64,000 nucleotides of DNA from Candidatus Wolfebacteria bacterium RIFOXYD12_FULL_48_21 (GTDB lineage Bacteria; Patescibacteriota; Minisyncoccia; UBA6257; UBA9933). The position numbers and the translations under genes were made by a program. Each line of letters opens with the position of its first letter. Position 1 is the stretch's first letter. The stretch is from contig MGIW01000005.1 of NCBI GenBank assembly GCA_001793945.1, positions 57,923 to 121,922 on the forward strand. Direction: 5' to 3'. Shown in pieces: positions 1-64,000 of this stretch. Under the pieces are notes generated by a model. That model did not search any database, had not been told where the DNA came from, and saw only the letters and a list, made by a program, of their open reading frames with translations.

Positions 1-2189
1 CGAAGCAGTTGTTTAGTCGGGTCGCAACTCATATCACGCTCTCATCGCTGTTTTATGATACGAAGGTATACCAGCGCAGGCCCGGAGGGACCGAGCATCG
101 CGTTGAAGAAGTGGATTATGCAAAGCTCGCCGGCAAGCTCGCCATAGGATCATATAAGTTGAATGTATTCCATGTCGAAGCATTACATCGGCTGTTTGCG
201 CGCAATGCGGCGAACAGACAGATAAAGGTGTCATGGAGCGAACTGCTTGATCTGTTCAAGAAGGGATATTTTGATAAATACACCGAAGAACTAGAGGGGT
301 ACTATAACCTGATGGTCGGGCGGAAGTTTTTGCCGAACACGCCGGCGATCGCGAACTTTGGAAACCATCTCGGCATGGGAAGCGCATGTTTTACATTGGG
401 TGTTGCGGATTCTATCGAATTGATCATGGATACGCTCAAGTCCGCGGCGGTTATATTTAAGTCGGGTGGTGGCGTAGGCTATAACTTTTCACATTTGCGA
501 CCGGAAGGCGATTTTGTGAAAACGACAGGAGGCACTGCTTCGGGGCCAATCAGCTTCATGTCCATGTTCGATAACATGACCGAGGTCATCAAGCAAGGCG
601 GCATTCGCCGAGGCGCGAACATGGGTATTTTAAACAGCAACCATCCCGATATAGAAAAGTTCATCAAGGCAAAAGAGGGCAACAAGGCGTTGCGCAATTT
701 TAATATTTCGGTCATGTTGATGCCGGAGTTCTGGAAAGCGCTTGAAGAAGGGAAGCCGTATCAGCTGTTGAATCCGAGGAGCGGTAAGGTGGTAAAAGAA
801 GTGGATCCGGAACAGTTGTTTGATCTTATTGCCTATCAGGCATGGGAATCGGCAGAGCCGGGAGCGTTGTTCTTTGATAATATCAACGAGCATAATCCGT
901 TCTTGAAATCCATGGGCCCGATCGAAAGCACGAACCCGTGCGGCGAAGTGGTCTTGTACCCATATGAAAGTTGCAATCTTGGCTCGATCAATGTATGGAG
1001 CTATGCGGAAAAGAACGGAGGCAAGAAGGCAATATTCAATTGGGAGCGTCTTGCGGCTGACATTCAGGTTTCGATGCGTCTGCTTGATAATGTCATCGAT
1101 GTAAACAAATATCCGATGCCCGAGATTGAAGCCATGACATTGGCAACCAGAAAGATCGGTTTTGGCATGATGGGCCTCGGCGACCTGTTGTACGAACTTG
1201 AGATCCCGTACGATTCCAAGGAAGGTTTCGCGTTCATGGAGGAGCTTATGGAGTTCTTAAATTATCAGACCAAGGTCGCATCCGTCGATCTTGCAAAGGA
1301 GCGCGGCCGCATGCCGATGTTTGATAAGTCTTCATACAAAGATGGCAAGATGCCTTTCTCGGCATTTAAAGACAAAAAATCGTGGAGGCAGGATTGGAAG
1401 GGATTGGTCGAGAAGGTAAAGAAGTACGGCATCCGCAACGGGTTTACCACGGTGCTCGCACCGACGGGTTCCATTTCGATGATCGCGGGATGTTCGTCGG
1501 GAATCGAACCGGTTTTCAGTCTTGTGTTTGAAAAAAGCATATCAATCGGCAGTTTCTTTTATGTCGATCCGGTGTTTGAAGATCGCATGCAACGGGAAGG
1601 GTTGATGGACGACGCGCTCTTAAAGGATGTTTCGTCGACCGCGGGAAGCGTGCGAAGCATCGGTTACATGCCTCCGAAATTGAAGAAGGTATTTGTGACA
1701 TCTATGGATATCGCGCCGAAGGATCATGTGCGGGTGCTCGCCATTTTGCAGCGCTGGACCGATTCTTCCATTTCTAAAACAAATAACTTGCCGGCAACGG
1801 CGACCGTTGATGATATTAAAGAGATTTATCTGTTGGCGCATGAACTGGGGTGCAAGGGCGTTACCGTGTATCGCGATAAATCATTGACGGCTCAGGTGCT
1901 GAACGCAGGTACCAAGAAAGGAGATAAGGAGCGGGAAGATAAAAGAAAGGAAAGCGAAATGACCGTCATCAAGGATGAAAAAGCGAAAGGAATGACGATC
2001 TACCATAAGGCGGGGGCGGTCACGAGCGCGGTAGAACTCGGCCTGTCGCCGGCACCTTCGACGCTCAACGCGGAAGATTTCACCGGCTCGCTAAAGGAAC
2101 TGACTCATTGCCCAAGCTGTAAAACAAAGCTGGTGCGGCAAGAAGGTTGCCGCAAATGCCCAAACTGCGGCTGGGGATTGTGTAGCTAA
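1..2189 (+). CDS. nrdJ: Ribonucleotide reductase, class II (adenosylcobalamin-dependent-like), 5'-partial or TTG-initiated
   Basis: TNPCGEV active-site motif. C-terminal Cys zinc-ribbon (CPSCKTKLVRQEGCRKCPNCGW) typical of monomeric class II RNR. The ORF runs to the window edge with no upstream stop. Confidence 0.75.
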   Translation, partial: KQLFSRVATHITLSSLFYDTKVYQRRPGGTEHRVEEVDYAKLAGKLAIGSYKLNVFHVEALHRLFARNAANRQIKVSWSELLDLFKKGYFDKYTEELEGYYNLMVGRKFLPNTPAIANFGNHLGMGSACFTLGVADSIELIMDTLKSAAVIFKSGGGVGYNFSHLRPEGDFVKTTGGTASGPISFMSMFDNMTEVIKQGGIRRGANMGILNSNHPDIEKFIKAKEGNKALRNFNISVMLMPEFWKALEEGKPYQLLNPRSGKVVKEVDPEQLFDLIAYQAWESAEPGALFFDNINEHNPFLKSMGPIESTNPCGEVVLYPYESCNLGSINVWSYAEKNGGKKAIFNWERLAADIQVSMRLLDNVIDVNKYPMPEIEAMTLATRKIGFGMMGLGDLLYELEIPYDSKEGFAFMEELMEFLNYQTKVASVDLAKERGRMPMFDKSSYKDGKMPFSAFKDKKSWRQDWKGLVEKVKKYGIRNGFTTVLAPTGSISMIAGCSSGIEPVFSLVFEKSISIGSFFYVDPVFEDRMQREGLMDDALLKDVSSTAGSVRSIGYMPPKLKKVFVTSMDIAPKDHVRVLAILQRWTDSSISKTNNLPATATVDDIKEIYLLAHELGCKGVTVYRDKSLTAQVLNAGTKKGDKEREDKRKESEMTVIKDEKAKGMTIYHKAGAVTSAVELGLSPAPSTLNAEDFTGSLKELTHCPSCKTKLVRQEGCRKCPNCGWGLCS

Positions 2190-2233
2190 CGGCGCGAAAC
2201 GAAGAAAAACGAAACACGAAAAATGGATCAAGC

Positions 2234-2260
2234 AAAAAGGCACGCGTAGCGTGCCTTTTT
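2234..2260 (+). terminator. Rho-independent terminator hairpin after nrdJ
   Basis: aaaaaggcacgcgtagcgtgccttttt: GC stem followed by a T-run. Confidence 0.6.
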
Positions 2261-2316
2261 GGCGAGTTTTCCATATTCCGTTTTTCATTTTTCGAAATCC
2301 TTGATATACTCCCATC

Positions 2317-2967
2317 ATGAGCAACAAAGGAAAAGAGATATTGACATGGGTGGTGTTGGCAATCGGCCTCAGTGCTATCGTAGCCGGAATCTATGGCGCA
2401 GTTGCGCAACCGGGAGAGATAGGTAAAGAAGCCGGTAGTCTTGTTGCTCCGGTGACGGCGACAGATAAAACAAAAGGCAGCGCAGCAGCAAAGGTGACTG
2501 TCGTCGAGTATAGCGATTTTGAATGCCCCGCGTGCAGTTATTTCTACGGCATGCTTAAAAAGCTTGAAGAGGAAAAGGGCGATGCGGTGCGGATCGTGTA
2601 CCGCCATTTCCCGTTGCCACGGCACCGATATGCGCGCATAACGGCACAAGCGGCCGAGGCCGCCGGCATGCAGGGAAAGTTTTGGGAAATGCACGACATG
2701 CTGTTTGAAAAGCAAAAAGAATGGTCAAGGAGTGAAGACATTCAAGGGATACTGATCGGATATGCGAGCGCGATAGGGATAGACACCGCACTGTTCATAA
2801 ATGACTTGAAAAGAGCGGATATTGATGAAAAGATCGATCGTGATATGGCACTGGGCGTTGAACAGAAAATAGAAGGAACTCCGACATTCTTTTTGAATGG
2901 GAATATGATTCAATTCCGGTCATATGAAGAACTAAAACAGCTAGTTGAGGCGGAATTAAGCAAGTGA
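2317..2967 (+). CDS. DsbA-like thiol:disulfide oxidoreductase (thioredoxin fold), membrane-anchored
   Basis: N-terminal TM helix. CPAC active-site motif in the context YSDFECPACSYFY. Confidence 0.75.
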   Translation: MSNKGKEILTWVVLAIGLSAIVAGIYGAVAQPGEIGKEAGSLVAPVTATDKTKGSAAAKVTVVEYSDFECPACSYFYGMLKKLEEEKGDAVRIVYRHFPLPRHRYARITAQAAEAAGMQGKFWEMHDMLFEKQKEWSRSEDIQGILIGYASAIGIDTALFINDLKRADIDEKIDRDMALGVEQKIEGTPTFFLNGNMIQFRSYEELKQLVEAELSK

Positions 2968-2980
2968 GAATCTCTCGCAT

Positions 2981-3090
2981 TGTCATTCCGAGTGAGGCGG
3001 TACTCCGCGGAATCGAGGAATCTGTTTCTGGTTGTGTTATACCGGCGGGTGAGGGCCTGCCCTCGACCTGATCGGAGGCCGGAATCCAGT
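2981..3090. repeat. Composite palindromic repeat element of the GTCATTCC...GGAATCCAG family
   Basis: tgtcattccgagtgaggcgg...ggccggaatccagt. Related copies occur at more than 15 other sites in the window. Confidence 0.8.
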
Positions 3091-3104
3091 ACTACTATAA
3101 CGGT

Positions 3105-3524
3105 ATGAAAAAAAATCTGACAATTTGGGCAATACTCGCGTTGAGCACTATTGGCTTCATTGACTCGGTCTATTTGGCGCTAAAGATCCTTTTGAGCTCT
3201 CCCATAACCTGTTCTGCCTTTGGCGGCGGGTGCGATATTGTCGCGCAATCAAAATATAGCGCCATAGTGGGCGTACCGCTCTCGATGCTGGGTGTGTTGT
3301 TCTACGCGGCGATTATTATCGGCATAACATATTATCTGCAAAGGCGAACAATTAAGTCCCTGGAGTGGATAGCATACGGCTTGCTATTTGGCGGATTGTT
3401 CTCGATTTACCTGCTTGCTCTGCAGGCGTTTGTCATTGAAGCATGGTGCTTGTATTGCGTGGTGGCAGACGCAATCGGGATCGCAAATGCGCTATTGGCG
3501 ATCCGGCTATTGCGAATGAAATAA
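3105..3524 (+). CDS. Vitamin K epoxide reductase (VKOR) family membrane protein
   Basis: Four predicted TM segments. Loop cysteine pair CSAFGGGC. CLYC (CXXC) in the last TM. Sits immediately downstream of the DsbA-like gene. Confidence 0.75.
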   Translation: MKKNLTIWAILALSTIGFIDSVYLALKILLSSPITCSAFGGGCDIVAQSKYSAIVGVPLSMLGVLFYAAIIIGITYYLQRRTIKSLEWIAYGLLFGGLFSIYLLALQAFVIEAWCLYCVVADAIGIANALLAIRLLRMK

Positions 3525-3533
3525 TGGTAAAAA

Positions 3534-3558
3534 CCCCGTTCCTGGGCAAGGAACGGGG
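3534..3558. repeat. Palindromic hairpin CCCCGTTCCT-N5-AGGAACGGGG (copy 1)
   Basis: A perfect 10-bp stem. The same stem recurs at 4779-4804 on the other side of the ATPase gene. Confidence 0.8.
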
Positions 3559-3578
3559 TGGGGGGGGTCTGCATACCC

Positions 3579-3607
3579 TTGACAATTACATAATTATGAT
3601 AAATAAT
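3579..3607 (+). promoter_or_regulatory. Putative sigma70-type promoter upstream of the ATPase gene
   Basis: TTGACA at 3579-3584, with an AATAAT-like -10 element about 17 nt downstream. Confidence 0.35.
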
Positions 3608-3637
3608 GTAACTAATATTACATATTTTATATAAATT

Positions 3638-4771
3638 ATGAAATTAATCAAGCGAATCGCCCAGAAAAATATAGAAAAGGAGCTTTTTAAAGGGAGGGTT
3701 GTTGTAATTTATGGGGCAAGGCAGGTGGGAAAAACGACACTCGCGAAGGAAATTCTTACAAAATATCCCGATGATGGGGTGTATATTAATTGCGAGCAAT
3801 ATGAGGTGAGGCAGGGATTATCCGTGCGGAGCGCAGAAAGAATAAAAGCATTTATCGGAAATAAAAAACTTGTCATACTTGATGAAGCGCAACAAATACC
3901 GGAGATAGGGTTGATTTTGAAGTTAATGGTAGATACATACCCGGAGATGCAGGTCATCGCGACGGGGTCTTCGAGCTTTGATCTCATGAATAGCGTTGGA
4001 GAGCCGCTTGTCGGTAGGGCATCATGGTTCACGCTTTATCCGATCAGTCTTGAAGAAGTCGAACAGGACAAGACATTGTTTGGTGTTGAAGCACATCTTG
4101 AACATATGATGCGGTTCGGATCATACCCGGCGATCTGCTTTGAACCAGAGGAGGGTGCGATGCGAAAATTGGATGCGCTCGCTTCGGGATATTTATATAA
4201 AGATATTCTTGCATTTGAGGGGATACAAAAATCGGGCATATTGGTAAAGTTGACGCAACTTTTGGCACTGCAGGTAGGGAATGAAGTATCGCTCAGCGAA
4301 CTGGCGACGGTATTGGGAATTAGTAGACAATCGGTTTCGAAATATATAGATATTTTGGAAAAATCATTCATCATATTTCGACTACGGGCGTTGAGTAGAA
4401 ATTTGCGGAAAGAAATAGCAAAATCGGAGAAGGTGTATTTCTATGATCTTGGGATCCGTAACGCGGTCATTAGAAATTACAACCCACTGGCGATGCGTAA
4501 TGATGTCGGCGCATTATGGGAGAATTTAATGATCGTCGAGCGGATGAAGCGGAACAGTTACCATGGGCATTTCGCCAATATATATTTTTGGAGAACATAT
4601 GATCAAAAAGAAATTGATTTGATCGAGGAATATGGGGGCCGCCTACAGGGGTATGAATTTAAATGGGGGAATGCCACAGCGCGCGTACCGAAGCTATTTA
4701 TCGAGACATATAAAGATGCTACATGGCAGTTGGTGAATCGTAACAACTATTGGGATTTTATCGGAAAGTAA
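3638..4771 (+). CDS. AAA-type ATPase with C-terminal DUF4143-like domain (COG1373-type ATP-binding protein)
   Basis: Walker A GARQVGKTTL. DEAQ-like Walker B (ILDEAQ). Length and layout match archaeal-type ATPase/DUF4143 proteins. Confidence 0.65.
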   Translation: MKLIKRIAQKNIEKELFKGRVVVIYGARQVGKTTLAKEILTKYPDDGVYINCEQYEVRQGLSVRSAERIKAFIGNKKLVILDEAQQIPEIGLILKLMVDTYPEMQVIATGSSSFDLMNSVGEPLVGRASWFTLYPISLEEVEQDKTLFGVEAHLEHMMRFGSYPAICFEPEEGAMRKLDALASGYLYKDILAFEGIQKSGILVKLTQLLALQVGNEVSLSELATVLGISRQSVSKYIDILEKSFIIFRLRALSRNLRKEIAKSEKVYFYDLGIRNAVIRNYNPLAMRNDVGALWENLMIVERMKRNSYHGHFANIYFWRTYDQKEIDLIEEYGGRLQGYEFKWGNATARVPKLFIETYKDATWQLVNRNNYWDFIGK

Positions 4772-4778
4772 TGGAGAA

Positions 4779-4810
4779 CCCCCGTTCCTTGCTCAGGAAC
4801 GGGGTTTTTT
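4779..4810 (+). terminator. Hairpin plus T-run terminator (copy 2 of the CCCCGTTCCT palindrome)
   Basis: cccccgttccttgctcaggaacggggtttttt. Confidence 0.7.
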
Positions 4811-4824
4811 GGTATGGTATAGGC

Positions 4825-7800
4825 ATGTTAAAGGGAAGAAAAAAGTTTACTCCGAGCGAAGTGGAATCGGAAGTTTTGGAGTTTTGGAAACAAGACAAAA
4901 CATTCGAACGATCGGTCAAGAAACCTGCTCCGAAAGGGGAGTATGTATTTTACGATGGACCTCCGTTTGCGACCGGATTGCCCCACTATGGGCATATTTT
5001 GCAGAGCGTCATCAAGGATGTTGTTCCGCGATATCAGACCATGAACGGCAAGCGCGTGGAGCGTCGCTGGGGTTGGGATTGCCACGGATTGCCGGTTGAG
5101 AATTTGATCGAAAAGGAGCTGGGGCTTGAGACGAAAAAAGATATCGAAAATCTTGGTGTAGAGACCTTCAACGAAGCCGCGCGAGGCAGTGTTATGTCAT
5201 ATGCGCACGATTGGAAGAATATCATTCCGCGCATCGGCCGCTGGGTGGAAATGGAGAAAGACTACAAGACCATGGATGCGAGCTTTACTGAATCGGTAAT
5301 GTGGGTATTCAAGACGCTTTATGACAAAGGGCTGGTCTACGAAGGTCGCAAATCCATGCATGTGTGCCCGCGTTGCGAGACATCGTTGTCCAATTTTGAA
5401 GTTGCGTTGAACTATAAAGATATCGATGATATATCGACCTATGTAAAGTTTGCCGTTGCGGGAGAAAAAAATACCTACTTCATCGCATGGACGACCACGC
5501 CATGGACATTGCCGGGCAATGTGGCGCTGGCGATCAACGCAAAGGCGGAATATGTGACTGTTGAAGCAAGGACTGAAGCGGGTAAGGAGCGCTATATTCT
5601 GGCGAAGGATCGTCTTGCTATTATCGATGGGGAATATGTGATCGTAAAAACGGTAAAGGGCAAAGAGTTGGCCGGTACGGCATATGTGCCGCTGTTTGAT
5701 TACTATCAAAAAGGCGAATTGGAAAACCGCGAAAATGGCTGGAAGGTCTATGCGGCCGATTTTGTGACCATGGAAGACGGTTCGGGTATTGTGCATATCG
5801 CGCCGGCGTTCGGTGTCGACGATATGGAGGTAGCTCGCAAAGAAAAACTGCCATTTGTGCAGCATGTGGCCATGGATGGGCATTTCAAGCCGGAGGTGAA
5901 GGATTTCCCGGGATTGGCGGTAAAGCCGCGGGGAGACCACAAGGCGACCGATATAGAGGTCATCAAGTGGCTTGCGCACCATGGTAATTTGCTCAAGAAG
6001 CAAAAGCTGGTCCACTCATATCCGCATTGCTGGCGCTGTGAAACGCCGTTGCTGAACTACGCAACATCATCATGGTTCGTGGAAGTGACCAAGATCCGCG
6101 ATACAAAGAACGGGTTGGTGGAAAATAATAAAAAGGTCAACTGGATCCCAGGGCATATCAAAACGGGGCGTTTTGGCAACTGGGTGGCAGATGCGCGCGA
6201 TTGGGCCGTTTCCCGCTCGCGATTTTGGGGTGCACCCATTCCGGTATGGCGTTGCGATGAGTGTGGCGAGATAAAAGTAATGGGTTCCATTGCGGATATC
6301 AAAAAGAATGTGCCGAAATCGGGTAATGTTTATTTTACATTGCGCCATGGCGAGTCGCAGAATAACGCGCTCAATTTGGCAAGCTCAAATCCGAAGAACA
6401 CATATCATCTGACAAATAAAGGCAAGGCGCAGGTAGAAAAATCGGTTAAGGCATTCATAAAGCAGCTCAAGGGAAAGAAGATCGATCTGATCGTATCGTC
6501 TGATTTTGCACGGGCTCACGAAACGGCGGAACTCACCGCAAAGCTGCTCGGGTACGGAGCGAAGATCGTCATCGACAAGCGGTTGCGCGAGATCGACTGC
6601 GGCATTTTTGATGACAAGCCGATCGGTGAGTATCATGCGTATTTTGCATCGCTGGAAGAAAAGTTTATCAAGACCGCGCCGAAAGGAGAGAGTTTGAACG
6701 ATGTAAAAAAGCGCATAACGGAATTCGTATACGAAATTGATGCGAAGTATAAAGGGAAAAACATTTTGATCGTAAGTCATGAGTATCCCATTTGGGCGCT
6801 CTTTGCGGGTGTGCAAGGGTTCGATGGCAGAAAAGCGGTCGCCATGCGCAAGCCGAACAAGGACTTTATCGTCAATGCCGAAATAAAGAAATTGGATTTC
6901 AGCGTTATTCCGCATAACAAAAATTATGAACTGGATTTGCATCGCCCGTACATCGACCGGGTGGAATTGCAATGCGCAAAAGGGCACGCCATGAAGCGCG
7001 TACCGGATGTGTTTGATTGTTGGTTTGAGTCGGGTTCCATGCCGTATGGACAGGCACATTATCCGTTTGAAAATAAAAAGAAATTCGAAAAGAATTTCCC
7101 GGCAGAGTTTATTGCCGAAGCGGTTGACCAAACGCGCGGCTGGTTCTATACACTTATGGTTTTATCGACGGGCTTGTTCGGAAAGCCTGCATTTAAGAAT
7201 GTCATAACGACAGGATTGGTTCTTGCCGAAGACGGACAAAAGATGTCCAAAAAGCTGAAGAACTACCCTGATCCGATGACGATCGTGGACAAGTATGGCG
7301 CGGATGCGCTGCGCTTGTATTTGGTGTCATCGCCGATCGTTCGGGGAGAGGTGCTTAATTTTTCGGAAAAGGGTGTTGATGAATTGTACAAGAAGGTCAT
7401 TTCGCGCCTATGGAATGTATATAGTTTTTATGACATGTACGGGAAACAACTGATAACCAAAAACCAAAAACCAATAACGAAAAATGTGTTGGATACATGG
7501 ATGCTGGGTCGGCTTGATGAATTGATCGCCGAAACGACCGGCGCCATGAATAGCTATGAGCTTGACCGCGCGGTGCGCCCGATCGGTCAGTTTGTCGATG
7601 ACCTGTCGACATGGTATGTGCGTCGCTCCCGCCGCCGGTTCCAGAAGCCGGATGACAAAAAAGACTGGGAGCTCGCATCAAAAACGCTCGCGTATATTTT
7701 GTTTGAAACAAGCAAAGTAATGGCGCCGTTTACGCCGTTCTTTGCAGATGCATTGTATAAGTCGCTGAATACGAAAAAGAACGCATCCGTGCATTTGGAT

Positions 7801-8352
7801 GCGTGGCCGAAAGTCACATCGTTGGCAGTTTTGAAGGCGCATAAAAAGGCGGGGGTAATGATGGCCGAGGTGCGGACCTTGGCAAGCGTGGCGCTCGCAA
7901 AGCGCGCGCAGTTGGGCATCAAGGTGCGGCAGCCATTGTCTTCATTGACGGTCCAGTCGACCGTCGCAGGATTGAAGACAAATAAGGAGCTGTTGGCGAT
8001 CCTTGCCGACGAAGTAAATGTAAAGAATATCATCATAAAGCAATCCGTCGAGGGCATTGTCGAATTCGATACGCGTATCACACCGGAACTGTTGGAAGAG
8101 GGAATCATTCGCGAAAGTGTGCGCATGATCCAAGGGCTTCGGCAGGATGCAGGCTATGAGCCGAAGGACAAAATAACCCTGTTTGTCGACAGCGCCGCAT
8201 TGGGCGATATGGTCAAAAAATATGAAGAATTATTGAAAAAGGAAGTGGGGGCAAAGGTAATCATATTTGCCCAGGATCCGGAACATATTGATGCGTACTC
8301 CGAGCTGGTGCTCGAAGGTGATCGAATTTGGTTTGGCATCAGAAGAGCATAA
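4825..8352 (+). CDS. ileS: Isoleucyl-tRNA synthetase carrying an internal histidine-phosphatase-like domain insertion
   Basis: HIGH region PHYGHIL. KMSKKL (KMSKS). Zinc motifs CWRCETP and WRCDECGE. A start at the ATG at 4825 is preferred over the track start at 4750, which overlaps the hairpin. Confidence 0.9.
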   Translation: MLKGRKKFTPSEVESEVLEFWKQDKTFERSVKKPAPKGEYVFYDGPPFATGLPHYGHILQSVIKDVVPRYQTMNGKRVERRWGWDCHGLPVENLIEKELGLETKKDIENLGVETFNEAARGSVMSYAHDWKNIIPRIGRWVEMEKDYKTMDASFTESVMWVFKTLYDKGLVYEGRKSMHVCPRCETSLSNFEVALNYKDIDDISTYVKFAVAGEKNTYFIAWTTTPWTLPGNVALAINAKAEYVTVEARTEAGKERYILAKDRLAIIDGEYVIVKTVKGKELAGTAYVPLFDYYQKGELENRENGWKVYAADFVTMEDGSGIVHIAPAFGVDDMEVARKEKLPFVQHVAMDGHFKPEVKDFPGLAVKPRGDHKATDIEVIKWLAHHGNLLKKQKLVHSYPHCWRCETPLLNYATSSWFVEVTKIRDTKNGLVENNKKVNWIPGHIKTGRFGNWVADARDWAVSRSRFWGAPIPVWRCDECGEIKVMGSIADIKKNVPKSGNVYFTLRHGESQNNALNLASSNPKNTYHLTNKGKAQVEKSVKAFIKQLKGKKIDLIVSSDFARAHETAELTAKLLGYGAKIVIDKRLREIDCGIFDDKPIGEYHAYFASLEEKFIKTAPKGESLNDVKKRITEFVYEIDAKYKGKNILIVSHEYPIWALFAGVQGFDGRKAVAMRKPNKDFIVNAEIKKLDFSVIPHNKNYELDLHRPYIDRVELQCAKGHAMKRVPDVFDCWFESGSMPYGQAHYPFENKKKFEKNFPAEFIAEAVDQTRGWFYTLMVLSTGLFGKPAFKNVITTGLVLAEDGQKMSKKLKNYPDPMTIVDKYGADALRLYLVSSPIVRGEVLNFSEKGVDELYKKVISRLWNVYSFYDMYGKQLITKNQKPITKNVLDTWMLGRLDELIAETTGAMNSYELDRAVRPIGQFVDDLSTWYVRRSRRRFQKPDDKKDWELASKTLAYILFETSKVMAPFTPFFADALYKSLNTKKNASVHLDAWPKVTSLAVLKAHKKAGVMMAEVRTLASVALAKRAQLGIKVRQPLSSLTVQSTVAGLKTNKELLAILADEVNVKNIIIKQSVEGIVEFDTRITPELLEEGIIRESVRMIQGLRQDAGYEPKDKITLFVDSAALGDMVKKYEELLKKEVGAKVIIFAQDPEHIDAYSELVLEGDRIWFGIRRA

Positions 8353-8364
8353 TGCTCATATATT

Positions 8365-8428
8365 TGTCATTCCGGCCCGTTCGTCCGCCAGCTGGCGGAT
8401 CAGGGTAAAACTCCGGCCGGAATCCAGT
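8365..8428. repeat. Palindromic repeat element (GTCATTCC...GGAATCCAG family)
   Basis: tgtcattccggcccgttcgtccgccagctggcggatcagggtaaaactccggccggaatccagt. Confidence 0.8.
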
Positions 8429-8436
8429 AAAAAGTT

Positions 8437-9252
8437 ATGATTGATATTGCAATACAGATCGTCAATTACAAAACAAAGGCATATTTATCGCGCTGTATCG
8501 AGTCGGTGCTTAAAGACATGCGGGATTCCGGTATTGTGTATCGGGTAATTGTGCTGGAAAACGGCTCAGGTGATGATCTGCGCGATCTCGAAGATAGTTA
8601 CAAAGGGGAGCTCGTGGATTTTCAGTATTCCGGTAAAAATCTTGGGTTTGGAGGTGGGCACAATGCATTGTCGAAGAAATTGGAAAGCAAGTATATATTC
8701 GCATTAAATCCCGATACGCATATAGAAAAAGGCGCCATAAAGATATTGTTTGATTTTATGGAGGCGCATCCCGAAGCGGGTATGTGCGGTCCTCGGGTGC
8801 TATTGCCTGAGAAAAATTTTTTTTGGCACAAGAAGCCATTTTGGCCGAAGCAGTTTGTCTGGAAGGAATTTTTTGAACGGTACTTCGGAATTCGTATAAT
8901 GAAAAATATTGCATTTCTTGAGCATGACCCAATTATCGGTTCGGCACTTTTTATTCGGCGCGACGCGTATGAGAAAGTGGGAGGGTTTGACGAGCATCTG
9001 TTTTTATATTTTGAGGAAGGAGACCTTTGTAATTCATTGAAGAAAGAGGGGTATGGTATATTTTTTGTATATGATGCCATAGTGGTTCATTTCTATGGGA
9101 AGAGTGATGTGTCAAAAAGAAGGAAAGTAGAGGAGTTTAAAAAGTCCCGAAGGTATTTCTATATAAAATGGTATGGCGAGGAAAAAGCAAAAGAAATGTT
9201 GGCGAAGGAAGAAAATATACTGAACGACAAGCGCCTTGAAAAGGTGCTATAA
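8437..9252 (+). CDS. Glycosyltransferase family 2
   Basis: N-terminal IVNYKT...SV motif. DxD-like ALNPDT. GT2-like fold, about 270 aa. Confidence 0.65.
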   Translation: MIDIAIQIVNYKTKAYLSRCIESVLKDMRDSGIVYRVIVLENGSGDDLRDLEDSYKGELVDFQYSGKNLGFGGGHNALSKKLESKYIFALNPDTHIEKGAIKILFDFMEAHPEAGMCGPRVLLPEKNFFWHKKPFWPKQFVWKEFFERYFGIRIMKNIAFLEHDPIIGSALFIRRDAYEKVGGFDEHLFLYFEEGDLCNSLKKEGYGIFFVYDAIVVHFYGKSDVSKRRKVEEFKKSRRYFYIKWYGEEKAKEMLAKEENILNDKRLEKVL

Positions 9253-10181
9253 TGACAGATATGCTATCCACCATATTAGTTTCACTGCCGATATTTCTGA
9301 TTATCTTTGCCGGCTGGCTATTCCAAAAGGCAAAGGTCATGGAGGGGGACTGGGTCCATCAGGCAAATGCATTTGCCTACTACGCGGCCTTGCCAGCGCT
9401 GATCGTGGTCAGTCTGTGGGATATCAATTTTCGAAGTCCCGAGATCATACGGCTTACGCTGGCGAGCCTCGCGAGCATGACGGCATTTTTGGCTGTGTTA
9501 TTTGTGGTGCTTTCGTTGTTTACTGCTATGAAGCGCGACACCAAGGCGGCAATCTTTTTGACTGCGGCAACTGGTAATACGCTCTACATGGGCATTGCAT
9601 TGGTTGAAGTGGGATTCGGGAAAGGGCAGGTGCCGGCGGCGGCCTTGGTCGGGAATATATACCTCATCATCCCGTTGGTACTTTCTATATTGGTCGTGCG
9701 CTATTGGCACACCAAAGACCATGGTATTAAGGATGAACTGATGGCATTTTTAAAAAATCCGCTGGTGTTGTCTGTGGCGCTTGGTATAGCGTTGAGTTTT
9801 GTGCCGGTGGAGCACGCAGCTGTGGCGAGCCTAAAAAAGACCATGCAAATGCTCGGCAGTACATCTTCGCCCGTTGCGTTGTTTGCATTGGGAGGGTTTT
9901 TGTACGGGAAGTTTCTCAAGAAGGACCTGCATATGGTCATGTTTATCACGGCGCTGAAAATGATCGTATTTCCGCTGGTGGTCTTCGGGATATATGCATA
10001 CTTCGCAAAGGGTGTATCTGCGGAGATACCGGTGCTGCTGGCGACTATGCCGGTTGCGGTAACCACATTCGTCATAGCGGAAAAGTTCAAGTTGAACACG
10101 GCGTTGGTGGGTAACGCGATCGTGTTTGCAACACTTATGTCGTTCATAACCGCCCCGATCATATTATTGCTATTTAAATAA
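9252..10181 (+). CDS. AEC family (auxin efflux carrier / malate permease-like) membrane transporter
   Basis: About 10 TM helices. N-terminal LPIFLIIFAGW motif typical of the Mem_trans family. ATG overlaps the GT2 stop (TAATG). Confidence 0.55.
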   Translation: MTDMLSTILVSLPIFLIIFAGWLFQKAKVMEGDWVHQANAFAYYAALPALIVVSLWDINFRSPEIIRLTLASLASMTAFLAVLFVVLSLFTAMKRDTKAAIFLTAATGNTLYMGIALVEVGFGKGQVPAAALVGNIYLIIPLVLSILVVRYWHTKDHGIKDELMAFLKNPLVLSVALGIALSFVPVEHAAVASLKKTMQMLGSTSSPVALFALGGFLYGKFLKKDLHMVMFITALKMIVFPLVVFGIYAYFAKGVSAEIPVLLATMPVAVTTFVIAEKFKLNTALVGNAIVFATLMSFITAPIILLLFK

Positions 10182-10291
10182 ATATGTGTTCGCTGTCATC
10201 CTGAGCGGATCCGTCAGCAGACGGAGGAGCCGAAGGATCTGAAGCAGATTCCTCGGCAAGCTCGGAATGACAAGAGGGTGCAATTAAAACC

Positions 10292-11626
10292 ATGTCCCAT
10301 ATTAAAAACACAAAAAAACTCGCAAAAACCGCACTGCGCAAAAAAGCGTTGCAGATTGTTGAAGCAGGCTACGCTGCCATAGAAATACAAACGGCCATCA
10401 AAAGCCGCATCACGGTGGCCAAGGGCGTATTGACGGTGCGCGTCTTTGATAAAAAAGCGGAAGATGTGCGCATAGACCTGAATGACTATAAGCGGGTGTT
10501 TTTGGTGGGTATCGGAAAGGGCTCCGCTCTGGCAACCGTTGCCGTGGCTCGCGTATTGGGCAAGCACCTGACCAAAGGCATCGCACTGGATGTAGAAAAA
10601 CCGAATTTCAAATTTAAAATTTCAAATTTAAAATTATTGACCGGTACCCATCCGTTGCCGTCTCCGAAAAATGTAGCGGCAACGCAAAAGATCATGCATA
10701 TGGTCCGTGACTTAAATACGGATGATTTGGTGATCGTGTTTATGTGCGGAGGCGGCTCGGCACTGGCTGTTGCATCGGATGATGAGCTGCAGGCATCGAC
10801 GACCGTATTTAAAGAGCTAACCAAGGCGGGTGCAAACATCATCGAGCTGAACACGGTACGCAAGCATGTATCTGATATCAAGGGAGGTAATTTGGCGAAG
10901 GCGATCCATCCGGCAACGCTATTGACCTTGATGGCTTCCGATGTAATCGGGAACGATATGGAAATGATCGCATCGGGTCCGACGATATTGGATACGACCA
11001 CCAAGGCGGGTGCAGAGGCGATCCTGAAAAAATATGGCGTATCGAAAAAAGGTATCTCGTTAAAGGAAACGCCTAAGGAAGGCCGCTATTTTAAAAATGC
11101 AAAAAATGTATTGTTTGTTTCCAATAGTGATGCGGTGCGGGCGATGGCTGATATGGCGAAAAGGCTCGGGCTGAAGGCGAAGGTAAAAACACTTATATTT
11201 GAAGGCGAGGCAAAGCATGCGCTCGTGCCGATCGTACGGACGATCAAAAAAGGGGAGGCGATTTTGTTGGGCGGCGAAACAACGGTAACGCTGAGCGATG
11301 TCCCTGCGGGCAAAAAACCGGGCAAAGGGGGTAGAAATCAGGAAGTTGCGCTGGGGGTGATTGCGGCATGTGAGGCAATGCCGGAAAGGCTTGCCGATAT
11401 CGTGGCGATATCATACGCAAGCGATGGGCATGACAATTCCGACGCTGCAGGGGCAATAGCCGACGGCTATGCGCTAAAGGCGGCAAAGCGGGCGGGGCAA
11501 TCGGCGGGCGAGGCATTGGCATTGCATGCATCCTTTAGTTTCTTTGAAAAGAGCGGGAATTTGATACAGGTAAAGAACAAAAGTTTTAATGTGGCGGACT
11601 TGATGCTCGTAATCCGAGGGGAATAG
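10292..11626 (+). CDS. Glycerate kinase, MOFRL family (glycerate 2-kinase / hydroxypyruvate reductase-like)
   Basis: LVGIGKGSALA. GGETTVTLSD...GKGGRNQEVALG. DGHDNSDAAGA. The last two are characteristic MOFRL motifs. Confidence 0.7.
   Translation: MSHIKNTKKLAKTALRKKALQIVEAGYAAIEIQTAIKSRITVAKGVLTVRVFDKKAEDVRIDLNDYKRVFLVGIGKGSALATVAVARVLGKHLTKGIALDVEKPNFKFKISNLKLLTGTHPLPSPKNVAATQKIMHMVRDLNTDDLVIVFMCGGGSALAVASDDELQASTTVFKELTKAGANIIELNTVRKHVSDIKGGNLAKAIHPATLLTLMASDVIGNDMEMIASGPTILDTTTKAGAEAILKKYGVSKKGISLKETPKEGRYFKNAKNVLFVSNSDAVRAMADMAKRLGLKAKVKTLIFEGEAKHALVPIVRTIKKGEAILLGGETTVTLSDVPAGKKPGKGGRNQEVALGVIAACEAMPERLADIVAISYASDGHDNSDAAGAIADGYALKAAKRAGQSAGEALALHASFSFFEKSGNLIQVKNKSFNVADLMLVIRGE
10605..10636. 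repeat. AT-rich 16-bp tandem motif (AATTTCAAATTTAAAA x2) inside the glycerate kinase CDS
   Basis: Related copies lie in intergenic DNA at 20877-20907, 54113-54147 and 61527-61562. Confidence 0.7.
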
Positions 11627-11770
11627 TGCATGGGGAAACGGTTTATTTTCACGGAAAATGCCGTTTTTACTTTTAGTGGAAAATGGGTATACTTAAGGTA
11701 TGCAATTTAACCTGTTCCCGATGAATTCGTGGGAGGTATCAAGGAAGAAGTTGGGGAACAATAGACTATT

Positions 11771-13294
11771 ATGTATCAAAATCCATTGTTGTGGATCGTT
11801 TTGGTTGTCGGGGGGGCCGTCGGAGGCTACTACGCTCGGCAGGCAATCGGGCTGAAGAAGAAAAATAATATAGAGCAGATCATCGAGCGACAGATCGATG
11901 AAGCAAAGGTAAAGGCAAAGGAAATAGTGCTCGAGGGTCAGGAGCGGGCGTCTGCGCTCGTAGAGGAGGCAAAGCGCGAAGAGCGCGAGCGAAAGAGCCA
12001 AATAGACCGCATGGAAGAGCGGCTCGTAAAGAAAGAGGAATCGTTTGAGCGGGACCTGCACAATGTCCGCACAAAAGAAAATCGGCTCAACGAAGAAGCC
12101 ACGCAGCTGAAGGCAAAGGAAGGTGCGATTGAAGACCTAAAGCGCAAGGCGGAAGATCTGGTGGAAAAAAGCGCCGGACTGACGACGGAGCAGGCGCGCG
12201 AGATCATTATCAAGCGCACGCAGGAAGCGTATCAAAAGGATCTCGTGCAGATGGTACAAAAGTTGGAGCACGAGCGCGTGGAAGAGCTGGAAAAAAAGAG
12301 CCTCGATATTTTAACGACCGCAATCCAGCGATATAGTCGCAGTCATGTAGCAGAAGTGACTACGAGTATTTTTCACCTGCCGAACGAAGATCTGAAAGGA
12401 AAGATCATCGGCCGGGAAGGGCGCAATATCAAAGCCCTTGAGCGTCTGACGGGCGTGGAGTTTATTATCGACGAGGCTCCCGATTACATTGTCATTTCAT
12501 CGTTTGACCCGATGCGCCGCGAGGTCGCGGGGCTGACGCTTGAAAAGTTGTTGAAGGACGGCCGCATTCAGCCGGCGCGCATCGAAGAAAAGGTGGAGGA
12601 GTCAAAGAATGAGCTGACTAAGCGTGCATTTGAGATAGGCGAACAGGCAGCCCATGAGGTAGGCATTTATGACCTCCCGAAGGAATTGATCCAGCTTCTG
12701 GGTCGCCTACATTTCCGCACGAGCTATGGGCAGAACGCGTTGGTGCATTCCATAGAAGCGGCACATTTAGCGGGCATGATCGCATCGGAGCTTGGCATAA
12801 ATGCGGATGTTTCCCGCAAAGCGGCATTGCTGCACGATATTGGCAAGGCGATAGACCATGAGGTCGCGGGAAGCCATGTGGAGCTTGGACAAAAGATATT
12901 GAAGAAATATAACATCAGTGAAAAGGTGATCCAGGCAATGGAATCGCATCATGAGGATTATCCGTTTGCTTCGCCCGAGGCGTATGTCGTTGCGGCGACC
13001 GACGCCTTGTCGGCAGCCCGACCGGGTGCCCGACGCGAGAATATAGACAATTACATTAAGCGTCTTGAGGAGCTTGAAAAGATCGCAGGCGAGTTTAGCG
13101 GCGTGAAGCAGGCTTATGCAATCTCGGCCGGCAGGGAGCTGCGCATTTTCGTAACCCCTGAAAAGATGGACGATTTTGCCGCATTCCAGCTGGCGCATGA
13201 TGTGGCCAATAAGATCGAAGCCGAGTTAAAATACCCCGGCGAAATAAAAGTAGTAGTCATCCGCGAGATGCGAGCCGTCGAATATGCGCGCTAA
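11771..13294 (+). CDS. rny: Ribonuclease Y
   Basis: N-terminal TM, coiled coil, KH domain (GREGRNIKALE) and HD domain (LLHDIGKA). Confidence 0.9.
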   Translation: MYQNPLLWIVLVVGGAVGGYYARQAIGLKKKNNIEQIIERQIDEAKVKAKEIVLEGQERASALVEEAKREERERKSQIDRMEERLVKKEESFERDLHNVRTKENRLNEEATQLKAKEGAIEDLKRKAEDLVEKSAGLTTEQAREIIIKRTQEAYQKDLVQMVQKLEHERVEELEKKSLDILTTAIQRYSRSHVAEVTTSIFHLPNEDLKGKIIGREGRNIKALERLTGVEFIIDEAPDYIVISSFDPMRREVAGLTLEKLLKDGRIQPARIEEKVEESKNELTKRAFEIGEQAAHEVGIYDLPKELIQLLGRLHFRTSYGQNALVHSIEAAHLAGMIASELGINADVSRKAALLHDIGKAIDHEVAGSHVELGQKILKKYNISEKVIQAMESHHEDYPFASPEAYVVAATDALSAARPGARRENIDNYIKRLEELEKIAGEFSGVKQAYAISAGRELRIFVTPEKMDDFAAFQLAHDVANKIEAELKYPGEIKVVVIREMRAVEYAR

Positions 13295-13497
13295 TGCGCG
13301 CATATGACGGCGAAGTCATGAGTGTAATCGAATGGCGCGCAGTAGAGTACGCCCGATAGGGCGGACACTACTGCGCGCCCTGATCCGCCGGCTGGCGGAC
13401 GAATGGGCGAGCTGTCGAATACGCGCGGTAACCAATGACCGATAACCAATAACTCATAACGGGTAACAAAAAGGCGGGACGCAATGCGTCCCGCTTT

Positions 13498-13620
13498 TGT
13501 CATTCCCGTGAAAACGGGAATCCATGTCCTGATTGTAACGCATACTGGATCCCGTATCGGAGTACGGGATGACAATGCGTTTAGCGTGTCATTCCCGTCC
13601 GCCCACTGGCGGAGGAATCC
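13498..13620. repeat. Cluster of palindromic repeat elements in the rny-hup intergenic region
   Basis: tgtcattcccgtgaaaacgggaatccat...gtcattcccgtccgcccactggcggaggaatcc. Confidence 0.75.
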
Positions 13621-13631
13621 ATAACGGAAAT

Positions 13632-13669
13632 AAAAAACGACTCGTCACCATTCGACGAGTTGTTTTTTA
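13632..13669 (+). terminator. Rho-independent terminator
   Basis: aaaaaacgactcgtcaccattcgacgagttgtttttt. Confidence 0.55.
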
Positions 13670-13873
13670 TTCTGCGCTTTGGACTCTAATACACCACTAA
13701 AGTACCGCTATGGTCAATATCCCCCAAAACTATTGTTTACACCGCATAAATACTATATAATTTGACTATAAGTAAATAAGTCAAAGGTCGAGGTAGGAAA
13801 AAGCATTATCCGACAGGTGCGGGGACACGAATTTCGTTGATCCGTAATCAGTTGGGGACATGCGCATTGCTCA

Positions 13874-14149
13874 ATGAACAAAGTAGAATTGATCGACGCA
13901 GTACAGCAGGCAGCCGGCATCGAAATGAAGAAGCAGGCGGTTATGGCTGTAGAAGCGGTATTCGATACCATCACCAAGGCATTGGCACGCGGAGAGGAAG
14001 TTGCGGTTTCCGGTTTCGGAAGCTTCAAAGCCACCAAGCGCGCCGCTCGCATGGGTGTAAACCCGAAGACTGGTGAAAAGATCCAGATCGCGGCATCCAT
14101 CGCGCCGAAGTTCAAGGCTGCAAAGGCCTTCAAGGACGCAGTCAAATGA
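13874..14149 (+). CDS. hup: DNA-binding protein HU
   Basis: MNKVELIDAV...GFGSF...NPKTGE signature. 91 aa. Confidence 0.9.
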   Translation: MNKVELIDAVQQAAGIEMKKQAVMAVEAVFDTITKALARGEEVAVSGFGSFKATKRAARMGVNPKTGEKIQIAASIAPKFKAAKAFKDAVK

Positions 14150-14209
14150 CCCGCATCCAAGGGTCATCCTGATCCGCCAGCCGGCGGATTCAGGATCTCG
14201 TGGCATGAA

Positions 14210-14330
14210 GCATAAACAAAAATACCCCCTTGCCCCGTAGTAGATTTTCGACGGTACTTGCGTACGCTTTCCAAAGGAAAGCGAAGTCGAAAATTCACTA
14301 CAGGGCTTGCGTGGGTATTTTTGTTTATGC
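14210..14330. other. Large imperfect palindrome / structured element (possible ncRNA or regulatory cruciform)
   Basis: The outer 18-bp arms gcataaacaaaaataccc / gggtatttttgtttatgc are perfect complements. The inner arms are partly complementary, with a central hairpin gctttccaaaggaaagc. Confidence 0.5.
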
Positions 14331-14369
14331 CATAATGGATATAGCAAATAATAATAGGGGGAATGAACT

Positions 14370-14870
14370 ATGGCGACAATAAACAGGGAAGTTACGCTGT
14401 GCCTACTGGTAAGGGATGGAAACATCTATTTGGCAAAGAAAAAAAGAGGATTCGGAAAGGATAGATGGAACGGCTACGGCGGGAAGGTCGAATCAGGCGA
14501 GGCAATAAGAGTTGCGGCAATACGCGAATTGCTTGAGGAGACAAATAGCGAGAACGGGCGGGGGGTTGTGGTAGATATTGACCAGCTGGAGCCGGTCGCA
14601 ATTATCGACTTCCATTTTAATCTGAAGCCCGAGTGGAACCAGCGTGCGCATGTGTTCATAGTGCGAGAATGGGGCGGCGAACCGCAGGAGACGGAAGAGA
14701 TGATGCCGGAACGGTTTGCCATCACGGACATTCCATATCATGAGATGTGGCCCGAGGATAGAATATGGTTTCCGCGCATACTTGCAGGCGAACGGTTGCG
14801 GGGAGAAATCGTGTTTAGGGACAACGAAGGAAATGCGGAGCGCATCGAATTCCAGCCCATGGCAGTATGA
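14370..14870 (+). CDS. NUDIX hydrolase
   Basis: Nudix box GGKVESGEAIRVAAIRELLEETN. Confidence 0.8.
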   Translation: MATINREVTLCLLVRDGNIYLAKKKRGFGKDRWNGYGGKVESGEAIRVAAIRELLEETNSENGRGVVVDIDQLEPVAIIDFHFNLKPEWNQRAHVFIVREWGGEPQETEEMMPERFAITDIPYHEMWPEDRIWFPRILAGERLRGEIVFRDNEGNAERIEFQPMAV

Positions 14871-14880
14871 AAAAGCCGCT

Positions 14881-14910
14881 CAATGAAGCGGCCTTTTTTT
14901 ATACCGTATA
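14881..14910 (+). terminator. Rho-independent terminator
   Basis: aaaagccgctcaatgaagcggccttttttt. Confidence 0.65.
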
Positions 14911-14943
14911 CCTTATACTGTATACTCTATACCTGCTACCGAT

Positions 14944-15816
14944 TTACTTCCTGATCCGATCGTTCATCTTGAAGAACAATTCGTACGCGGCTTTAATCTC
15001 TTTGAGTGATTCCTTTGCGAGGTCTCTTACTTGATCTTGTGAATCGATCTCGGCAAGTTCTTCGGCAGGGGATTGCTCCTGCGGTGCGATGGGCTTAAGC
15101 TCTTCGGCTGAGACTTCTTTTTTCGGCTGGAGCGGTGCGACGCTGGTGGTAAAATAGATACCCTTTGCCTTGTCGGTTAGTATTTTCGCATTTTTTAACG
15201 AATGTTCTGCCTGTGTAAGATATTTTTTGAGTGCGTCGGTATTCACAAGTTTCTGCTTGTCCAACTTTTTGATGTCGTTGCCGATCTTAATGGCGCGGAG
15301 TTGCACGACGCCATGTACGGTTTCGGTTTGAATGATAAGGATCAAATTGCCGGTCTCTTTCAGAGCGGGGGTGTAGGTCGTCTCTCTCCACGCTTTCAGG
15401 TCGGTAGCAATGGCTTTGATCTCATCCAAAGAAATATCTTCCTTGGCGAGTCTGGCTTCCAAGCCGGCATAATATTTGCTGGATGTTGCAAGTGTGGCGA
15501 CAAAATGATCGCGCGCCAAAGACCATGCATCGTCGAGCTTGAGGTCGTTCAGCGTGTCGGTAAGGGTCTTGATCTCGTTTTGAGAGGCGGAAATGACCTC
15601 TTTAAGGATGGCCTTGCGCTGTTCTGCGGTAAGGGTTTCTGCTGATTCTTCCTTTGCGATTGCGGTATTGATAAGCGATGCGGTGATTTCCGTGGCTTGT
15701 GCGCTCGGAGCAGACATAAAAAGACCGCCAAATATCGCGATGGCAAAAGAAGAAATAAATAATGTGATTCGTGTGTGTTTCATGGTATTAACGGGATACT
15801 TCATCGAGTATGTCAT
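14944..15816 (-). CDS. Hypothetical secreted coiled-coil protein; last gene of the ECF sigma operon
   Basis: Signal peptide ending AQA. Helical, Lys/Glu-rich. Co-directional with, and overlapping, the upstream anti-sigma-like gene. Confidence 0.4.
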   Translation of the reverse strand: MTYSMKYPVNTMKHTRITLFISSFAIAIFGGLFMSAPSAQATEITASLINTAIAKEESAETLTAEQRKAILKEVISASQNEIKTLTDTLNDLKLDDAWSLARDHFVATLATSSKYYAGLEARLAKEDISLDEIKAIATDLKAWRETTYTPALKETGNLILIIQTETVHGVVQLRAIKIGNDIKKLDKQKLVNTDALKKYLTQAEHSLKNAKILTDKAKGIYFTTSVAPLQPKKEVSAEELKPIAPQEQSPAEELAEIDSQDQVRDLAKESLKEIKAAYELFFKMNDRIRK

Positions 15817-16333
15817 TGATTTGTCGTTCTGCTGATATTTCCGACGAATCGCTTTTGATAAGGAACGCGCCTATGTCAGTAGTTGTCGTTGCGGATGCCG
15901 TATCTGCGGGCGCTGCAAGCATCATAGTTGCAGCAGGAGCAGTAGGGGATTCCGACTTGCTGATCTCTGCGATCTTGGTCAGCGTGGTTTGATTGGAAGT
16001 GTCGAGATAATCGATGGTTTCAAGGGTGACCTCTATGGAAGCATTGATCTCGTCCGCCTCGGCAATCAAGCTGCGATGATTGAGGCCTTCAAGCGCAAGC
16101 GGGGAATAGGTTTCGTTGATGTAGGTGGTGCCGCCAAGGATCATGAATATTCCGATAAGTCCCAAACCGACAATGCTCGAAATGCGGAAAAATGTACTAA
16201 CGCGCAATGCATTGGCGTGCGCCGGTGATTGCTGAGGGGAAGCCAAAATGAGCATTCGGGAATGCTTTGCGTAGTCGGAATCGGGATGAATGTGTTTCAA
16301 CTCCCGTAAAGTTTTGAAAATGTCAGTTTTCAT
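15788..16333 (-). CDS. Putative anti-sigma factor (single-pass membrane protein)
   Basis: About 55-aa cytoplasmic N-terminus, one TM helix (FFRISSIVGLGLIGIFMILGG) and an extracytoplasmic Ser/Thr-rich domain. Sits immediately downstream of the ECF sigma gene. Confidence 0.4.
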   Translation of the reverse strand: MKTDIFKTLRELKHIHPDSDYAKHSRMLILASPQQSPAHANALRVSTFFRISSIVGLGLIGIFMILGGTTYINETYSPLALEGLNHRSLIAEADEINASIEVTLETIDYLDTSNQTTLTKIAEISKSESPTAPAATMMLAAPADTASATTTTDIGAFLIKSDSSEISAERQINDILDEVSR

Positions 16334-16338
16334 GAATG

Positions 16339-16887
16339 CTATGCGTCTTTATTCAATAATGCCTTGAGTTGTTTGATGGCCCGGTGCTGGAGCACGCGAA
16401 CTGTAGTTTCAGGTTTTTTGAGGATGCGGGCCACTTCGGAAGGGCTGAGCTCTTCGATGTACCGCATAATGATGATGTCTTGGTAGTCCTGCTTGAGCTG
16501 CTTTAGAGCCTCCTTTACGGTAGCGACCTGGAATTGGAAATGCACGGCATCTTCGAGGGAAGACTCATGGCGGGGAATATCCGCTTCATGAAGGCCTTCA
16601 ATATCGATGGTGGATTTTTTGGTCCGGTAATGGTCGATGACCTTATTGCGGGCAATTTGGTAGAGCAGGCTCGAAAAAGGGAAGCCTCTGTGTTTATAGC
16701 CTGCTATGTGTTGCCATGCGTTTAAAAAAACATGGTGGGTGATATCCTCGGCTTCCTCACGATGGCTGACCTTAAGATAGACAAAACGATAGATTTGACC
16801 GTGGTATTTATCGTACAGTAGGCCAAAAGCCAAGGTATCACCCCCAATGGCGCGGTCGATTATGGATTTTTCTTCGCCATCTAACAT
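16339..16887 (-). CDS. RNA polymerase sigma-70 factor, ECF subfamily
   Basis: Region 2 (YRFVYLKV...DITHHVFLNAW) and region 4 (LSPSEVARILKKPETTVRVLQHRAIKQLK). Confidence 0.8.
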   Translation of the reverse strand: MLDGEEKSIIDRAIGGDTLAFGLLYDKYHGQIYRFVYLKVSHREEAEDITHHVFLNAWQHIAGYKHRGFPFSSLLYQIARNKVIDHYRTKKSTIDIEGLHEADIPRHESSLEDAVHFQFQVATVKEALKQLKQDYQDIIIMRYIEELSPSEVARILKKPETTVRVLQHRAIKQLKALLNKDA

Positions 16888-17130
16888 ATAGAACGAATAA
16901 AAACCTGTTTAGTTTCAGTCCCTATTCAGAAACCTATAATACCACAAATCCTATTTAAAAGCCATGGGCAGGGCTTCATTCCGGCCTAAGTCTGTCCGCT
17001 ATCTGCCTGTCGGTTGGCAGGTGGCGGACAGTTGGAATCCATATGTCAAAAAATCGCATAAGTTGTCATTCCGGCGGAAGCCGGAATCTATAAAAATCAA
17101 AAAATCGCCGGAGGCGATTTTTCTTCTCTG

Positions 17131-17202
17131 AGCGGTAGACCGGGCTCGAACCGGCGACCTCCTCCTTGGCAAGGAGGCGTTCTACCACTGAACTACTACC
17201 GC
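17131..17202 (-). tRNA. tRNA-Gly (anticodon GCC)
   Basis: Cloverleaf: GCGGTAG acceptor, loop TTGCCAA, T-arm GGTTCGAGCCCGG, discriminator U. Terminator hairpin at 17097-17125. Confidence 0.85.
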
Positions 17203-17263
17203 TTAGTAAAATTGAGTATACTATATGGAAAGAATAATATCAAGATAATTTTTCTTACATTTT

Positions 17264-17292
17264 TGTCATTCCGGCGAAGGCCGGAATCCAGA
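17264..17292. repeat. Minimal palindromic repeat unit
   Basis: tgtcattccggcgaaggccggaatccag. A similar unit lies at 17060-17090. Confidence 0.8.
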
Positions 17293-17392
17293 GGGTGAAT
17301 ATTTAAGTGGATCAAAGATGGAAAAACATAGATCACGGCCGGAGTTTTACCCTGAGCTTGTCGAACGGACCGGGATGACAAACATTCTTAAT

Positions 17393-18571
17393 ATGAAAAT
17401 GTATTGTAAAAAAACCGCATGCGGGGGTCTGCTCGCAGTCGTATTCTTCGCCGGAGTCGCGTTTCCGGGCGGCGCGGCAAAAGCCGCATCGATAGGAGAG
17501 TTAACGGCGCAGATACAGGTGTTGATGGCGCAGGTCATCGAGTTGCAACGCCAATTATCAGCGATGACAGCAGTAACGCCACAATTATCGGTTAATTTGG
17601 CATATGGGATAAAGGGGAGCGCAGAAGTTCAAAAGTTGCAGCAATTTCTTATCCGGCGGGGATATTTAGGAGAAGGGTTTGCCACGGGGAACTTTTTTTC
17701 GTTGACGCGTGACGCCGTGCGTCGATTTCAGCAGGCGAGTGGGCTGCCAGTCACGGGAGTGGCGGACGAAGAAACAGTAAAGGTTATTAACGACCTGTTG
17801 GTGCGGCAGGCGGAAGTGGATCGAATGGAAGCGGGAAGCGAGACATTAACCGTAAAGGTTGCGACATCAACTCCATTGATCGGGCAGGATGCCGTCCTTG
17901 TGGCGGAGCGGCCGGAATATCAGATCGATTCTCGGCCGGCCTACGATCTGGCGGCCATAGAGCAGGCAACCTTTGACATGGTTAATCTGGAGCGGCAAAA
18001 ACAGGGGCTTGGCATACTCCGGTGGAACGAGCAAGTTGCTACGGTGGCGCGTGCGCACAGTAGCGATCAGGCGGGAGATAACGAGGTAATCACAAACCCC
18101 GATGTGGCATGTCTTTACCCATTCATACGGCACGAGGGATTTGTGTTCGGATTCAAATCGGGAGAGCGGTTGGAGCGCTCGGGCGTGCGCTATCGGCTTG
18201 CAGGAGAAAACATTATCATATTGCCGATGACAAAAAATATGATCTATCGGGCGGAGGAAGCGGTGCCTCCTTGTGCTACGACAAAAGAAACAGAGGGGCA
18301 GCAGGGAGAAACGATCGAGGAGGCCCGTATACGCATTAAGGCGATGCTCGATGAGCGAATCGCCCTCATGCGGGGGCAGGAGCAGCTGGACTGGGCAAAT
18401 AGGGAATGGCGGAGCGTGCAAGAGATCGCAAGTGAATCAACGGCCGATTGGATGGCTTCGGAGGGGCATAAGCGAAACATACTGACCGCGGATTTTGAAG
18501 AGGGTGCTATTGGGGCTGCGGTCGTGAATGATTATATTATCCTGACACAGGTCTTTCTTAAAAAACCATGA
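17393..18571 (+). CDS. Secreted protein with peptidoglycan-binding (PG_binding_1) and CAP/YkwD-like domains
   Basis: Signal peptide MKMYCKKTACGGLLAVVFFAG. VQKLQQFLIRRGYL...GLPVTGVADEET (PG-binding). NLERQKQGLGILRWNEQVATVARAHS (CAP). A start at the internal ATG is preferred. Confidence 0.55.
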   Translation: MKMYCKKTACGGLLAVVFFAGVAFPGGAAKAASIGELTAQIQVLMAQVIELQRQLSAMTAVTPQLSVNLAYGIKGSAEVQKLQQFLIRRGYLGEGFATGNFFSLTRDAVRRFQQASGLPVTGVADEETVKVINDLLVRQAEVDRMEAGSETLTVKVATSTPLIGQDAVLVAERPEYQIDSRPAYDLAAIEQATFDMVNLERQKQGLGILRWNEQVATVARAHSSDQAGDNEVITNPDVACLYPFIRHEGFVFGFKSGERLERSGVRYRLAGENIIILPMTKNMIYRAEEAVPPCATTKETEGQQGETIEEARIRIKAMLDERIALMRGQEQLDWANREWRSVQEIASESTADWMASEGHKRNILTADFEEGAIGAAVVNDYIILTQVFLKKP

Positions 18572-18672
18572 GAGCGTGAGGCTTGAGGTTGGAGGTATGA
18601 ATAATAGGGAAAGAGGGTTATAATAAAGCATTCTATCGGAACTCATACCTCCATACTCCTAACGCTAAAAAT

Positions 18673-19707
18673 GTGACCAAAGAAAAAATACAGCACAATT
18701 TCTTTTTTATCTTGTTGGGCGTGATGACGGTTGCCGGGCTTGTTTTGTTGAGCCCCTATGCCGGCATGTTCTTCGTTTCCATTATGTTTGCGATCATATT
18801 CAAACCAATGCATTTGCGAGTACGACATCTGTTCGGCGGACACCGGAATACAAGTGCGTTGATTACGACATTGATCGTCATGATGGTGGTGTTGATTCCG
18901 TTGGGTTTTTTCGGGTTCCAAATATTTGAGGAAGCAAAAGATCTCTACCTGCTGATTGCCAATGAAGACATGGGAAACGGCATTGTGGCAAAAACAGGCA
19001 CTGCCTTGCAACGGTATGCGCCGCAACTTGCCCCCGCGCTCTCTGAAGATATCGGGCAATATCTCGGCAAGGGGTTGCAATGGGCGGTTACCAATTTGGG
19101 AGTGATATTTTCAAGCGTCGCAACGACCATGGTTGATTTCGTACTGGTGCTGTTCACATTATTCTTTCTTTTTAGAGACGAGGAGACCTTTAGAAAAATG
19201 ATATTGGCGTTAAGCCCACTGCAGGATGCACACAGTGCCGAATTGCTCGATAGGGTGGAGGCGGCCATAGCATCGGTAACAAAAGGAACTATTCTGGTTG
19301 CGCTACTGCAAGGTGTTTTGACGGGTCTCGGGTTTGCGCTTGTGGGTATGCCCAATCCGGTATTGTGGGCCAGTATTGCCGCATTTGCCGCGATGGTTCC
19401 CGCAATCGGCACCGGCTTGGTCATCGTGCCGGCAGTTGCGTATCTGGCATTGATCGGGCACATGTCTGCGGCAACGATACTCGCTGTGTGGGGAGTGGGA
19501 ATCGTGGGAACGGTAGACAATCTGTTGCGCCCCATGCTCATAGGCAGGGGCATAAAAATACATCCTTTGATTATTTTGTTTTCCGCATTGGGCGGGTTGC
19601 AGTTCTTCGGGATCATTGGATTCTTCGTGGGGCCGGTGGTCCTGGCGGTCCTGTTTACGCTATTTGAGATGTATCCGAAGATCATGCAAAGCCATACGGA
19701 AGTGTGA
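18673..19707 (+). CDS. AI-2E family transporter (UPF0118 / PerM-like permease)
   Basis: About 8 TM helices, 344 aa. A Gly-rich C-terminal TM cluster typical of the family. Confidence 0.5.
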   Translation: MTKEKIQHNFFFILLGVMTVAGLVLLSPYAGMFFVSIMFAIIFKPMHLRVRHLFGGHRNTSALITTLIVMMVVLIPLGFFGFQIFEEAKDLYLLIANEDMGNGIVAKTGTALQRYAPQLAPALSEDIGQYLGKGLQWAVTNLGVIFSSVATTMVDFVLVLFTLFFLFRDEETFRKMILALSPLQDAHSAELLDRVEAAIASVTKGTILVALLQGVLTGLGFALVGMPNPVLWASIAAFAAMVPAIGTGLVIVPAVAYLALIGHMSAATILAVWGVGIVGTVDNLLRPMLIGRGIKIHPLIILFSALGGLQFFGIIGFFVGPVVLAVLFTLFEMYPKIMQSHTEV

Positions 19708-19712
19708 TCAAT

Positions 19713-19750
19713 AAAAAACCGCCCGACGCGCAAGCGCCGGGCATTTTTTT
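19713..19750 (+). terminator. Rho-independent terminator
   Basis: aaaaaaccgcccgacgcgcaagcgccgggcattttttt. Confidence 0.7.
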
Positions 19751-19756
19751 GCACTA

Positions 19757-19784
19757 TTGCAAAAAAAGACAAAAGGAATATACT
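19757..19784 (+). promoter_or_regulatory. Sigma70-like promoter for pyk
   Basis: TTGCAA, a 16-nt spacer, then TATACT, about 30 nt upstream of the pyk ATG. Confidence 0.5.
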
Positions 19785-19814
19785 GGTAAACTTACGCTAA
19801 TCAAAAACAAGACC

Positions 19815-20876
19815 ATGAAAACAAAAATAATAGCGACCATCGGACCAAAATCCGAGTCATACGAAGAATTGAAGGCCATGACCGAGGCCGGGTTGAACAT
19901 AGCGCGTATGAACTTCTCGCATTGCACAGTTGAAGAATATCAGCTAAGAAAGGCGAACATCGAACGCATAAACAAGGAGTTGGGGACATCCGTCGAGATT
20001 CTGCAGGACCTGCAAGGCCCGCGGATCCGTGTAGGAAAGCTGCCGACGGAAGGTGTAGAACTCGAAGAGGGCAAAACATATGTTTTTTCATATGAGCAAA
20101 AGGAGTATGAACCGGGAGGAGTGATACCGATCGGCGATCCGTATTTGCATGTCGATGTGAAGGTCGGTGAACCGTTCTATTTGGCGAACGGAGATATGGA
20201 GCTGGTTATTACGGATGTGCAGGGATCGCAGATCTATGCAAAGGTGGTAACCGAGGGTACATTGTTTTCGCGCAAGGCAATCAATGTGCCGCGCACGAAT
20301 TTGACATGCGGAGGCGTGACCGAAAAGGACATCGAGGACGCGAAGTTCGGCGTGGTGCAGGGAGCTGATTATATCGCATTGTCGTTCGTGCAATCTGCGG
20401 ATGATATTATAAAACTGCGAAGCGTATTTCCGGATAAAAAGATCAAGATCATAGCCAAGATCGAACGCGCATTGGCGCTCGACAACATAGACGCGATCAT
20501 AGAAGAATCGGACGGTATTATGATCGCCCGCGGAGATCTTGGCATAGAGATCCCTATGGAAGACCTGCCGATCATTCAAAAGAACCTCATACGGCATGCG
20601 CACTGGCACAACAAGCCGGCGATTGTCGCGACGCAGATGATGATGTCGATGGTAGACCACGAGCATCCGTCGCGCGCCGAAGTGAGCGATGTGGCTAATG
20701 CCGTGTTTGAGGGAGGGGATGCGGTCATGTTGTCCGACGAAACAGCGGCAGGAAAGCACCCGGCAAAGGCGGTCGCCATGATGGTAAAGATCGTAAAGCG
20801 TACGGAAGATTACACAAAGCGGGAAAGCTTCTTTGAAATGGAAACCCTCGGGGAATACAAAAAGGCGAAGAAATAA
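19815..20876 (+). CDS. pyk: Pyruvate kinase, short form lacking the C-terminal (allosteric) domain
   Basis: MKTKIIATIGPKSES...RMNFSHC. MIARGDLGIEIP. AEVSDVANAV. MLSDETAAGKHP. The protein ends about 120 aa early relative to canonical PK. Confidence 0.8.
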   Translation: MKTKIIATIGPKSESYEELKAMTEAGLNIARMNFSHCTVEEYQLRKANIERINKELGTSVEILQDLQGPRIRVGKLPTEGVELEEGKTYVFSYEQKEYEPGGVIPIGDPYLHVDVKVGEPFYLANGDMELVITDVQGSQIYAKVVTEGTLFSRKAINVPRTNLTCGGVTEKDIEDAKFGVVQGADYIALSFVQSADDIIKLRSVFPDKKIKIIAKIERALALDNIDAIIEESDGIMIARGDLGIEIPMEDLPIIQKNLIRHAHWHNKPAIVATQMMMSMVDHEHPSRAEVSDVANAVFEGGDAVMLSDETAAGKHPAKAVAMMVKIVKRTEDYTKRESFFEMETLGEYKKAKK

Positions 20877-20907
20877 TTTGAAATTAAAAATTTTAAATTT
20901 AAAATTC
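20877..20907. repeat. AT-rich AAATTTAAAATT-type motif copy
   Basis: tttgaaattaaaaattttaaatttaaaattc. Confidence 0.6.
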
Positions 20908-20913
20908 CAAAAA

Positions 20914-20950
20914 GAAAAGTACCGCTTATAAGCGGTACTTTTCTTTTTGG
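20914..20950 (+). terminator. Rho-independent terminator after pyk
   Basis: aaaagtaccgcttataagcggtacttttcttttt. Confidence 0.7.
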
Positions 20951-21270
20951 TGCGCATAGACGGTAAAACATCGAACCGCCTAAAAGCATACCTTGCACGC
21001 TTCTGGGAATTTTATCAATCAAGCCCCGGCCTACAAAGAGCCCTTGCAAATGCTTAATTTCGCATTGATTAGGCACTCTGCCTTACCACATAGCATATAT
21101 CTAAATAGAGTAGATAATTGGGTATAGGTATGGAGAACTATTTTTAGTTATTGATTCGTAGTGGTATACTTACTGCAATGGCGATATATGAGTCGCATCG
21201 AAACCTCACTTTTAAAAATCCTCATTTAAATCCTTAGACAGAAGTCTGTGGAAATTTATATAAAATCAAA

Positions 21271-22293
21271 ATGAATAAAAAATCATTATATTTTATTGTA
21301 ATAGCAATCATTGCCCTTGTTATTGCCTGGTATGGGTATGGGTATTGGAAATCTACTACTACTACTACTACTACTACTCAAGAGAAGATTGTTATTGGAC
21401 GTGTTGATTGGCCGGGATACCTCGGGCTGATCATTGCAGATAAGAAGGGGTATTTCAGAGATGAGGGGCTCGATGTGGAGGTGCGACGCTATCCGGGATT
21501 GACGGAGCTCTTGCGGGGCTATCGATCTGGCGAGATTCAAGGGAAATTCAATCCTACATTCGATTGCGTTACCGATGCATATGAAGGGATTGATAACATG
21601 GCGGTCATTGCGATTGATCAGAGCAATGGGGCCGACGGGATCATCGCCAGGCCCGGTATCTCCTCGATACGGAATTTGAAGGGGAAAAAGGTGGGTGTTG
21701 AGCGCGGGACTATTGAGGAATTCTTCCTTCGGTATGCCTTGGACCGGTATGATATGAAATTCGAAGATATCATACCGGTCAATCTGACCGCTGAGCAAGC
21801 GGCGGATGCAGTCGTTGCCGGTGATGTCGATTCCTCGGTCACGTATGAACCGTACATGACGAAGGCGATCAAAAAGAGCGGAGGAACGTTATTGTTTTCT
21901 TCTGCGGATGCGTTAGGAGTGGTGGTAGACGTGCTTACAATGAGGGCCGATTTTATCGATCAATATCCCGATAAGGTGCAGGCCATTGTTAGGGCCTATT
22001 TTCGTGCCATTGATTTTTGGAAAGCGAATCCCATGGAGGCAAATGATATTGTCGCGAAAGAGCTTGGGTCTTCTCCGGAAGACATCCTGGCGCAACTCAA
22101 GGGCATTTCCGTGCTTGATGCGACCGATAATCGAACCGCATTTACGTTTGCGCCCGGGTCTCAGTCGCTGTATGGAAATATGCGGGCGGTCGACAATTTC
22201 ATCAAACTGTCAGGCAAATCATCGAAGACGGTCGATACCGATGCCATGGTTGAACCACGATTTATTCGCGATCTATTCCGATCCAATCAGTAG
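21271..22293 (+). CDS. Membrane-anchored substrate-binding protein, NMT1/SsuA/TauA-like (NitT/TauT family SBP fold)
   Basis: N-terminal TM helix. Poly-Thr linker encoded by the (ACT)8 run at 21355-21378. The SBP fold begins at IGRVDWPGYLGL. Confidence 0.55.
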   Translation: MNKKSLYFIVIAIIALVIAWYGYGYWKSTTTTTTTTQEKIVIGRVDWPGYLGLIIADKKGYFRDEGLDVEVRRYPGLTELLRGYRSGEIQGKFNPTFDCVTDAYEGIDNMAVIAIDQSNGADGIIARPGISSIRNLKGKKVGVERGTIEEFFLRYALDRYDMKFEDIIPVNLTAEQAADAVVAGDVDSSVTYEPYMTKAIKKSGGTLLFSSADALGVVVDVLTMRADFIDQYPDKVQAIVRAYFRAIDFWKANPMEANDIVAKELGSSPEDILAQLKGISVLDATDNRTAFTFAPGSQSLYGNMRAVDNFIKLSGKSSKTVDTDAMVEPRFIRDLFRSNQ

Positions 22294-22309
22294 ATTGCGT
22301 TGCTATTTT

Positions 22310-24493
22310 ATGAAATTAACAACAAAAGTTGCGCTTATCTTTGGCGGGGGTGCTACCGTAATGATTATGGTCACTTCGTTTTTAATCTTTACTTCAACTC
22401 GCTCGATTCTGAAAAAAAATATCAGCGCTCAGCAAACCATATCCGCCGTTGAGACGATCGACAAGATAGACCGTATATTCAATAATTATCTGCTGACCTT
22501 GCAGACTATGGGAGAAGAGGAGGATCTCGAGCGTTTCTTAGGTGGCGAAAAAAATATTCAACCAGAAATCAATCGGCGCATGCGAGAGCTTACCTTTTTG
22601 ACCGGGCCATGGGATATTCTTTTTGTGGTGGATAGAAACGGTACAATAATTCTTTCGACACGTGCCGATGAGGTCGGTAAATCGATCAAGCAAGAGCCCG
22701 TTAGTAATATCGCGTATGAAAAGGCGCTTGAAGGAGGGACATATTATTCCGGCATGGTCACATCTGAAGATGCTGGGAAGCCGACGGTTATTTTCGCCGC
22801 TCCGATTAAGCAAGAATCAGGTAAAAGGATTGTAGAAGGCGTTATTATAGGGAATATGTCATGGCCGGTCATTTCCGAGGCGTTGCATACCGTTAGTATA
22901 TCGGCTGAGCTTGATCTGTATGACGCCCAAAGCGTGCTCATCGCTACCAATCGGGATGATCCTGCGAATTTATTTACTCGCGATCAAACCGTTGAAAATG
23001 ATAGGCAGAGATATAGGGGGAAACAAAATTCATTTACGACCATCGGAGAGCATGCAGGAGATACCGAGCCATATTTAATAACACATGCCCCCTCATTGGG
23101 TTTCTTGTCGTATAAGGGCAATGGGTGGCTTTTAATTGCCAAAGCGCCAACCAGGGTCGTTTTTGGTCCCGCAACGAGCATTGCATTGAGAACAACTGCA
23201 TTTATGGTGTTGCTCATTATACTAATGATTGGGCTTGTTTCATTTCTTTTTATAAAAATATTTGTGCGCCCTGTCGTCGCAATGACGAATACGGCAGCCG
23301 CCATTGCGAAAGGAGATCTTACGAAGCGCGTTGTCGGGTTGTCGAACGATGAAATAGGTACGCTGGGAAACGAGTTCAATGTGATGACCGAAACATTGAT
23401 CAAAGATGCTGCGCAGATCAGTAGTATATCCGAAGAGTTACGGAAGGAGTTGAATAAAAGCAAAGCACTTATGGAGAGTATTGGCGACGGTGTTGTGGCA
23501 ATCGATCGGGCATGGAATATTGTATTATGGAATAAGACCGCAACGGCAATTTCTGGATGGTCTCAGGGAGAGGCCTTGGGTAAGCCATTCCGCGATGTTG
23601 TAAAATTTATTCGTGAACGCGATCGGGAAGAAAATATTATGTTTATTGAAGAGGCAATGCTGCATAGTAAACCTTTTTCAATGGAAGGTGATACTATTTT
23701 GATAAAAAAGGATGGCAGTGAAATACCGATCAGCGACAGTGCCGCACCGATTATTGAACATGATGGTGTGGTGTCCGGAGCGATCATCATATTCCGGGAT
23801 GCTTCACAGGAGAGGGAGGCACATCGCCTTCATTCCGATTTCGCCTATGCTTCGCATCAAATCCGCACTCCGGTTGCCAAAGCGTTGTGGATGTTGGAAT
23901 CTGCGTTAGATAAAGAAAACGTGCAAGACATTAAGGGGCAGGTGGGTAAAGCATATCAAGCGATCCAGAGCGTAAATAAGTTAAGCGAAGAGCTTATCGA
24001 AGTTTCACGGATAGATCAAAAACAAGTGGCTGTTGAAAAAGACGATGTCGGACTTGGTGATATACTGAGTGGTATCATTAAGGACATGGCTATTAAGGCG
24101 AAGGATAAAGATGTAGCTCTTGAGATCCATAGTATTCCTGAGTCCATGAGAATTACTACAAGCCCTGCATTATTAAAAAAGATACTGCAGGCGCTCATTG
24201 AAAACGCGATTATTTACTGCAAGGAAAAAAGTACGGTTGATATCAATGCAATTATTGATAATAAGGAGTTGTTGATACAGGTGAGTAATATTGGCTTTGG
24301 TATCTTGGGCGAAGATCAGCCCGCCGTCTTTACCAAGTTTTTTAGAGGAAAAAATATTGATACCACGGCAATCGCTGGTGCCGGATTGGGTCTCTATATC
24401 GCAAGAGGATATGCGAAAATTTTAGGCGGTAGAATATGGTTTGATTCGAAAGGAGATAAGATAACATTCTATGTTTCTCTGCCAATCGCATAA
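22310..24493 (+). CDS. Sensor histidine kinase (TM, Cache-like, TM, HAMP, PAS, HisKA, HATPase_c)
   Basis: HAMP region (AIAKGDLTKRV). PAS (IGDGVVAIDRAWNIVLWN). H-box ASHQIRTPV. G-box GAGLGLYIARG. A start at the ATG at 22310 (MKLTTKV) is preferred. Confidence 0.8.
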   Translation: MKLTTKVALIFGGGATVMIMVTSFLIFTSTRSILKKNISAQQTISAVETIDKIDRIFNNYLLTLQTMGEEEDLERFLGGEKNIQPEINRRMRELTFLTGPWDILFVVDRNGTIILSTRADEVGKSIKQEPVSNIAYEKALEGGTYYSGMVTSEDAGKPTVIFAAPIKQESGKRIVEGVIIGNMSWPVISEALHTVSISAELDLYDAQSVLIATNRDDPANLFTRDQTVENDRQRYRGKQNSFTTIGEHAGDTEPYLITHAPSLGFLSYKGNGWLLIAKAPTRVVFGPATSIALRTTAFMVLLIILMIGLVSFLFIKIFVRPVVAMTNTAAAIAKGDLTKRVVGLSNDEIGTLGNEFNVMTETLIKDAAQISSISEELRKELNKSKALMESIGDGVVAIDRAWNIVLWNKTATAISGWSQGEALGKPFRDVVKFIRERDREENIMFIEEAMLHSKPFSMEGDTILIKKDGSEIPISDSAAPIIEHDGVVSGAIIIFRDASQEREAHRLHSDFAYASHQIRTPVAKALWMLESALDKENVQDIKGQVGKAYQAIQSVNKLSEELIEVSRIDQKQVAVEKDDVGLGDILSGIIKDMAIKAKDKDVALEIHSIPESMRITTSPALLKKILQALIENAIIYCKEKSTVDINAIIDNKELLIQVSNIGFGILGEDQPAVFTKFFRGKNIDTTAIAGAGLGLYIARGYAKILGGRIWFDSKGDKITFYVSLPIA

Positions 24494-24542
24494 AAACACA
24501 CAGTACAAAAACCACCGCATCTGCGGTGGTTTTTGTTTTTTG

Positions 24543-24615
24543 TGCACCCCCTGGGAATCGAACCCAGAACCTTGGGCTTAAGAGGCCCCTGCTCTACCAA
24601 TTGAGCTAGAGGTGC
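24543..24615 (-). tRNA. tRNA-Lys (anticodon CTT)
   Basis: Loop CTCTTAA. T-arm GGGTTCGATTCCC. Discriminator A. Confidence 0.75.
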
Positions 24616-24635
24616 GCAATTAACTGATAACTTAT

Positions 24636-24660
24636 AACCTTTAACCTTTAACCTTTAACG
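24636..24660. repeat. Heptamer tandem repeat (ACCTTTA)x3
   Basis: aacctttaacctttaacctttaacg. Confidence 0.7.
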
Positions 24661-24735
24661 CATACATTATAACAACCAGAATGTATTTGCAACTTTGTTA
24701 TAAGTTACTCGTTATTGGTTATTAGTCAAAGGATG

Positions 24736-24809
24736 TGCCCCCGGATGGATTTGAACCATCGACACACTGCTTAAAAGGCAGGTGCTCTACCAGGCTGAGC
24801 TACAGGGGC
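24736..24809 (-). tRNA. tRNA-Lys (anticodon TTT)
   Basis: Loop CTTTTAA. Acceptor GCCCCTG/CGGGGGC. T-arm GATGGTTCAAATCCATC. Confidence 0.85.
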
Positions 24810-24925
24810 GTATAGGTAACTTACAACAAATAACATATGACCTATAACAGATACTTTATAATAATCAGTGTCTGTTTGCAACCTTTGTTATTAGTCATGT
24901 GTTATTGGTTATTAGTCAAAGGATG

Positions 24926-25082
24926 TGCACCCGGAGGGACTCGCCCGCGACTCCATTATGCGTCGTCGCGCGTAATGGGTCTGGGCACCGACTCGCGTGT
25001 GCCATCTGATGGTGCTCCGCCAACTGGCGGATCCGTCGTTCGAGTCCCTCGCGTGGGCAAAGCAGTTTGCCCACTCGGGTAC
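24926..25082 (-). pseudogene. tRNA-Arg 3'-end duplicate / tRNA-like remnant with embedded palindromic-repeat hairpins
   Basis: The last about 18 nt (GAGTCCCTCCGGGTGCAC) nearly match the 3' end of the intact tRNA-Arg at 25106-25179. It is preceded by the same ~55-nt trailer that follows tRNA-Lys(TTT). No canonical cloverleaf can be drawn. Confidence 0.45.
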
Positions 25083-25105
25083 ACAAAAAATAATTGTATT
25101 TTTTG

Positions 25106-25179
25106 TGCACCCGGAGGGATTCGAACCCCCAACCGACTGCTTCGAAGGCAGCTACTCTATCCAATTGAGCTACGGGTGC
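25106..25179 (-). tRNA. tRNA-Arg (anticodon TCG)
   Basis: Acceptor GCACCCG/CGGGTGC. Loop CTTCGAA. T-arm GGGGGTTCGAATCCCTC. Confidence 0.85.
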
Positions 25180-25262
25180 ATTGTTTTAAGTTTTCCGTTC
25201 GTATAGTGTATAATGGAAATCAACAAAAGACAAGATTCGTCAAGGAAATACAAGCTCTATGT

Positions 25263-25380
25263 TGTCATTCCGAGTGGAGCGGTACTCCGTGGAGTCGAGG
25301 AATCTGCCGTATAACATCAGATCCCTCTCCGCCGGCTGGCGGATCGGGATGACAATGCAAAGGGCTCGGGATGACAATGC
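25263..25380. repeat. Composite palindromic repeat element
   Basis: tgtcattccgagtggagcgg...ccgccggctggcggatcgggatgacaatgc. Confidence 0.8.
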
Positions 25381-25386
25381 AAATTC

Positions 25387-26859
25387 ATGCGGAAAAAGGA
25401 AACAAAACAGTTCGAAATACCCAAAGAAGCGCGCGCCATTTGCGCGGTCTTGAAATTGGCAGGGCATGAGGCATATTTGGTCGGCGGGTGCGTACGCGAT
25501 ATGATCGCGGGCATCGAGCCGAAGGATTGGGATATAACCACAAGCGCCCGCCCGGAACAAATACAGGAATTGTTTCCGGAGCATGTATATGAAAACAATT
25601 TTGGAACGGTCGCGGTAAAAACGGAAAGCGAAGATCCGAAGCTTAAGATCGTCGAGGTAACGACATTTCGTATCGAAGGAAAATATTCCGACAAGCGGCA
25701 CCCGGACGAAGTGAAGTTTGCAGACAAGGTGGAAGACGACCTCTCTCGCCGCGATTTTACCGTGAATGCCATGGCGTATGATATAGATGCAAATGAAGTC
25801 ATTGATCCGTATGGTGGCCGTGAAGATTTGGACGCCAAGGTGTTACGGACGGTCGGCGATCCGAACAAGCGTTTTGAGGAAGATGCGCTTCGTCTGATGC
25901 GCGCCGTGCGCTTTGCTGCGGAGTTTGGTTTTACGATTGAGGAATATACCGAGCAGGCATTGCAGAAAAATGCAGGCTTGTTGGAAATGATCGCCAAGGA
26001 GCGTATTCGTGACGAATTTATCAAGATCATTATAACCGCAAAGGCAGTGGAGGGAGTGGAGGAGTTGGAACGCACGGGGTTGTTGCGTTTTGTTATGCCG
26101 GAACTGCGCGACGGCATCGGCGTGGGGCAGAACGAGCACCATATCTATTCCGTGTGGGAACACAATCTTAAATCGCTCGAATACGCGGTAAAAAAGGACT
26201 ATGCGTTGGAGATACGACTTGCCGCGCTGTTGCACGATGTGGGAAAGCCGCGCACAAAAGCGGGCAACGGAAAAACATCGACATTTTATAACCATGAAAT
26301 GGCTGGCGCGCGCATTGCGGCGCGCATGCTGGATCGTTTGCATGTGCCGAAGCATATTGCCGAATCCATCATCCACCTTATTCGTTACCACATGTTTTAT
26401 TACAATGTGGGCGAAGTAAGCGCAGCAGGCGTGCGACGGTTTTTGGCGCGGGTCGGTCCCGAGTCGATCGATGACCTGATCAAAGTGCGCGAGGCGGACC
26501 GCATCGGTTCCGGCGTGCCCAAGGCGGTGCCGTACAAACTGCGTCACTTGCTGTTTATGATAGAAAAGGTAAAACGCGACCCTATTTCCCCGAAGATGCT
26601 CAAGATCAACGGAGAAGAGATCATGGAGTTGCTTGCCATCAAGCCGGGTCCGAAAGTGGGAAAGATACTTGCGGTATTGCTCGAAGAGGTTATCGAGGAT
26701 CCGTTCAAAAACGAACAGGTGCTATTGAAGCGTCGCGTTGAACAGCTAAACGAAATGGAAGAAGAAGAGCTTGCCGCCATGGTAAAAAAGGCAAAAGAAA
26801 CTAAGGACGAATTCGAAGAAGGTGTTGAGCAGAGCATGAAAAAACAGTTTCATGTGTGA
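25387..26859 (+). CDS. cca: CCA-adding tRNA nucleotidyltransferase with HD domain
   Basis: PolyA-polymerase head domain LVGGCVRD...DWDITT. HD motif LLHDVGKP. Confidence 0.8.
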   Translation: MRKKETKQFEIPKEARAICAVLKLAGHEAYLVGGCVRDMIAGIEPKDWDITTSARPEQIQELFPEHVYENNFGTVAVKTESEDPKLKIVEVTTFRIEGKYSDKRHPDEVKFADKVEDDLSRRDFTVNAMAYDIDANEVIDPYGGREDLDAKVLRTVGDPNKRFEEDALRLMRAVRFAAEFGFTIEEYTEQALQKNAGLLEMIAKERIRDEFIKIIITAKAVEGVEELERTGLLRFVMPELRDGIGVGQNEHHIYSVWEHNLKSLEYAVKKDYALEIRLAALLHDVGKPRTKAGNGKTSTFYNHEMAGARIAARMLDRLHVPKHIAESIIHLIRYHMFYYNVGEVSAAGVRRFLARVGPESIDDLIKVREADRIGSGVPKAVPYKLRHLLFMIEKVKRDPISPKMLKINGEEIMELLAIKPGPKVGKILAVLLEEVIEDPFKNEQVLLKRRVEQLNEMEEEELAAMVKKAKETKDEFEEGVEQSMKKQFHV

Positions 26860-26863
26860 AGAT

Positions 26864-26892
26864 TGACAGATTGCATAAAATAGTGCTATATA
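26864..26892 (+). promoter_or_regulatory. Sigma70-like promoter
   Basis: TTGACA, a 17-nt spacer, then TATATA. A strong SD (aaaggaga) follows, 8 nt before the ATG at 26939. Confidence 0.5.
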
Positions 26893-26938
26893 AAAATAGG
26901 ACTATTTAGGATAAAATTTTGAAAAAAGGAGATGCGCA

Positions 26939-27103
26939 ATGGAGAAGTGGGAATATCGCGTGATTTGGATTGAAACAGGGTATGATAGGAGTGGGGCAGA
27001 AATAATACTTAACGAGCTCGGAGAGGAAGGCTGGGAGGTGTGTGCGGCGATAGCGGATGAAAATGGTACTGGTGGCGTTATCCTGAAAAGAAAAAAAAGA
27101 TAA
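26939..27103 (+). CDS. DUF4177-like small protein (54 aa; below the 60-aa ORF-track cutoff)
   Basis: MEKWEYRVIWIETGYDRSGAEIILNELGEEGWEVCAAIADENGTGGVILKRKKR. Good RBS. Terminator at 27133-27159. Confidence 0.55.
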   Translation: MEKWEYRVIWIETGYDRSGAEIILNELGEEGWEVCAAIADENGTGGVILKRKKR

Positions 27104-27132
27104 ACGCACTTTATAAGCGGCATACCACAGAA

Positions 27133-27159
27133 GCGGGAATAACGACCCCGCTTTTTTTT
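27133..27159 (+). terminator. Rho-independent terminator
   Basis: gcgggaataacgaccccgctttttttt. Confidence 0.65.
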
Positions 27160-27200
27160 GTACAACAAAAATCGCCTGGAAAGGCGACTTTTGTTACTAC

Positions 27201-27274
27201 TGGTCGGGGTGCCGGGAATTGAACCCGGATCTTACACACCCGAAGCGCATATACTACCGTTGTACTACACCCCG
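27201..27274 (-). tRNA. tRNA-Pro (anticodon CGG), CCA encoded
   Basis: C1-G72 acceptor pair (a tRNA-Pro hallmark). Loop TTCGGGT with G37. T-arm CCGGGTTCAATTCCCGG. Ends ACCA. Confidence 0.85.
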
Positions 27275-27447
27275 TTCGGATATGTGTTATATAGTAGCCG
27301 TATTTTGCAAAGAACGCAAGAAATCGTGGCGCAGAGCAAGAAAGTTTGACAAAACAAAAAGAAAGTGTTTACATGGGGACAGTAATTTACGAACTGGATA
27401 TAAAAGGTTTTTAACTATAGATCTGCCATGGCGCAAGGAGGAAACGA

Positions 27448-28686
27448 ATGAGCATGCTCGTATTGGAGGAAGATAGCTGGATCAAGCTATTTCCGGATGA
27501 AGGCCGACCGGCATTGCCGAAAGGACTGGTAAAGCCGAGAAATGGAGAAAAAACAACGAGGCAAGCAGAGCTACGGAACGGAAAGAAAGCAGTTTCTGTA
27601 TGTGCGATAGTCGCGCCGGTCGCATCAACACCCAAAGAAGAGCCGACTGGAGAGGATCTCGCGGCGATAGAACTGGATGATATGGGCGAAGACCCGGACG
27701 GGTTCGAAGAATTGAGCGAAGAAGACGGCGAAGAGCTGGAAGTAGCCAAGGTGTCTGCTTCGACCCAAGACCCGTTGCAGTATTACTTGCATGAGCTCAG
27801 GAACTATCCGTTGCTAACCCCACCGGAAGAATTCGCGCTTGCCTTAAAAAAGGAGGCAGGGTGTGCGGCGAGTAAAAAACAACTAGTCGAACGCAACTTG
27901 CGGCTCGTGATCATGATCGCCAAACGGTACCTGTATCGGGGGCTTCCATTGGAAGACCTCATACAAGAGGGAAATGCGGGGCTCATGCGTGCTGCTGAAA
28001 AATTCAGCACGAGCTTCGACTGCAAGTTCGCTACCTATGCGACATGGTGGATTCACCAGGCGATCAAAATTGCGCTGAAGAACAAGACGAGGCCCATTCG
28101 TTTGCCGGCGCATGTCGAAGAACTGTTGTCGTGGCGCATGAAAGCAACCGCTTCGCTCATAGAAAAGCTGGGCCGCAAGCCGGATACCGAGGAGATGATT
28201 GAAGAGATCACTCAACTGATCTTCAAGAACTCTTCGATATACGCTGAAGCTCGAAAGACCGCGTTCTTCACCGACATAGCGATAAAGAGGCTTCGCGCCT
28301 CTGTCCGCCGCATGGAAAGGGCATATGCGCAGACAAAAATGTATTCGCTCGATACCGAGGTAGGGGAAGATGGAACGACGATGATAGACTTTGTCGCCAG
28401 TAGCAAGCCAAACCCCGAAGATATCCTCGGCACCGAAGAAATAAACCGGAAACTGGTGGAGCCTGCGCTTGCAATCCTTACGGAACAACAGCGACACATC
28501 ATGCGTCAGCGGTTCGGGTTCGACGGCGAAGAAAAAACGCTCGAAGAACTCGGCGAGGTTTATGGAGTGACACGGGAACGTATCCGACAGATCGAGTTGA
28601 TAGCGATGAGGCGGCTGTGCCTCTATTTCCAGAGGGAAAAGCGGATAGGAATGGAGGCAATGGAAGCAATGCAGGGTGCGCGGTAG
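27448..28686 (+). CDS. RNA polymerase sigma factor, RpoD/SigA family (regions 1.2-4)
   Basis: Acidic N-terminus. DPLQYYLHEL (region 1.2). LVERNLRLVIMIAKRY...GLMRAAEKF (region 2). Region 4 HTH LEELGEVYGVTRERIRQIE. Strong SD. Confidence 0.8.
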   Translation: MSMLVLEEDSWIKLFPDEGRPALPKGLVKPRNGEKTTRQAELRNGKKAVSVCAIVAPVASTPKEEPTGEDLAAIELDDMGEDPDGFEELSEEDGEELEVAKVSASTQDPLQYYLHELRNYPLLTPPEEFALALKKEAGCAASKKQLVERNLRLVIMIAKRYLYRGLPLEDLIQEGNAGLMRAAEKFSTSFDCKFATYATWWIHQAIKIALKNKTRPIRLPAHVEELLSWRMKATASLIEKLGRKPDTEEMIEEITQLIFKNSSIYAEARKTAFFTDIAIKRLRASVRRMERAYAQTKMYSLDTEVGEDGTTMIDFVASSKPNPEDILGTEEINRKLVEPALAILTEQQRHIMRQRFGFDGEEKTLEELGEVYGVTRERIRQIELIAMRRLCLYFQREKRIGMEAMEAMQGAR

Positions 28687-28741
28687 CGCACCCTGTTTTT
28701 TTATTCCCCTTGGGTCTCGGAGTGTGTATAATGGAGGAGAT

Positions 28742-30004
28742 ATGAAAAAATTGACACTGGACAACGGATTGCGATTAGTATTGGTGCCGCGGGAGGCAAG
28801 CTTGGCGACCACGGTGCTGGTACTGGTGGAAACGGGCTCGAAATATGAAACAAAGGATATTAGCGGCATATCGCATTTCTTAGAGCACATGTGCTTTAAG
28901 GGCACGGAAAAGCGACCGACGGCGTTTGCCATAGCAAGCGAACTCGACGGCATCGGCGCGTCGTACAACGCATTTACAAGTCAGGAATACACGGGTTATT
29001 ACGCCAAGGCGCGCCCCAAACACTTTGGGCAGATATTGGATGTGGTGTCCGATATTTATTTGAATCAAAAATTTGATACGGCGGAGATCGACAAGGAGCG
29101 GGGCGTAATTATCGAAGAGATCAATATGTACGAAGACCTGCCTATGCGCAAGGTGCAGGATGTGTTCATGGCGCTGATGTATGGCGATCAGCCGGCCGGG
29201 TGGCCTATAGCGGGCCACAAGGATGTGGTAAGTAAGATAACGCGGGAAGACTTCGTTGAATATCATAAAAAGCATTATGTTGCTGAAGCGACTATCGTGG
29301 TCATTGCAGGAGCGTTCGACGAACAGGAAGCGCTCGACGGCGTAAAAAAATATTTCGCAAACATTACAACGGGAACAAAAGGGGCGAAGGTAAAAACGAG
29401 CGAATCGCAAAGCACGCCGCAAATCGCGTTAGCGAACAAGAAAACCGACCAAACACATTTGGTCATGGGTGTGCGCGCGTTTGACCTGTTCGACGAACGG
29501 AAATACGCGCTTGAACTGCTTGCCGATATTCTCGGCGGCGGCATGAGTTCGCGCCTGTTCCAGAAGGTGCGCGAAGAAATGGGCGCCGCCTATTACATCG
29601 GCGCAGGCGCAGACCTTTCGACCGATCACGGCTATATGGATATATCCGCGGGCATCGATCATAAAAAGATCGACGATGTACTCGCGGCGATCGTGAGTGA
29701 GTTGAAGCGCATGGCCGCGGAACCGGTCGCGCCCGAAGAACTGACGCGCGCCAAGGAACACTTGATCGGCGGGCTAGTGCTGGGGCTGGAAACATCAAAC
29801 CAATGGGCAGGGTTTTATGGTTCGCAGGAGGCATTGGAGAAAAAAATGATGAGCCCCGAGGAGTTGATCAAAAAAACGCAGGAAGTAACAGCGGAACAAA
29901 TACAGGCCGTCGCACAGGATATTATAAAAAACGAAGGCCTAAACCTTGCCATCATCGGCCCATTCAAAGACAAGGAGAGGTTTGAAAAATTACTGACATT
30001 CTGA
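28742..30004 (+). CDS. M16 family (pitrilysin/insulinase-like) zinc peptidase
   Basis: Inverted zinc motif HFLEHMCFKGT (HxxEH). A start at the ATG at 28742 (MKKLTLDNGLRL), which has an SD, is preferred. Confidence 0.75.
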   Translation: MKKLTLDNGLRLVLVPREASLATTVLVLVETGSKYETKDISGISHFLEHMCFKGTEKRPTAFAIASELDGIGASYNAFTSQEYTGYYAKARPKHFGQILDVVSDIYLNQKFDTAEIDKERGVIIEEINMYEDLPMRKVQDVFMALMYGDQPAGWPIAGHKDVVSKITREDFVEYHKKHYVAEATIVVIAGAFDEQEALDGVKKYFANITTGTKGAKVKTSESQSTPQIALANKKTDQTHLVMGVRAFDLFDERKYALELLADILGGGMSSRLFQKVREEMGAAYYIGAGADLSTDHGYMDISAGIDHKKIDDVLAAIVSELKRMAAEPVAPEELTRAKEHLIGGLVLGLETSNQWAGFYGSQEALEKKMMSPEELIKKTQEVTAEQIQAVAQDIIKNEGLNLAIIGPFKDKERFEKLLTF

Positions 30005-30101
30005 TTAGGTTGTCATTCCCGCACTTTTGCATTGTCATTCCCGTGAAAACGGGAATACAGCATCCCCATGCTACATACTACATACTACACGCTACGCTAA
30101 T

Positions 30102-30845
30102 ATGAAAGTCATTCCAACAATTAACTGCACCGCATTCGCCTGTGTAAAAAAGCGCATAGAAGAAGCGCAAACTTTTTTGCCCAAATCCGCCAGTGGGCGG
30201 AGGTGGCTGCAAATAGATGTGAGTGACGGCAAGTTTAGTGAGTTTGTGTCATCCCCGCCCTCCTCTCTGTCATCCCGGCGAAAGCCGGGATCCACTACTA
30301 ATACCCGCGGAGCGCACGATAGCAGTCCAAAAAGCTGGAACAACCCCGAAAAGCTGGCGGCGTGGCTGAAAGAAAAAAAGATAACCGACATCAATTTTGA
30401 AATACACCTTATGGTAGTAGACCCGAAGCCGTGGGTCATGCGGTGGTTCGAGGCGGGCGCAAAGCGCGTCATCGTGCATGTCGAGGCAATCACCCCGCAG
30501 GACATTCTGTTTTTAAAAGGGTTTGGAAAGGGAAAGGTGGGTATTGCACTGGTTCCGGCAACGCCGCTCAAAAAAGCGGAAAAATATTTGGAGCATTTTC
30601 CATTTGTGCAGCTACTCGCAGTGAAGCCGGGCTATTCGGGACAAAGGTTCGATAGGAAGGTGCTCGAAAAGATCGTGTTTCTGAAAGCGCTCCACCCCGA
30701 TAGTATCGTAGAAATAGACGGGGGAGTGAACGCGACCACCGCACCGGCGATCAAAGACGCGGGCGCCGACATCATCGTTTCCGGTTCGTATATCTTCGAA
30801 GCCAAAGACAAAAAAGCAGCGTACAAGGAATTGAAGAAGATTTAA
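30102..30845 (+). CDS. Ribulose-phosphate 3-epimerase family protein (divergent), carrying an in-frame repeat-element insertion
   Basis: IPTI...IDVSDGKF, HLMVVDP and IDGGVN...SGSYIF align with RPE motifs. The catalytic His in DxxDGHF is replaced by Lys. The segment 30247-30300 is a copy of the palindromic repeat. Confidence 0.5.
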   Translation: MKVIPTINCTAFACVKKRIEEAQTFLPKSASGRRWLQIDVSDGKFSEFVSSPPSSLSSRRKPGSTTNTRGAHDSSPKSWNNPEKLAAWLKEKKITDINFEIHLMVVDPKPWVMRWFEAGAKRVIVHVEAITPQDILFLKGFGKGKVGIALVPATPLKKAEKYLEHFPFVQLLAVKPGYSGQRFDRKVLEKIVFLKALHPDSIVEIDGGVNATTAPAIKDAGADIIVSGSYIFEAKDKKAAYKELKKI

Positions 30846-31073
30846 CGCAAATTGCTCGCCCCGTGGTCCGCCATGGGCGGACTTTACGGGGTCATTTCTG
30901 ACGCGGGTCCCGGCTTTTGCCGGGATAAACTCCAGCAGGAATCCAGTATTCCGTTATCGGTTATCGGTTATAGGTCATGAGTTGTCCCCCATATTGTCAT
31001 TCCCGTGAAAACGGGAATCCAGTATTCTACGCAATTATGTTAAATAGGTGCATAATATAAAAATAAAAAGTAT

Positions 31074-31328
31074 ATGGCAGGTAATAAGATTGATTTTATA
31101 AAACGCTATAAGGAGCTGGTAGAGAAAGTAGAAAAAGGAGAAATAGCTATCGGAGATGCATGTTACGAAATAGGAAGAGGCATGGCGGTAAGGACATTGA
31201 GGATCGATCCGAAACTGGAAGGAATCATGAGAGAAGCTGAGGAGTTTGAGTCGTCTCCCAAAGAAACCCAAGGGAGCAGAGAGGAACGATGGGCTAAGTT
31301 AAAAAACAAGATCGAAAGTTTGCGATAA
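31074..31328 (+). CDS. Hypothetical small protein, translationally coupled to recQ
   Basis: 84-aa ORF. Its stop lies 3 nt before the recQ start. Confidence 0.35.
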   Translation: MAGNKIDFIKRYKELVEKVEKGEIAIGDACYEIGRGMAVRTLRIDPKLEGIMREAEEFESSPKETQGSREERWAKLKNKIESLR

Positions 31329-31331
31329 GCC

Positions 31332-32849
31332 ATGAAAACCCTCCTTAAAAAACATTTTGGATATGAGGAATTCAGGCCGCTGCAGGAAGAGATCATCAAG
31401 AGGGTATTGACCGGGAAAGACTGCGTCGTATTGATGCCGACGGGAGGAGGAAAATCCCTGTGCTTCCAGCTCCCGGCGCTTATCTTGGAAGGTGCGGTGA
31501 TCGTTATTTCGCCTCTTATTTCGTTGATGAAAGATCAAGTGGATGCGCTGTGCGCAAACGGCATTGCGGCGGGCCTGATCAACAGCACGCTTTCTCAAAG
31601 TGAGATTACGGATGTCATGGAGCAAGTAAGAGAAGGGGCGATAAAGATCCTCTACATAGCTCCGGAACGATTTGCCGTGCCGGGATTTGAGAGTTTTTTG
31701 CATGCACTGAACATAGGGTTGATTGCCGTCGACGAGGCGCATTGCATCTCCGAATGGGGGCATGACTTTAGGCCGGATTATAGAAACTTAAGATCGTTAC
31801 GGAGCAAATTCCCGACGGTTCCGATCATCGCACTTACCGCCACCGCAACCGAAAAAGTGCGCGAAGATATCGTTAAGCAGCTCAATATAGAAGATGCAAA
31901 AGTTTTTATTTCCAGTTTTAACCGGCCTAATTTAAGTTACGAGGTATTGCCCAAAAAGGATTCGATTAAGACGGTCATATCATTACTGAGTAGCTATAAA
32001 GACGAAAGTAGTATCATCTATTGTTTTTCGCGCAATGATACGGAAAAGTTGGTCACCGAATTGAAGAAGTATGGATTCAAGGCTGCGGCGTATCATGCGG
32101 GGTTAAATCAAAAAACAAGAAAAGAAAATCAGGAAAAATTTATCCGTGACGAGATTGACATCATGGTCGCTACTATTGCATTCGGCATGGGGATCGATAA
32201 GCCCGATGTGCGACTGGTCATTCATCACGGTTTGCCGAAATCGATAGAGGGATATTATCAGGAAACCGGACGGGCCGGGCGCGACGGACTGCCTGCCCGG
32301 TGCGTACTCCTTTTTTCGTATGCCGACAAATTCAAACATGACTATTTTATTCGCGCCGTCACAGATAAGATAGAGCGGGAAAAAGCAGAACAAAAGCTCG
32401 AGAGCGTCCTGACATACGGGACTCTTTTTGGATGCCGACGCCGGTTTTTATTGCGTTACTTCGACGAAGGATATGATAAAAAAAATTGCGGGAATTGTGA
32501 TGGATGCGTCAAGCAAGCTCCGCTCGAAATACACGCGATGCCACTTAGGGCGGTAAAGCAGAAAGTTGCGAGTGCATCCGTTTCGGGGAGTGCTCGCGGT
32601 AGCGCTCTATTTGAAGAGTTAAGGGCTATAAGAACACAAGAAGCACAACGATTGAGCGTACCGCCATACATTATCTTCGGAGACAAAACACTGAAAGAGA
32701 TGGTAGCACATCTCCCGCAGACTCCAGCCGAGTTCTTGGAAATAAACGGAGTAGGCGACCAAAAACTCGCCAAGTTCGGAGAACTATTTATGGGTGCTAT
32801 TCGGCGGTATGAGGAAGTAAATAATAAGGCTTCCGAAAGGGATTGCTGA
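31332..32849 (+). CDS. recQ: ATP-dependent DNA helicase RecQ
   Basis: Walker A in the context LMPTGGGKSLC. DEAHCISEWGHDFRPDY. Zinc-binding CRRRFLLRYFDEGYDKKNCGNCDGC. C-terminal HRDC domain. Confidence 0.9.
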   Translation: MKTLLKKHFGYEEFRPLQEEIIKRVLTGKDCVVLMPTGGGKSLCFQLPALILEGAVIVISPLISLMKDQVDALCANGIAAGLINSTLSQSEITDVMEQVREGAIKILYIAPERFAVPGFESFLHALNIGLIAVDEAHCISEWGHDFRPDYRNLRSLRSKFPTVPIIALTATATEKVREDIVKQLNIEDAKVFISSFNRPNLSYEVLPKKDSIKTVISLLSSYKDESSIIYCFSRNDTEKLVTELKKYGFKAAAYHAGLNQKTRKENQEKFIRDEIDIMVATIAFGMGIDKPDVRLVIHHGLPKSIEGYYQETGRAGRDGLPARCVLLFSYADKFKHDYFIRAVTDKIEREKAEQKLESVLTYGTLFGCRRRFLLRYFDEGYDKKNCGNCDGCVKQAPLEIHAMPLRAVKQKVASASVSGSARGSALFEELRAIRTQEAQRLSVPPYIIFGDKTLKEMVAHLPQTPAEFLEINGVGDQKLAKFGELFMGAIRRYEEVNNKASERDC

Positions 32850-32875
32850 TAATAAGACTGGCATCGCGTAAAAGC

Positions 32876-33013
32876 GTGTCATCCCGTTGAAAAACGGGAT
32901 CCAGAGCCATTCCCCGCATTGTAATTCCCGCGAGTGAGGGCCTGTCCTCGACTTGATCGGGGACGGGAATCCAGTGTCCCTCGCATTGTCATTCCGGCCT
33001 CCGAGCCGGAATC
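32876..33013. repeat. Cluster of three palindromic repeat units
   Basis: gtgtcatcccgttgaaaaacgggatccag...ttgtaattcccgcgagtgagggcctgtcctcgacttgatcggggacgggaatccagt...ttgtcattccggcctccgagccggaatc. Confidence 0.8.
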
Positions 33014-33123
33014 TGCTAGTCATTTGGTGTCGTTTGGTTGCCAAATTCAACCTTTTCTCTTACAATACGGAGGTGTTTTGAGCCTATGTCATCAGTTATT
33101 GGTTATTGGTTGTAGGTTAATTT

Positions 33124-33212
33124 GGAGAGGTCGCATAGAGGCCTAGTGCGGCGGTTTGCTAAACCGCTATGCGGGTTAAACCGCATCGAGGGTTCGAATC
33201 CCTCCCTCTCCG
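33124..33212 (+). tRNA. tRNA-Ser (anticodon GCT), class II with long variable arm
   Basis: Acceptor GGAGAGG. 3-bp D-stem. Loop TTGCTAA. Variable arm TGCGGGTTAAACCGCA. T-arm GAGGGTTCGAATCCCTC. Discriminator G. Confidence 0.85.
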
Positions 33213-33417
33213 CAGAGACAATTTAGTATCGGATAGACCCGAGTGTCTCAAAAAGCATCTAAAGAGTGCAATTGTAGTAACGCTCTTTAAGTATCATGTA
33301 ATGGAATTTATATGAAATAGATAACCGCTTGCAAACCATATATAAGGGCGTACAATAAGTACAAGAGAAGACTTACCGCTAAGCTTTTGGAAATATTAAC
33401 TCTTAAATAGAGATTAT

Positions 33418-33855
33418 ATGCATCTATCAAATAAAAATATAATTATCATGACATTAGTATTGTCAGTTATATTAAATGCCTATCTTTTATTTTTACCAAA
33501 AAAATTGATCGTTACTAAAGAGATTGCATGGTCAACGGATAGTATGAGTGCAAGAGGTTATTTAGAGCCAGTAAATTATGAGGAGCCAAAAGATTGGAAT
33601 ACAATATTTTTTATTGATGCTTTAAATATTGGGGAGAGAGAAAAAGCAAGGTTTTTTGCAAAAGAGATTGTTGTTGCAGGCGGAGTTTTAATCAATCTTA
33701 ATCTTAAAGAATATCCTATAGTAGAAGCTAATGAGGGAAAAATCGTTGCCCAAGATAATACTTATAGGTTTGAGATTACAAAAGATGAAGTGTCTATTAC
33801 AGACAAAGATGGGGAGGTGGCGAGGTTAAGCGATATGTATAAAATTGAATTATAA
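33418..33855 (+). CDS. Hypothetical membrane-anchored protein (AT-rich island gene A)
   Basis: 145-aa ORF with an N-terminal TM helix. GC is markedly lower than the flanks. Confidence 0.35.
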   Translation: MHLSNKNIIIMTLVLSVILNAYLLFLPKKLIVTKEIAWSTDSMSARGYLEPVNYEEPKDWNTIFFIDALNIGEREKARFFAKEIVVAGGVLINLNLKEYPIVEANEGKIVAQDNTYRFEITKDEVSITDKDGEVARLSDMYKIEL

Positions 33856-33961
33856 ATATTGAAAAAATAAAAACTATGTTTTATCGGAATTGTAATACTC
33901 TAAAATAGAAGTTCTTATCCCTTATGGGTATTACTATTAGAAATAACTTTAGAAGTAAAAT

Positions 33962-34270
33962 ATGAAGAATTATTTTGGGAAAAATAGGAAACTGATTTTT
34001 GCAATATTAATCGCTACAGTTCTATGGTCTGTCGGAAATTTTTATTTAAGAAGCAAATTCCATTCTGGCGAATGTGTGCGGGCACTTGATGGATACACTT
34101 GGCATATAAACAATTATAGGTTTGGAAAATATTTTTTGATGGGATGGCAGGGTAATGCATGGGGCAATGAAGTGAAAATGGACAAAGACATTCTCGAAAG
34201 GGAAGATATTTCCGGAATAATAGCTTATCATCAAGTTGTTTGTCCCGAGTATAATCCAAATAATAATTAA
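33962..34270 (+). CDS. Hypothetical membrane-anchored protein (AT-rich island gene B)
   Basis: 102-aa ORF with an N-terminal TM helix. Confidence 0.3.
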   Translation: MKNYFGKNRKLIFAILIATVLWSVGNFYLRSKFHSGECVRALDGYTWHINNYRFGKYFLMGWQGNAWGNEVKMDKDILEREDISGIIAYHQVVCPEYNPNNN

Positions 34271-34373
34271 AGATAGTATTTAATTATGTGAACGGGAAAA
34301 AATAAAATTATGGAAATCATCTTTGCGATAATAGTTGGCTGGTATATTTCTGAAAAATTGATTAATAAATGAA

Positions 34374-35012
34374 GTGAATATAAAAGACATAAAAAAATCT
34401 ATTTACCAAAAAAGAGCAGAAGATCCTGCGGTGTGGGCTCTCGCTGGTTTTAGAAATGAAGAAATAGGTAAGTTTTTCCTAAGAAAATATCGCTCATACT
34501 ATTGGCGATTAGAACAAGAACACTTAGAATTGGCATCGGGGGATCTTCTAAAGAAGAAAAGGAGATTCAATCACCGAGATGGGGATTTACATCGATATGT
34601 ACTGATGTTTTTCGGCTATGCTATCGAAAATTATCTTAAAGGCATTTTAATTAAAAGAGGCTGTAGTCCTATAGAGACTGATGCTAAAAGTAAGCTTCGC
34701 TTGGTTGCGTCCATATCAAATCACAAGCTCGTAGATTATTTTAATAATGTTTTCAGTACTACGCCGGATAAAATAGTGGAAGAAGCACTTAAAAATTTGC
34801 AGAGAGCTATTGAGTCTGGCAAATACGGAGTACCAAAATACGAAGATCAATATTATTCTTTTACCGCAAACTTTGATCAGACAATCATTATTGCAAAAGG
34901 ATTAATAAAGAAAATTAAAAAAATATTAAGCCCCAACCCAACCACCCCAAATCCACCACCGCTAAAACCTCAAAAAATCCTTATACTGATTGCAGGTTTG
35001 GGGGTACTATAA
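34374..35012 (+). CDS. Hypothetical protein with a C-terminal Pro-rich linker and TM anchor (island gene C); GTG start
   Basis: Contains RDGDLH (an Rx4H, HEPN-like spacing; speculative). Ends PNPTTPNPPPLKPQKILILIAGLGVL. The start codon sits 1 nt after the stop of a 20-aa TM mini-ORF at 34310-34372. Confidence 0.3.
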   Translation: MNIKDIKKSIYQKRAEDPAVWALAGFRNEEIGKFFLRKYRSYYWRLEQEHLELASGDLLKKKRRFNHRDGDLHRYVLMFFGYAIENYLKGILIKRGCSPIETDAKSKLRLVASISNHKLVDYFNNVFSTTPDKIVEEALKNLQRAIESGKYGVPKYEDQYYSFTANFDQTIIIAKGLIKKIKKILSPNPTTPNPPPLKPQKILILIAGLGVL

Positions 35013-35033
35013 AAGAATCCGAATACTAATCAA

Positions 35034-35120
35034 ATGGAAAAAGATTTCAACAGGTGGAATGAACACAAGAAGCGAGTAGAGGGCGTAGATCAGAAATTTC
35101 TTTTTAAACAAGGAGAGTGA
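35034..35120 (+). pseudogene. Truncated paralogous fragment of the N-terminus of the downstream MazF/PemK-like gene
   Basis: MEKDFNRWNEHKKRVEGVDQKFLFKQGE* parallels MLKDFFKWHSEKEKIHNRESGVYFYERE at 35349 and ends at an in-frame stop. Confidence 0.45.
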
Positions 35121-35348
35121 AAGAAAAACTCGAGACATTGCTCGAGCTTTTCCTAAAATTATCACCAGAGCCGAAGCTCTGGATCGGTGGGTTCCCCCAA
35201 AAGTAATTTAAGTGTAGGCCGTGCTCAGAATAAAGTCAAAACAAAATATCTACATACGAAATATCCGCTTCACACATAGTGAATATATGGCAATATATTT
35301 TTTAAAATTTGTACTGGATTAGTTGGCCATGCTATCATTGTTTCAAAT

Positions 35349-35732
35349 ATGTTGAAAGACTTTTTCAAATGGCATAGCGAGAAAGAGAAAATACACAATA
35401 GAGAAAGCGGTGTATATTTTTATGAACGAGAGATTTGGTGGGCTAGTCTGGGTTTGAATATTGGATACGAAGAAGACGGTAAAAATGAAAAGTTCGAAAG
35501 ACCGATTTTGGTTTTAAAAAAATTCAATAAGTATATTTTATGGGCATTGCCGTTAACAAGCAAAAATAAGGAAAGTAAATATTACTACCCATTCGAATTT
35601 AAAGGAGAAAAATATTCGGTCATTTTATCTCAGCTAAGAATTATCAGTAGCAAGAGGTTATTAAGGAAATTAGGCCAGATGCCCGAAGATGATTTCTCTA
35701 AAATTAGAGAGTCAATAAGAAAGCTTGTATAA
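35349..35732 (+). CDS. Type II toxin-antitoxin system PemK/MazF-family endoribonuclease toxin homolog (orphan)
   Basis: Matches the EndoA/MazF pattern GVYFYEREIWWASLG...ERPILVLKKFN...ALPLTSK...SVILSQLRIISSKRL. No MazE/PemI-sized ORF immediately upstream. Confidence 0.6.
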   Translation: MLKDFFKWHSEKEKIHNRESGVYFYEREIWWASLGLNIGYEEDGKNEKFERPILVLKKFNKYILWALPLTSKNKESKYYYPFEFKGEKYSVILSQLRIISSKRLLRKLGQMPEDDFSKIRESIRKLV

Positions 35733-36101
35733 AACGAAACCCCTTCTTGCGAAGGGGTTTCTCGGAGGCCGAAGCCCATTTATAAAGATATTGTAACAAG
35801 TAGGCAGTCAAAGTCAATAGCTCAAAAATAAAGGGAATAATATATATTATGCGAGCGAGCATCGAAATACAAAAGGAGATATAAACAAAAGAGCCGCGAA
35901 GCGCGACCCTTTTTAATGACATTATTAGTATAGCAATAAGCCGACTAAAGTCAAGAAAAGAAAGTGCTTAACCATAAACTCTGGCCCGTGTCGCATAATT
36001 ACTTAAGGGGTCGGGTACCTTCATCCCAAACTCTCAGACGAGAACAAAAAAATGCGGAAAGCTCGAAGCTTTCCGCATTTGCGAAAGGGGTTGCCGCGCG
36101 G

Positions 36102-36416
36102 TTACGCGGCAGGGCGGTAGCGGAGAACCGTGGGGCTTACCCGCACCGCCGTTTTGATTTTGTGGGGTACGCACCGAACGCCCGTGCGCCTTGAGGGATG
36201 CCAATCCCGCTGGCTCAAGGGGATCATGTTCGGCCCGGCAGGGTCGGCGACCAGCTCAATGGGGACATACCCCTTTTGGGCGGGGTCCCGAAGCGGGTCG
36301 GGGGCGAAGCCGTCATCGAATTCCATGCCGAACAGTTCGTCGGCCCGCATCTCGCCACCCGTCAGTGCCGCACAGGGGCACTTCTGGTCTTTACCGCAAT
36401 AAAGTACTTTCGCCAT
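36102..36416 (-). CDS. Hypothetical protein in the GC-rich block
   Basis: Strong SD (aaggagg) 6 nt before the ATG. About 62% GC. Terminator hairpin downstream at about 36043-36075. Confidence 0.35.
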   Translation of the reverse strand: MAKVLYCGKDQKCPCAALTGGEMRADELFGMEFDDGFAPDPLRDPAQKGYVPIELVADPAGPNMIPLSQRDWHPSRRTGVRCVPHKIKTAVRVSPTVLRYRPAA

Positions 36417-36593
36417 GACTAACCTCCTTAGGGTTATTAGGGAAGTAATAAAATATACTGTTTTTAATCTATCATGTATTTATATATTTGTCAAGGGCTT
36501 CATTGACAAACCACATAGGCGATGGCATATTTATCGCAGGTGGGTCATGATGGCTCAATAAGATAACAATGCACATTAAGAAGGAGGGTGTTT

Positions 36594-37049
36594 ATGAAGT
36601 TCTTCATTCCGCTCAGTATGGTAACTGAACGAGGCGGTAATAGCGATCCTTACGCATCGCTTGCACATGGGGCAGTGTATGGACCCTACGAAAGTGACAG
36701 GGAAATGCGAAAAGCATTTGCGCGCCTTGGCGCGAGTGACAGGGATAAAAAACTTGCCCTTGTCTTTGACGGTCATATAATGCCCATTGAGCAGGAGGCA
36801 ATGGGAAAACCCGAGAGCGAGAAGAGCGAGCCCGGCAATATGGACAACTATATCGCGGATGAAGATAACATCGATAAATTCAGGTGCAAAAAATGCCACG
36901 CGGTTATCATGGGTGCGGTGGTATCGCACCCCATCCATTTGCGCAGTATGCCCGGAGCCGGTTCTGGCCAGTGCCAGCGTGAAACGGTACCCTATTGCCC
37001 GAACTGCGAAACGAAGCCTGACCCCCATGGCGCTCCCGTCTACAAATAA
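36594..37049 (+). CDS. Hypothetical protein with a C-terminal Cys-rich zinc-ribbon-like region (GC-rich block)
   Basis: SD aaggaggg 7 nt upstream. FRCKKCH...CQRETVPYCPNCE. Terminator at 37081-37117. Confidence 0.35.
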   Translation: MKFFIPLSMVTERGGNSDPYASLAHGAVYGPYESDREMRKAFARLGASDRDKKLALVFDGHIMPIEQEAMGKPESEKSEPGNMDNYIADEDNIDKFRCKKCHAVIMGAVVSHPIHLRSMPGAGSGQCQRETVPYCPNCETKPDPHGAPVYK

Positions 37050-37080
37050 TGGGTGGGAGGTAGCTCCTCTGGTATATAAG

Positions 37081-37117
37081 CCCGTCGCGTCTTCGGACCG
37101 CTGACGGGCTTTTTTTG
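37081..37117 (+). terminator. Rho-independent terminator closing the GC-rich block
   Basis: cccgtcgcgtcttcggaccgctgacgggcttttttt. Confidence 0.65.
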
Positions 37118-37176
37118 TTTAGTTTTACTTGGATCATCGTGGCTATCACGAACCGATTTTCATATAATGAAAACAC

Positions 37177-37779
37177 ATGACCGAACCAACCCAAAAACTG
37201 CTTGCGTTTTACGACAAGCACATCGACGAACACGGGTCCGGTCCGCGCGCGGTGGGGTGGGGGAGTGCCGGGTCGCAAAAGGTACGGTTCAAGGAATTGT
37301 CCGAGATAGGCGATTTGAACAATAGTTCCGTGCTCGATGTCGGGTGCGGGTTGGGGGATCTGTATGAATATCTCGCCGGTCGTTACGACGGCGTGGAGTA
37401 CACGGGCATAGACATCAATCCGCGCTATGTGGAGCGCGCACGGGAGGCGCACCCCGAAGCACATTTTGAGGTTGCGGATTTTGGAACATATGAAGGCAAA
37501 AAGTTTGACTACATACTTGCATCAGGTGCGTTTTCGGTAAAAATCCAGAATTATAAAGAGGTATATTTCAAGCATATCGAAAAAATGTTCGCCATGGCCC
37601 GCAAGGGGGTTGCGTTTAATATCCTCGACAAGGAACACCATCCCGACGATGAATCGTATGCCGCGTATTCGGTAGCTGAAGTACGCAATTTCTGCCTTTC
37701 CTTGACCGATAATGTCGTCATACGACACGACTATCTTCCGCACGATTTTACGGTGCTATCGGGAAAGCGCTTTATTTAG
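37177..37779 (+). CDS. Class I SAM-dependent methyltransferase
   Basis: Motif I VLDVGCGLGDL. About 200 aa. Confidence 0.65.
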   Translation: MTEPTQKLLAFYDKHIDEHGSGPRAVGWGSAGSQKVRFKELSEIGDLNNSSVLDVGCGLGDLYEYLAGRYDGVEYTGIDINPRYVERAREAHPEAHFEVADFGTYEGKKFDYILASGAFSVKIQNYKEVYFKHIEKMFAMARKGVAFNILDKEHHPDDESYAAYSVAEVRNFCLSLTDNVVIRHDYLPHDFTVLSGKRFI

Positions 37780-37794
37780 CATGCAGAAGCCAGT

Positions 37795-38274
37795 GTGGTA
37801 TGGTATACTAAAACCACTATGGAAAAGAATGAGGCAATGAAACAGGAGGCACTCGATTTTTTGAAGGACCATGTCGTGGCGGTCATCGCATCGACGGATA
37901 AAGATCATCGCCCGAACGCCGCAACGATCCTGTACCATATCGACGACGATATGAATTTCTTTTTCATGACCCGCAGGCAGACGCGCAAATACGAAAACAT
38001 CATGGCGAACCCGCGCGTGGCTATTGTGGTCGGCATAGGCGATGGGCCCGGCACGGTGCAGGCAGAAGGCGAGGCGCATGTCATAAAGGATGGTTTGGAA
38101 AAGTTTTTTAAAGAGATAGGGGATAACAAAATGTTGAAAGAAATGTACTACGGTCCATTTTTGATGCTGCCGGGTACGGATCTTGAAGTGGTGCGCGTGC
38201 GCATCGATTGGATGCGCTATCTGCATTTGAACACGGATACGCAAACGGAGGAATATTATAGAATCGTCGGTTAA
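37795..38274 (+). CDS. Pyridoxamine 5'-phosphate oxidase family (FMN-binding split barrel) protein
   Basis: FLKDHVVAVIAS...RPNAATILYH...FFFMTRRQTRKYENIMANPRVAIVV. Confidence 0.6.
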   Translation: MVWYTKTTMEKNEAMKQEALDFLKDHVVAVIASTDKDHRPNAATILYHIDDDMNFFFMTRRQTRKYENIMANPRVAIVVGIGDGPGTVQAEGEAHVIKDGLEKFFKEIGDNKMLKEMYYGPFLMLPGTDLEVVRVRIDWMRYLHLNTDTQTEEYYRIVG

Positions 38275-38287
38275 GCGAACACGCAGT

Positions 38288-39466
38288 ATGAAAGTTTTAT
38301 TTCCAAGAACACAAAAGATCAATCTTTCGCCGATAAAACAGATAGAACTGGAAGCGTCGCAGATCCCCGATGTCATTTCTTTGGCACAAGGCATTCCGTC
38401 GTTCGATACACCGGAGGTCGTCAAAAAGGCGGCCATCAAGGCGCTGAACAAAGGACTGGTGGCAAAGTATTCATTGACCTACGGATTGCCAGAATTGCGT
38501 GAGACCATCGAGGAAAAGCTTGCGGAGGAGGGAATGTACTACGATTTTGAAAATGAAATAGTGGTAACGGTAGGTTCAATCGAGGCGATTACGGCATCGT
38601 TGATCACGATCATAGACGGAAAAAAGAACGAAGTCGTTCTTTTTTCGCCGAGCTATGCATCGTACGCGGAAGCGGTGAAGGTTGCCGGGGGAAAACCGAT
38701 ATTTGTGAATCTCGATGAAAAAAACGGTTGGAGCGTAGACTTTGAAGCGTTGGCAAAAAAGATCACGGCCAACACGGCGGGGATTCTGTTTGCGAACCCG
38801 AACAACCCCACCGGAACGGTCATGGGGAAGGAAACGCTATTGCGCATAGCCGAGCTCGCGGAAAAGAAAAAGTGTTATATCATATCCGATGAGGTGTATA
38901 AGGATTTTTTGTACGGCGAATACGAGGGGGAGTCTTTGTTCTCCTTGGCGCAAGTTCCCGCATTGCGCAAGCGGGTCATTCGCGTATTTAGCTTATCGAA
39001 GGCATATGCCATGACCGGGTGGCGCATAGGGTTCGTGCATAGCGATGAAGAAGTGATTAAAGAAATCGTAAAGGTGCACGACGCGATGGTCACATGCGCA
39101 CCGGTCATCTCGCAATACGCAGCCATGGCCGCACTCGATTTCGCAGATAAAGATATTGAGCGATTTCGTGAAGAATATGCACGGCGCAGGGATATCACTA
39201 TGGCGCATCTTGATGATCTTTCGGAGTTCTTCTCTTATGAAAAGCCAAACGGAGCATACTTCGTATTTCCGAAACTGTTGCCCAAGCGGGATTCGTGGCA
39301 ATTCGCACATGACCTGCTCGAAAAGGCCGGGGTCGCCGTGGTGCCGGGGGTCGCATTTGGACCGAACGGTGAAAGCCATATTCGCATTTCATTCGGACGG
39401 ACGGAAAAGGATATTGATAGGGCGTTTGAGAGGATTAAAGCGTATTTTAGGAAAGAGGCAAAATGA
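38288..39466 (+). CDS. PLP-dependent aminotransferase, class I/II (aspartate aminotransferase-like)
   Basis: SLSKAYAMTGWRIGF (PLP-lysine region). NPNNPTG. Confidence 0.8.
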   Translation: MKVLFPRTQKINLSPIKQIELEASQIPDVISLAQGIPSFDTPEVVKKAAIKALNKGLVAKYSLTYGLPELRETIEEKLAEEGMYYDFENEIVVTVGSIEAITASLITIIDGKKNEVVLFSPSYASYAEAVKVAGGKPIFVNLDEKNGWSVDFEALAKKITANTAGILFANPNNPTGTVMGKETLLRIAELAEKKKCYIISDEVYKDFLYGEYEGESLFSLAQVPALRKRVIRVFSLSKAYAMTGWRIGFVHSDEEVIKEIVKVHDAMVTCAPVISQYAAMAALDFADKDIERFREEYARRRDITMAHLDDLSEFFSYEKPNGAYFVFPKLLPKRDSWQFAHDLLEKAGVAVVPGVAFGPNGESHIRISFGRTEKDIDRAFERIKAYFRKEAK

Positions 39467-39524
39467 GGAGGGTGTCATACCTACGCCTGCCTGCCAGTGG
39501 GCAGGAAAGCAGGGCGCATAGTAT

Positions 39525-39669
39525 TGTCATCCCGCCCTCCCCCCCCCGTATTGTCATCCCGAGCGCAATGCAATGGAGTCGAGGGATCTGATTTAAGAAA
39601 GCAGATTCCTCGACTGCACGGAGTACTGCGGAGTTTATCCTGAGCTTGTCGAACGGGCTCGGAATGACA
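39525..39669. repeat. Composite palindromic repeat cluster
   Basis: ttgtcatcccgccctccc...ttgtcatcccgagcg...tcctgagcttgtcgaacgggctcggaatgaca. The tcctgagcttgtcgaacgg segment is also found at 17345-17365. Confidence 0.8.
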
Positions 39670-39704
39670 GGGGAGTCAATGGAAGAGTTTGCCATATAAT
39701 CACA

Positions 39705-40526
39705 ATGAACACGATCGCAAAACGAACAACTCAATGTATCCTGAAATGGCTCGCAAAGGCACATATCGCCAAAACGAAGCCATATATTATCGTGATCGCG
39801 GGTACGACCAGACGCGCATGGATAAAGGAAGCGGTGGAGCGCGCGTTACTCGAGCGCAACACATTGGTCCGCTCGAGTAAAAAGCATTTCAATGCGGAAC
39901 TTGGGTTGCCGTTGTCTATTCTGGATCTTCCGTCAGGGGAGGGGAACGCGCGCAAATGGATTGGCGTGCTATGGCAGGCTTTCAAAAAGGTTGCCGATTT
40001 TAGAAAAAAGACGATAAGCAGGGAGCGAATAGAACACCTTGTGCTTGAGTTGGCGATTGATACTCCGCGAGACATGGATTATTTGTTGAGCATCGTAAAG
40101 CCGAACATGGTGGTCATGACGACGGTGACCATGGTCTATGCGGAACAATTCGAAACCTTGGACAATGTTGCGCATGAATTCGAGGCGCTCGCCGCAGCAC
40201 TCCCATGGAATGGCATATTGGTACTGAATGCCGATGACGATCGCATCCGTGAGCTTTCGCATGCATACAAGGGCAAAACGGTAACCTATGGTTTTGCCGA
40301 AGATGCGCAGTTCAGGGCGGTCGACGCCCGCAGAACGGAAACGGGCGAGGAGTTCCGCTTTGAGGTAAAGCGCAAGGAGCTCGAGTCGTATCGCAAAAAA
40401 ATCAACAGGTTCGGCAAGCATCATATCTATGCGGAGCTGGTTCGCGAAATTGTGCTTGACAACTTCAAGGCCCAACCAAAAGATTTCTTCAACCGCATGG
40501 CAAAGGGGTTGTTGGATAGGGGATAG
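39705..40526 (+). CDS. Mur ligase-like protein with degenerate P-loop (probable pseudoenzyme)
   Basis: IIVIAGTTRRAWIKEAVERAL aligns to ITGTNGKTTT with GKT replaced by RRA. ILVLNADDDRI matches the MurF-type motif. Confidence 0.35.
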   Translation: MNTIAKRTTQCILKWLAKAHIAKTKPYIIVIAGTTRRAWIKEAVERALLERNTLVRSSKKHFNAELGLPLSILDLPSGEGNARKWIGVLWQAFKKVADFRKKTISRERIEHLVLELAIDTPRDMDYLLSIVKPNMVVMTTVTMVYAEQFETLDNVAHEFEALAAALPWNGILVLNADDDRIRELSHAYKGKTVTYGFAEDAQFRAVDARRTETGEEFRFEVKRKELESYRKKINRFGKHHIYAELVREIVLDNFKAQPKDFFNRMAKGLLDRG

Positions 40527-40530
40527 AATG
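40473..40530 (+). repeat. 58-bp direct repeat, copy 1 (the 3' end of the Mur ligase-like CDS)
   Basis: caaccaaaagatttcttcaaccgcatggcaaaggggttgttggataggggatagaatg. Has one mismatch to copy 2 at 41451-41508. Confidence 0.85.
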
Positions 40531-40585
40531 ATGGAGGATAAAAAGTGGGCTGGATTTTAATGTGTTTTTATGATATAATATAAAA

Positions 40586-40816
40586 ATGAAAACGCTTGAT
40601 AAAAAATCGCTGTTTTGGGATGTTCGCGATATCGATCCGCAAAAAAATGCACGGTTTATAATCGAGCGGATCTTGGCGTTTGGCGACTTGGACGACTTCA
40701 AATGGTTGGTAGACAGGTACGGAGTTGAAAAGATTAAGGATGTATGCGCGCACAGCAAGGTGCTTGATAGAAAATCGGCATCGTTTTGGAACAATTATTT
40801 TCGTCGAAACGCATAA
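40586..40816 (+). CDS. Small hypothetical protein, candidate cognate partner (antitoxin?) of the downstream AbiEii-like gene
   Basis: 76 aa. Its stop lies 3 nt before the start of the next gene. Confidence 0.35.
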   Translation: MKTLDKKSLFWDVRDIDPQKNARFIIERILAFGDLDDFKWLVDRYGVEKIKDVCAHSKVLDRKSASFWNNYFRRNA

Positions 40817-40818
40817 TA

Positions 40819-41448
40819 ATGCATACAGAATCAATCCACGAAGAAACAAAGAAGGTATTGGAACTATTGTCGGCGAGCGGTGTCGTCGACGGTTTTTATT
40901 TAGCGGGCGGGACGGCGCTGGCAATACAGCTCGGGCATCGGGAATCGATCGATCTTGATTGGTTTTGCAGTGCAGGTTTTTCAAACGAACAGCTGATATC
41001 CCTCTTGGCGAAGCTGGGCGTTTTTTCGCTCACGAGCGAAGATGTTGATACGGTGCACGGTGTATTGAATGGAGTAAAAATAAGTTTTTTGAAATACGAC
41101 CATGAGCAACTGTTTCCATTTGTCGAGTTTGATGGCGTGCGAGTGGCAGACGAGCGCGATATAGCGGCGATGAAGATCAGCGCCATATCGTCACGCGGAA
41201 GCAAAAAGGATTTTATCGATCTGTATTTTCTGATGCAGAAATATCACATAACTGAATTGCTTGTGTTGTTTGAGCGGAAGCATAGCGGCATTCAATATAA
41301 CATGCTGCACATTTTGAAAAGCTTGGATTTTTTCGATAGCGCGGACGATGACCCGATGCCAATCATGCTCAAGCCGATTGAATGGCCAGAGGTTAAACGG
41401 GCGATCGAGCGGGAGGTGGACGGTTATATTGCAAAATATAGGAAGTAA
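40819..41448 (+). CDS. Nucleotidyltransferase of the AbiEii/AbiGii (DUF1814) toxin family
   Basis: GGTAL motif with RESIDLDWF (FYLAGGTALAIQLGHRESIDLDWF). About 210 aa. A start at the ATG at 40819 is preferred. Confidence 0.6.
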   Translation: MHTESIHEETKKVLELLSASGVVDGFYLAGGTALAIQLGHRESIDLDWFCSAGFSNEQLISLLAKLGVFSLTSEDVDTVHGVLNGVKISFLKYDHEQLFPFVEFDGVRVADERDIAAMKISAISSRGSKKDFIDLYFLMQKYHITELLVLFERKHSGIQYNMLHILKSLDFFDSADDDPMPIMLKPIEWPEVKRAIEREVDGYIAKYRK

Positions 41449-41450
41449 GA

Positions 41451-41508
41451 CAACCAAAAGATTTCTTCAACCGCATGGCAAAAGGGTTGTTGGATAGGGG
41501 ATAGAATG
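41451..41508 (+). repeat. 58-bp direct repeat, copy 2
   Basis: caaccaaaagatttcttcaaccgcatggcaaaagggttgttggataggggatagaatg. Confidence 0.85.
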
Positions 41509-41518
41509 GTATGGAATA

Positions 41519-41548
41519 AAAACGCCGCCGGATTTTCGGCGGCATTTT
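41519..41548 (+). terminator. Rho-independent terminator
   Basis: aaaaacgccgccggattttcggcggcatttt. Confidence 0.65.
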
Positions 41549-41561
41549 GCTGTGCGTCAAA

Positions 41562-41589
41562 AATAAAAGGTTTGACAAATACTATAAAT
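41562..41589 (+). promoter_or_regulatory. Sigma70-like promoter
   Basis: TTGACA, a 16-nt spacer, then CATAAT. Confidence 0.4.
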
Positions 41590-41655
41590 AATGCATAATT
41601 TATCCAGATAGCAAATTACAGGCCTTAAAAAATAAATAGCGGAAGGGAGAAGACC

Positions 41656-42243
41656 ATGACAGATGATCTCGGGAAGTTTATCAATGGGAGGGTTGTTTCA
41701 GAACTGGAGAAAAGGGGTGTGACCGAAGCGGATATCAACTTGGTTGTGGAAAAGGGTGAAGTATTGGCAGTCGACATATTCGTCGACGCCTTCTTGAAGT
41801 GCCTCCAGCGGGTTAAGGAGGCATTCCGTACTATGACCGGAGGCACCCGCACGACCGATGAGGTCGTTGCCGCCGGCAACTATGACTGGGTGAACTCCAT
41901 GGTCAACGGGGATAACTTCCCGATGCGGCCCATGCCCGATGGTCCCCGCGAGATAGTGTTCCTCGAATTCGATCACGATACGACATCCGAGGAAGCCCTT
42001 GCGGAAGCGGAGCGACAAGGGCTTGAGCGTCCTCTGTACGAAGACGCACTGTTTTTCGGAGAACAGCATCCCGAAGAACAGCGCAAAGACCCGATCGTAT
42101 TCCTGCACGAACCGTGGCAGGACCCGTGCGGCAACCTGAGCGTGCTGGTACTCGACTGCGGTGACAGGTACCGCTACCTGCGCCTGGGCTACTTCGGCGA
42201 CAGTTGGGATCGGCGGTGTCGGTTCGCGTTCGTCCGAAAGTAA
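41656..42243 (+). CDS. Hypothetical protein (GC-rich, likely foreign)
   Basis: 195-aa ORF at about 60% GC, with SD gggaga. Followed by a terminator at 42301-42329. Confidence 0.35.
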   Translation: MTDDLGKFINGRVVSELEKRGVTEADINLVVEKGEVLAVDIFVDAFLKCLQRVKEAFRTMTGGTRTTDEVVAAGNYDWVNSMVNGDNFPMRPMPDGPREIVFLEFDHDTTSEEALAEAERQGLERPLYEDALFFGEQHPEEQRKDPIVFLHEPWQDPCGNLSVLVLDCGDRYRYLRLGYFGDSWDRRCRFAFVRK

Positions 42244-42300
42244 CTTGGATTCTGAGAATCTTGTGCCTTGTCGGGCACTTGGACCCTTGGAATCTTTCTA

Positions 42301-42329
42301 CGGCCCTCGCTATGCGAGGGCCTTTTTTG
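42301..42329 (+). terminator. Rho-independent terminator
   Basis: cggccctcgctatgcgagggcctttttt. Confidence 0.65.
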
Positions 42330-42390
42330 TTAGAGAGCAAATATTTTTTGTATTATTGCACAATTATACTATATTTAGTACAATTAAATC

Positions 42391-43230
42391 ATGGGAAGAA
42401 AAATGGTATCCATTTCAATAGAGAAATTAAGGGAACTGTATATCGATAAATACTTATCATCCTATGAAATCGGGGAGCAATTTAATTGTTCGGATGCTAC
42501 CATTAGAAATAAATTAAAAGAGGCGGGAATCAAATTGCGATCAGGCGGTAGGAAAAAGTTCAAATATAAAAAATATTCCTTCGCGGGGAATGATACGATA
42601 AAGGCATATATGGTTGGGTTCAGAATCGGAGATCTAAATGTATATCGGCCGAGCGTCAATTCGAGAATATTAGTGATAAGGTGTCATACGACCATATTGC
42701 ATCAAGTAGATGTTATAAAATTTTTGTTTGGTAAATATGGGAAAGTAGAGGATGCAATTGGGAAAACTGGATCATATCATGTTAATGTTTATCTGGACCA
42801 GTCATTCGATTTTTTAGTGAGTAAAACAGAAATACCCCAATGGATAAAGGAGGGGGATTCTGCCGTTAAGTGGTCATTTATAGCGGGGTATGTAGACGCC
42901 GAAGGGTCTTTTAAGCTAAATCAAGGCAAGGGGCGATTTAAGATAGATGCGTACGATTACTTTATTTTGGAATGGATTAATGAATTTTTGCAAAATGAGC
43001 AGATCAATGGTAAGTTTAGGCGAATATGCGAGAAGGGGGAGCTTAAGTATGCATCCTATGTATGGAAGGATGACCTATGGAGATTGGAAGTAAATTCTGC
43101 GCATTGCTTGGAGCGGTTTATACAAGGGATGATGCCATATCTCTTACATGTCGATAGAATAAAAGATGCTAAAATAGTATTAGAGAATATCAATGAACGA
43201 AAAAAACGGGGGACAATTAAGTCATATTAG
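42391..43230 (+). CDS. Free-standing double-motif LAGLIDADG homing endonuclease-like protein with N-terminal HTH
   Basis: Motif 1 YMVGFRIGDLNV. Motif 2 FIAGYVDAEGSF. N-terminal HTH LRELYIDKYLSSYEIGEQFNCSDATIRNKLKEAG. An AT-rich gene. Confidence 0.65.
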   Translation: MGRKMVSISIEKLRELYIDKYLSSYEIGEQFNCSDATIRNKLKEAGIKLRSGGRKKFKYKKYSFAGNDTIKAYMVGFRIGDLNVYRPSVNSRILVIRCHTTILHQVDVIKFLFGKYGKVEDAIGKTGSYHVNVYLDQSFDFLVSKTEIPQWIKEGDSAVKWSFIAGYVDAEGSFKLNQGKGRFKIDAYDYFILEWINEFLQNEQINGKFRRICEKGELKYASYVWKDDLWRLEVNSAHCLERFIQGMMPYLLHVDRIKDAKIVLENINERKKRGTIKSY

Positions 43231-45013
43231 AAACTTTGCGATAATAGCCCACATAGATGCGGGAAAGTCCACATTGGCTGACCGTCTATTGGAGATTACC
43301 AAGACCGTGGAAGTGCGCGACATGAAGGCGCAATTTTTGGATCAAATGGATCTCGAGCGTGAGCGGGGCATTACTATAAAAATGGCTCCGGTGCGCATGG
43401 ACTATGTGAGCCAACGCGACGGAAAGAAATACATATTGAATCTTATAGACACGCCGGGTCACCCCGACTTTGCATATGAGGTATCGCGCGCGTTTAAGGC
43501 GGTAGAGGGCGTCATTTTGTTGGTGGATGCGACGCAGGGCATACAGGCGCAGACCTTGGCGAATTTTGAAATGGCAAAAAAGGCGGGCGTCAAAGTGATC
43601 GGTGCGTTGAACAAGGTAGACATGAACCCGCCGCAGCTCGAGACGGTATTACTTGAAACTGCGCAGCTGTTGGATTGTCCGCTTGAAGATATATTCAGAA
43701 TATCGGGAAAAACCGGCGCGGGCGTGCAGGAACTGCTCGAAGAAGTGATCGTGAAACTTCCGCCTCCGAAGGAGTGGGAACAAGGATCGAAAGAACAAAA
43801 GGCAGAATCCACGGCAGGGAGGGCGGCGCTGGTGTTTGATTCGGTGTACGACGACCACAAGGGCATCATCGCATTCGTGCGGGTGTTTCATGGCGAGTTT
43901 GCGGGCAACCAAGATACAAAACTGGTGGCGACGAATGTGAAAATAAAAACAAAGGAGGTCGGCTACTTCCAGCCGAAAATGAAGGCATCGCCGAAGATAA
44001 CAAAAGGGGAGATTGGTTACATCGCGACCGGCATCAAGGATCCGGATAAATTGAAGATCGGCGATACGATCGGCGACACCGATTTGGGAGGATATCAGGA
44101 ACCGCAACCGCGGGTATTTGTTTCCTTCTTCCCGGAAGATGGTAGCGAATATGAAGAACTGAAAAAATCGTTTCAAAAATTGAAATTGACCGACCCGGCA
44201 CTTAAGACCGACCCGGATTACAACGATGTATTGGGCCGAGGATTTAAAGTTGGCTTTTTGGGCAAGTTGCATTTTGAGATCATTTCGCAGCGATTGGAGC
44301 AGGATTTTGACATGAGTACGGTAAACAGCTTCCCGTCGGTGGCGTACAAAATAAAGAAGCCGCATGGAAAGGAATTGGTGGTGATAGAAAACCCGCAGGA
44401 CCTGCCGGCGGAATATGACGAAATATGGGAGCCGATGATCGAGCTGGAGATATTGGCGCCCACGGTCTATTTGGGGCCGATCATGAAGCTAAAAGAGATG
44501 TTTCGCATGGGAGAAATGCAGACGACCAACATGGTCGATCGCGTGCTCATCAAAACGCGCATGCCGCTCATGGAATTGATATCCGACTTCGACGACCAGC
44601 TGAAATCGCTGACCCACGGGTTTGCGTCATTTAGTTACGAAATGTCCGAATACCAAAAGGCGGACCTTGCGCGCATCGATGTGATGGTTGCAAAGGATAT
44701 GGTGGTCGGCTTGTCGCGCATTTTGCCAAAAAAAGACATAGAATACGAGGCACGACAAATGGCGATACGCTTGAAGGATCTTTTACCGCAACAACAGTTT
44801 GCGCAGGCTATTCAGATCACAACGGGAGCGAAAGTCATCGCGCGCGAAACGATAGCGCCGATGCGCAAGGATGTGACGGGGTATTTGTACGGTGGCGACA
44901 GAACGCGCAAAATGAAACTGTGGAAAAAGCAGAAAGAAGGAAAGAAACGGTTGCTTTCCATGGCAAAGGTAAATGTATCCGCCGATGTGTTCAAGGAACT
45001 GCTGAAGAAGTGA
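43193..45013 (+). CDS. lepA: Translation elongation factor 4 (LepA)
   Basis: NFAIIAHIDAGKSTL G1 motif. DTPGH. NKVD. About 600 aa, with a LepA-specific C-terminal domain. Confidence 0.9.
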   Translation: MNEKNGGQLSHIRNFAIIAHIDAGKSTLADRLLEITKTVEVRDMKAQFLDQMDLERERGITIKMAPVRMDYVSQRDGKKYILNLIDTPGHPDFAYEVSRAFKAVEGVILLVDATQGIQAQTLANFEMAKKAGVKVIGALNKVDMNPPQLETVLLETAQLLDCPLEDIFRISGKTGAGVQELLEEVIVKLPPPKEWEQGSKEQKAESTAGRAALVFDSVYDDHKGIIAFVRVFHGEFAGNQDTKLVATNVKIKTKEVGYFQPKMKASPKITKGEIGYIATGIKDPDKLKIGDTIGDTDLGGYQEPQPRVFVSFFPEDGSEYEELKKSFQKLKLTDPALKTDPDYNDVLGRGFKVGFLGKLHFEIISQRLEQDFDMSTVNSFPSVAYKIKKPHGKELVVIENPQDLPAEYDEIWEPMIELEILAPTVYLGPIMKLKEMFRMGEMQTTNMVDRVLIKTRMPLMELISDFDDQLKSLTHGFASFSYEMSEYQKADLARIDVMVAKDMVVGLSRILPKKDIEYEARQMAIRLKDLLPQQQFAQAIQITTGAKVIARETIAPMRKDVTGYLYGGDRTRKMKLWKKQKEGKKRLLSMAKVNVSADVFKELLKK

Positions 45014-45119
45014 CCCGCCTCAAGCGGGTCATCCCGGACTTGATCCGGGATCTCGTGTAAGGCAAGGAGATTCCGGCTCCCCGTATCGTGGTACGGGGCA
45101 GGCTCCGGGCCGGAATGAC
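45011..45119. repeat. Composite palindromic repeat after lepA
   Basis: gacccgcctcaagcgggtcatcccggacttgatccgggatctcg...gggccggaatgacag. Confidence 0.75.
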
Positions 45120-45209
45120 AGTAGACTCATTTTACGGTATAGTATATATGGTTAGGGAAAGCGCTCTTTCCGCCGTGAACCAAGAACTGTTAACTGTGAA
45201 CCATTTACT

Positions 45210-45473
45210 ATGGGTAAATATATTACAATCGCGATTTTGGCAGTTATCATTGTGTTTGTCTCGATAAAGGCCTTCGGGATGTTCGGGAAGGGGCGTGATA
45301 TGGGCGACCAACTACAGGCATCCAAGGAAAAGATGGAACTGCTGAGCAAGGAAAACGAAGAATTACAGGCGCAGCTAAATTATTTTTCCCACGAAGAAAA
45401 TCTTGAAAAGGAACTACGGGCAAAATTCAATTATAAAAAGCCGGATGAAAAGATCATGATCATCACGCCGTAA
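45210..45473 (+). CDS. Septum formation initiator family protein (FtsB/DivIC-like)
   Basis: N-terminal TM helix followed by a coiled coil (ELLSKENEELQAQLNYFSHEENLEKELRAKFNYKKPDEKIM). Confidence 0.55.
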   Translation: MGKYITIAILAVIIVFVSIKAFGMFGKGRDMGDQLQASKEKMELLSKENEELQAQLNYFSHEENLEKELRAKFNYKKPDEKIMIITP

Positions 45474-45480
45474 TACCATT

Positions 45481-46068
45481 ATGAAACCCAAAAAAATAGT
45501 AAAACTGACTGCACTCATCGGAGGAGGAATTATATTGATTGGAGGTATTGTGATCGGGGTGACCGGCTTATGGCCGGTTGCGCGCGTGGGTGCTTCACCG
45601 ATCACCTATGCGGCATTCAGGGATAATTTCATGATGGTGGATTATTTTTATCGGAGCAATGTGCGGATCACCGGCGGAAGCGACCAGGCGGTAAATACGA
45701 ATGAGGTCCAGCGCGATCTGCAGCGCGTGACTATGGAGGGCTTGATCGACAGGATATTGATCGATCGCGAGCTGAAAAAGCGCTATACCGATGACGATCT
45801 CGAGCGGTTGATCGCAAATAAGATAGAGGGAGTCGATTTGACTTCGGAAACGATGGTAGAAGCGATGAGACTGATGTACGGATTGGAAGCGGAGGGATTT
45901 AAGGAGCTGGTATTGATCCCGAAAGCGAAGCAAGAGATTCTCGAGGGAAATCTATCCCTGCAAAATGGAACATTCAGCGATTGGTTGGCAGCACAAAAAA
46001 CGGAAGCAAGTATTCTTGTGTTTGTGCCGAGCCTTCAGTGGAGCGGAGATGAGGTGCGGGTTCGATAA
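45481..46068 (+). CDS. Hypothetical membrane-anchored protein (possibly SurA-N-like chaperone domain)
   Basis: An N-terminal TM helix and a helical extracytoplasmic domain. Confidence 0.3.
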   Translation: MKPKKIVKLTALIGGGIILIGGIVIGVTGLWPVARVGASPITYAAFRDNFMMVDYFYRSNVRITGGSDQAVNTNEVQRDLQRVTMEGLIDRILIDRELKKRYTDDDLERLIANKIEGVDLTSETMVEAMRLMYGLEAEGFKELVLIPKAKQEILEGNLSLQNGTFSDWLAAQKTEASILVFVPSLQWSGDEVRVR

Positions 46069-46094
46069 TAAACACATGCCCGCGTAACGCGGGC

Positions 46095-47855
46095 ATGTTT
46101 GATGATATGATGCGCACGATACATGACTCAAAGGAATTGTCGGTAGTATGGAAAAATCTCCGAAATAAGCAACGGGTCATTCGGGGTGCCGTTGTTGCGG
46201 TCATTGCGAGCATCATCGCGGCGGTATTGCCGTATCTCTATGGCCGGTTGGCGGACATCGCACTGGATGCACGGGCGAGCGTCACGCTTATGGCGACACT
46301 GGTCGTGCTTTGGTTGGTATTGTCCATCGTGCGCGATTGGATGGATCGGAGCAGTATATTCACGGCGGAAGAAATATCGGTTGAATTGTACGATGATCTG
46401 ACTGTCGAGTTTATGATGCATGTGGTTCGCTTGCCGCTCGAATTTCATAAAAGTAAAAAAATAGGCAAGGTCATGAGCCAAATCGCGCGTGGCGTGGACG
46501 ATATAAGCGACCTGTTCCGGGACATGTTCACATTTTTGCCCGCGATTATTTCGTTTGTGGCGGCGAATATTATTCTGCTGCTCGTTGAATGGCGTTTGAG
46601 TGTTATTTTGTCGGTTGCATGTGCGTCCTATGTCATGGTAACGCTCAAATATACCGAGCGCATAGGACGGGAGCAAAAGAAGATGCGAAAATACCGCAAC
46701 GCGGCACACGGAGAATTGCACGAAGCGGTCATGAATGTCGAGGCAATCAAGGCGACCACGAACGAGCGGTTTGAGAACACGCGACTGCGGAAGAAATTCA
46801 GAAAAGCGACAGACCTGTACATGCGGCACTTGGCCATTTGGCGGAGGCTCGAAGCGTGGCAAGGAAATATTTTGACGATAGGATTTATCATCGTATTTTC
46901 GATGGGCGTGTGGATGCTTCGCATGGGAACGATGACGCCGGGCAAGCTCATGATGTTCGTGGGATACATTGGGTTGTTGACCGGGCCGCTTTCGCAATTG
47001 GCAAACCAATATAGACAGGTAAAGATAGGGTGGGATGCGTTCAAAAGCGCGTTGGAATATTATGAAATGGAACCGGAGCGGGATGCGGAGGGTGCAAAAC
47101 CGTTGCGGGATGTTAAGGGGGAGGTTGTGTTCGAAGAAGTATCGTTCAGATATGAAAAAGGAAGAAGGATCCTTGAAGATGTTTCTTTTACGGCGCGTTC
47201 GGGAGAAACGGTTGCCGTGGTGGGGGGGAGCGGTGCGGGTAAATCGACACTACTTAGTTTGATCAGTCGGCATTACGCGCCGCAAAAGGGGCGTGTATTG
47301 ATCGACGGAACGGACATCATGACGGCAACGCTTGCATCTATTAGATCGCAGATAGCGATCGTGCCGCAGGAGGTCATGTTATTTAATAGTTCCATCAAGG
47401 AAAACATCCGCTATGGCAATAGACGGGCGACCGACGAGGAAGTATTCGCGGCGGCAACCGCAGCAAACGCCCATGTGTTCATAGAAAAGTTTCCGAAAGG
47501 ATACAACCAACCGGTGGGGGAGCGCGGCGTAAAACTATCGACCGGGCAAAAGCAACGGCTTGCGATCGCACGCGCCATCTTGCGGAATCCGAAGATATTG
47601 ATATTGGACGAAGCGACATCGGCACTCGATTCCGCTTCGGAAAAATTGGTTCAAGAGGCATTGGAGCGGCTTACGCGCAATCGCACGACATTTGTCATCG
47701 CGCATCGCTTGAGCACGATTAAAAACGCGAACAAGATAATCGTGTTTGAAAAAGGAACCATAACGGAACGCGGGACGCATGACGAACTGATGCAAAAGGA
47801 AGGAGGTTCCTATAGAAGATTTTGGGAACTGCAGACATCGGCGAATAAAAAATGA
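46095..47855 (+). CDS. ABC transporter, fused permease/ATP-binding exporter (ABCB/MsbA-like)
   Basis: 6-TM N-terminal domain. Walker A GGSGAGKST. Signature LSTGQKQRLAIARA. Walker B ILILDEATSALD. Confidence 0.85.
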   Translation: MFDDMMRTIHDSKELSVVWKNLRNKQRVIRGAVVAVIASIIAAVLPYLYGRLADIALDARASVTLMATLVVLWLVLSIVRDWMDRSSIFTAEEISVELYDDLTVEFMMHVVRLPLEFHKSKKIGKVMSQIARGVDDISDLFRDMFTFLPAIISFVAANIILLLVEWRLSVILSVACASYVMVTLKYTERIGREQKKMRKYRNAAHGELHEAVMNVEAIKATTNERFENTRLRKKFRKATDLYMRHLAIWRRLEAWQGNILTIGFIIVFSMGVWMLRMGTMTPGKLMMFVGYIGLLTGPLSQLANQYRQVKIGWDAFKSALEYYEMEPERDAEGAKPLRDVKGEVVFEEVSFRYEKGRRILEDVSFTARSGETVAVVGGSGAGKSTLLSLISRHYAPQKGRVLIDGTDIMTATLASIRSQIAIVPQEVMLFNSSIKENIRYGNRRATDEEVFAAATAANAHVFIEKFPKGYNQPVGERGVKLSTGQKQRLAIARAILRNPKILILDEATSALDSASEKLVQEALERLTRNRTTFVIAHRLSTIKNANKIIVFEKGTITERGTHDELMQKEGGSYRRFWELQTSANKK

Positions 47856-47957
47856 TCTATGGAGGTCATTTTTTGTTCGCATTCATTCGTGTAAAGGTGT
47901 ATAATGAATGTACTAATATATTTTAATAAAAGGTCGCGGAAATACGATACATACGAT

Positions 47958-48473
47958 ATGAAAAAACAATACATATGCATGCTCGCAGGATGTGTGGCAT
48001 TGCTGGGTTCAGCTGTGTTGGTCCATGCACAGGCGCCGACTTCGGTGCCCGGAACGGCTACGACGACTGCGGCGGCAAAAAAGGCCCGCTTGCAGGGGGC
48101 GGTTGCAGCCATGGAGCGCAATTTTGAGGTTAGGATAGCGGGCCTTGAAAGTCTTGCCGGGCGCATTCAAACGCGCATCGCGAAGATACAGATAGGTGGA
48201 AAGGATATGACGGCAGCCAGTGCCAAACTCGTAGCGGCGCAAAAATTGATCGCCGAAGCAAAAGCGGAATTGGCAAATTTGAAAAAGGCCGATACGACGA
48301 TGGTCGCTGCGGCAAAGCCGGCAACGGCATTCGGCAATGTAAAGAACAGATTTGCCAAGAATGTGACGGCAAAGATAAAAGCGGCCCATGCGGCGCTGGT
48401 CGAAACCATTGTCATTATGAAGGGTCAAGGGGCTTCGGGCTCGGCGACATCAAGCACCCCGACAGTTCAATAA
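47958..48473 (+). CDS. Hypothetical secreted protein
   Basis: Signal peptide MKKQYICMLAGCVALLGSAVLVHAQA, then an Ala-rich helical region. Confidence 0.4.
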   Translation: MKKQYICMLAGCVALLGSAVLVHAQAPTSVPGTATTTAAAKKARLQGAVAAMERNFEVRIAGLESLAGRIQTRIAKIQIGGKDMTAASAKLVAAQKLIAEAKAELANLKKADTTMVAAAKPATAFGNVKNRFAKNVTAKIKAAHAALVETIVIMKGQGASGSATSSTPTVQ

Positions 48474-48491
48474 TCAATAAAAAAATAGACC

Positions 48492-49094
48492 ATGGATAAT
48501 TTTGAGATGGAAAAAAACACCACGCCGGCAGCGGAAGGGTCTGCACCAGTACAACCGCCGGTAGCAACGCCGGCACCGGCACCCATGCCAGCCGCCGCAC
48601 CCGTAGAGCCGACGCCAATGGTTCCGCCGATGTCGCAACAGTCTACGGCTATGCCGTCTGCGCCGAGCGAGCCGATTGCTCCGATGGTGCAACCGGTAGA
48701 GTCCGCTGTACCACAGGCTGATATGCGCATGGAAACGCCGATAGAACCGATCATGCGACCGATCGATCTTTCGGCACATGAAGGAACGACACCGCAGGCA
48801 AGCGCATCAATGGATAAGGGAAAAAAGAAATTGATCATCATTGCCATCGTTATTGTTGCAGGGTTGGTCGCAGGAGTAGGAGGATTCTTCATATGGAGAA
48901 TGATGAATACTCCGGCGGAAGTCATTCCGGCAACGGAGCAGATGACACCCGAAGCGGTGACTCCGCCAGTTGCGGTGCCGGCGCTTGAGGTTGATGACAT
49001 ATCGGTCATCGAAAAAGAACTCAGCGCGTTTACTGCAACGGATATCGACAAAGAGGCGCAAAGTAGCCTTGATGCGATCAACTCGGCGCTTTGA
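48492..49094 (+). CDS. Hypothetical Pro/Ala-rich single-pass membrane protein
   Basis: A low-complexity Pro/Ala N-terminal region followed by a TM helix (LIIIAIVIVAGLVAGVGGFFIW). Confidence 0.35.
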   Translation: MDNFEMEKNTTPAAEGSAPVQPPVATPAPAPMPAAAPVEPTPMVPPMSQQSTAMPSAPSEPIAPMVQPVESAVPQADMRMETPIEPIMRPIDLSAHEGTTPQASASMDKGKKKLIIIAIVIVAGLVAGVGGFFIWRMMNTPAEVIPATEQMTPEAVTPPVAVPALEVDDISVIEKELSAFTATDIDKEAQSSLDAINSAL

Positions 49095-49143
49095 GTTTGT
49101 TGCGTTGAAAACGCCGATAGTGTATACTGTAATGGTATGTTAA

Positions 49144-49172
49144 AGAACCGCCTGTGAGGGGCGGTTTTTTTG
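49144..49172 (+). terminator. Rho-independent terminator (the same hairpin recurs after serS)
   Basis: aaccgcctgtgaggggcggttttttt. An identical stem-loop lies at 58858-58880. Confidence 0.65.
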
Positions 49173-49261
49173 TGGCTATGGGAGTTTGACAGGGCTTACG
49201 ATTATTTGTATGGTATCGTTAGCTGTTAAACAATTATTTATTGACCAAGCGGAGGGGGATC

Positions 49262-49630
49262 ATGAGCAAGAAGGTTTTAGTGGTGGATGATTCGTTGTCC
49301 ATGCGGGAGTTTTTGTCGCTCCTGCTACTGACGGAGCTGAAGAATCTCGACATCGAGGTTACGACGGCCAGCGATGGCTGGACGGCGTTCGATGCGATAG
49401 GCAAGATGAGCTTTGACCTCGTGCTGACCGACAACAACATGCCGGGTATGCAAGGAGCGGAGCTGGTGGTCGCAGTGCATGACCTTGGCTGCAAGACCCC
49501 GTTTATCATGGTCACCGGCGACGAAGAAAATGATGTTCCTCCTGTCGCAAAAAAGATGTTGAAGGCGTTCGTGCCTAAGCCGTTTTTAGTGGATGATTTT
49601 TTGGAGTTAATAAGGGAAACGCTGCAGTGA
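49262..49630 (+). CDS. Response regulator receiver-domain protein (CheY-like, single domain)
   Basis: VLVVDDS...LTDNNMPGMQG...KPF. Only a receiver domain; no output domain. Confidence 0.7.
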   Translation: MSKKVLVVDDSLSMREFLSLLLLTELKNLDIEVTTASDGWTAFDAIGKMSFDLVLTDNNMPGMQGAELVVAVHDLGCKTPFIMVTGDEENDVPPVAKKMLKAFVPKPFLVDDFLELIRETLQ

Positions 49631-49688
49631 TCTGCAGTTTGCCCCGCAAAAAAGCCCCCGTGTTTGGGGGCCTTTTATTTCATGTCCG

Positions 49689-49895
49689 TTATTTTGCAAG
49701 CTCGGTTTCCATGAACGAGATCCAATCTTGGGTCTCTTTTTTGTTTGCGGCAAGCTTGGCCATCTCGTCGAGAATATGCTTGTGCTGCTCCTCTCCGTAT
49801 TTCTTTTGCAGATATGTTTCGGTGAGTTCGATGCGGATCAGGGATTCCTTTGCATTATCGAGGAACTCCTGTACTATTTCTTGTTTGGTTTTCAT
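49689..49895 (-). CDS. Hypothetical small protein
   Basis: 68-aa ORF between two terminator-like hairpins. Confidence 0.3.
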   Translation of the reverse strand: MKTKQEIVQEFLDNAKESLIRIELTETYLQKKYGEEQHKHILDEMAKLAANKKETQDWISFMETELAK

Positions 49896-50146
49896 AGGTT
49901 TTTAGTATAGCGGAAAATGGTCATTTTGCAAATCGAATAATGGTGTGTAAGCGGGGAATATAAGGAATTGTCATTCCGACCGTATCCGTCAGCTGACGGA
50001 GGAGTGGAGGAATCTGCAGGCGGGCTCAGATCCCTTTGTAGTCCATTTGGCAGACTCAAGGCATGGCTTCCCCAGATGATAGAAATGGTAGTTTTAAATT
50101 CGTTGTGGGTTGTAGGTTGTCGGTCGTTGGTTTACAATTGGGTAAT

Positions 50147-51577
50147 ATGTTGAAGATCTACGATCCGATAGGCAAAAGGAATAGGGAATTCGAAGCGATC
50201 GACCCGGAAAAGGTTGGTCTTTACGGGTGCGGCCCGACCGTGTATGACCATGTGCATGTGGGCAATTTACGCGCCTATGTGTTTGTCGACCTGTTGAAGC
50301 GATATCTGCGGTATAGCGGGTACGATGTGCGACATGTTATGAACATAACCGATGTGGACGACAAGACCATCAAAGGAAGTCGCGCGGCGGGTAGATCGTT
50401 GAAGGAGTTTACTGAAAAATATTTGACGGCGTTTCTGGAAGATCTCGAAAAGGTGAACATCGAACTTCCGGATGTAATGCCCAAGGCGACCGACCATATT
50501 GAAGAAATGGTCGTACTTATAGAACAGCTATTGGAAAAAGGCTATGCATATCGGGTTGAAGGTTCTGTTTATTTTCGCATCGCCCGGTTTCCGAAGTATG
50601 GCGAACTGGTCGGGTTGGAAAAGCAGGAACTGAAGAAAGATGCCGATGGGCGTCTTGGCAACGCCGATGAATATGGAAAGGAAGAAGCAAATGATTTTGT
50701 GCTGTGGAAGGGATATCGCGAAGAGGATGGCGATGTGTATTGGGATACCCGCATAGGCAAGGGCAGGCCGGGCTGGCACATAGAATGCTCGGCTATGGCC
50801 ATGAAGTACCTGGGGGAAACACTCGACATCCACTGCGGCGGCGTCGACCTGATGTTCCCGCATCATGTGAACGAAATAGCGCAGTCGGAGGCGGCAACAG
50901 GGAAGACATTTGTGAATAATTGGATGCACAATGCGCATGTGATCATCGACGGGCAGAAAATGTCCAAATCGCTCGGCAACGCATATACCGTGCGGGACTT
51001 GATGGAAAAAGGATATGATCCGCTCCTGTTGCGCATAATCCTGCTGAAGACGCATTATCGCGCGGTGATCAATTTTACCCTCGAAGATTTTGTGCAGGTG
51101 CGGGCAATGGCTGATAGGTTCGAGGAGTTCATGCTGCATATAGACAATGTGATCAATGTCGAATACAACGAAGTCGACATCGAGGCGCTGATCGTGGAGT
51201 ATCGTGGCAAGTTCATTGAAGCGATGGACGATGACCTGAATATCAGTGGGGCTTTTGCGGCGGTGTTTGATTTTATGAATGAGGTCAACGGGCACATGGA
51301 CGAGCTCAACACCGAGCAGGCGAAGAACATAAAGATATGCATATTTGAAATAGACGAGGTACTCGGATTTATTCGGGAGTTGTATGATCGATATCGTATG
51401 GAATTGACCAAGCGGATAGACGAAGCAAATGCGGATGAGCTGGTAAAGCAACGCAACGAAGCACGCAAGGCTGGCGATTATGCGAAAGCGGACGAGATTC
51501 GGGATACATTGACCAAGCACGGGATTGAATTAAAAGACGGAACCCACGGGACGATTATCGCTCTTATTAAACTTTGA
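50147..51577 (+). CDS. cysS: Cysteinyl-tRNA synthetase
   Basis: HIGH region CGPTVYDHVHVGN. KMSKSLGN. A start at the ATG at 50147 (MLKIYDP) is preferred. Confidence 0.9.
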   Translation: MLKIYDPIGKRNREFEAIDPEKVGLYGCGPTVYDHVHVGNLRAYVFVDLLKRYLRYSGYDVRHVMNITDVDDKTIKGSRAAGRSLKEFTEKYLTAFLEDLEKVNIELPDVMPKATDHIEEMVVLIEQLLEKGYAYRVEGSVYFRIARFPKYGELVGLEKQELKKDADGRLGNADEYGKEEANDFVLWKGYREEDGDVYWDTRIGKGRPGWHIECSAMAMKYLGETLDIHCGGVDLMFPHHVNEIAQSEAATGKTFVNNWMHNAHVIIDGQKMSKSLGNAYTVRDLMEKGYDPLLLRIILLKTHYRAVINFTLEDFVQVRAMADRFEEFMLHIDNVINVEYNEVDIEALIVEYRGKFIEAMDDDLNISGAFAAVFDFMNEVNGHMDELNTEQAKNIKICIFEIDEVLGFIRELYDRYRMELTKRIDEANADELVKQRNEARKAGDYAKADEIRDTLTKHGIELKDGTHGTIIALIKL

Positions 51578-51593
51578 ATTACGAAACTCGCTT

Positions 51594-51673
51594 TGTCATT
51601 CTGATCCGCCAGCCGGCGGATTCAGAATCTGATTGATATCGCTAAGAGATCCTGAAATAAATTCAGGATGACA
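51594..51673. repeat. Palindromic repeat element
   Basis: ttgtcattctgatccgccagccggcggattcagaatctg...tcaggatgacag. Confidence 0.75.
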
Positions 51674-51722
51674 GTGCTATTTTAAAGCAGCAAATGGAGT
51701 TTCGTAATCCAAAGTATTAAAT

Positions 51723-51754
51723 AAAAAATACCCGCCATCCGGCGGGTATTTTTT
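51723..51754. terminator. Bidirectional terminator between cysS and the convergent membrane-protein gene
   Basis: aaaaaatacccgccatccggcgggtattttttat. Confidence 0.65.
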
Positions 51755-52331
51755 ATAGCAGTTGAGCGGCGTGAATGATAAGGAAAATGCCGGCCACATT
51801 GAGAAAGAATACAAGAAGGATGAACTTCCATTGTTTGACATGGGAAAGTCCGAGGATACTCACACCGACTTCGTCGGGGAATGGCGACGCCACGATGATG
51901 GCACCGATGATCGGCGTAAGCCATAGGAAATACGGGGTATGAAAGAGCTGATACAGGGTGGTAGAGCCTTCAAGCTTTTTGAAAAGCGGCTTTAGCTCTT
52001 CGGTAATGCCATCGCGAACGAATCGAAAGAGAAGAAAATCGCCCGCGACCGATCCGATGCCCGCGACTAATGCGATCGTAAATGGGGAGTAAATCGCGGT
52101 GAACTCATACAAAATGGCGAGCGCCGGCGCGACGGTAAAGGTAAAAACATAAAACATGCCGACGATAAACATGCCCGGGTATCCCCATGTGCCGACATTA
52201 GTAACGATGTCATGTACGAATTGTGTTTCGGCAATAAAAAAGAAAAGTACAAGACTCGCGGCCAACAGTCCGGTATTGCGGTATTTCCATGCGCGATAAT
52301 AGGCAAGCGGATGGGGAAGGTGGACATTCAT
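51753..52331 (-). CDS. Hypothetical polytopic membrane protein
   Basis: About 5 TM helices. A start at the internal Met (MNVHLP) is preferred over the longer track ORF, which would overlap the DUF378 gene. Confidence 0.35.
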   Translation of the reverse strand: MNVHLPHPLAYYRAWKYRNTGLLAASLVLFFFIAETQFVHDIVTNVGTWGYPGMFIVGMFYVFTFTVAPALAILYEFTAIYSPFTIALVAGIGSVAGDFLLFRFVRDGITEELKPLFKKLEGSTTLYQLFHTPYFLWLTPIIGAIIVASPFPDEVGVSILGLSHVKQWKFILLVFFLNVAGIFLIIHAAQLL

Positions 52332-52416
52332 GGGTATATGCACAAGTATACTACGAACGGAACGGGAGGAAAAGGAAACATAAAAAACCCTCGCGGGTTC
52401 TTTATGGTGTAGTGGG

Positions 52417-52653
52417 TCACATCGTTTGTCCCGATGCAGGCATTTCGGCGGAGCAGACTTTGCAATCCTTTTTGTGGGTTGCTGCGACTGCAATGGCGGA
52501 AAGACCAACGAGAATATAGATGATGCGGGAAAGAATGGCTTCTTGGCTTCCGAACAGCAGCATGCCGATATCCCACTTGAATATTCCGACCAAGAGCCAA
52601 TTAAGGCCGCCGATCACGAGCAATGCAAATGTGATGTAGTGGAGTACTTTCAT
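52417..52653 (-). CDS. DUF378-family small membrane protein
   Basis: ALLVIGGLNWLLVGIF...SRIIYILVGLSAIA matches the DUF378 pattern. Confidence 0.55.
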   Translation of the reverse strand: MKVLHYITFALLVIGGLNWLLVGIFKWDIGMLLFGSQEAILSRIIYILVGLSAIAVAATHKKDCKVCSAEMPASGQTM

Positions 52654-52836
52654 GGTAGCAACAAACAACGAACAACTGGCTACCGACAACAATCATTATA
52701 CACGCGTTGGTATATTGCGTTGTGGGTTATAGGTTATAGGTTGTCGGTTATTTTGCCGACCTTTTATATAAGTATACCACGGGACGGGAAAAAGGAGTAT
52801 AATAGGGAAAAGGTCATTAATATATTCACAAACAAT

Positions 52837-53220
52837 ATGGAAAGAAAAGAAGATATGTGTGGTATGTGCGAGGGAAGTGCATGTGGGCAGTGCGATATGC
52901 GCCCTATGCAGGAAGAGGGCAGCCAGTGCGGCATGGGTTGCCAACAGATGTACGGTATGCGATGTGGCGGGAGACACTTCCTGCTTCGTTGGATTCTTGG
53001 CATCTTGATCCTCGTGGTCGTATTCGTTGCGGGCCTCAAGCTCGGCGAGTTCAAAGAGCGCGCATGGGGTGGTAGCTATGGCGGACGCATGATGGAACGC
53101 AATCTCGACAAAATGTCGGGCTACGGCATGATGCAGTACCGCGACGATGTCGATGCGTACTATCGTTCCGGCATGATGCGCGGAGCGGGGGCTGGCGTTC
53201 CAGCGGCTCCGGTTCAATAA
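52837..53220 (+). CDS. Hypothetical Cys-rich / Met-rich small membrane protein
   Basis: CGMC, CGQC and CGMGC motifs, a TM helix, then a Met/Gly/Tyr-rich tail with MM pairs. Confidence 0.35.
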   Translation: MERKEDMCGMCEGSACGQCDMRPMQEEGSQCGMGCQQMYGMRCGGRHFLLRWILGILILVVVFVAGLKLGEFKERAWGGSYGGRMMERNLDKMSGYGMMQYRDDVDAYYRSGMMRGAGAGVPAAPVQ

Positions 53221-53227
53221 GAACACA

Positions 53228-53262
53228 AAAAAACAGCCCCTTGCGTGGCTGTTTTTTTGTGT
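53228..53262. terminator. Bidirectional terminator (long inverted repeat)
   Basis: gaacacaaaaaaacagccccttgcgtggctgtttttttgtgttc. Confidence 0.65.
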
Positions 53263-53272
53263 TCTATTTGGG

Positions 53273-53734
53273 TTACTCGAATGGGAATAGTTCAAACCCT
53301 TCTTCGCCATACAGTTCTTCATTAAAGAACTTGATCGTCGTGGGGCGTATCTTGTACGCGCGTGATTTGAGGATCTTATTGCGGAAGTTATTAATGCTGA
53401 TAATCGCCTCCATGCCCGGATTCGTGGAGTTCCATAGGTTAATGATCGCGTCGAATTGTTCAAGGCCGCTGACATCTTCCACAATTCCCTTTATTTGTGC
53501 CCCGATTTTCTTTGCGCTTACGACTTGGTGCGAATCGGCGATGACGCAGGCAACATGCGGATCTTTTGCGATGTTGGTGCAGTGTTCGCTATCCGGTTCG
53601 CTAATGAAATAAAAACTAAAATCCCCATCGACGGCAAAGTAGACGGCGCAGTTGGCAGGGGCCTCGCCATAAGTGGCAAGCGACATAAGATTTTGCGACT
53701 TCAGATATGCGTGAAGAGATTCCTTGTTTGTCAT
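53273..53734 (-). CDS. Pyridoxamine 5'-phosphate oxidase-like FMN-binding protein
   Basis: LMSLATYGEAPANCAVYFAVDGDFSFYFIS...VACVIAD split-barrel pattern. Confidence 0.5.
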   Translation of the reverse strand: MTNKESLHAYLKSQNLMSLATYGEAPANCAVYFAVDGDFSFYFISEPDSEHCTNIAKDPHVACVIADSHQVVSAKKIGAQIKGIVEDVSGLEQFDAIINLWNSTNPGMEAIISINNFRNKILKSRAYKIRPTTIKFFNEELYGEEGFELFPFE

Positions 53735-53979
53735 TGTTATGATAATAGCATAAAAAATAAAACTAAAAAATGGGTGCGTTGCGGCCTAAAGAGAGCCTAA
53801 AGGGGTCAGGTACCTTTAATTTGTCACATGGCCCTTGTAAAATAACACAAGGCAACCCATCGAATAGCTAAAAGCCATGAGCGAGTCGAACGGTTTGCCC
53901 TGTGATAACGCAAAAAAGCCCCTTCAAGAGGGGCTGATTTTACGGGGCTAAAAGCTATGAGCGAGTGAAACGAGTCGAA

Positions 53980-54053
53980 TGGCTGGGGGACAGGGATTCG
54001 GACCCCGATTCGCGGCTTCAAAGGCCGATGTCCTACCATTAGACGATCCCCCA
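53980..54053 (-). tRNA. tRNA-Gln (anticodon TTG), CCA encoded
   Basis: U1-A72 pair and a 3-bp D-stem, as in bacterial tRNA-Gln. Loop CTTTGAA. Ends CAGCCA. Confidence 0.8.
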
Positions 54054-54112
54054 AAATTTACTTATCAGCCCATTCTATCACACCTTTTGACCATTCCGCA
54101 AATAGTACGAAT

Positions 54113-54147
54113 AATTTAAAATTTCAAATTATAAATTTAAAATTTAT
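54113..54147. repeat. AT-rich AAATTTAAAATT-type motif copy
   Basis: aatttaaaatttcaaattataaatttaaaattt. Confidence 0.6.
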
Positions 54148-54202
54148 CGGTGTGGATAAAGGAACTTGCAATAAAAGGCGCGAAAGGTGGTATAATGGAT
54201 AT

Positions 54203-55189
54203 ATGAATAAATATATCATTGTAATTATGGCGACGATGCTATTTGCGGCAAATGCATCGGCGCAAGAAGCGACCACTACGACAGCCACTACCGTTACGGC
54301 GACAACCGCGCCTTCGGCAACATCCGTCCCGCCGGTTAGGAAAACGCTGATCCAGGATGCGCTGGATGCAAATAGGGTATTGCGACAAGATGCGCTTCGT
54401 GAGGCGGAGGAGATGAAACAAGGACTCCGCGAAACAAACGAAGCGTCCCGCGAGGGAGTGCACACACTGCAGGAGGGGATCCGAAAAGAACTGGAACAGA
54501 AACGCGAAGAGATTCGCGGCGGCATTGCCACATCATCGCGTGAAGAGCTGCGCAAGACCATGGAAGAACAGCGCGAAGCGGTAAAGCAAAAGATGGAGCA
54601 GGTAAGGAAAGAAATCGAAGCGCGGCGCGAAGCGTTTAAGGACGCGATGGAAGCAAAGCGCGAAGAAGTAAAGCGCACGATAGAAGCGCGACGCGAAGAG
54701 CTGAAAACGAAGCTCGAAGCGATCCGCGATGAAAGAAAGCGCACCGCGGTAGAAACGATCGACAAGCGATTTGAAGAAATAAATGCGAACAGGCTCGAGC
54801 ATTTCTCCAATGCGGTGGATCAGCTGGAAAAGGTGTTGCAAAGCGTAGAATCGCGAACTGCAAAGGCAGAGGAAGCAGGGAAGGATGTTTCGACGGTAAA
54901 GACAGCCATTACGGCGGCGAAAACGGCCATTACGGCGGCACGCGCGGCTATCGTAGCGCAGTCAGCAAAGACATATGTGCCGACCATCGGACAAGAAGAC
55001 GCATTGCGCGCCGATGTGGGTAAAACGCGCCAAGCATTGCAAGCGGATCTGAAGGTTGTGCAGGATGCGGTACGCGCAGTGCAGGAAGCCATCCGCAAGG
55101 CAGCCACCGACCTGGCAAAGATTCCGGGTGTGAACACGGTCGACATTCCGGCGACGGCAACATCGACGGCAACTTCAACTAACCAATAA
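54203..55189 (+). CDS. Hypothetical secreted coiled-coil protein with EARRE/KREE-type repeats
   Basis: Signal peptide MNKYIIVIMATMLFAANASA, followed by repetitive charged helical repeats. The antisense Ser-rich ORF at 54124-54810 is judged spurious. Confidence 0.5.
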   Translation: MNKYIIVIMATMLFAANASAQEATTTTATTVTATTAPSATSVPPVRKTLIQDALDANRVLRQDALREAEEMKQGLRETNEASREGVHTLQEGIRKELEQKREEIRGGIATSSREELRKTMEEQREAVKQKMEQVRKEIEARREAFKDAMEAKREEVKRTIEARREELKTKLEAIRDERKRTAVETIDKRFEEINANRLEHFSNAVDQLEKVLQSVESRTAKAEEAGKDVSTVKTAITAAKTAITAARAAIVAQSAKTYVPTIGQEDALRADVGKTRQALQADLKVVQDAVRAVQEAIRKAATDLAKIPGVNTVDIPATATSTATSTNQ

Positions 55190-55197
55190 TACGATCT

Positions 55198-55410
55198 ATG
55201 AATAAAAAGAACTATGCGATCATTGCGATAATCCTTGTTGCCATTGTGGCCGGATTCATATGGTGGAGCGGCAGGCAAATGGACCAACTTCCGGAAACCA
55301 TAGCGCCGGCCGATACGACCGATGCCATTCAAGCGGAATTGGACGGCATTGACATAGGCGAGCTTGACGCCGAGTTTGCCGATGTTGACGAAGTGATCAA
55401 AGGACTGTAA
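55198..55410 (+). CDS. Hypothetical small membrane protein
   Basis: 70 aa with an N-terminal TM helix and an acidic tail. Terminator at 55422-55449. Confidence 0.35.
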   Translation: MNKKNYAIIAIILVAIVAGFIWWSGRQMDQLPETIAPADTTDAIQAELDGIDIGELDAEFADVDEVIKGL

Positions 55411-55587
55411 AAAGCAGCATAAAAACACCCCGTGACGGGGTGTTTTTGTTGTATTGTCATTCCCGCGGAAGCGGGAATCCACTTCAATTTCATGCGAAGT
55501 GCATAATGTAATAATTATAGATGCGCGTACCGCATAAAAGTGTAATGGATTCCGGCTCGGAGGCCGGAATGACAGAAAGAAATCGTA

Positions 55588-56694
55588 TTACGATGTTTTG
55601 AGATTCTCAATAAGAGCCAGCTCCAGCGGAACGATGGCAAACGGACTGTAGCGCATTTCGGTATAGGCGACGATCAGCGCTTTGACGAGCGCGATGGTTG
55701 CCTTTTCTTCGATCGATTTACTATGGCGTAAAATAGTATCCACTTCGCGGGAAGTATAGAGCTGTCGAAAATCGTGTTCAAGCTTGGGGCTAAAACGAAT
55801 GGCAAGTACGCGCCGATAGTAGTGGATAAGGTCTTTTGCGAACTGCACGATGTTGTGTCCGTCTTCGTGCACGCCATTGATGTTTGCCAGCGCTCCGGCA
55901 AGATCTTTTGTGATGATCAAGTCGACAAGATCGCTGACACGGGAAAATGCAACACGGCCAAGAATACGCTCGACGCTTTCGACGCTGATCGTTTCTTCCA
56001 TTGCGGCGATCTGGTCGAGGAGTGATTCGGCATCGCGAAAACTGCCGTCCGCTCCGGCCGCGATCAATTCAAGTGCTTCTTCATCGAAGGATATTTTTTC
56101 TTCAGATACGATCTTCTTGAGCTTATCGACAAGTTCCTTAAGGGGGACCTTCTTAAAGTGGAACCGCTGCGCGCGCGAGGCTACGGTCGGCGGAACTTTA
56201 TCATATTCGGTGGTCGCTAAAATAAAGATCGCGTGCCGGGGCGGTTCTTCGAGTATTTTGAGGAGCGCGTTGAATGCGTCCTTACTGAGCTGGTGAACTT
56301 CATCGATGATGAATACTTTGTATGTGTAGGAAGACGGGGATAGGAGTGCTCCTTCTTTAAGACTACGGATATCATCGATCCCGCGGGTCGAGGCGGCATC
56401 GATTTCGATGATGTCCATGGCGTTTCCGCTGTCTATTTCGATGCAGGCTTGGCAGGTGTTGCACGGCTCGCCAAGTTTCTTGAATTCGGGATCAGATAGC
56501 CGTTTTTGGCAGTTTGCGATTTTTGCGATCAGGCGTGCGGTGGTCGTCTTACCGCTTCCGCGGGCACCATAAAAAAGATAGGCATGGCTTAACCGATCCG
56601 TTTTTGCGGCATTTTTGATGATACGGATGATGGATTCCTGACCCAAAACATCCTCGAACCGTTTAGGGCGGTATTTGCGATAGAGTGCAAGCAT
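55588..56694 (-). CDS. dnaX: DNA polymerase III subunit gamma/tau, short (gamma-length) form
   Basis: YGARGSGKTTTARLIAK. Zinc module CQKRLSDPEFKKLGEPCNTCQAC. Sensor motifs. 368 aa. Confidence 0.85.
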   Translation of the reverse strand: MLALYRKYRPKRFEDVLGQESIIRIIKNAAKTDRLSHAYLFYGARGSGKTTTARLIAKIANCQKRLSDPEFKKLGEPCNTCQACIEIDSGNAMDIIEIDAASTRGIDDIRSLKEGALLSPSSYTYKVFIIDEVHQLSKDAFNALLKILEEPPRHAIFILATTEYDKVPPTVASRAQRFHFKKVPLKELVDKLKKIVSEEKISFDEEALELIAAGADGSFRDAESLLDQIAAMEETISVESVERILGRVAFSRVSDLVDLIITKDLAGALANINGVHEDGHNIVQFAKDLIHYYRRVLAIRFSPKLEHDFRQLYTSREVDTILRHSKSIEEKATIALVKALIVAYTEMRYSPFAIVPLELALIENLKTS

Positions 56695-56834
56695 GGTATA
56701 TGGAATAATTGTACGCTATGGCAAGGGTATTTGCCAACGCCTTTACAAAATAAAAGAAAATATGTAGCATGCGAATAGACTGTGCGGAAATGCACGACAT
56801 TAACAAACATACAGAGGACGGGAGGACGGTTGCC

Positions 56835-57425
56835 ATGGCACAATCAAAAAGCGCTTTTTGGGGAGGGTTTGTTATGCTGTCAGGGGCAGTACTGCTGATT
56901 CGCGAAGGGCTGGTGCTGATGCGGGGAGTTGGACAGCAAAAGGTATTCGCTGTGATCAGCGGCGTGCTCGAGCTTCCGATTCCGCAGATTGATACCATAC
57001 TGGGCTGGACACTGAATTATGTAGGCGCGCTGGCGGTAGCGGCCATGACATATGGCATCGCGAAGTATACCATGGACAAAAAAGATGCCGTGCTCGGTTT
57101 TGCCGGGTTTGCTATCGGGTTTGGCCTATTGGCTGCCGGTCTCGCAGGTTCGGCGTGGTTTCCTTGGTTGCTCGTGTCATTGGCAACGGGAATGGCGACC
57201 GCATATGCTTCAGAAAAAGCACGCGCATTTCCCGCATCGGAAGTATTTTCCTTGGAGATGGGTGCGATCATCGGTATGACGGCCAGTGTGGCGCTGGAGT
57301 ATGGACTGTTCATGGCCGCCGTGGTGGAGTTCTGGGTCGGCTGCTTGTACTGGGTAGGCGCTCTCGCAGTCGTTCTGCACTTTGAAGGCAAGAAAAACAG
57401 ATACGACGAAGAGGATAGTTGGTAA
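56835..57425 (+). CDS. Hypothetical polytopic membrane protein
   Basis: SD ggagga before the ATG at 56835. Five or six TM helices. Confidence 0.35.
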   Translation: MAQSKSAFWGGFVMLSGAVLLIREGLVLMRGVGQQKVFAVISGVLELPIPQIDTILGWTLNYVGALAVAAMTYGIAKYTMDKKDAVLGFAGFAIGFGLLAAGLAGSAWFPWLLVSLATGMATAYASEKARAFPASEVFSLEMGAIIGMTASVALEYGLFMAAVVEFWVGCLYWVGALAVVLHFEGKKNRYDEEDSW

Positions 57426-57516
57426 AAAGATCAGCACGGCCGGGGAGAAGACTCCGGCAACAAGAAAGGACCTACTACGGTAGGTCCTTTATTTTTGGGC
57501 TTTTTTGGCGTACAAT

Positions 57517-58845
57517 TTTCGTATTATGGTAGATATTAAATACATTAGGGATAATGTGGAAGCGGTCAAAGGTGCCATTAAAAACAAGCACATTGACCTT
57601 AATTTGGATGAATTATTGGAAGCGGACAAGACGCGTGTCGATTTGCAACAGAAGGTCGAGCGGTTGAGCGCATTGAAGAACGAACTGAATGAGCGCATGA
57701 AAACAGCATCGGCAGATGAGCGGGGACCGATCATCGAAGAAGGGAAAAAGGTAAAGGAAGATCTGCTTGCCGCCGAGCCGGCCTATCGCGAAGCAAAGCA
57801 GAAGTTTGATGAACTGATGGTACGCGTGCCGACCGTACCGTCGAGCGATACGCCGCTCGGCGCGAGCGATGCGGACAATGTGGAAATCTACCGTTGGGGC
57901 GAGCCGAAAAAGTTCGATTTCGAACCGAAAGATCATGTGCAATTGGCGCAGGAGCTCGACATTATCGATTTTGAAAAGGGCGCCAAGGTAAGCGGATATC
58001 GCGGGTATTATTTGAAAAACGAAGGCACGCAGTTGGTAATGGCGTTAATGATGTACGCCGTCAACAAAATGGCGCAAAAAGGATACACGCCCATGATCCC
58101 GCCGACATTGGTCAAAGGGTTCTCGTTGTTCGGAAGCGGGTACTTCAAAGGAATGGATTACGACCCGGAAGTGGACGAGATCTACCAAATAGCGACATCG
58201 GACAAAGATGCCGAAGGCGCAACCGCAAAAGATAAAAAGTTTTTGGTCGGAACCGCCGAGCCGTCATTGCTTGCATATTATTCGGACGAAGTGTTAAAGG
58301 AAGAGCAGCTGCCGATTCGTTTGGCAGGGTACAGCCAGTGCTATCGCAGTGAAATAGGAAGCTACGGCAAAGATACGAAGGGCATGTATCGCGTGCACGA
58401 GTTCATGAAGGTAGAGCAGGTGGTCATCGCCAAAGCAGATGCAGAAGAAGCGAACAAGCTTCAGCAGGAGATGATGGATATCTCGCGCGAGATGCACGAG
58501 GAGCTTGGTTTGCCGTATCGGCAGATACAGATCTGTGCGGGCGACATGAGCGCAGGCAAGTTTCGCGCATTCGATATAGAGGCATGGATGCCGGGCCTGA
58601 ACCGTTGGGGTGAAACCGGGTCGGCGAGCAACTTTGTCGATTGGCAGGCGCGCCGCCTGAATGTAAAATATGTCGATGCGAACGGCGAGCGGAAATATGT
58701 GTATATGTTGAACAACACGGCATTGCCGAGCCCGCGCAGCTTCATAGCGGTGCTGGAGAATTACCAGCAAGCCGATGGCAGTATAGTGATTCCCGAGGTC
58801 TTGCAAAAATACACGGGATTCGCCAAAATAGAAAGACGCAAATAA
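57517..58845 (+). CDS. serS: Seryl-tRNA synthetase
   Basis: N-terminal MVDIKYIRDN coiled-coil arm. Class II motifs (FRxE-like RSEIGS, GLPYRQIQICAGDMSAGKFRAFDIE). A TTG 21 nt upstream is an alternative start. Confidence 0.9.
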   Translation, partial: FRIMVDIKYIRDNVEAVKGAIKNKHIDLNLDELLEADKTRVDLQQKVERLSALKNELNERMKTASADERGPIIEEGKKVKEDLLAAEPAYREAKQKFDELMVRVPTVPSSDTPLGASDADNVEIYRWGEPKKFDFEPKDHVQLAQELDIIDFEKGAKVSGYRGYYLKNEGTQLVMALMMYAVNKMAQKGYTPMIPPTLVKGFSLFGSGYFKGMDYDPEVDEIYQIATSDKDAEGATAKDKKFLVGTAEPSLLAYYSDEVLKEEQLPIRLAGYSQCYRSEIGSYGKDTKGMYRVHEFMKVEQVVIAKADAEEANKLQQEMMDISREMHEELGLPYRQIQICAGDMSAGKFRAFDIEAWMPGLNRWGETGSASNFVDWQARRLNVKYVDANGERKYVYMLNNTALPSPRSFIAVLENYQQADGSIVIPEVLQKYTGFAKIERRK

Positions 58846-59069
58846 TCTTGCGATGCAAACCGCCTGTGAGGGGCGGTTCTGTATGCCAGTGTAGCTTCGT
58901 TGCGACTTGCCGTTGCTAGTGATCCGCCAGCGGGCGGAGAATGTGCAACGCGGCGGAGTGTCGGTTGCGCATTCGTTTTTCGCGCAACCGACGAGAGCAC
59001 TGTGCCCGACAGGGCGCTTGCGAATAGCGAACAGAGAGGAGCATTGAAAATTTGGAAAGCGGGGTAATT

Positions 59070-59142
59070 CGCCAGTGTAGCTCAGTTGGTAGAGCAACGC
59101 ACTCGTAACGCGTAGGTCGCCGGTTCGATTCCGGCCACTGGC
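59070..59142 (+). tRNA. tRNA-Thr (anticodon CGT)
   Basis: Acceptor GCCAGTG/CACTGGC. Loop CTCGTAA. T-arm GCCGGTTCGATTCCGGC. Confidence 0.8.
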
Positions 59143-59144
59143 TC

Positions 59145-59513
59145 ATGGAGAGGATAGCAATAAATGTATTGGCAATTAGGGATAATGAGATTCTTCTTGT
59201 AAAAAAGAATGAAACTTGGATTTTGCCGGGAGGAAAACCGATGGAAGGGGAATCCGATACAGATTGCTTACTCAGAGAGGTAAAGGAGGAGTTGCCATTA
59301 GTGGAAGTCTCAAACATTAGATACTTTAATGATTTTGTCGGTATTACGCCGCATAAGGGAGACATGCTACGCGCGAAAGTATATTGGGGCGATGTGGAAG
59401 GGGAAATTAAACCGAATGCCGAAATCAATTCGGCGCAGTGGGTAAAAAGAGAGAAAATGGAAGAATATGCATTAAGCGACATTACACAAAAAATAGTTAA
59501 TGCGTTGAAATAA
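59145..59513 (+). CDS. NUDIX hydrolase
   Basis: Nudix box [21 protein letters not shown]. The start codon abuts the tRNA-Thr 3' end. Confidence 0.7.
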
Positions 59514-59518
59514 AAATC

Positions 59519-60604
59519 ATGACAGAAGAATCAAAACGACAACTCGAAGACATTAAAACAGAAGCCGCTCACTTGCGCGCTTCTTTTGATATTGAAACAA
59601 AGGCGAACCGCGTAAAGGAGTTGGAATACGAAATGGGTGATCCTGATTTTTGGAACAACAGGGAAAATGCGGATGCGAAGATCAAGGAATTGGGCGAGGT
59701 GAATGAGATGGTAAAAAAGTTCAAGGAAATAGGCGAAGATATCGAGATGATCGAATTGTTGGCGGGAGATAAGAAAGAAGACGAAGAGATTGCAACCGCG
59801 TTAGCTGCATTAAAAAAGAAGCTGCAGAAGATCGAGATAGAAAAACTGTTCAGCGGGAAATACGACATGCAATCGGCTATCATCACGATTCAGGCAGGGG
59901 CTGGAGGAAACGAGTCTGAAGATTGGGCAGGTATGTTGTGCGAAATGTACGAAGGCTATGCCCGCCGCCGCGGTTGGAAGTTTACAATCATCGATGAAAG
60001 CGAAGGGGAACAATCCAAGACGGCGCGCCACGCATACAAGGGAGTGACCTTTGAAGTAAAAGGAAAATATGCCTATGGGTATTTAAAAAAGGAATACGGC
60101 GTACATCGGCTGGTTCGCATCTCGCCGTTTTCCGCCGAAGATAAGCGGCATACATCGTTTTGCTTGGTCGAGGTTATGCCCGATTTGCCGCAGGTAGACA
60201 TGGAAGGATTCATCATTCCGGAAGACGACCTGAAGGTCGAGTTTTCGCGTGCCGGAGGTCCGGGCGGACAGAATGTGAACAAGGTGGAAACCGCGGTGCG
60301 CATCACGCATGTGCCGACAGGGCTCGTGTCATCATCGCGCGTAGAGCGTTCGCAAATGGCGAACCGCCAATTGGCTATGAATCTTTTGCGCGCGCGTTTG
60401 GTGAAATTAATGGAAGAACAGCAGGCAAAGGAAGTGGGAGATCTTAAAACGCGAACGAAGGTAGAGTGGGGAAGTCAGATTCGTTCTTATGTGTTGAACC
60501 CGTACAAGATGGTCAAGGATCATCGCACGGGAGTGGAAACATCGCAGGCGGAGCGGGTATTGGGTGGAGAACTGGATGAATTCATCGATGCGGAATTGGG
60601 ATGA
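59519..60604 (+). CDS. prfB: Peptide chain release factor 2, encoded without programmed frameshift
   Basis: SPF motif (RISPFSAED). GGQ ([25 protein letters not shown]). A single uninterrupted 361-aa ORF. Confidence 0.85.
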
Positions 60605-60771
60605 TAAAAAACGGCTAAACATATAGCCGTTTTTTGTCGTTGGACACGGTCGGCGCGAATTTGGTATACTAAAAAGACTATTGAGAGGTAGTGCAGGATA
60701 GATTCCTGTGTTCGTAGGAAGGATAATAAACGGAATCAGTTCATAATTCTTGATTCTTTATTCGTGCCATT

Positions 60772-61464
60772 ATGATTATTTTTCAAAATGTTACCAAGAT
60801 CTACAAGATGGACGACCATGAAACGGTCGCCGTGGAAGACATCAATCTACACATTCATCAAAAGGAATTCGTTTCCATGGTGGGGAAGTCGGGAGCGGGA
60901 AAGTCTACGCTGATTAAATTGCTCACCGGCGAAGAAAAGCCGACCAAGGGGAAAGTGAGTTTTGGTTCATATAATGTAAACAAGCTGAAGCCGAATGAAT
61001 TGCCGTTTTTGCGTCGAAAGATGGGGGTTATTTTTCAGGACTTCCGATTGTTGCCGAACAAAAACGCATACGAAAATGTAGCATTTGCATTGGAGGTGGC
61101 CGGCAGAACCCAGCAGGAGATCATGGAGTTCGTACCGCAGGCGCTTGAAATGGTGGGGCTAAAAGACAAAATGCGCAATTTTCCGCGCGAACTGTCGGGT
61201 GGTGAAAAACAGCGCGTGGCCATTGCCCGCGCCATGATCAATCACCCCGATGTGATCATCGCCGACGAGCCTACCGGAAATCTTGACCCGGTCAACACAT
61301 GGGAAATTCTCAAGCTTTTGTTGAAGATCAACGAGCTGGGAACGACCGTCATTTTGACGACGCATAACAAAGACATTGTGAATAGCATCAATAAACGGGT
61401 GATCAGCGTGGAAGACGGTCGGATCATCCGGGACGAAGAAGAAGGAAAGTATATATTGGTATAA
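60772..61464 (+). CDS. ftsE: Cell division ATP-binding protein FtsE
   Basis: Walker A GKSGAGKST. Signature LSGGEKQRVAIARA. Directly upstream of ftsX. Confidence 0.85.
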   Translation: MIIFQNVTKIYKMDDHETVAVEDINLHIHQKEFVSMVGKSGAGKSTLIKLLTGEEKPTKGKVSFGSYNVNKLKPNELPFLRRKMGVIFQDFRLLPNKNAYENVAFALEVAGRTQQEIMEFVPQALEMVGLKDKMRNFPRELSGGEKQRVAIARAMINHPDVIIADEPTGNLDPVNTWEILKLLLKINELGTTVILTTHNKDIVNSINKRVISVEDGRIIRDEEEGKYILV

Positions 61465-61526
61465 CTCAAAGGTTTGAATTTAAATCAAAGACAGTGACTT
61501 CGAAAAGTAAAATCGCTTGCCACATG

Positions 61527-61562
61527 TTTTAAATTTTAAATTTTAAATTTTAAATTTTTAAG
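61527..61562. repeat. (TTTTAAA)n-type AT-rich tandem repeat
   Basis: ttttaaattttaaattttaaattttaaatttttaag. Confidence 0.7.
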
Positions 61563-62471
61563 ATGCTCACTACACTCTCACGCGTTATCAAATATGGACT
61601 GGTTGGTTTTTGGAGGAATGGCTGGTTGTCTACCGCGACAATCGCCATAGTCTTCTTGGTGCTGGTTGGCTTCGGCGGACTGCTGATGTTCAACTCATTG
61701 GCAAATATCGTATTGGCGGACATACAGGACAAAATAGACATCAGCATCTATTTCAAGGTAGACGCGCCCGAGGATCGCATATTGGAAGTACAGCGCGCGC
61801 TTGAAAGCCTGCCAGAAGTAAAAGAAGTGGAATATGTATCCCGCGATGTGGCATTGGAAACATTCCGGGAACAGCACAAGGATGACCCGACGGTTTCGCA
61901 GGCATTGGAAGCGCTTGATGAAAATCCACTTGCCGCAGCCATCAATATCAAAGCGCGTGAGCTGAAAGATTACGAAGCGATTGCCGGATACCTTGATAAG
62001 GAATCATATAAGGACATTACCGACAAGATATCCTATGCGCAAAACATTGGCGTTATAGACCGCCTGAAGAGCATTAAAAGCACGGTAGAGCAGGGAGGAT
62101 TGTTGCTCATCATATTCATCAGTCTTGTAGCCGCGCTGATCATATTCAATACCATTCGCCTTGCGATCTATTCGAATCGCGAAGAGCTTGCGGTCATGCG
62201 ATTGGTAGGCGCTTCGAACTTCTTCATCCGGGGACCGTATATGATCGAAGGGATCATCTACGGCGTAGTGGGAAGTGTTATGAGCGTGGCAATGGTCACG
62301 ATAGGCGTATTCTATGCCGCGCCGTATGTAAAGATATTTGTACCGGACATCAACGGCTGGGCATATTACCTTTCAAACTTTTTCATGTTCATGTCCGCGC
62401 AGATATTCTTTGGCGTTGGACTGGGTGTAATCTCGAGTTACATCGCAGTTAGAAAATATTTGAAGATATAA
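61563..62471 (+). CDS. ftsX: Cell division permease FtsX
   Basis: Large extracytoplasmic loop between TM1 and the C-terminal 3-TM bundle. 302 aa. Downstream of ftsE. Confidence 0.8.
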   Translation: MLTTLSRVIKYGLVGFWRNGWLSTATIAIVFLVLVGFGGLLMFNSLANIVLADIQDKIDISIYFKVDAPEDRILEVQRALESLPEVKEVEYVSRDVALETFREQHKDDPTVSQALEALDENPLAAAINIKARELKDYEAIAGYLDKESYKDITDKISYAQNIGVIDRLKSIKSTVEQGGLLLIIFISLVAALIIFNTIRLAIYSNREELAVMRLVGASNFFIRGPYMIEGIIYGVVGSVMSVAMVTIGVFYAAPYVKIFVPDINGWAYYLSNFFMFMSAQIFFGVGLGVISSYIAVRKYLKI

Positions 62472-62472
62472 T

Positions 62473-62497
62473 AAAAAGCCCCGAAAGGGGCTTTTGT
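62473..62497. terminator. Bidirectional terminator
   Basis: aaaaagccccgaaaggggctttt. Confidence 0.65.
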
Positions 62498-62522
62498 GCA
62501 CGCAGGGCATAAGTCCGTTGCC

Positions 62523-63104
62523 CTACGATGTAAAGAGTATGGCTATATATCGTATCGCCTCCGCTTTCTCTTTGCTGCCATATGGCACCGACTTGTATGC
62601 TTCAAGCATTTCCGCAAGCGTAGCGCAATAGGATAGCCGCTTGCGCATAGCCGCAAGGCTTTCGGGACTCTTGAGTGGCGCGTTCGTCTGCGCTTCGCAG
62701 GCTTCCGCAAGATCACTCGCTCGTTCTATCTCGGCGGCTGAAAGTTTTCGCCACCTGCGCAACGCTTCCGTCTGAATGACGCTTTTGTTGGGGGTGTAAT
62801 GGAATACTATCCGCGCCTGTTTGGCGGTAGTGCAGAGAGCGAGCCAAATAAGAATCAGATCAACCTCTTCCTGACTCCCGTGGGGTACGCACCGATATTT
62901 TTGCAGTGCCTCTTCGAATGTACTGATCGGTTGAATGTGGGGCGGAGGCAAAAGTCCTAAAGCGCTGACAATGAGATCGATAGGGATGTCGGTCTTTTCC
63001 CCCATGATGCAGATCTGTTCCGGAGTAAGCATGGAATATCCTCCAAATGTAAAGGTTGCTGGGTCGAATGGGTGCTGACTTCTTGATACCATATGGCTCA
63101 GCAT
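62523..63104 (-). CDS. Hypothetical protein with an internal tandem duplication
   Basis: EEALQKYRCVPHGSQEEVDLILIWLAL and AEMLEAYKSVPYGSKEKAEAIRYIAIL are paralogous halves. Confidence 0.3.
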   Translation of the reverse strand: MLSHMVSRSQHPFDPATFTFGGYSMLTPEQICIMGEKTDIPIDLIVSALGLLPPPHIQPISTFEEALQKYRCVPHGSQEEVDLILIWLALCTTAKQARIVFHYTPNKSVIQTEALRRWRKLSAAEIERASDLAEACEAQTNAPLKSPESLAAMRKRLSYCATLAEMLEAYKSVPYGSKEKAEAIRYIAILFTS

Positions 63105-63148
63105 TTGTAAACGAAGCTAAAAAAGCGCGCCATATGGCGCGCTTTTCG

Positions 63149-64000
63149 TTACTGAAGATGATAGATAAAGATCGATGTGCCGGCACGGGCATCGGGGTCG
63201 TAGGGTGACCGTTCTTTTACGAGCCACGGGTATTCATCTTCCGGCTTGCGATAAAACCCGGGTGCGGTTGGTGCGATGGCGTTTTGCAGATTGTTGATCG
63301 AAATGGCGAGCCATTCGATGCCCTCCTGCTTTGGATCGCCCATGGTAGAGTTCCAATCTACAGCCTTGTCTCCTAAATAGTAATGCACGCTGCCGCCGCC
63401 GAAGTAGTTGACGGCGATCTTGTCGATATTGTGTTCTTCGGTAAATTGGGCGAGCCGCTTAAGGTCTTGGCCCCAATCATAATTCGAATCGGTTACGATG
63501 CGGTAGCCGTTAGGCGTGCCACCGGCAAGCGTATTGAAGTATGAAATGAAGTAGGGGCCGGTCAAAAGCGATTCGGCGATGTACCACACGACAAAGAAAA
63601 TGACGGCAGCCGTTTTGAAGGACGATTTGACCATACCAACGATGGCGGTCATGAGGTTGCGGAACAACCCTTGCGTAAAATCGAAATCCTGTCGCGTCCA
63701 CCGTTTGATGCGTCCGGCGGCGATGATGTACATAAGCGGAATGGTCGGCAACACATGTCTGATGCCGATGTTGAGCGGACTCTTCATGCTGTAGGCCCAG
63801 TAAAGCACGATGAACGAAAGCATGGAAAACTCGGCGAAGTTCAAATTAACATAGGTAAAGAAGCGATCCTTGAGACTGGCTGGTCCGCGGAAGTTTTTAA
63901 GGAATGAACCGATGCCGAGCAATAGTGCAAAACCAAGAAGGATGAGCGACGGCAGTGGTTCCTTGTAGAAGAACACGACAGGGAAGTAATACCACCAACC
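63149..64000 (-). CDS. Membrane protein, C-terminal part; glycosyltransferase GT39/PMT_2-like? The 5' end lies beyond the window.
   Basis: The ORF runs off the window edge. TM-rich with a large soluble C-terminal domain (YDWGQDLKRLAQFTEEH). Confidence 0.3.
   Translation of the reverse strand, partial: GWWYYFPVVFFYKEPLPSLILLGFALLLGIGSFLKNFRGPASLKDRFFTYVNLNFAEFSMLSFIVLYWAYSMKSPLNIGIRHVLPTIPLMYIIAAGRIKRWTRQDFDFTQGLFRNLMTAIVGMVKSSFKTAAVIFFVVWYIAESLLTGPYFISYFNTLAGGTPNGYRIVTDSNYDWGQDLKRLAQFTEEHNIDKIAVNYFGGGSVHYYLGDKAVDWNSTMGDPKQEGIEWLAISINNLQNAIAPTAPGFYRKPEDEYPWLVKERSPYDPDARAGTSIFIYHLQ

Follow-up and report, generated by a model that had tools for sequence, protein, structure and literature searches.

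A probable toxin-antitoxin cassette inserted with duplication of its target at the end of a Mur-ligase-like gene in Wolfebacteria

Toxin-antitoxin (TA) loci have long been described as cassettes moving between genomes, and for most of them we know of no mechanism of movement. A groundwater Wolfebacteria genome, Candidatus Wolfebacteria bacterium RIFOXYD12_FULL_48_21, raises this question in a 64,000-nt stretch of DNA (the window): how did two small genes come to lie between two copies of the end of a resident gene, and what do these genes encode? The explanation we favor, and hold to be probable, is an insertion that duplicated its target, followed by gene conversion between the copies, of a pair that is likely a TA or abortive-infection module. 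The features of the locus are shown in Table 1.

Table 1 Features of the cassette locus (positions in the window).
Feature	Position	Strand	Basis or remark
Mur-ligase-like gene, resident	39705..40526	+	273 aa, middle domain only; Pfam Mur_ligase_M, 2.4e-17
Direct repeat copy 1	40473..40558	+	repeat search; part A + part B
Part A of copy 1	40473-40530		end of the Mur-ligase-like gene
Part B of copy 1	40531-40558		diverged copy of spacer plus left arm and loop of terminator; no right arm
Cassette-borne promoter region	40559..40585	+	extended -10 box TGATATAAT at 40571-40579
DUF6922 protein, 76 aa, putative antitoxin	40586..40816	+	Pfam PF21956
AbiEii/MenT-like (DUF1814) nucleotidyltransferase, 209 aa, putative toxin	40819..41448	+	Pfam AbiEii, PADLOC
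Direct repeat copy 2	41451..41536	+	displaced original gene end, now untranslated; runs into intact terminator
Intrinsic terminator of the resident operon, now 3' of the cassette	41524..41543	+	terminator scan; 8 pairs, 7 G-C, T-run

The repeat search returned one two-copy direct repeat of 86 nt, 87% identical, with a spacing of 978, and no third copy was present in the window. The first-pass annotation had described 58-bp direct repeats with one mismatch, which agrees with the 57/58 identity found between 40473-40530 and 41451-41508; the sole mismatch, AAG to AAA, leaves the Lys encoded in the Mur-ligase frame unchanged. The further similarity, which had been put at about 12 bp, is in fact 28 nt long (18/28 identical) and stops inside the terminator's hairpin loop (GGATTTT); this reach of the duplication into the terminator had been overlooked. 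Copy 1 takes in the last 54 nt and the stop codon of the Mur-ligase-like gene. The nucleotidyltransferase stop codon and the start of copy 2 are 2 nt apart, and a 2-nt deletion disrupts the reading frame of copy 2. The layout of copy 2, with gene end, short spacer, AAAAA and hairpin, is the same as at the empty sites of two relatives (loci L017 and L024). Copy 2 together with the hairpin folded with z = -1.96, and for the repeat by itself no structure was predicted other than the terminator (z = +1.5), nor did it match Rfam.

The ungapped flank score was 55 at this locus, compared with a best of 14-16 in null comparisons with unrelated or reversed flanks. More than 20 independent contigs, built with several assemblers from several samples, carried the same repeat, with the nucleotidyltransferase stop codon joined to mid-gene sequence. 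An assembly artefact was therefore ruled out, and a like footprint in a complete genome (L113, CP011210) also counts against it.

Insertion of a cassette at the end of the resident gene had been proposed from the window sequence, together with a search for empty sites in related genomes. Such sites were found in four Wolfebacteria relatives, in which the Mur-ligase stop codon is followed directly by the terminator and then by lepA. These relatives include Mur-ligase-like proteins 88%, 85% and 78% identical to that of the window, and homologous hairpins lie directly 3' of the Mur-ligase stop codon in L017, L020 and L024. The proposal was thus borne out: the cassette arrived by insertion at the end of the resident gene, with duplication of the target, and copy 2 with the terminator is the original gene end. 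The inserted unit of 892 bp (40559-41450) lies between the Mur-ligase-like stop codon and the terminator loop, and about 86 nt of target were duplicated by its insertion.

In Patescibacteria, about 270 aa is the usual length of this Mur-ligase-like family, which is paired with an upstream aminotransferase in 60 or more loci. Truncation of the Mur-ligase by the insertion was ruled out, since the middle-domain form of about 270 aa is normal and the protein end is unaltered. Two further genes (41656-43230), which had escaped the first reading, are also extra at the window's site. Among close lineages the Mur-ligase/lepA interval was empty, held the two-gene cassette, or held the cassette and two more genes, and its longest form contained a LAGLIDADG-like ORF. 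Two 195-aa ORFs were considered as paralogues, and this relationship was ruled out. Such variable content resembles the minimal mobile elements of Neisseria, alternative cassettes between conserved genes that are moved by transformation and homologous recombination, and the two-gene cassette likewise contains no mobility gene. However, those elements are not defined by target duplications, whereas the window cassette has an 86-nt duplication and its relatives have duplications at other sites.

The inserted unit consists of an extended -10 promoter, the DUF6922 gene and the AbiEii/MenT-like nucleotidyltransferase gene. The two-gene content had been recognized correctly, as a 76-aa ORF followed by a nucleotidyltransferase with a GGTAL motif, but the spacer between stop and start is 2 nt (TAA TA ATG) rather than 3 nt. 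The box TGATATAAT ends 6 nt before the ATG of the DUF6922 gene, and a TGnTATAAT box just before the ATG was also found in L034, L061, L054, L042, L060, L094, L103 and L111. The promoter consensus scan did not call this extended -10 because of its poor -35 box. When related cassettes in unrelated contexts were compared, the shared homology began 27-45 nt before the small gene and in most such pairs stopped within about 4 nt of the stop codon. These comparisons suggest that cassettes of this family act as discrete units, each delimited by its own promoter and the toxin stop codon; the sharp boundaries could also reflect quicker decay of non-coding flanks, not a defined mobile end. No recombinase or integrase domain was found between the repeats or adjoining them, and no integrase from the aminotransferase to lepA. 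Pfam gave no transposase domain in the cassette, and no inverted repeat bracketing it was reported in the region.

The 209-aa nucleotidyltransferase, which bears the GGTAL motif, matched Pfam AbiEii (PF08843; 54.8 bits vs a cut-off of 22.5, E = 1.7e-14) and 12 PADLOC AbiEii models, and no NCBIfam model. All pol-beta-type motifs were present, namely GG[ST], the [ST]xDxD metal site, the catalytic Lys (KxxAxxxR) and DxxD, and residues G30, G31, T32, S43, D45, D47, K119, A122, R126, D131 and D134 were invariant in 30 homologues. The equivalent residues of MenT1 are T39, D41xD43, K137 and D149/D152 (PMC11375011). The structure model (pLDDT 94.5) showed the bi-lobed fold of MenT and JHP933. In Foldseek it matched JHP933 (E = 4e-6), MenT4 (E = 1.3e-4) and MenT1 (E = 1.6e-4) with TM 0.5-0.6, and ANT(2'')-Ia and poly(A) polymerases were also structural matches. 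JHP933, a DUF1814 protein of the Helicobacter pylori plasticity zone, is of similar size and was the best match (TM 0.54-0.59), but its sequence is 16% identical to the window protein. A PDB sequence search with both cassette proteins, singly and as a profile, gave no match; what ties the nucleotidyltransferase to MenT is its Pfam family, its motifs and its fold (TM about 0.5-0.6). Members of the nucleotidyltransferase family occur extremely often in the reduced genomes of Patescibacteria, and a literature search on AbiEii in Patescibacteria found nothing relevant.

The 76-aa partner had been suggested to be a distinct, undescribed type, with a profile search for AbiEi as the check. This search found no AbiEi family in Pfam or PADLOC; the sole match was DUF6922 (PF21956; 5e-16, 58.3 bits vs a cut-off of 27). 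The suggestion therefore holds in that the partner is not AbiEi and that our literature search found nothing on DUF6922, but the family is already catalogued in Pfam. Nor is a small antitoxin for a DUF1814 toxin new as a concept, given MenA1, the 68-aa antitoxin of MenT1, a DUF1814 toxin of Mycobacterium tuberculosis (PMC10435456). In 80/80 loci, drawn from many phyla, the nucleotidyltransferase of this clade was directly preceded by a DUF6922 homologue, and Pfam confirmed DUF6922 in 5/6 partner proteins from other loci. Fusions of DUF6922 were found to XRE-type HTH domains (HTH_3/HTH_31; L095, L074, L069 and L090), to AbiEi_2 (one distant protein) and to the AbiEii nucleotidyltransferase itself. 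The family has 689 cluster representatives at E <= 1e-3 and is abundant in Patescibacteria. PGAP labels such partners as hypothetical proteins or generic HTH regulators. The DUF6922 structure model, built from nine sequences, has four helices at moderate confidence (pLDDT 77.5) and gave no significant match to any solved structure. The DUF6922 protein is probably an antitoxin, which we term uncharacterised because no DUF6922 paper was found.

The locus shows the general layout of type II-like TA systems, with two small co-oriented coupled genes, a constant partner and HTH-bearing partner variants. As in MenAT1, a short DUF1814-type nucleotidyltransferase (about 190-210 aa) with the [ST]-x-D-x-D loop, catalytic Lys and D-x-x-D is preceded directly by a very small helical partner that is neither AbiEi nor COG5340 (PMC10435456, PMC11375011). 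It differs from MenAT1 in that the window nucleotidyltransferase has no detectable sequence similarity to MenT1, profile included, the likeness being at the level of the fold (TM about 0.5), and in that the four-helix DUF6922 model gave no match to MenA1 in 8an5, so homology to MenA1 was not found. The AbiE system likewise has a toxin of the Pfam and PADLOC AbiEii models in a two-gene operon with its partner upstream. However, the window partner is not AbiEi and has no winged HTH with a C-terminal neutralising domain (COG5340), and classical AbiEii is longer than the window toxin by about 80 aa; DUF6922 does, though, occur joined to AbiEi_2 in one distant protein. These comparisons suggested that the pair is most likely a TA or abortive-infection module. 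The nucleotidyltransferase would halt translation by adding nucleotides to tRNA 3' ends, as is the case for MenT1, MenT3 and MenT4, and the DUF6922 protein would neutralise it by binding. DUF6922 might possibly also trigger autophosphorylation of Ser43, which occupies the position of MenT1 T39 and MenT3 S78; antitoxin-induced autophosphorylation of a MenT toxin has been described (PMC11375011).

We also considered that the pair might be no TA module at all, but a nontoxic enzyme modifying RNA or a small molecule with DUF6922 as its specificity or regulatory subunit, acting in housekeeping or defence signalling. This reading is unlikely, though it has points in its favor: the fold matches ANT(2'')-Ia and poly(A) polymerases too, fused DUF6922-AbiEii proteins exist, and such extreme commonness in reduced genomes is unusual for pure addiction modules. 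It fits poorly with the AbiEii placement by both Pfam and PADLOC and with the invariant Ser-x-Asp-x-Asp, Lys and Asp-x-x-Asp residues of MenT. Moreover, an upstream, tightly coupled partner that is often fused to an XRE HTH or AbiEi_2 is the standard antitoxin architecture, and selfish or defence cassettes typically show a patchy distribution of the insertion type.

The history of the insertion was traced in related lineages. A sister species has the same four-gene arrangement with its own repeat (54/56); its core genes are 84-93.5% identical to those of the window at the nucleotide level, and the cassette with its promoter is 95-100% identical, above the core genes. In these two species the coding part A of the repeat groups by genome, with 1/54 differences within the window and 4-8/54 between genomes, whereas the non-coding part B groups by copy, with 0/30 differences between the two copy 1 sequences (100% identity) and 10-16/30 between copy 1 and copy 2. 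In one strain, the copy-2 variant was present in copy 1. Such grouping indicates that gene conversion kept the coding part of the copies near-identical while the non-coding part diverged.

L034 carries the cassette at the same site, with the same minimal two-gene content and with a copy 2 that is decayed yet recognisable and has two substitutions in common with copy 2 of L028. Repeat-free synteny in related strains had been named as an objection to insertion, and L034 fits it only in appearance, as its decayed copy 2 reflects age, not absence of duplication. The insertion is older than the split of the two Wolfebacteria species, and probably older than the split from the third, L034-type lineage too. 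The empty relatives L017 and L019 are as near to the window as the cassette-bearing L034, so this history requires losses or lateral exchange. A metagenome scan for further Wolfebacteria loci yielded few new close relatives. Since copy 1 ends the resident gene without the right arm of the terminator, operon transcripts should read into the cassette, and the flanking repeats would provide a route to precise excision.

The recurrence of the footprint in other phyla had not been noticed at first reading. Duplications of host sequence (about 16-300 nt) flanked 20/73 cassettes vs 4/119 controls (p = 1.6e-6, gapped), and flanking repeats scoring at least 20 were found at 13/70 real cassettes vs 1/123 shifted pseudo-cassettes (p = 8.6e-6). 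The right copy began -7 to +16 nt from the stop codon in 9/20 (p = 1.3e-6), and about 73% of loci had no flanking repeat. Because dispersed MITE-like repeats are common in these genomes, as a general self-repeat scan showed, only repeats made of flanking host-gene sequence were counted as clear duplications. By this rule, host-gene duplications were clear in L113, L054, L061, L095, L084 and L057. The flanking repeats of L062, L071/72, L108, L045 and L036 resembled dispersed or simple repeats, not target duplications, and the repeat pairs of L133 and L158 were ruled out as insertion footprints, being MITE-like dispersed elements. At other loci the repeats consist of host sequence that is unrelated from locus to locus, without a common core. 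Plasmid copies were distant (25-36% identity), with members on Bacteroides or Hymenobacter plasmids, and had a flanking repeat in 0/7. As for phage carriage, no relative was found in IMG/VR and no match in PHROG, and GenBank phage records gave two weak unannotated matches. A literature search on TA cassettes with target duplications found nothing relevant.

Like a transposable element, the cassette is a discrete insert bounded by a direct target duplication. Unlike a transposon or IS, it has no transposase and no bracketing inverted repeats, and the duplications of its family vary (about 16-300 nt) where transposases leave a fixed stagger of 2-15 bp. We think that the insertion occurred through host processes, which may have been illegitimate or microhomology-mediated joining with fill-in, or template switching.

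A different route would be a Campbell-type, RecA-dependent single crossover with a circularised donor fragment carrying the cassette and a gene end, with part B of copy 1 coming from the donor. Patescibacteria are thought to take up DNA, and such a crossover would suit the uneven identity of the repeat (57/58, then 18/28), the patchy occupancy among close lineages, and the 95-100% identity of cassette and promoter against 84-93.5% in core genes. Part B of copy 1 also reads GCTGGATTT, as do the terminators of L017, L024 and L034, whereas the window's own terminator has GCCGGATTT. We nevertheless consider this route rather improbable. The T in part B may equally be the ancestral state, with the U-G-paired hairpin of L034 as a compensatory intermediate. 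The crossover would only transfer, to the same site, an arrangement that already exists; neither the initial insertion nor the duplications that other phyla show at unrelated sites can arise in this way, and random breakage would not place the junction 2-16 nt past the stop codon in many loci.

Insertion with target duplication by host processes is to be set beside a bolder reading, in which the cassette would be a mobile unit that needs no recombinase, has the promoter and the toxin stop codon as its defined ends, and enters chromosomes by a dedicated route that leaves long, variable duplications. In that case the nucleotidyltransferase or its partner might tail or fill in staggered breaks near hairpins and gene ends, and the repeats would then permit reversible excision, penalised by the toxin. 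We regard this as quite unlikely.

Integration of a tyrosine-recombinase element at the 3' end of a gene, with a replacement end supplied by the element, is a classical footprint, and the repeat does lie exactly at the gene end. The repeats might accordingly be attL and attR of a site-specific element at the Mur-ligase-like 3' end that has lost its integrase and most of its content. This is very unlikely: no integrase or recombinase domain lies between or beside the repeats, the insert is exactly the promoter and two genes, as at unrelated sites, and L034 has the same minimal content. The duplications of other cassettes differ in host sequence and length (16-300 nt), with no common att core across sites, unlike a site-specific system. 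Lastly, that copy 2 stayed near-identical because it is itself functional, for example as a 3' UTR element or binding site, rather than by gene conversion is hardly credible, for although its conservation within a genome is far above the neutral expectation over 6-10% species divergence, copy 2 differs between species where copy 1 does, which points to copying and not constraint, is decayed in L034, has a broken reading frame in the window, and shows neither predicted structure outside the terminator (repeat alone, z = +1.5) nor an Rfam match.

Taken together, the window is an unusually clean case: its filled site can be compared with several empty sites, with a sister species and with an old version that has decayed, and the comparison shows duplicative insertion and then gene conversion. 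The same footprint recurs with MenT/AbiEii-like nucleotidyltransferases of a very large clade that has gone unstudied, and its recurrence in many phyla makes the question of cassette insertion directly testable. The similar duplications around related cassettes in other phyla hint at how such cassettes move. Defence and addiction systems of Patescibacteria are poorly known, and our results give DUF6922, a domain of unknown function, a probable role as the cognate antitoxin.

A single two-copy direct repeat of 86 nt (40473-40558 and 41451-41536; 87% identity, 978 nt apart) was found in the window, with no third copy there. The copies agree at 57/58 positions over the first 58 nt, the sole mismatch (AAG vs AAA) being synonymous in the Mur-ligase frame, and at 18/28 over the following 28 nt. 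Homology stops at GGATTTT, which in copy 2 forms the left arm and loop of a hairpin terminator (41524-41543). The ungapped repeat score was 55, compared with at most 16 for unrelated or reversed flanks, and the repeat was recovered in more than 20 contigs from various samples and assemblers. These results confirmed the repeat-flanked two-gene module described in the first-pass annotation, and the two ORFs between the copies are the only genes enclosed, although their spacer is 2 nt and not the 3 nt claimed.

The window derives from a Candidatus Wolfebacteria genome from Rifle groundwater. In its Wolfebacteria relatives L017, L019 and L020-L027 (88%, 85% and 78% identity in the Mur-ligase-like protein, respectively), the gene order is aminotransferase, Mur-ligase-like gene, terminator and lepA, and no more than 48-80 nt separate the Mur-ligase-like gene from lepA. 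The empty site that an insertion implies is thus present, and the insertion reading of the first-pass annotation was supported and extended. Compared with these relatives, the window has four extra genes, the cassette pair plus a 195-aa ORF and a LAGLIDADG/HTH ORF (41656-43230). The 273-aa Mur-ligase-like protein has the middle domain only; this is normal for it, given that dozens of relatives measure 255-280 aa. Across Parcubacteria, a class I/II aminotransferase gene and this 270-aa middle-domain-only gene are kept as an adjacent, often overlapping pair (window 38288-40526; other loci L116-L181), suggesting a shared, undescribed function apart from canonical MurF. In the window the two are parted by a MITE-like structured element (39467-39704; terminal inverted repeats TGTCATCCCGAGC ... 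GCTCGGAATGACA; fold z = -3.07), while in relatives they abut or overlap. Related copies lie at 2977-2994, 25341-25380 (-) and 49965-49982 (6 matches vs 0.04 expected).

In the empty locus L017, AAAAACCGCTGGATTTCCAGCGGTTTTT lies directly 3' of the Mur-ligase stop codon. Copy 2 has the same layout, and therefore copy 2 with its terminator is the original gene end, while copy 1 is the gene end now in use. Beyond the stop codon, copy 1 has the hairpin left arm only, followed by 27 nt found only in the insert, which places the inserted unit at 40559-41450. No hairpin was present in the computed fold of copy 1, and since it is incomplete there, transcripts of the resident operon should enter the cassette and end at the old terminator.

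Window features, HTH-DUF6922 fusion partners and host-gene duplications at other compared loci (L-numbers)
Locus	Feature	Coordinates	Remark
Window	Extended -10 box TGATATAAT	40571-40579	6 nt upstream of ATG, within the 27 insert-only nt
Window	76-aa ORF	40586-40816	Between repeat copies
Window	209-aa nucleotidyltransferase ORF	40819-41448	Between repeat copies
Window	Strong promoter TTGACA-16-CATAAT	41572-41599	Second insertion
Window	195-aa ORF, no family	41656-42243	Second insertion
Window	Terminator	42302-42322	Second insertion
Window	279-aa HTH + LAGLIDADG_3 ORF	42391-43230	Second insertion; overlaps lepA start by 38 nt
L095	HTH-DUF6922 fusion	2508-3026	
L074	HTH-DUF6922 fusion	2505-3026	
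L069	HTH-DUF6922 fusion	2469-3011	
L090	HTH-DUF6922 fusion	2486-2998	
L113, complete Beckwithbacteria genome	Last 36 nt of 598-aa gene duplicated		Clear host-gene case
L054	First 50 nt of downstream metal-binding gene duplicated		Clear host-gene case
L061	50 nt near 3' end of upstream 432-aa gene duplicated		Clear host-gene case
L095	57 nt duplicated		Clear host-gene case
L057	54 nt duplicated		Clear host-gene case
L084	About 300 nt of upstream 322-aa gene duplicated		Clear host-gene case

The sister species RIFOXYB2_FULL_49_7 (L028-L033, L115), whose core genes show 84-93.5% nucleotide identity to the window, shares the four-gene arrangement and carries a repeat of its own (54/56). Within the window, the Mur-ligase-like gene end (part A) differs at 1/54 positions between the copies, compared with 4/54 (copy 1) and about 8/54 (copy 2) between the window and sister genomes, and lineage-specific changes are common to both copies (GGGTTG...GATAG vs GGGCTG...GGTGA). 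The non-coding remainder (part B) shows the opposite pattern, with 0/30 differences in copy 1 between species and 10-16/30 between copies 1 and 2. Since part A groups by genome and part B by copy, the duplication predates the species split and part A was later homogenised by gene conversion. The copy-2 variant (AAA) is also present in copy 1 of one strain (L008/L016). One contig, L009, is window-type at all diagnostic sites up to the nucleotidyltransferase 3' end and then sister-type through copy 2 (about 5400-5693); this reflects either natural recombination inside the cassette or chimerism at the contig end.

In L034, which represents a third lineage (Mur-ligase 83% identical), the gene order is Mur-ligase, DUF6922, nucleotidyltransferase, terminator and lepA, the other two genes being absent; copy 2 of L034 is decayed yet recognisable and has two substitutions in common with copy 2 of L028. 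The empty L017 and L019 are as near to the window as L034, or nearer, which indicates either cassette loss or movement between lineages. The patchy occupancy would accordingly reflect either loss through repeat recombination, a route by which the cassette presumably excises and which would leave a perfect empty site behind, or homologous exchange between lineages.

The same site holds a second insertion (41560-43230), which is missing from L034 and all empty relatives and around which no flanking repeat was found. Between window and sister species, its LAGLIDADG ORF is 97% identical and its 195-aa ORF only 85%. The LepA N-terminus (43193-43280) reads MNEKNGGQLSHIRNF in both, versus MTGHIRNF in relatives, and DAGKST replaces DHGKST in the LepA G1 motif, as it also does in L034. 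The altered lepA 5' end may represent an allele resistant to cleavage and linked to the free-standing, homing-endonuclease-like gene beside it.

The 209-aa protein matched Pfam AbiEii (54.8 bits, cut-off 22.5) and PADLOC AbiEii models. Most of its more than 5,500 relatives (E <= 1e-5) measure about 205 aa, and most come from Patescibacteria. Single and profile sequence searches gave no match in the PDB; the AlphaFold model (pLDDT 94.5) best matched JHP933, MenT4, MenT1 and ANT(2'')-Ia. In an alignment of 30 homologues, G30 G31 T32, S43 D45 D47, K119 A122 R126 and D131 D134 were invariant, with MenT1 counterparts T39, D41xD43, K137 and D149/D152. The antitoxin induces autophosphorylation of MenT1 at T39, whose MenT3 equivalent is S78 (PMC11375011).

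Pfam assigns the 76-aa protein to DUF6922 (58.3 bits, cut-off 27); it was modelled as four helices (pLDDT 77.5), and no solved structure resembling the model was found. The first-pass suggestion of an undescribed partner type holds in that the family is uncharacterised, our literature search finding no paper that mentions DUF6922, yet it is already catalogued in Pfam; in RefSeq, such partners are annotated as hypothetical protein or helix-turn-helix regulator. A genome scan yielded 80 loci, from Patescibacteria, Acidobacteriota, Gemmatimonadota, Bacteroidota, Planctomycetota, Desulfobacterota and others. A DUF6922 homologue was present directly upstream on the same strand in 80/80, and Pfam confirmed the domain in 5/6 partners tested from other loci. 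Small forms come in two lengths, about 76 aa and about 95 aa, the longer having a tail that overlaps the toxin start, and four loci (two Thermoanaerobaculia, one other Acidobacteriota, one Gemmatimonadota) encode 170-180-aa fusions with an XRE-type HTH. Proteins P0314 and P0337 join AbiEi_2 to DUF6922 (439 aa) and DUF6922 to an AbiEii nucleotidyltransferase in one chain (290 aa), respectively. These architectures are those expected of an antitoxin domain. MenA1 (68 aa) is a precedent for a small non-AbiEi antitoxin of a DUF1814 toxin (PMC10435456), although DUF6922 is unrelated to it. We infer that DUF6922 neutralises the nucleotidyltransferase, possibly through Ser43 phosphorylation, and that the pair is a toxin-antitoxin system acting through tRNA nucleotidylation. 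The pair represents a novel version of AbiEii/MenT systems, in which the partner comes from a family that is catalogued but uncharacterised. Second DUF6922 matches near the first cassette in L043 (3654-3911, beginning 30 nt past the toxin stop codon), L091 (727-1011 and 1163-1456) and L073 (725-982) suggest tandem or neighbouring cassettes.

Across the family, the two 450-nt flanks of each cassette were compared, with equal-length pseudo-cassettes shifted within the same loci as controls. Ungapped repeat scores of at least 20 were obtained for 13/70 cassettes versus 1/123 pseudo-cassettes (Fisher p = 8.6e-6), and gapped scoring gave 20/73 versus 4/119 (p = 1.6e-6). The right copy started within -7 to +16 nt of the toxin stop codon in 9/20 (binomial p = 1.3e-6; window, +2). 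Clear host-gene cases are listed in the table; no search identified the product of the 432-aa gene of L061. The L060 duplication ends inside a terminator hairpin, like that of the window. For most of about eight pairs of related cassettes in unrelated contexts, homology was confined to a stretch that began 27-45 nt before the small gene and ended within about 4 nt of the toxin stop codon, in agreement with the insert boundaries deduced from duplications; rapid decay of non-coding DNA may partly account for such sharp boundaries. The majority of loci had no flanking repeat, and dispersed or simple repeats, frequent in these genomes, probably explain several lower-ranked or repetitive cases (L062, L071/72, L108, L045 and L036). 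In other Parcubacteria, direct repeats lie near small GIY-YIG-like genes directly 3' of the Mur-ligase-like gene (L133 2853-2893/4072-4112; L158 2796-2842/3220-3265); these were rejected as target duplications, being dispersed in-frame or hairpin elements (an SVNQRSNQR-type motif also occurs within dnaG).

Taken together, these results demonstrated duplicative insertion at a gene end, subsequent gene conversion and a family-wide tendency toward a like footprint. Our preferred explanation is illegitimate joining or template switching by the host close to hairpins and gene ends, after which selection would retain only insertions leaving the neighbouring gene intact. A dedicated insertion mechanism, perhaps employing the cassette's own nucleotidyltransferase, is less likely. 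By Campbell-type integration, a circularised fragment can carry an already existing arrangement to other members of a genus, but this route cannot found new sites or account for junctions at the stop codon. A transposase, an integrase or a fixed stagger was ruled out by the cassette content and the variable duplication length. What makes this cassette family most interesting is its recurrent long target duplications.

What the first reader, a model, noticed from the sequence alone, without database searches (positions are those of the whole stretch)
42391..43230. Free-standing double-motif LAGLIDADG homing-endonuclease-like gene adjacent to lepA
The 279-aa protein has two LAGLIDADG-type motifs (YMVGFRIGDLNV and FIAGYVDAEGSF) and an N-terminal HTH. 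It is AT-rich relative to the flanks. It is not embedded in an intron or intein but sits as an independent gene whose 3' end overlaps the lepA start by 38 nt. Free-standing LAGLIDADG genes in bacteria are uncommon and usually mark mobile DNA. The GC-rich hypothetical gene at 41656-42243 just upstream suggests a composite insertion hotspot spanning 39.7-43.2 kb.
Basis: partly seen in the sequence, partly recalled or inferred. Interest (0 to 1): 0.55.

Follow-up and report, generated by a model that had tools for sequence, protein, structure and literature searches.

The report
Mobile LAGLIDADG endonuclease gene at lepA start
A selfish DNA-cutting-enzyme gene sits directly in front of the translation factor gene lepA in this Wolfebacteria genome; its tail supplies lepA's start codon, the same family sits at that spot in every related locus I could test, and close relatives lack it.

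Summary
ORF 42391-43230 (+) encodes a 279-aa protein with an N-terminal helix-turn-helix and two LAGLIDADG domains. It is AT-rich (GC 0.37 against 0.50 for lepA) and overlaps the lepA ATG by 38 nt.

It belongs to a large Patescibacteria (CPR) family with 372 50%-identity clusters at E<=1e-30. Both catalytic acids (D81, E171) are invariant in 72/72 distinct copies, and dN/dS is 0.07-0.18. In 86/88 related loci lepA follows immediately; the other two contigs end before it could.

The gene is not a fixed host gene:
- The closest Wolfebacteria (LepA 94-97% identical) have an empty site, with the murF-like gene, a terminator, then lepA.
- Carriers and non-carriers interleave on the flank-gene tree.
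- Two independent sharp mosaics show the cassette, plus about 100-200 nt of lepA 5' end, moving between lineages.
- The gene is lower in GC than lepA in 45/45 loci.

Best reading: an active free-standing homing endonuclease that targets the lepA 5' end. Cleavage and the target site are inferred, not shown.

The inserted stretch is 40521-43222, not 39.7-43.2 kb, and it also contains a separately inserted AbiEii toxin-antitoxin cassette.

The parts
42391..43230 (+). Free-standing LAGLIDADG homing endonuclease gene (279 aa) with an N-terminal HTH
   Evidence: ORF; LAGLIDADG_3 above the gathering score; AF2 pLDDT 91.7; Foldseek top hits PI-PfuI, E-DreI, I-DmoI, I-Tsp061I and I-AniI, all probability 1.0; family of 372 clusters at E<=1e-30
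42418..42522 (+). N-terminal three-helix HTH module (residues 10-44), presumed extra DNA-binding domain
   Evidence: AF2 helices 10-19, 24-30 and 35-44; weak HTH_11, HTH_DeoR and Sigma70_r4 hits; relatives carry 2-4 or more tandem copies of this module
42607..42642 (+). LAGLIDADG motif 1 (YMVGFRIGDLNV); catalytic D81 at codon 42631-42633
   Evidence: D81 invariant in 72/72 distinct copies
42877..42912 (+). LAGLIDADG motif 2 (FIAGYVDAEGSF); catalytic E171 at codon 42901-42903
   Evidence: E171 invariant in 72/72
43193..43230 (+). 38-nt overlap: the endonuclease 3' end carries the lepA ATG and its first codons. The endonuclease stop TAG (43228-43230) is built from lepA codons ATT-AGA.
   Evidence: overlaps of 1-46 nt in 43 of 45 complete loci
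43193..45013 (+). lepA (EF4), the host gene whose 5' end is the insertion site
   Evidence: Pfam GTP_EFTU, EFG_C and LepA_C; homology to empty-site alleles resumes at 43223
42211..43410 (+). Recently exchanged block: endonuclease gene plus about 180 nt upstream and about 180 nt of lepA 5' end (presumed co-conversion tract)
   Evidence: Window against L001: 97.7% (42211-43230) and 96.7% (43231-43410) identity, against 84.1% in the ORF upstream and 92.8% in the rest of lepA; Fisher p=1e-23 and 8e-9
42302..42384 (+). Terminator-like hairpin with T-run (42302-42322 plus tail), then two promoter-like sites (42327-42356, 42357-42384) just upstream of the endonuclease ATG
   Evidence: Consensus scan only. 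The inference is that the endonuclease and the coupled lepA form their own transcription unit.
40521..43222 (+). All DNA present here but absent from empty-site Wolfebacteria relatives
   Evidence: blastn homology to L089, L091 and L092 ends at about 40510-40520 and resumes at 43223; the empty sites have only 50-80 nt with a terminator hairpin
40559..41450 (+). DUF6922 (40586-40816) + AbiEii (40786-41448) toxin-antitoxin cassette: a separate, later insertion
   Evidence: Pfam; present only in the window, L001 and L009, absent from HEG+ L093; 95.7% identity to L001 against 89.5% in the adjacent native gene
40473..40558 (+). Direct repeat copy 1 (native 3' end of the Mur-ligase-like gene plus a decayed terminator)
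   Evidence: the repeat finder D1, 86 nt, 87% identity
41451..41536 (+). Direct repeat copy 2 (duplicated gene 3' end plus an intact terminator at 41524-41543)
41656..42243 (+). GC-rich 195-aa hypothetical gene, absent from the empty sites. It is not part of the endonuclease block.
   Evidence: Homologue upstream of the endonuclease in L001, L009, L093 and L094 only. It is a member of a multi-copy CPR family with paralogues in the same genome. It is 84% identical to L001 against 98% for the endonuclease block.
39705..40526 (+). Native Mur_ligase_M-only gene (273 aa), the left flank of the site
   Evidence: Present next to lepA in all empty-site relatives

Best explanation
The ORF is an active, selfish, free-standing LAGLIDADG homing endonuclease gene (HEG). 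Its family is specialised on one chromosomal site, the extreme 5' end of lepA, in Patescibacteria.

Proposed mechanism, all steps inferred:
1. The monomeric two-domain enzyme, helped by its N-terminal HTH module, recognises a long asymmetric site at or next to the lepA start in genomes that lack the gene.
2. It makes a double-strand break there.
3. Repair from an HEG-carrying copy, taken up from another cell, copies in the cassette together with a short stretch of the donor's lepA 5' end.

The cassette does not use an intron or intein to keep the host gene intact. It replaces the native lepA start and first 3-4 codons with its own 3' end. That 3' end carries, in another frame, a new ATG and N-terminal codons. 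lepA then stays functional and becomes translationally, and probably transcriptionally, coupled to the HEG.

Shown here: domain and fold, catalytic residues, purifying selection, strict site specificity, empty sites in close relatives, polyphyletic presence and recombinant mosaics.

Inferred: DNA cleavage, the position of the target, the repair route and the role of the HTH.
For: Enzyme:
- LAGLIDADG_3 scores above the gathering cut-off, and 31/37 family members hit it.
- The AF2 model has pLDDT 91.7. Its best PDB matches are PI-PfuI, I-DmoI, I-Tsp061I and I-AniI, all probability 1.0.
- D81 and E171 are invariant in 72/72 copies.
- The other invariant residues (R97, T101, R182, K184, D186, W230, R231) lie in or directly next to (T101) the beta-strands that form the DNA-binding saddle.
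- dN/dS is 0.07-0.18.
- Only 1 of 88 copies has a premature stop.

Site specificity:
- lepA is immediately downstream in 86/88 loci, and the other two contigs end too early to test.
- The lepA ATG lies inside the HEG 3' end in 43 of 45 complete loci.
- The upstream neighbour varies: murJ in many loci, other genes elsewhere.

Mobility:
- Empty sites without remnants occur in L089-L092 (LepA 94-97% identical), L095 and L097.
- On the flank-gene tree each carrier has a non-carrier sister, with 200/200 and 188/200 bootstrap support.
- L068 against L060: the HEG region is 94-100% identical in DNA, falling to 0.84, 0.81 and 0.70 into lepA and below 0.57 upstream. The LepA proteins are only 72% identical.
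- Window against L001 shows the same pattern, with p=8e-9 and 1e-23.
- The HEG is lower in GC than lepA in 45/45 loci, by 0.11 on average, and by 0.15 at third codon positions.
- A more distant multi-HTH relative sits at a different housekeeping locus, groES-groEL.
Against: - No cleavage assay exists and the recognition site is unknown.
- Pairwise distances of the HEG and LepA are correlated overall (Pearson 0.69, Mantel 0/2000). Most inheritance is therefore vertical, and clear transfers are few.
- Almost no decayed copies were seen, whereas the classical HEG life cycle predicts some.
- The conserved lepA 5' coding sequence persists right next to the HEG. Self-immunity therefore has to come from junction disruption or from substitutions I could not identify.
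- A candidate immunity change (P-loop His to Ala, Arg codon AGA) holds only in Wolfebacteria, and one non-carrier also has Ala.
- All comparison data are metagenome assemblies.
- No vector was found: the cultured-phage collection gave no match, and the viral contigs gave a single 28%-identical relative.
Confidence: 0.8

Rival explanations
1. The protein is a domesticated LAGLIDADG+HTH protein with a host function. It could be a WhiA-like DNA-binding regulator, or a factor that controls or accompanies lepA, kept because the cell needs it.
For: Synteny with lepA is 100% where testable, with start-stop overlap. Conservation is as strong as for LepA itself, with mean pairwise distance 0.53 against 0.47. 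dN/dS is about 0.1. HEG and LepA distances are correlated. Almost no pseudogenes were seen.
Against: - The gene is absent without trace from the closest relatives, which have an intact lepA.
- Presence is polyphyletic.
- Cassette-limited mosaics occur.
- GC and GC3 are anomalous in 45/45 genomes.
- Both catalytic acids are invariant, whereas WhiA, from established knowledge, has lost them.
- No WhiA Pfam family hits any of 37 members.
- The HTH is N-terminal, not C-terminal.
Confidence: 0.1
2. The gene is an inactive relic of an old insertion. It is retained only because its 3' end now carries the lepA start codon and ribosome loading site, so the cell cannot delete it.
For: The native lepA start was replaced, and the only ATG lies inside the ORF. 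A terminator lies upstream and promoter-like sites lie in front of the ORF.
Against: Retention for the overlap would select at most for an open frame near the 3' end. It would not explain dN/dS of 0.07-0.18 along the protein, 72/72 invariant catalytic residues and conserved beta-sheet residues, or recent lateral spread. Clean empty sites show that loss, or non-acquisition, is viable.
Confidence: 0.05
3. The protein is an RNA maturase or other RNA-binding LAGLIDADG protein that serves the many rRNA or tRNA insertions of CPR bacteria.
For: Foldseek also matches the bifunctional I-AniI and the bI3 maturase. CPR rRNA genes are rich in LAGLIDADG-bearing insertions (PMC11270868).
Against: The gene is not located in or near an intron, and no intron RNA family was found. 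The catalytic residues are strictly kept. The strict link is to lepA, not to rRNA. Distribution is patchy among close relatives.
Confidence: 0.03

Closest known systems
Monomeric double-motif LAGLIDADG homing endonucleases (I-DmoI, I-Tsp061I, PI-PfuI endonuclease domain, I-AniI)
   Same: Two pseudo-symmetric alpha-beta-beta-alpha-beta-beta-alpha domains, with one acidic residue per LAGLIDADG helix (D81, E171). These are the best structural matches, at E 5e-10 to 1e-8 and probability 1.0. Pfam LAGLIDADG_3 matches.
   Different: Sequence identity to solved structures is only 11-18%, and phmmer finds no PDB LAGLIDADG structure. The gene is not inside an intron or intein. It has an extra N-terminal HTH module, repeated in relatives. 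Its target is a bacterial protein-gene start rather than an rRNA, tRNA or intein site.
Free-standing phage homing endonucleases and 'intronless homing' (T4 Seg and Mob enzymes, F-CphI); from established knowledge, not tested here
   Same: The nuclease gene lies between conserved genes. Distribution among relatives is patchy. There is a mosaic or co-conversion tract reaching into the neighbouring conserved gene. The gene is AT-rich.
   Different: Those enzymes are GIY-YIG or HNH and reside in phage genomes. This one is LAGLIDADG, chromosomal in cellular bacteria, always at one site, and physically overlaps and rebuilds the host gene's start.
LAGLIDADG endonucleases inside rRNA insertions of CPR bacteria (Brown et al. 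2015, as cited in PMC11270868; PMC11270868)
   Same: Same phylum-level hosts and the same enzyme superfamily, with spread inferred to be by target-specific homing.
   Different: Those lie within 16S/23S rRNA insertions that are removed from the transcript. That paper does not mention lepA, a free-standing copy or a helix-turn-helix.
WhiA (bacterial LAGLIDADG scaffold + HTH regulator)
   Same: A LAGLIDADG double domain is fused to an HTH in a chromosomal, free-standing bacterial gene.
   Different: In WhiA the HTH is C-terminal, the catalytic acids are lost, and the gene is universally conserved in its lineages (established knowledge). Here the HTH is N-terminal, the acids are invariant and presence is patchy. 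No WhiA Pfam family hits.
Yeast HO endonuclease (free-standing LAGLIDADG with an added DNA-binding domain)
   Same: It is free-standing and has an accessory DNA-binding domain added to a LAGLIDADG core.
   Different: HO derives from an intein, is domesticated for mating-type switching and is eukaryotic. Nothing here points to a host function.

Membership tests
LAGLIDADG homing endonuclease superfamily | Profile match to a LAGLIDADG family above the curated threshold | tested here: met
   PF14528 LAGLIDADG_3 at 26.2 bits against a 22.5-bit cut-off; 31 of 37 family members match, best E 5.7e-10
LAGLIDADG homing endonuclease superfamily | Two alpha-beta-beta-alpha-beta-beta-alpha domains packed through the LAGLIDADG helices | tested here: met
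   AF2 model with pLDDT 91.7 and the expected element order; Foldseek matches to I-DmoI, PI-PfuI, I-AniI and others at probability 1.0. This is a prediction, not a solved structure.
LAGLIDADG homing endonuclease superfamily | A conserved acidic metal-binding residue at the end of each LAGLIDADG helix | tested here: met
   D81 (GFRIGD) and E171 (GYVDAE) are invariant in 72/72 distinct copies
LAGLIDADG homing endonuclease superfamily | Site-specific double-strand cleavage of a long target | not testable with these tools
   Needs purified protein and substrates carrying the empty-site lepA 5' region
Homing (mobile) endonuclease gene | Present or absent at one and the same site among close relatives, with clean empty sites | tested here: met
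   Empty sites in L089-L092, L095 and L097; no remnants by tblastn or by profile HMM; carriers are polyphyletic on the flank tree
Homing (mobile) endonuclease gene | Gene history discordant with its flanks, with co-conversion of adjacent host sequence | tested here: met
   L068/L060: 95% against 72% amino-acid identity, with sharp DNA boundaries. Window/L001: block 42211-43410. Most other pairs look vertical.
Homing (mobile) endonuclease gene | The empty allele contains the recognition site and the occupied allele is immune | not testable with these tools
   Only the junction is known: homology resumes at 43223, one codon before IRNF. The candidate immunity substitutions did not generalise.
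Free-standing (not intron- or intein-encoded) HEG | An independent ORF, with no flanking intron RNA and no in-frame fusion to the host protein | tested here: met
   No intron family and no match at gathering score in Rfam, 39-46 kb. The ORF is in a different frame from lepA, and overlap lengths across loci fall in both non-zero frame offsets.
WhiA family | WhiA_N, LAGLIDADG_WhiA and C-terminal HTH_WhiA domains; loss of the catalytic acids; universal presence in the lineage | tested here: not met
   No WhiA Pfam family hits at E<=1 for the window protein or at E<=0.01 for 37 members. The HTH is N-terminal, the acids are kept and presence is patchy.

The most novel reading that the evidence does not exclude
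This family may represent a third way for a homing endonuclease gene to insert harmlessly into an essential-type gene, besides introns and inteins: 'start-replacement' homing. The cassette lands on the first codons of lepA. It rebuilds the start codon and N-terminus inside its own 3' end, in another frame, and brings its own promoter. lepA expression is thereby captured by the element. That dependence would act as an addiction that slows loss, which would explain why the family is intact almost everywhere and looks largely vertical despite being selfish. A further possibility is that the tandem N-terminal HTH modules retarget the same nuclease core to other housekeeping loci, such as groESL in L096.
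Probability: 0.35. Interest if true: 0.7.

Novelty: new variant of a known kind. Interest (0 to 1): 0.6.

Why it matters
- It adds a large, uncharacterised family of compact monomeric LAGLIDADG enzymes that presumably share one conserved target. There are 372 clusters at E<=1e-30 and about 2,000 at E<=1e-10. Such families are raw material for meganuclease engineering and for studying how specificity evolves.
- It indicates that chromosomal protein-coding genes of CPR bacteria, and not only their rRNA genes, are invaded by homing elements. That implies regular DNA exchange and recombination among these episymbiotic, reduced-genome organisms.
- The overlap architecture, in which the host gene's start lies inside the selfish gene, is an unusual solution to the problem of inserting without harm. 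It gives a testable model for how a selfish gene can become hard to lose.
- In practice, the sharp cassette-limited mosaics at lepA can mislead phylogenies and strain tracking that use lepA or its neighbourhood.

Tried and rejected
1. A genome-contig scan with the single protein returned only one near-identical locus, L001.
2. P-loop His to Ala (IDAGK) and Arg codon AGA as immunity marks of occupied alleles. This holds in Wolfebacteria. Most carriers elsewhere keep His, and the non-carrier L097 has Ala. AGA in the window is more simply explained: ATT-AGA forms the endonuclease's TAG stop. Rejected as a general rule.
3. The GC-rich 195-aa ORF as cargo of the endonuclease cassette. It belongs to a multi-copy CPR family with paralogues elsewhere in the same genome, and it lies outside the high-identity block. 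Rejected.
4. Decayed endonuclease remnants in empty sites. None were found by tblastn (E<=0.01) or by six-frame profile HMM with filters off.
5. An intron- or intein-borne origin. No Rfam family reached its gathering score, no intron family appeared among the three weak E<=1 matches, and the frame differs from lepA.
6. A phage vector. GenBank phages gave no hit, and IMG/VR gave one relative at 28% identity.
7. WhiA-like domestication (see the membership test).
8. A sequence search of the PDB gave only noise. The fold search was needed.
9. Literature searches found no description of a lepA-linked free-standing LAGLIDADG gene. The library is limited to open-access papers.

Full report
**1. The observation**

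The ORF at 42391-43230 (+) is present as described. It is 279 aa with an ATG start and a TAG stop. The two motifs are encoded at 42607-42642 (YMVGFRIGDLNV) and 42877-42912 (FIAGYVDAEGSF).

Pfam LAGLIDADG_3 matches residues 162-244 above its gathering score, at 26.2 against 22.5 bits. The N-terminus gives only sub-threshold HTH hits.

GC is 0.34-0.39 over the gene. It is about 0.50 in lepA and 0.56-0.59 in the ORF upstream.

lepA (43193-45013) has no canonical start codon between ATG 43193 and the conserved IRNF codons. The 38-nt out-of-frame overlap is therefore real. The window is Candidatus Wolfebacteria. One neighbouring protein is 100% identical to a protein of the RIFOXYD12_FULL_48_21 genome.

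**2. What the protein is**

An AlphaFold2 model built on 37 family members is confident (pLDDT 91.7). It shows a three-helix module (residues 10-44), a flexible linker, and two alpha-beta-beta-alpha-beta-beta-alpha domains.

Foldseek against the PDB returns only LAGLIDADG homing endonucleases at the top: PI-PfuI, E-DreI, I-DmoI, I-Tsp061I and I-AniI, all at probability 1.0 with 11-18% identity. A sequence search of the PDB finds nothing.

The family is large:
- 121 close homologues, mostly near 275 aa, named by their sources as Wolfe-, Kaiser-, Taylor- and Berkelbacteria or as Paceibacterota/Patescibacteria.
- 372, 2006 and 7666 cluster representatives at E<=1e-30, 1e-10 and 1e-3.
- Many relatives are 320-460 aa with two to four tandem N-terminal HTH modules. 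Two-module versions also occur at lepA.

Both metal-binding acids (D81, E171) are invariant in 72/72 distinct copies. The remaining invariant residues sit mostly in or next to the beta-strands that make the DNA-binding saddle. dN/dS is 0.07-0.18. Only one of 88 copies has a premature stop. I infer an active nuclease that binds a conserved DNA sequence.

**3. Where the family sits**

In 88 loci that carry a family member, lepA follows immediately in 86. These loci are 1 from genome contigs, 7 from contig look-ups and 80 from JGI metagenomes. The remaining two contigs stop within 50 nt of the endonuclease stop.

In 43 of 45 complete loci the lepA ATG lies 1-46 nt inside the endonuclease 3' end.

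The upstream neighbour is not fixed. It is murJ in many loci, at 55 nt to 2.7 kb, and other genes in the window and elsewhere. A more distant multi-HTH relative (37% identity) lies instead next to groES-groEL.

**4. It is not a fixed host gene**

I looked up LepA proteins 94-97% identical to the window's, one at 72% and one at 64%. All six loci (L089-L092, L095, L097) are empty. In the Wolfebacteria relatives (L089-L092, L095) the order is aminotransferase, Mur-ligase-like gene, then lepA; in L089-L092 the gap before lepA is 50-80 nt with a terminator hairpin. There is no trace of the endonuclease by tblastn or by an unfiltered six-frame profile search.

Homology between the window and these alleles ends at about 40520 and resumes at 43223, one codon before IRNF. 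The native lepA start and first 3-4 codons have therefore been replaced. The replacement start is the ATG at 43193, and ten new codons lie inside the endonuclease gene. The endonuclease's TAG stop is built from lepA codons ATT-AGA.

On a tree of four flanking proteins, each carrier has a non-carrier sister:
- ((window, L001), L091-empty), 200/200 bootstraps.
- (L093-carrier, L089-empty), 188/200 bootstraps.

At least two gains or losses therefore occurred within a clade whose flanks differ by 18% or less.

**5. Direct signs of lateral movement**

Across 38 distinct loci, endonuclease and LepA distances correlate (Pearson 0.69; Mantel 0/2000). Descent is therefore largely vertical. There are clear exceptions.

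- L068 against L060:
  - The two endonucleases are 95% identical while the adjacent LepA proteins are 72% identical. This is a 4-sd outlier.
  - DNA identity is 94-100% over the gene and about 200 nt upstream. It falls to 0.84, 0.81 and 0.70 into lepA and below 0.57 upstream.
  - L068's flanks are closest to L078, whose endonuclease is only 46% identical.
- Window against L001:
  - 42211-43230 is 97.7% identical and the next 180 nt of lepA 96.7%.
  - The ORF upstream is 84.1% identical and the rest of lepA 92.8% (Fisher p=1e-23 and 8e-9).
  - The edges are sharp, at about 42210-42237 and about 43411.
- The gene is lower in GC than lepA in 45/45 loci (mean -0.11; GC3 -0.15), while still tracking host GC.

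**6. The rest of the inserted stretch**

The window's extra DNA (40521-43222) is composite.

- The DUF6922/AbiEii toxin-antitoxin pair (40586-41448) is bracketed by an 86-nt direct duplication of the Mur-ligase-like gene's 3' end (40473-40558 and 41451-41536). It occurs only in the window, L001 and L009, not in the carrier L093. It is itself more similar to L001 than its flank is (95.7% against 89.5%).
- The GC-rich 195-aa ORF is absent from the empty sites. It belongs to a multi-copy CPR family with paralogues in the same genome, and it lies outside the exchanged block.
- The gene at 39705-40526 is native.
- A terminator-like hairpin (42302-42322) and promoter-like sites (42327-42384) precede the endonuclease. 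This suggests, by inference only, that the endonuclease and lepA form one unit.

**7. Mechanism**

The best explanation is homing:
1. The enzyme cuts lepA-start alleles that lack it.
2. Repair from a carrier copy installs the cassette with a short co-conversion tract.
3. The cassette's 3' end restores a working lepA start.

Cleavage, target position, the source of self-immunity and the route of DNA entry are all inferred. My attempt to find immunity substitutions failed to generalise.

Rival explanations are a domesticated regulator, an inert relic kept for the overlap, and a maturase. They are disfavoured by the empty sites, the mosaics, the strict conservation of the catalytic residues and the lack of any WhiA or intron signal.

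**8. Comparison with known systems and novelty**

The protein meets every testable criterion of a LAGLIDADG homing endonuclease and of a free-standing mobile HEG. It fails the WhiA criteria.

It works like the free-standing phage endonucleases that spread by intronless homing. It differs in three ways: it is LAGLIDADG-type, it is chromosomal in cellular bacteria, and it is tied to one site whose start codon it rebuilds.

In CPR bacteria, LAGLIDADG genes have been described inside rRNA insertions (PMC11270868). I found no report of this lepA-linked family, within the limits of an open-access library.

Verdict: a real and well-supported mobile element, and a new variant of a known kind. Interest 0.6.

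Noticed in passing
L013 about 1781-3569 (lepA), L031 2627-3361; LepA homologues P0158 and P0179: Some CPR lepA genes downstream of the endonuclease carry an in-frame insertion of about 170 aa in the G domain, between ITIKMQPVRM and ILNLIDTPGH. The insert looks like a GxxExxY / PD-(D/E)XK_3 nuclease-like domain (PF13366 was precomputed on the 740-752 aa LepA homologues). This would be a second kind of nuclease-like insertion in the same host gene.
   Followed up: partly
window 40473-41536: The DUF6922 + AbiEii toxin-antitoxin cassette is bracketed by an 86-nt direct duplication of the neighbouring gene's 3' end and terminator. It is more similar to the L001 genome (95.7%) than the adjacent native gene is (89.5%). 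It is a separately mobile module inserted at the same intergenic spot.
   Followed up: partly
window 41656-42243; also window 45481-46068: The GC-rich 195-aa hypothetical belongs to a multi-copy CPR family with at least two paralogues in the same Wolfebacteria genome. It diverges fast: 81.5% amino-acid identity to L001, against 99.5% for LepA. The unrelated 195-aa ORF downstream of lepA/divIC is also only 75% identical to L001.
   Followed up: partly
window 39705-40526 and homologues in L089-L095: A 268-296 aa protein that matches only the middle domain of Mur ligases (a MurF-like fragment) is conserved as an intact gene next to lepA in all Wolfebacteria relatives examined. It is therefore a real short Mur-ligase-like protein, not a truncation artefact.
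   Followed up: no
L096 3366-4568: A 400-aa relative with several N-terminal HTH modules (37% identity) lies convergent to the 3' end of groEL rather than at lepA. Other relatives reach 821 aa with 14 HTH-like repeats (P0347). HTH-array variants of this nuclease may target other housekeeping loci.
   Followed up: partly
L029 1463-2290: This is the only family copy with an in-frame stop (codon 10) among 88 loci. It could be a decaying copy or a sequencing error.
   Followed up: no
L098 4001-4741 (IMG/VR contig, 111 kb): The only viral-contig relative of the family, at 28% identity over residues 26-263.
   Followed up: no
L092 2330-2575; L097 7731-7988 and 1265-2500: Small GIY-YIG domain ORFs, and in L097 a reverse transcriptase and a serine recombinase, lie within a few kb of lepA in endonuclease-free relatives. 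The neighbourhood is rich in other mobile-element genes.
   Followed up: no
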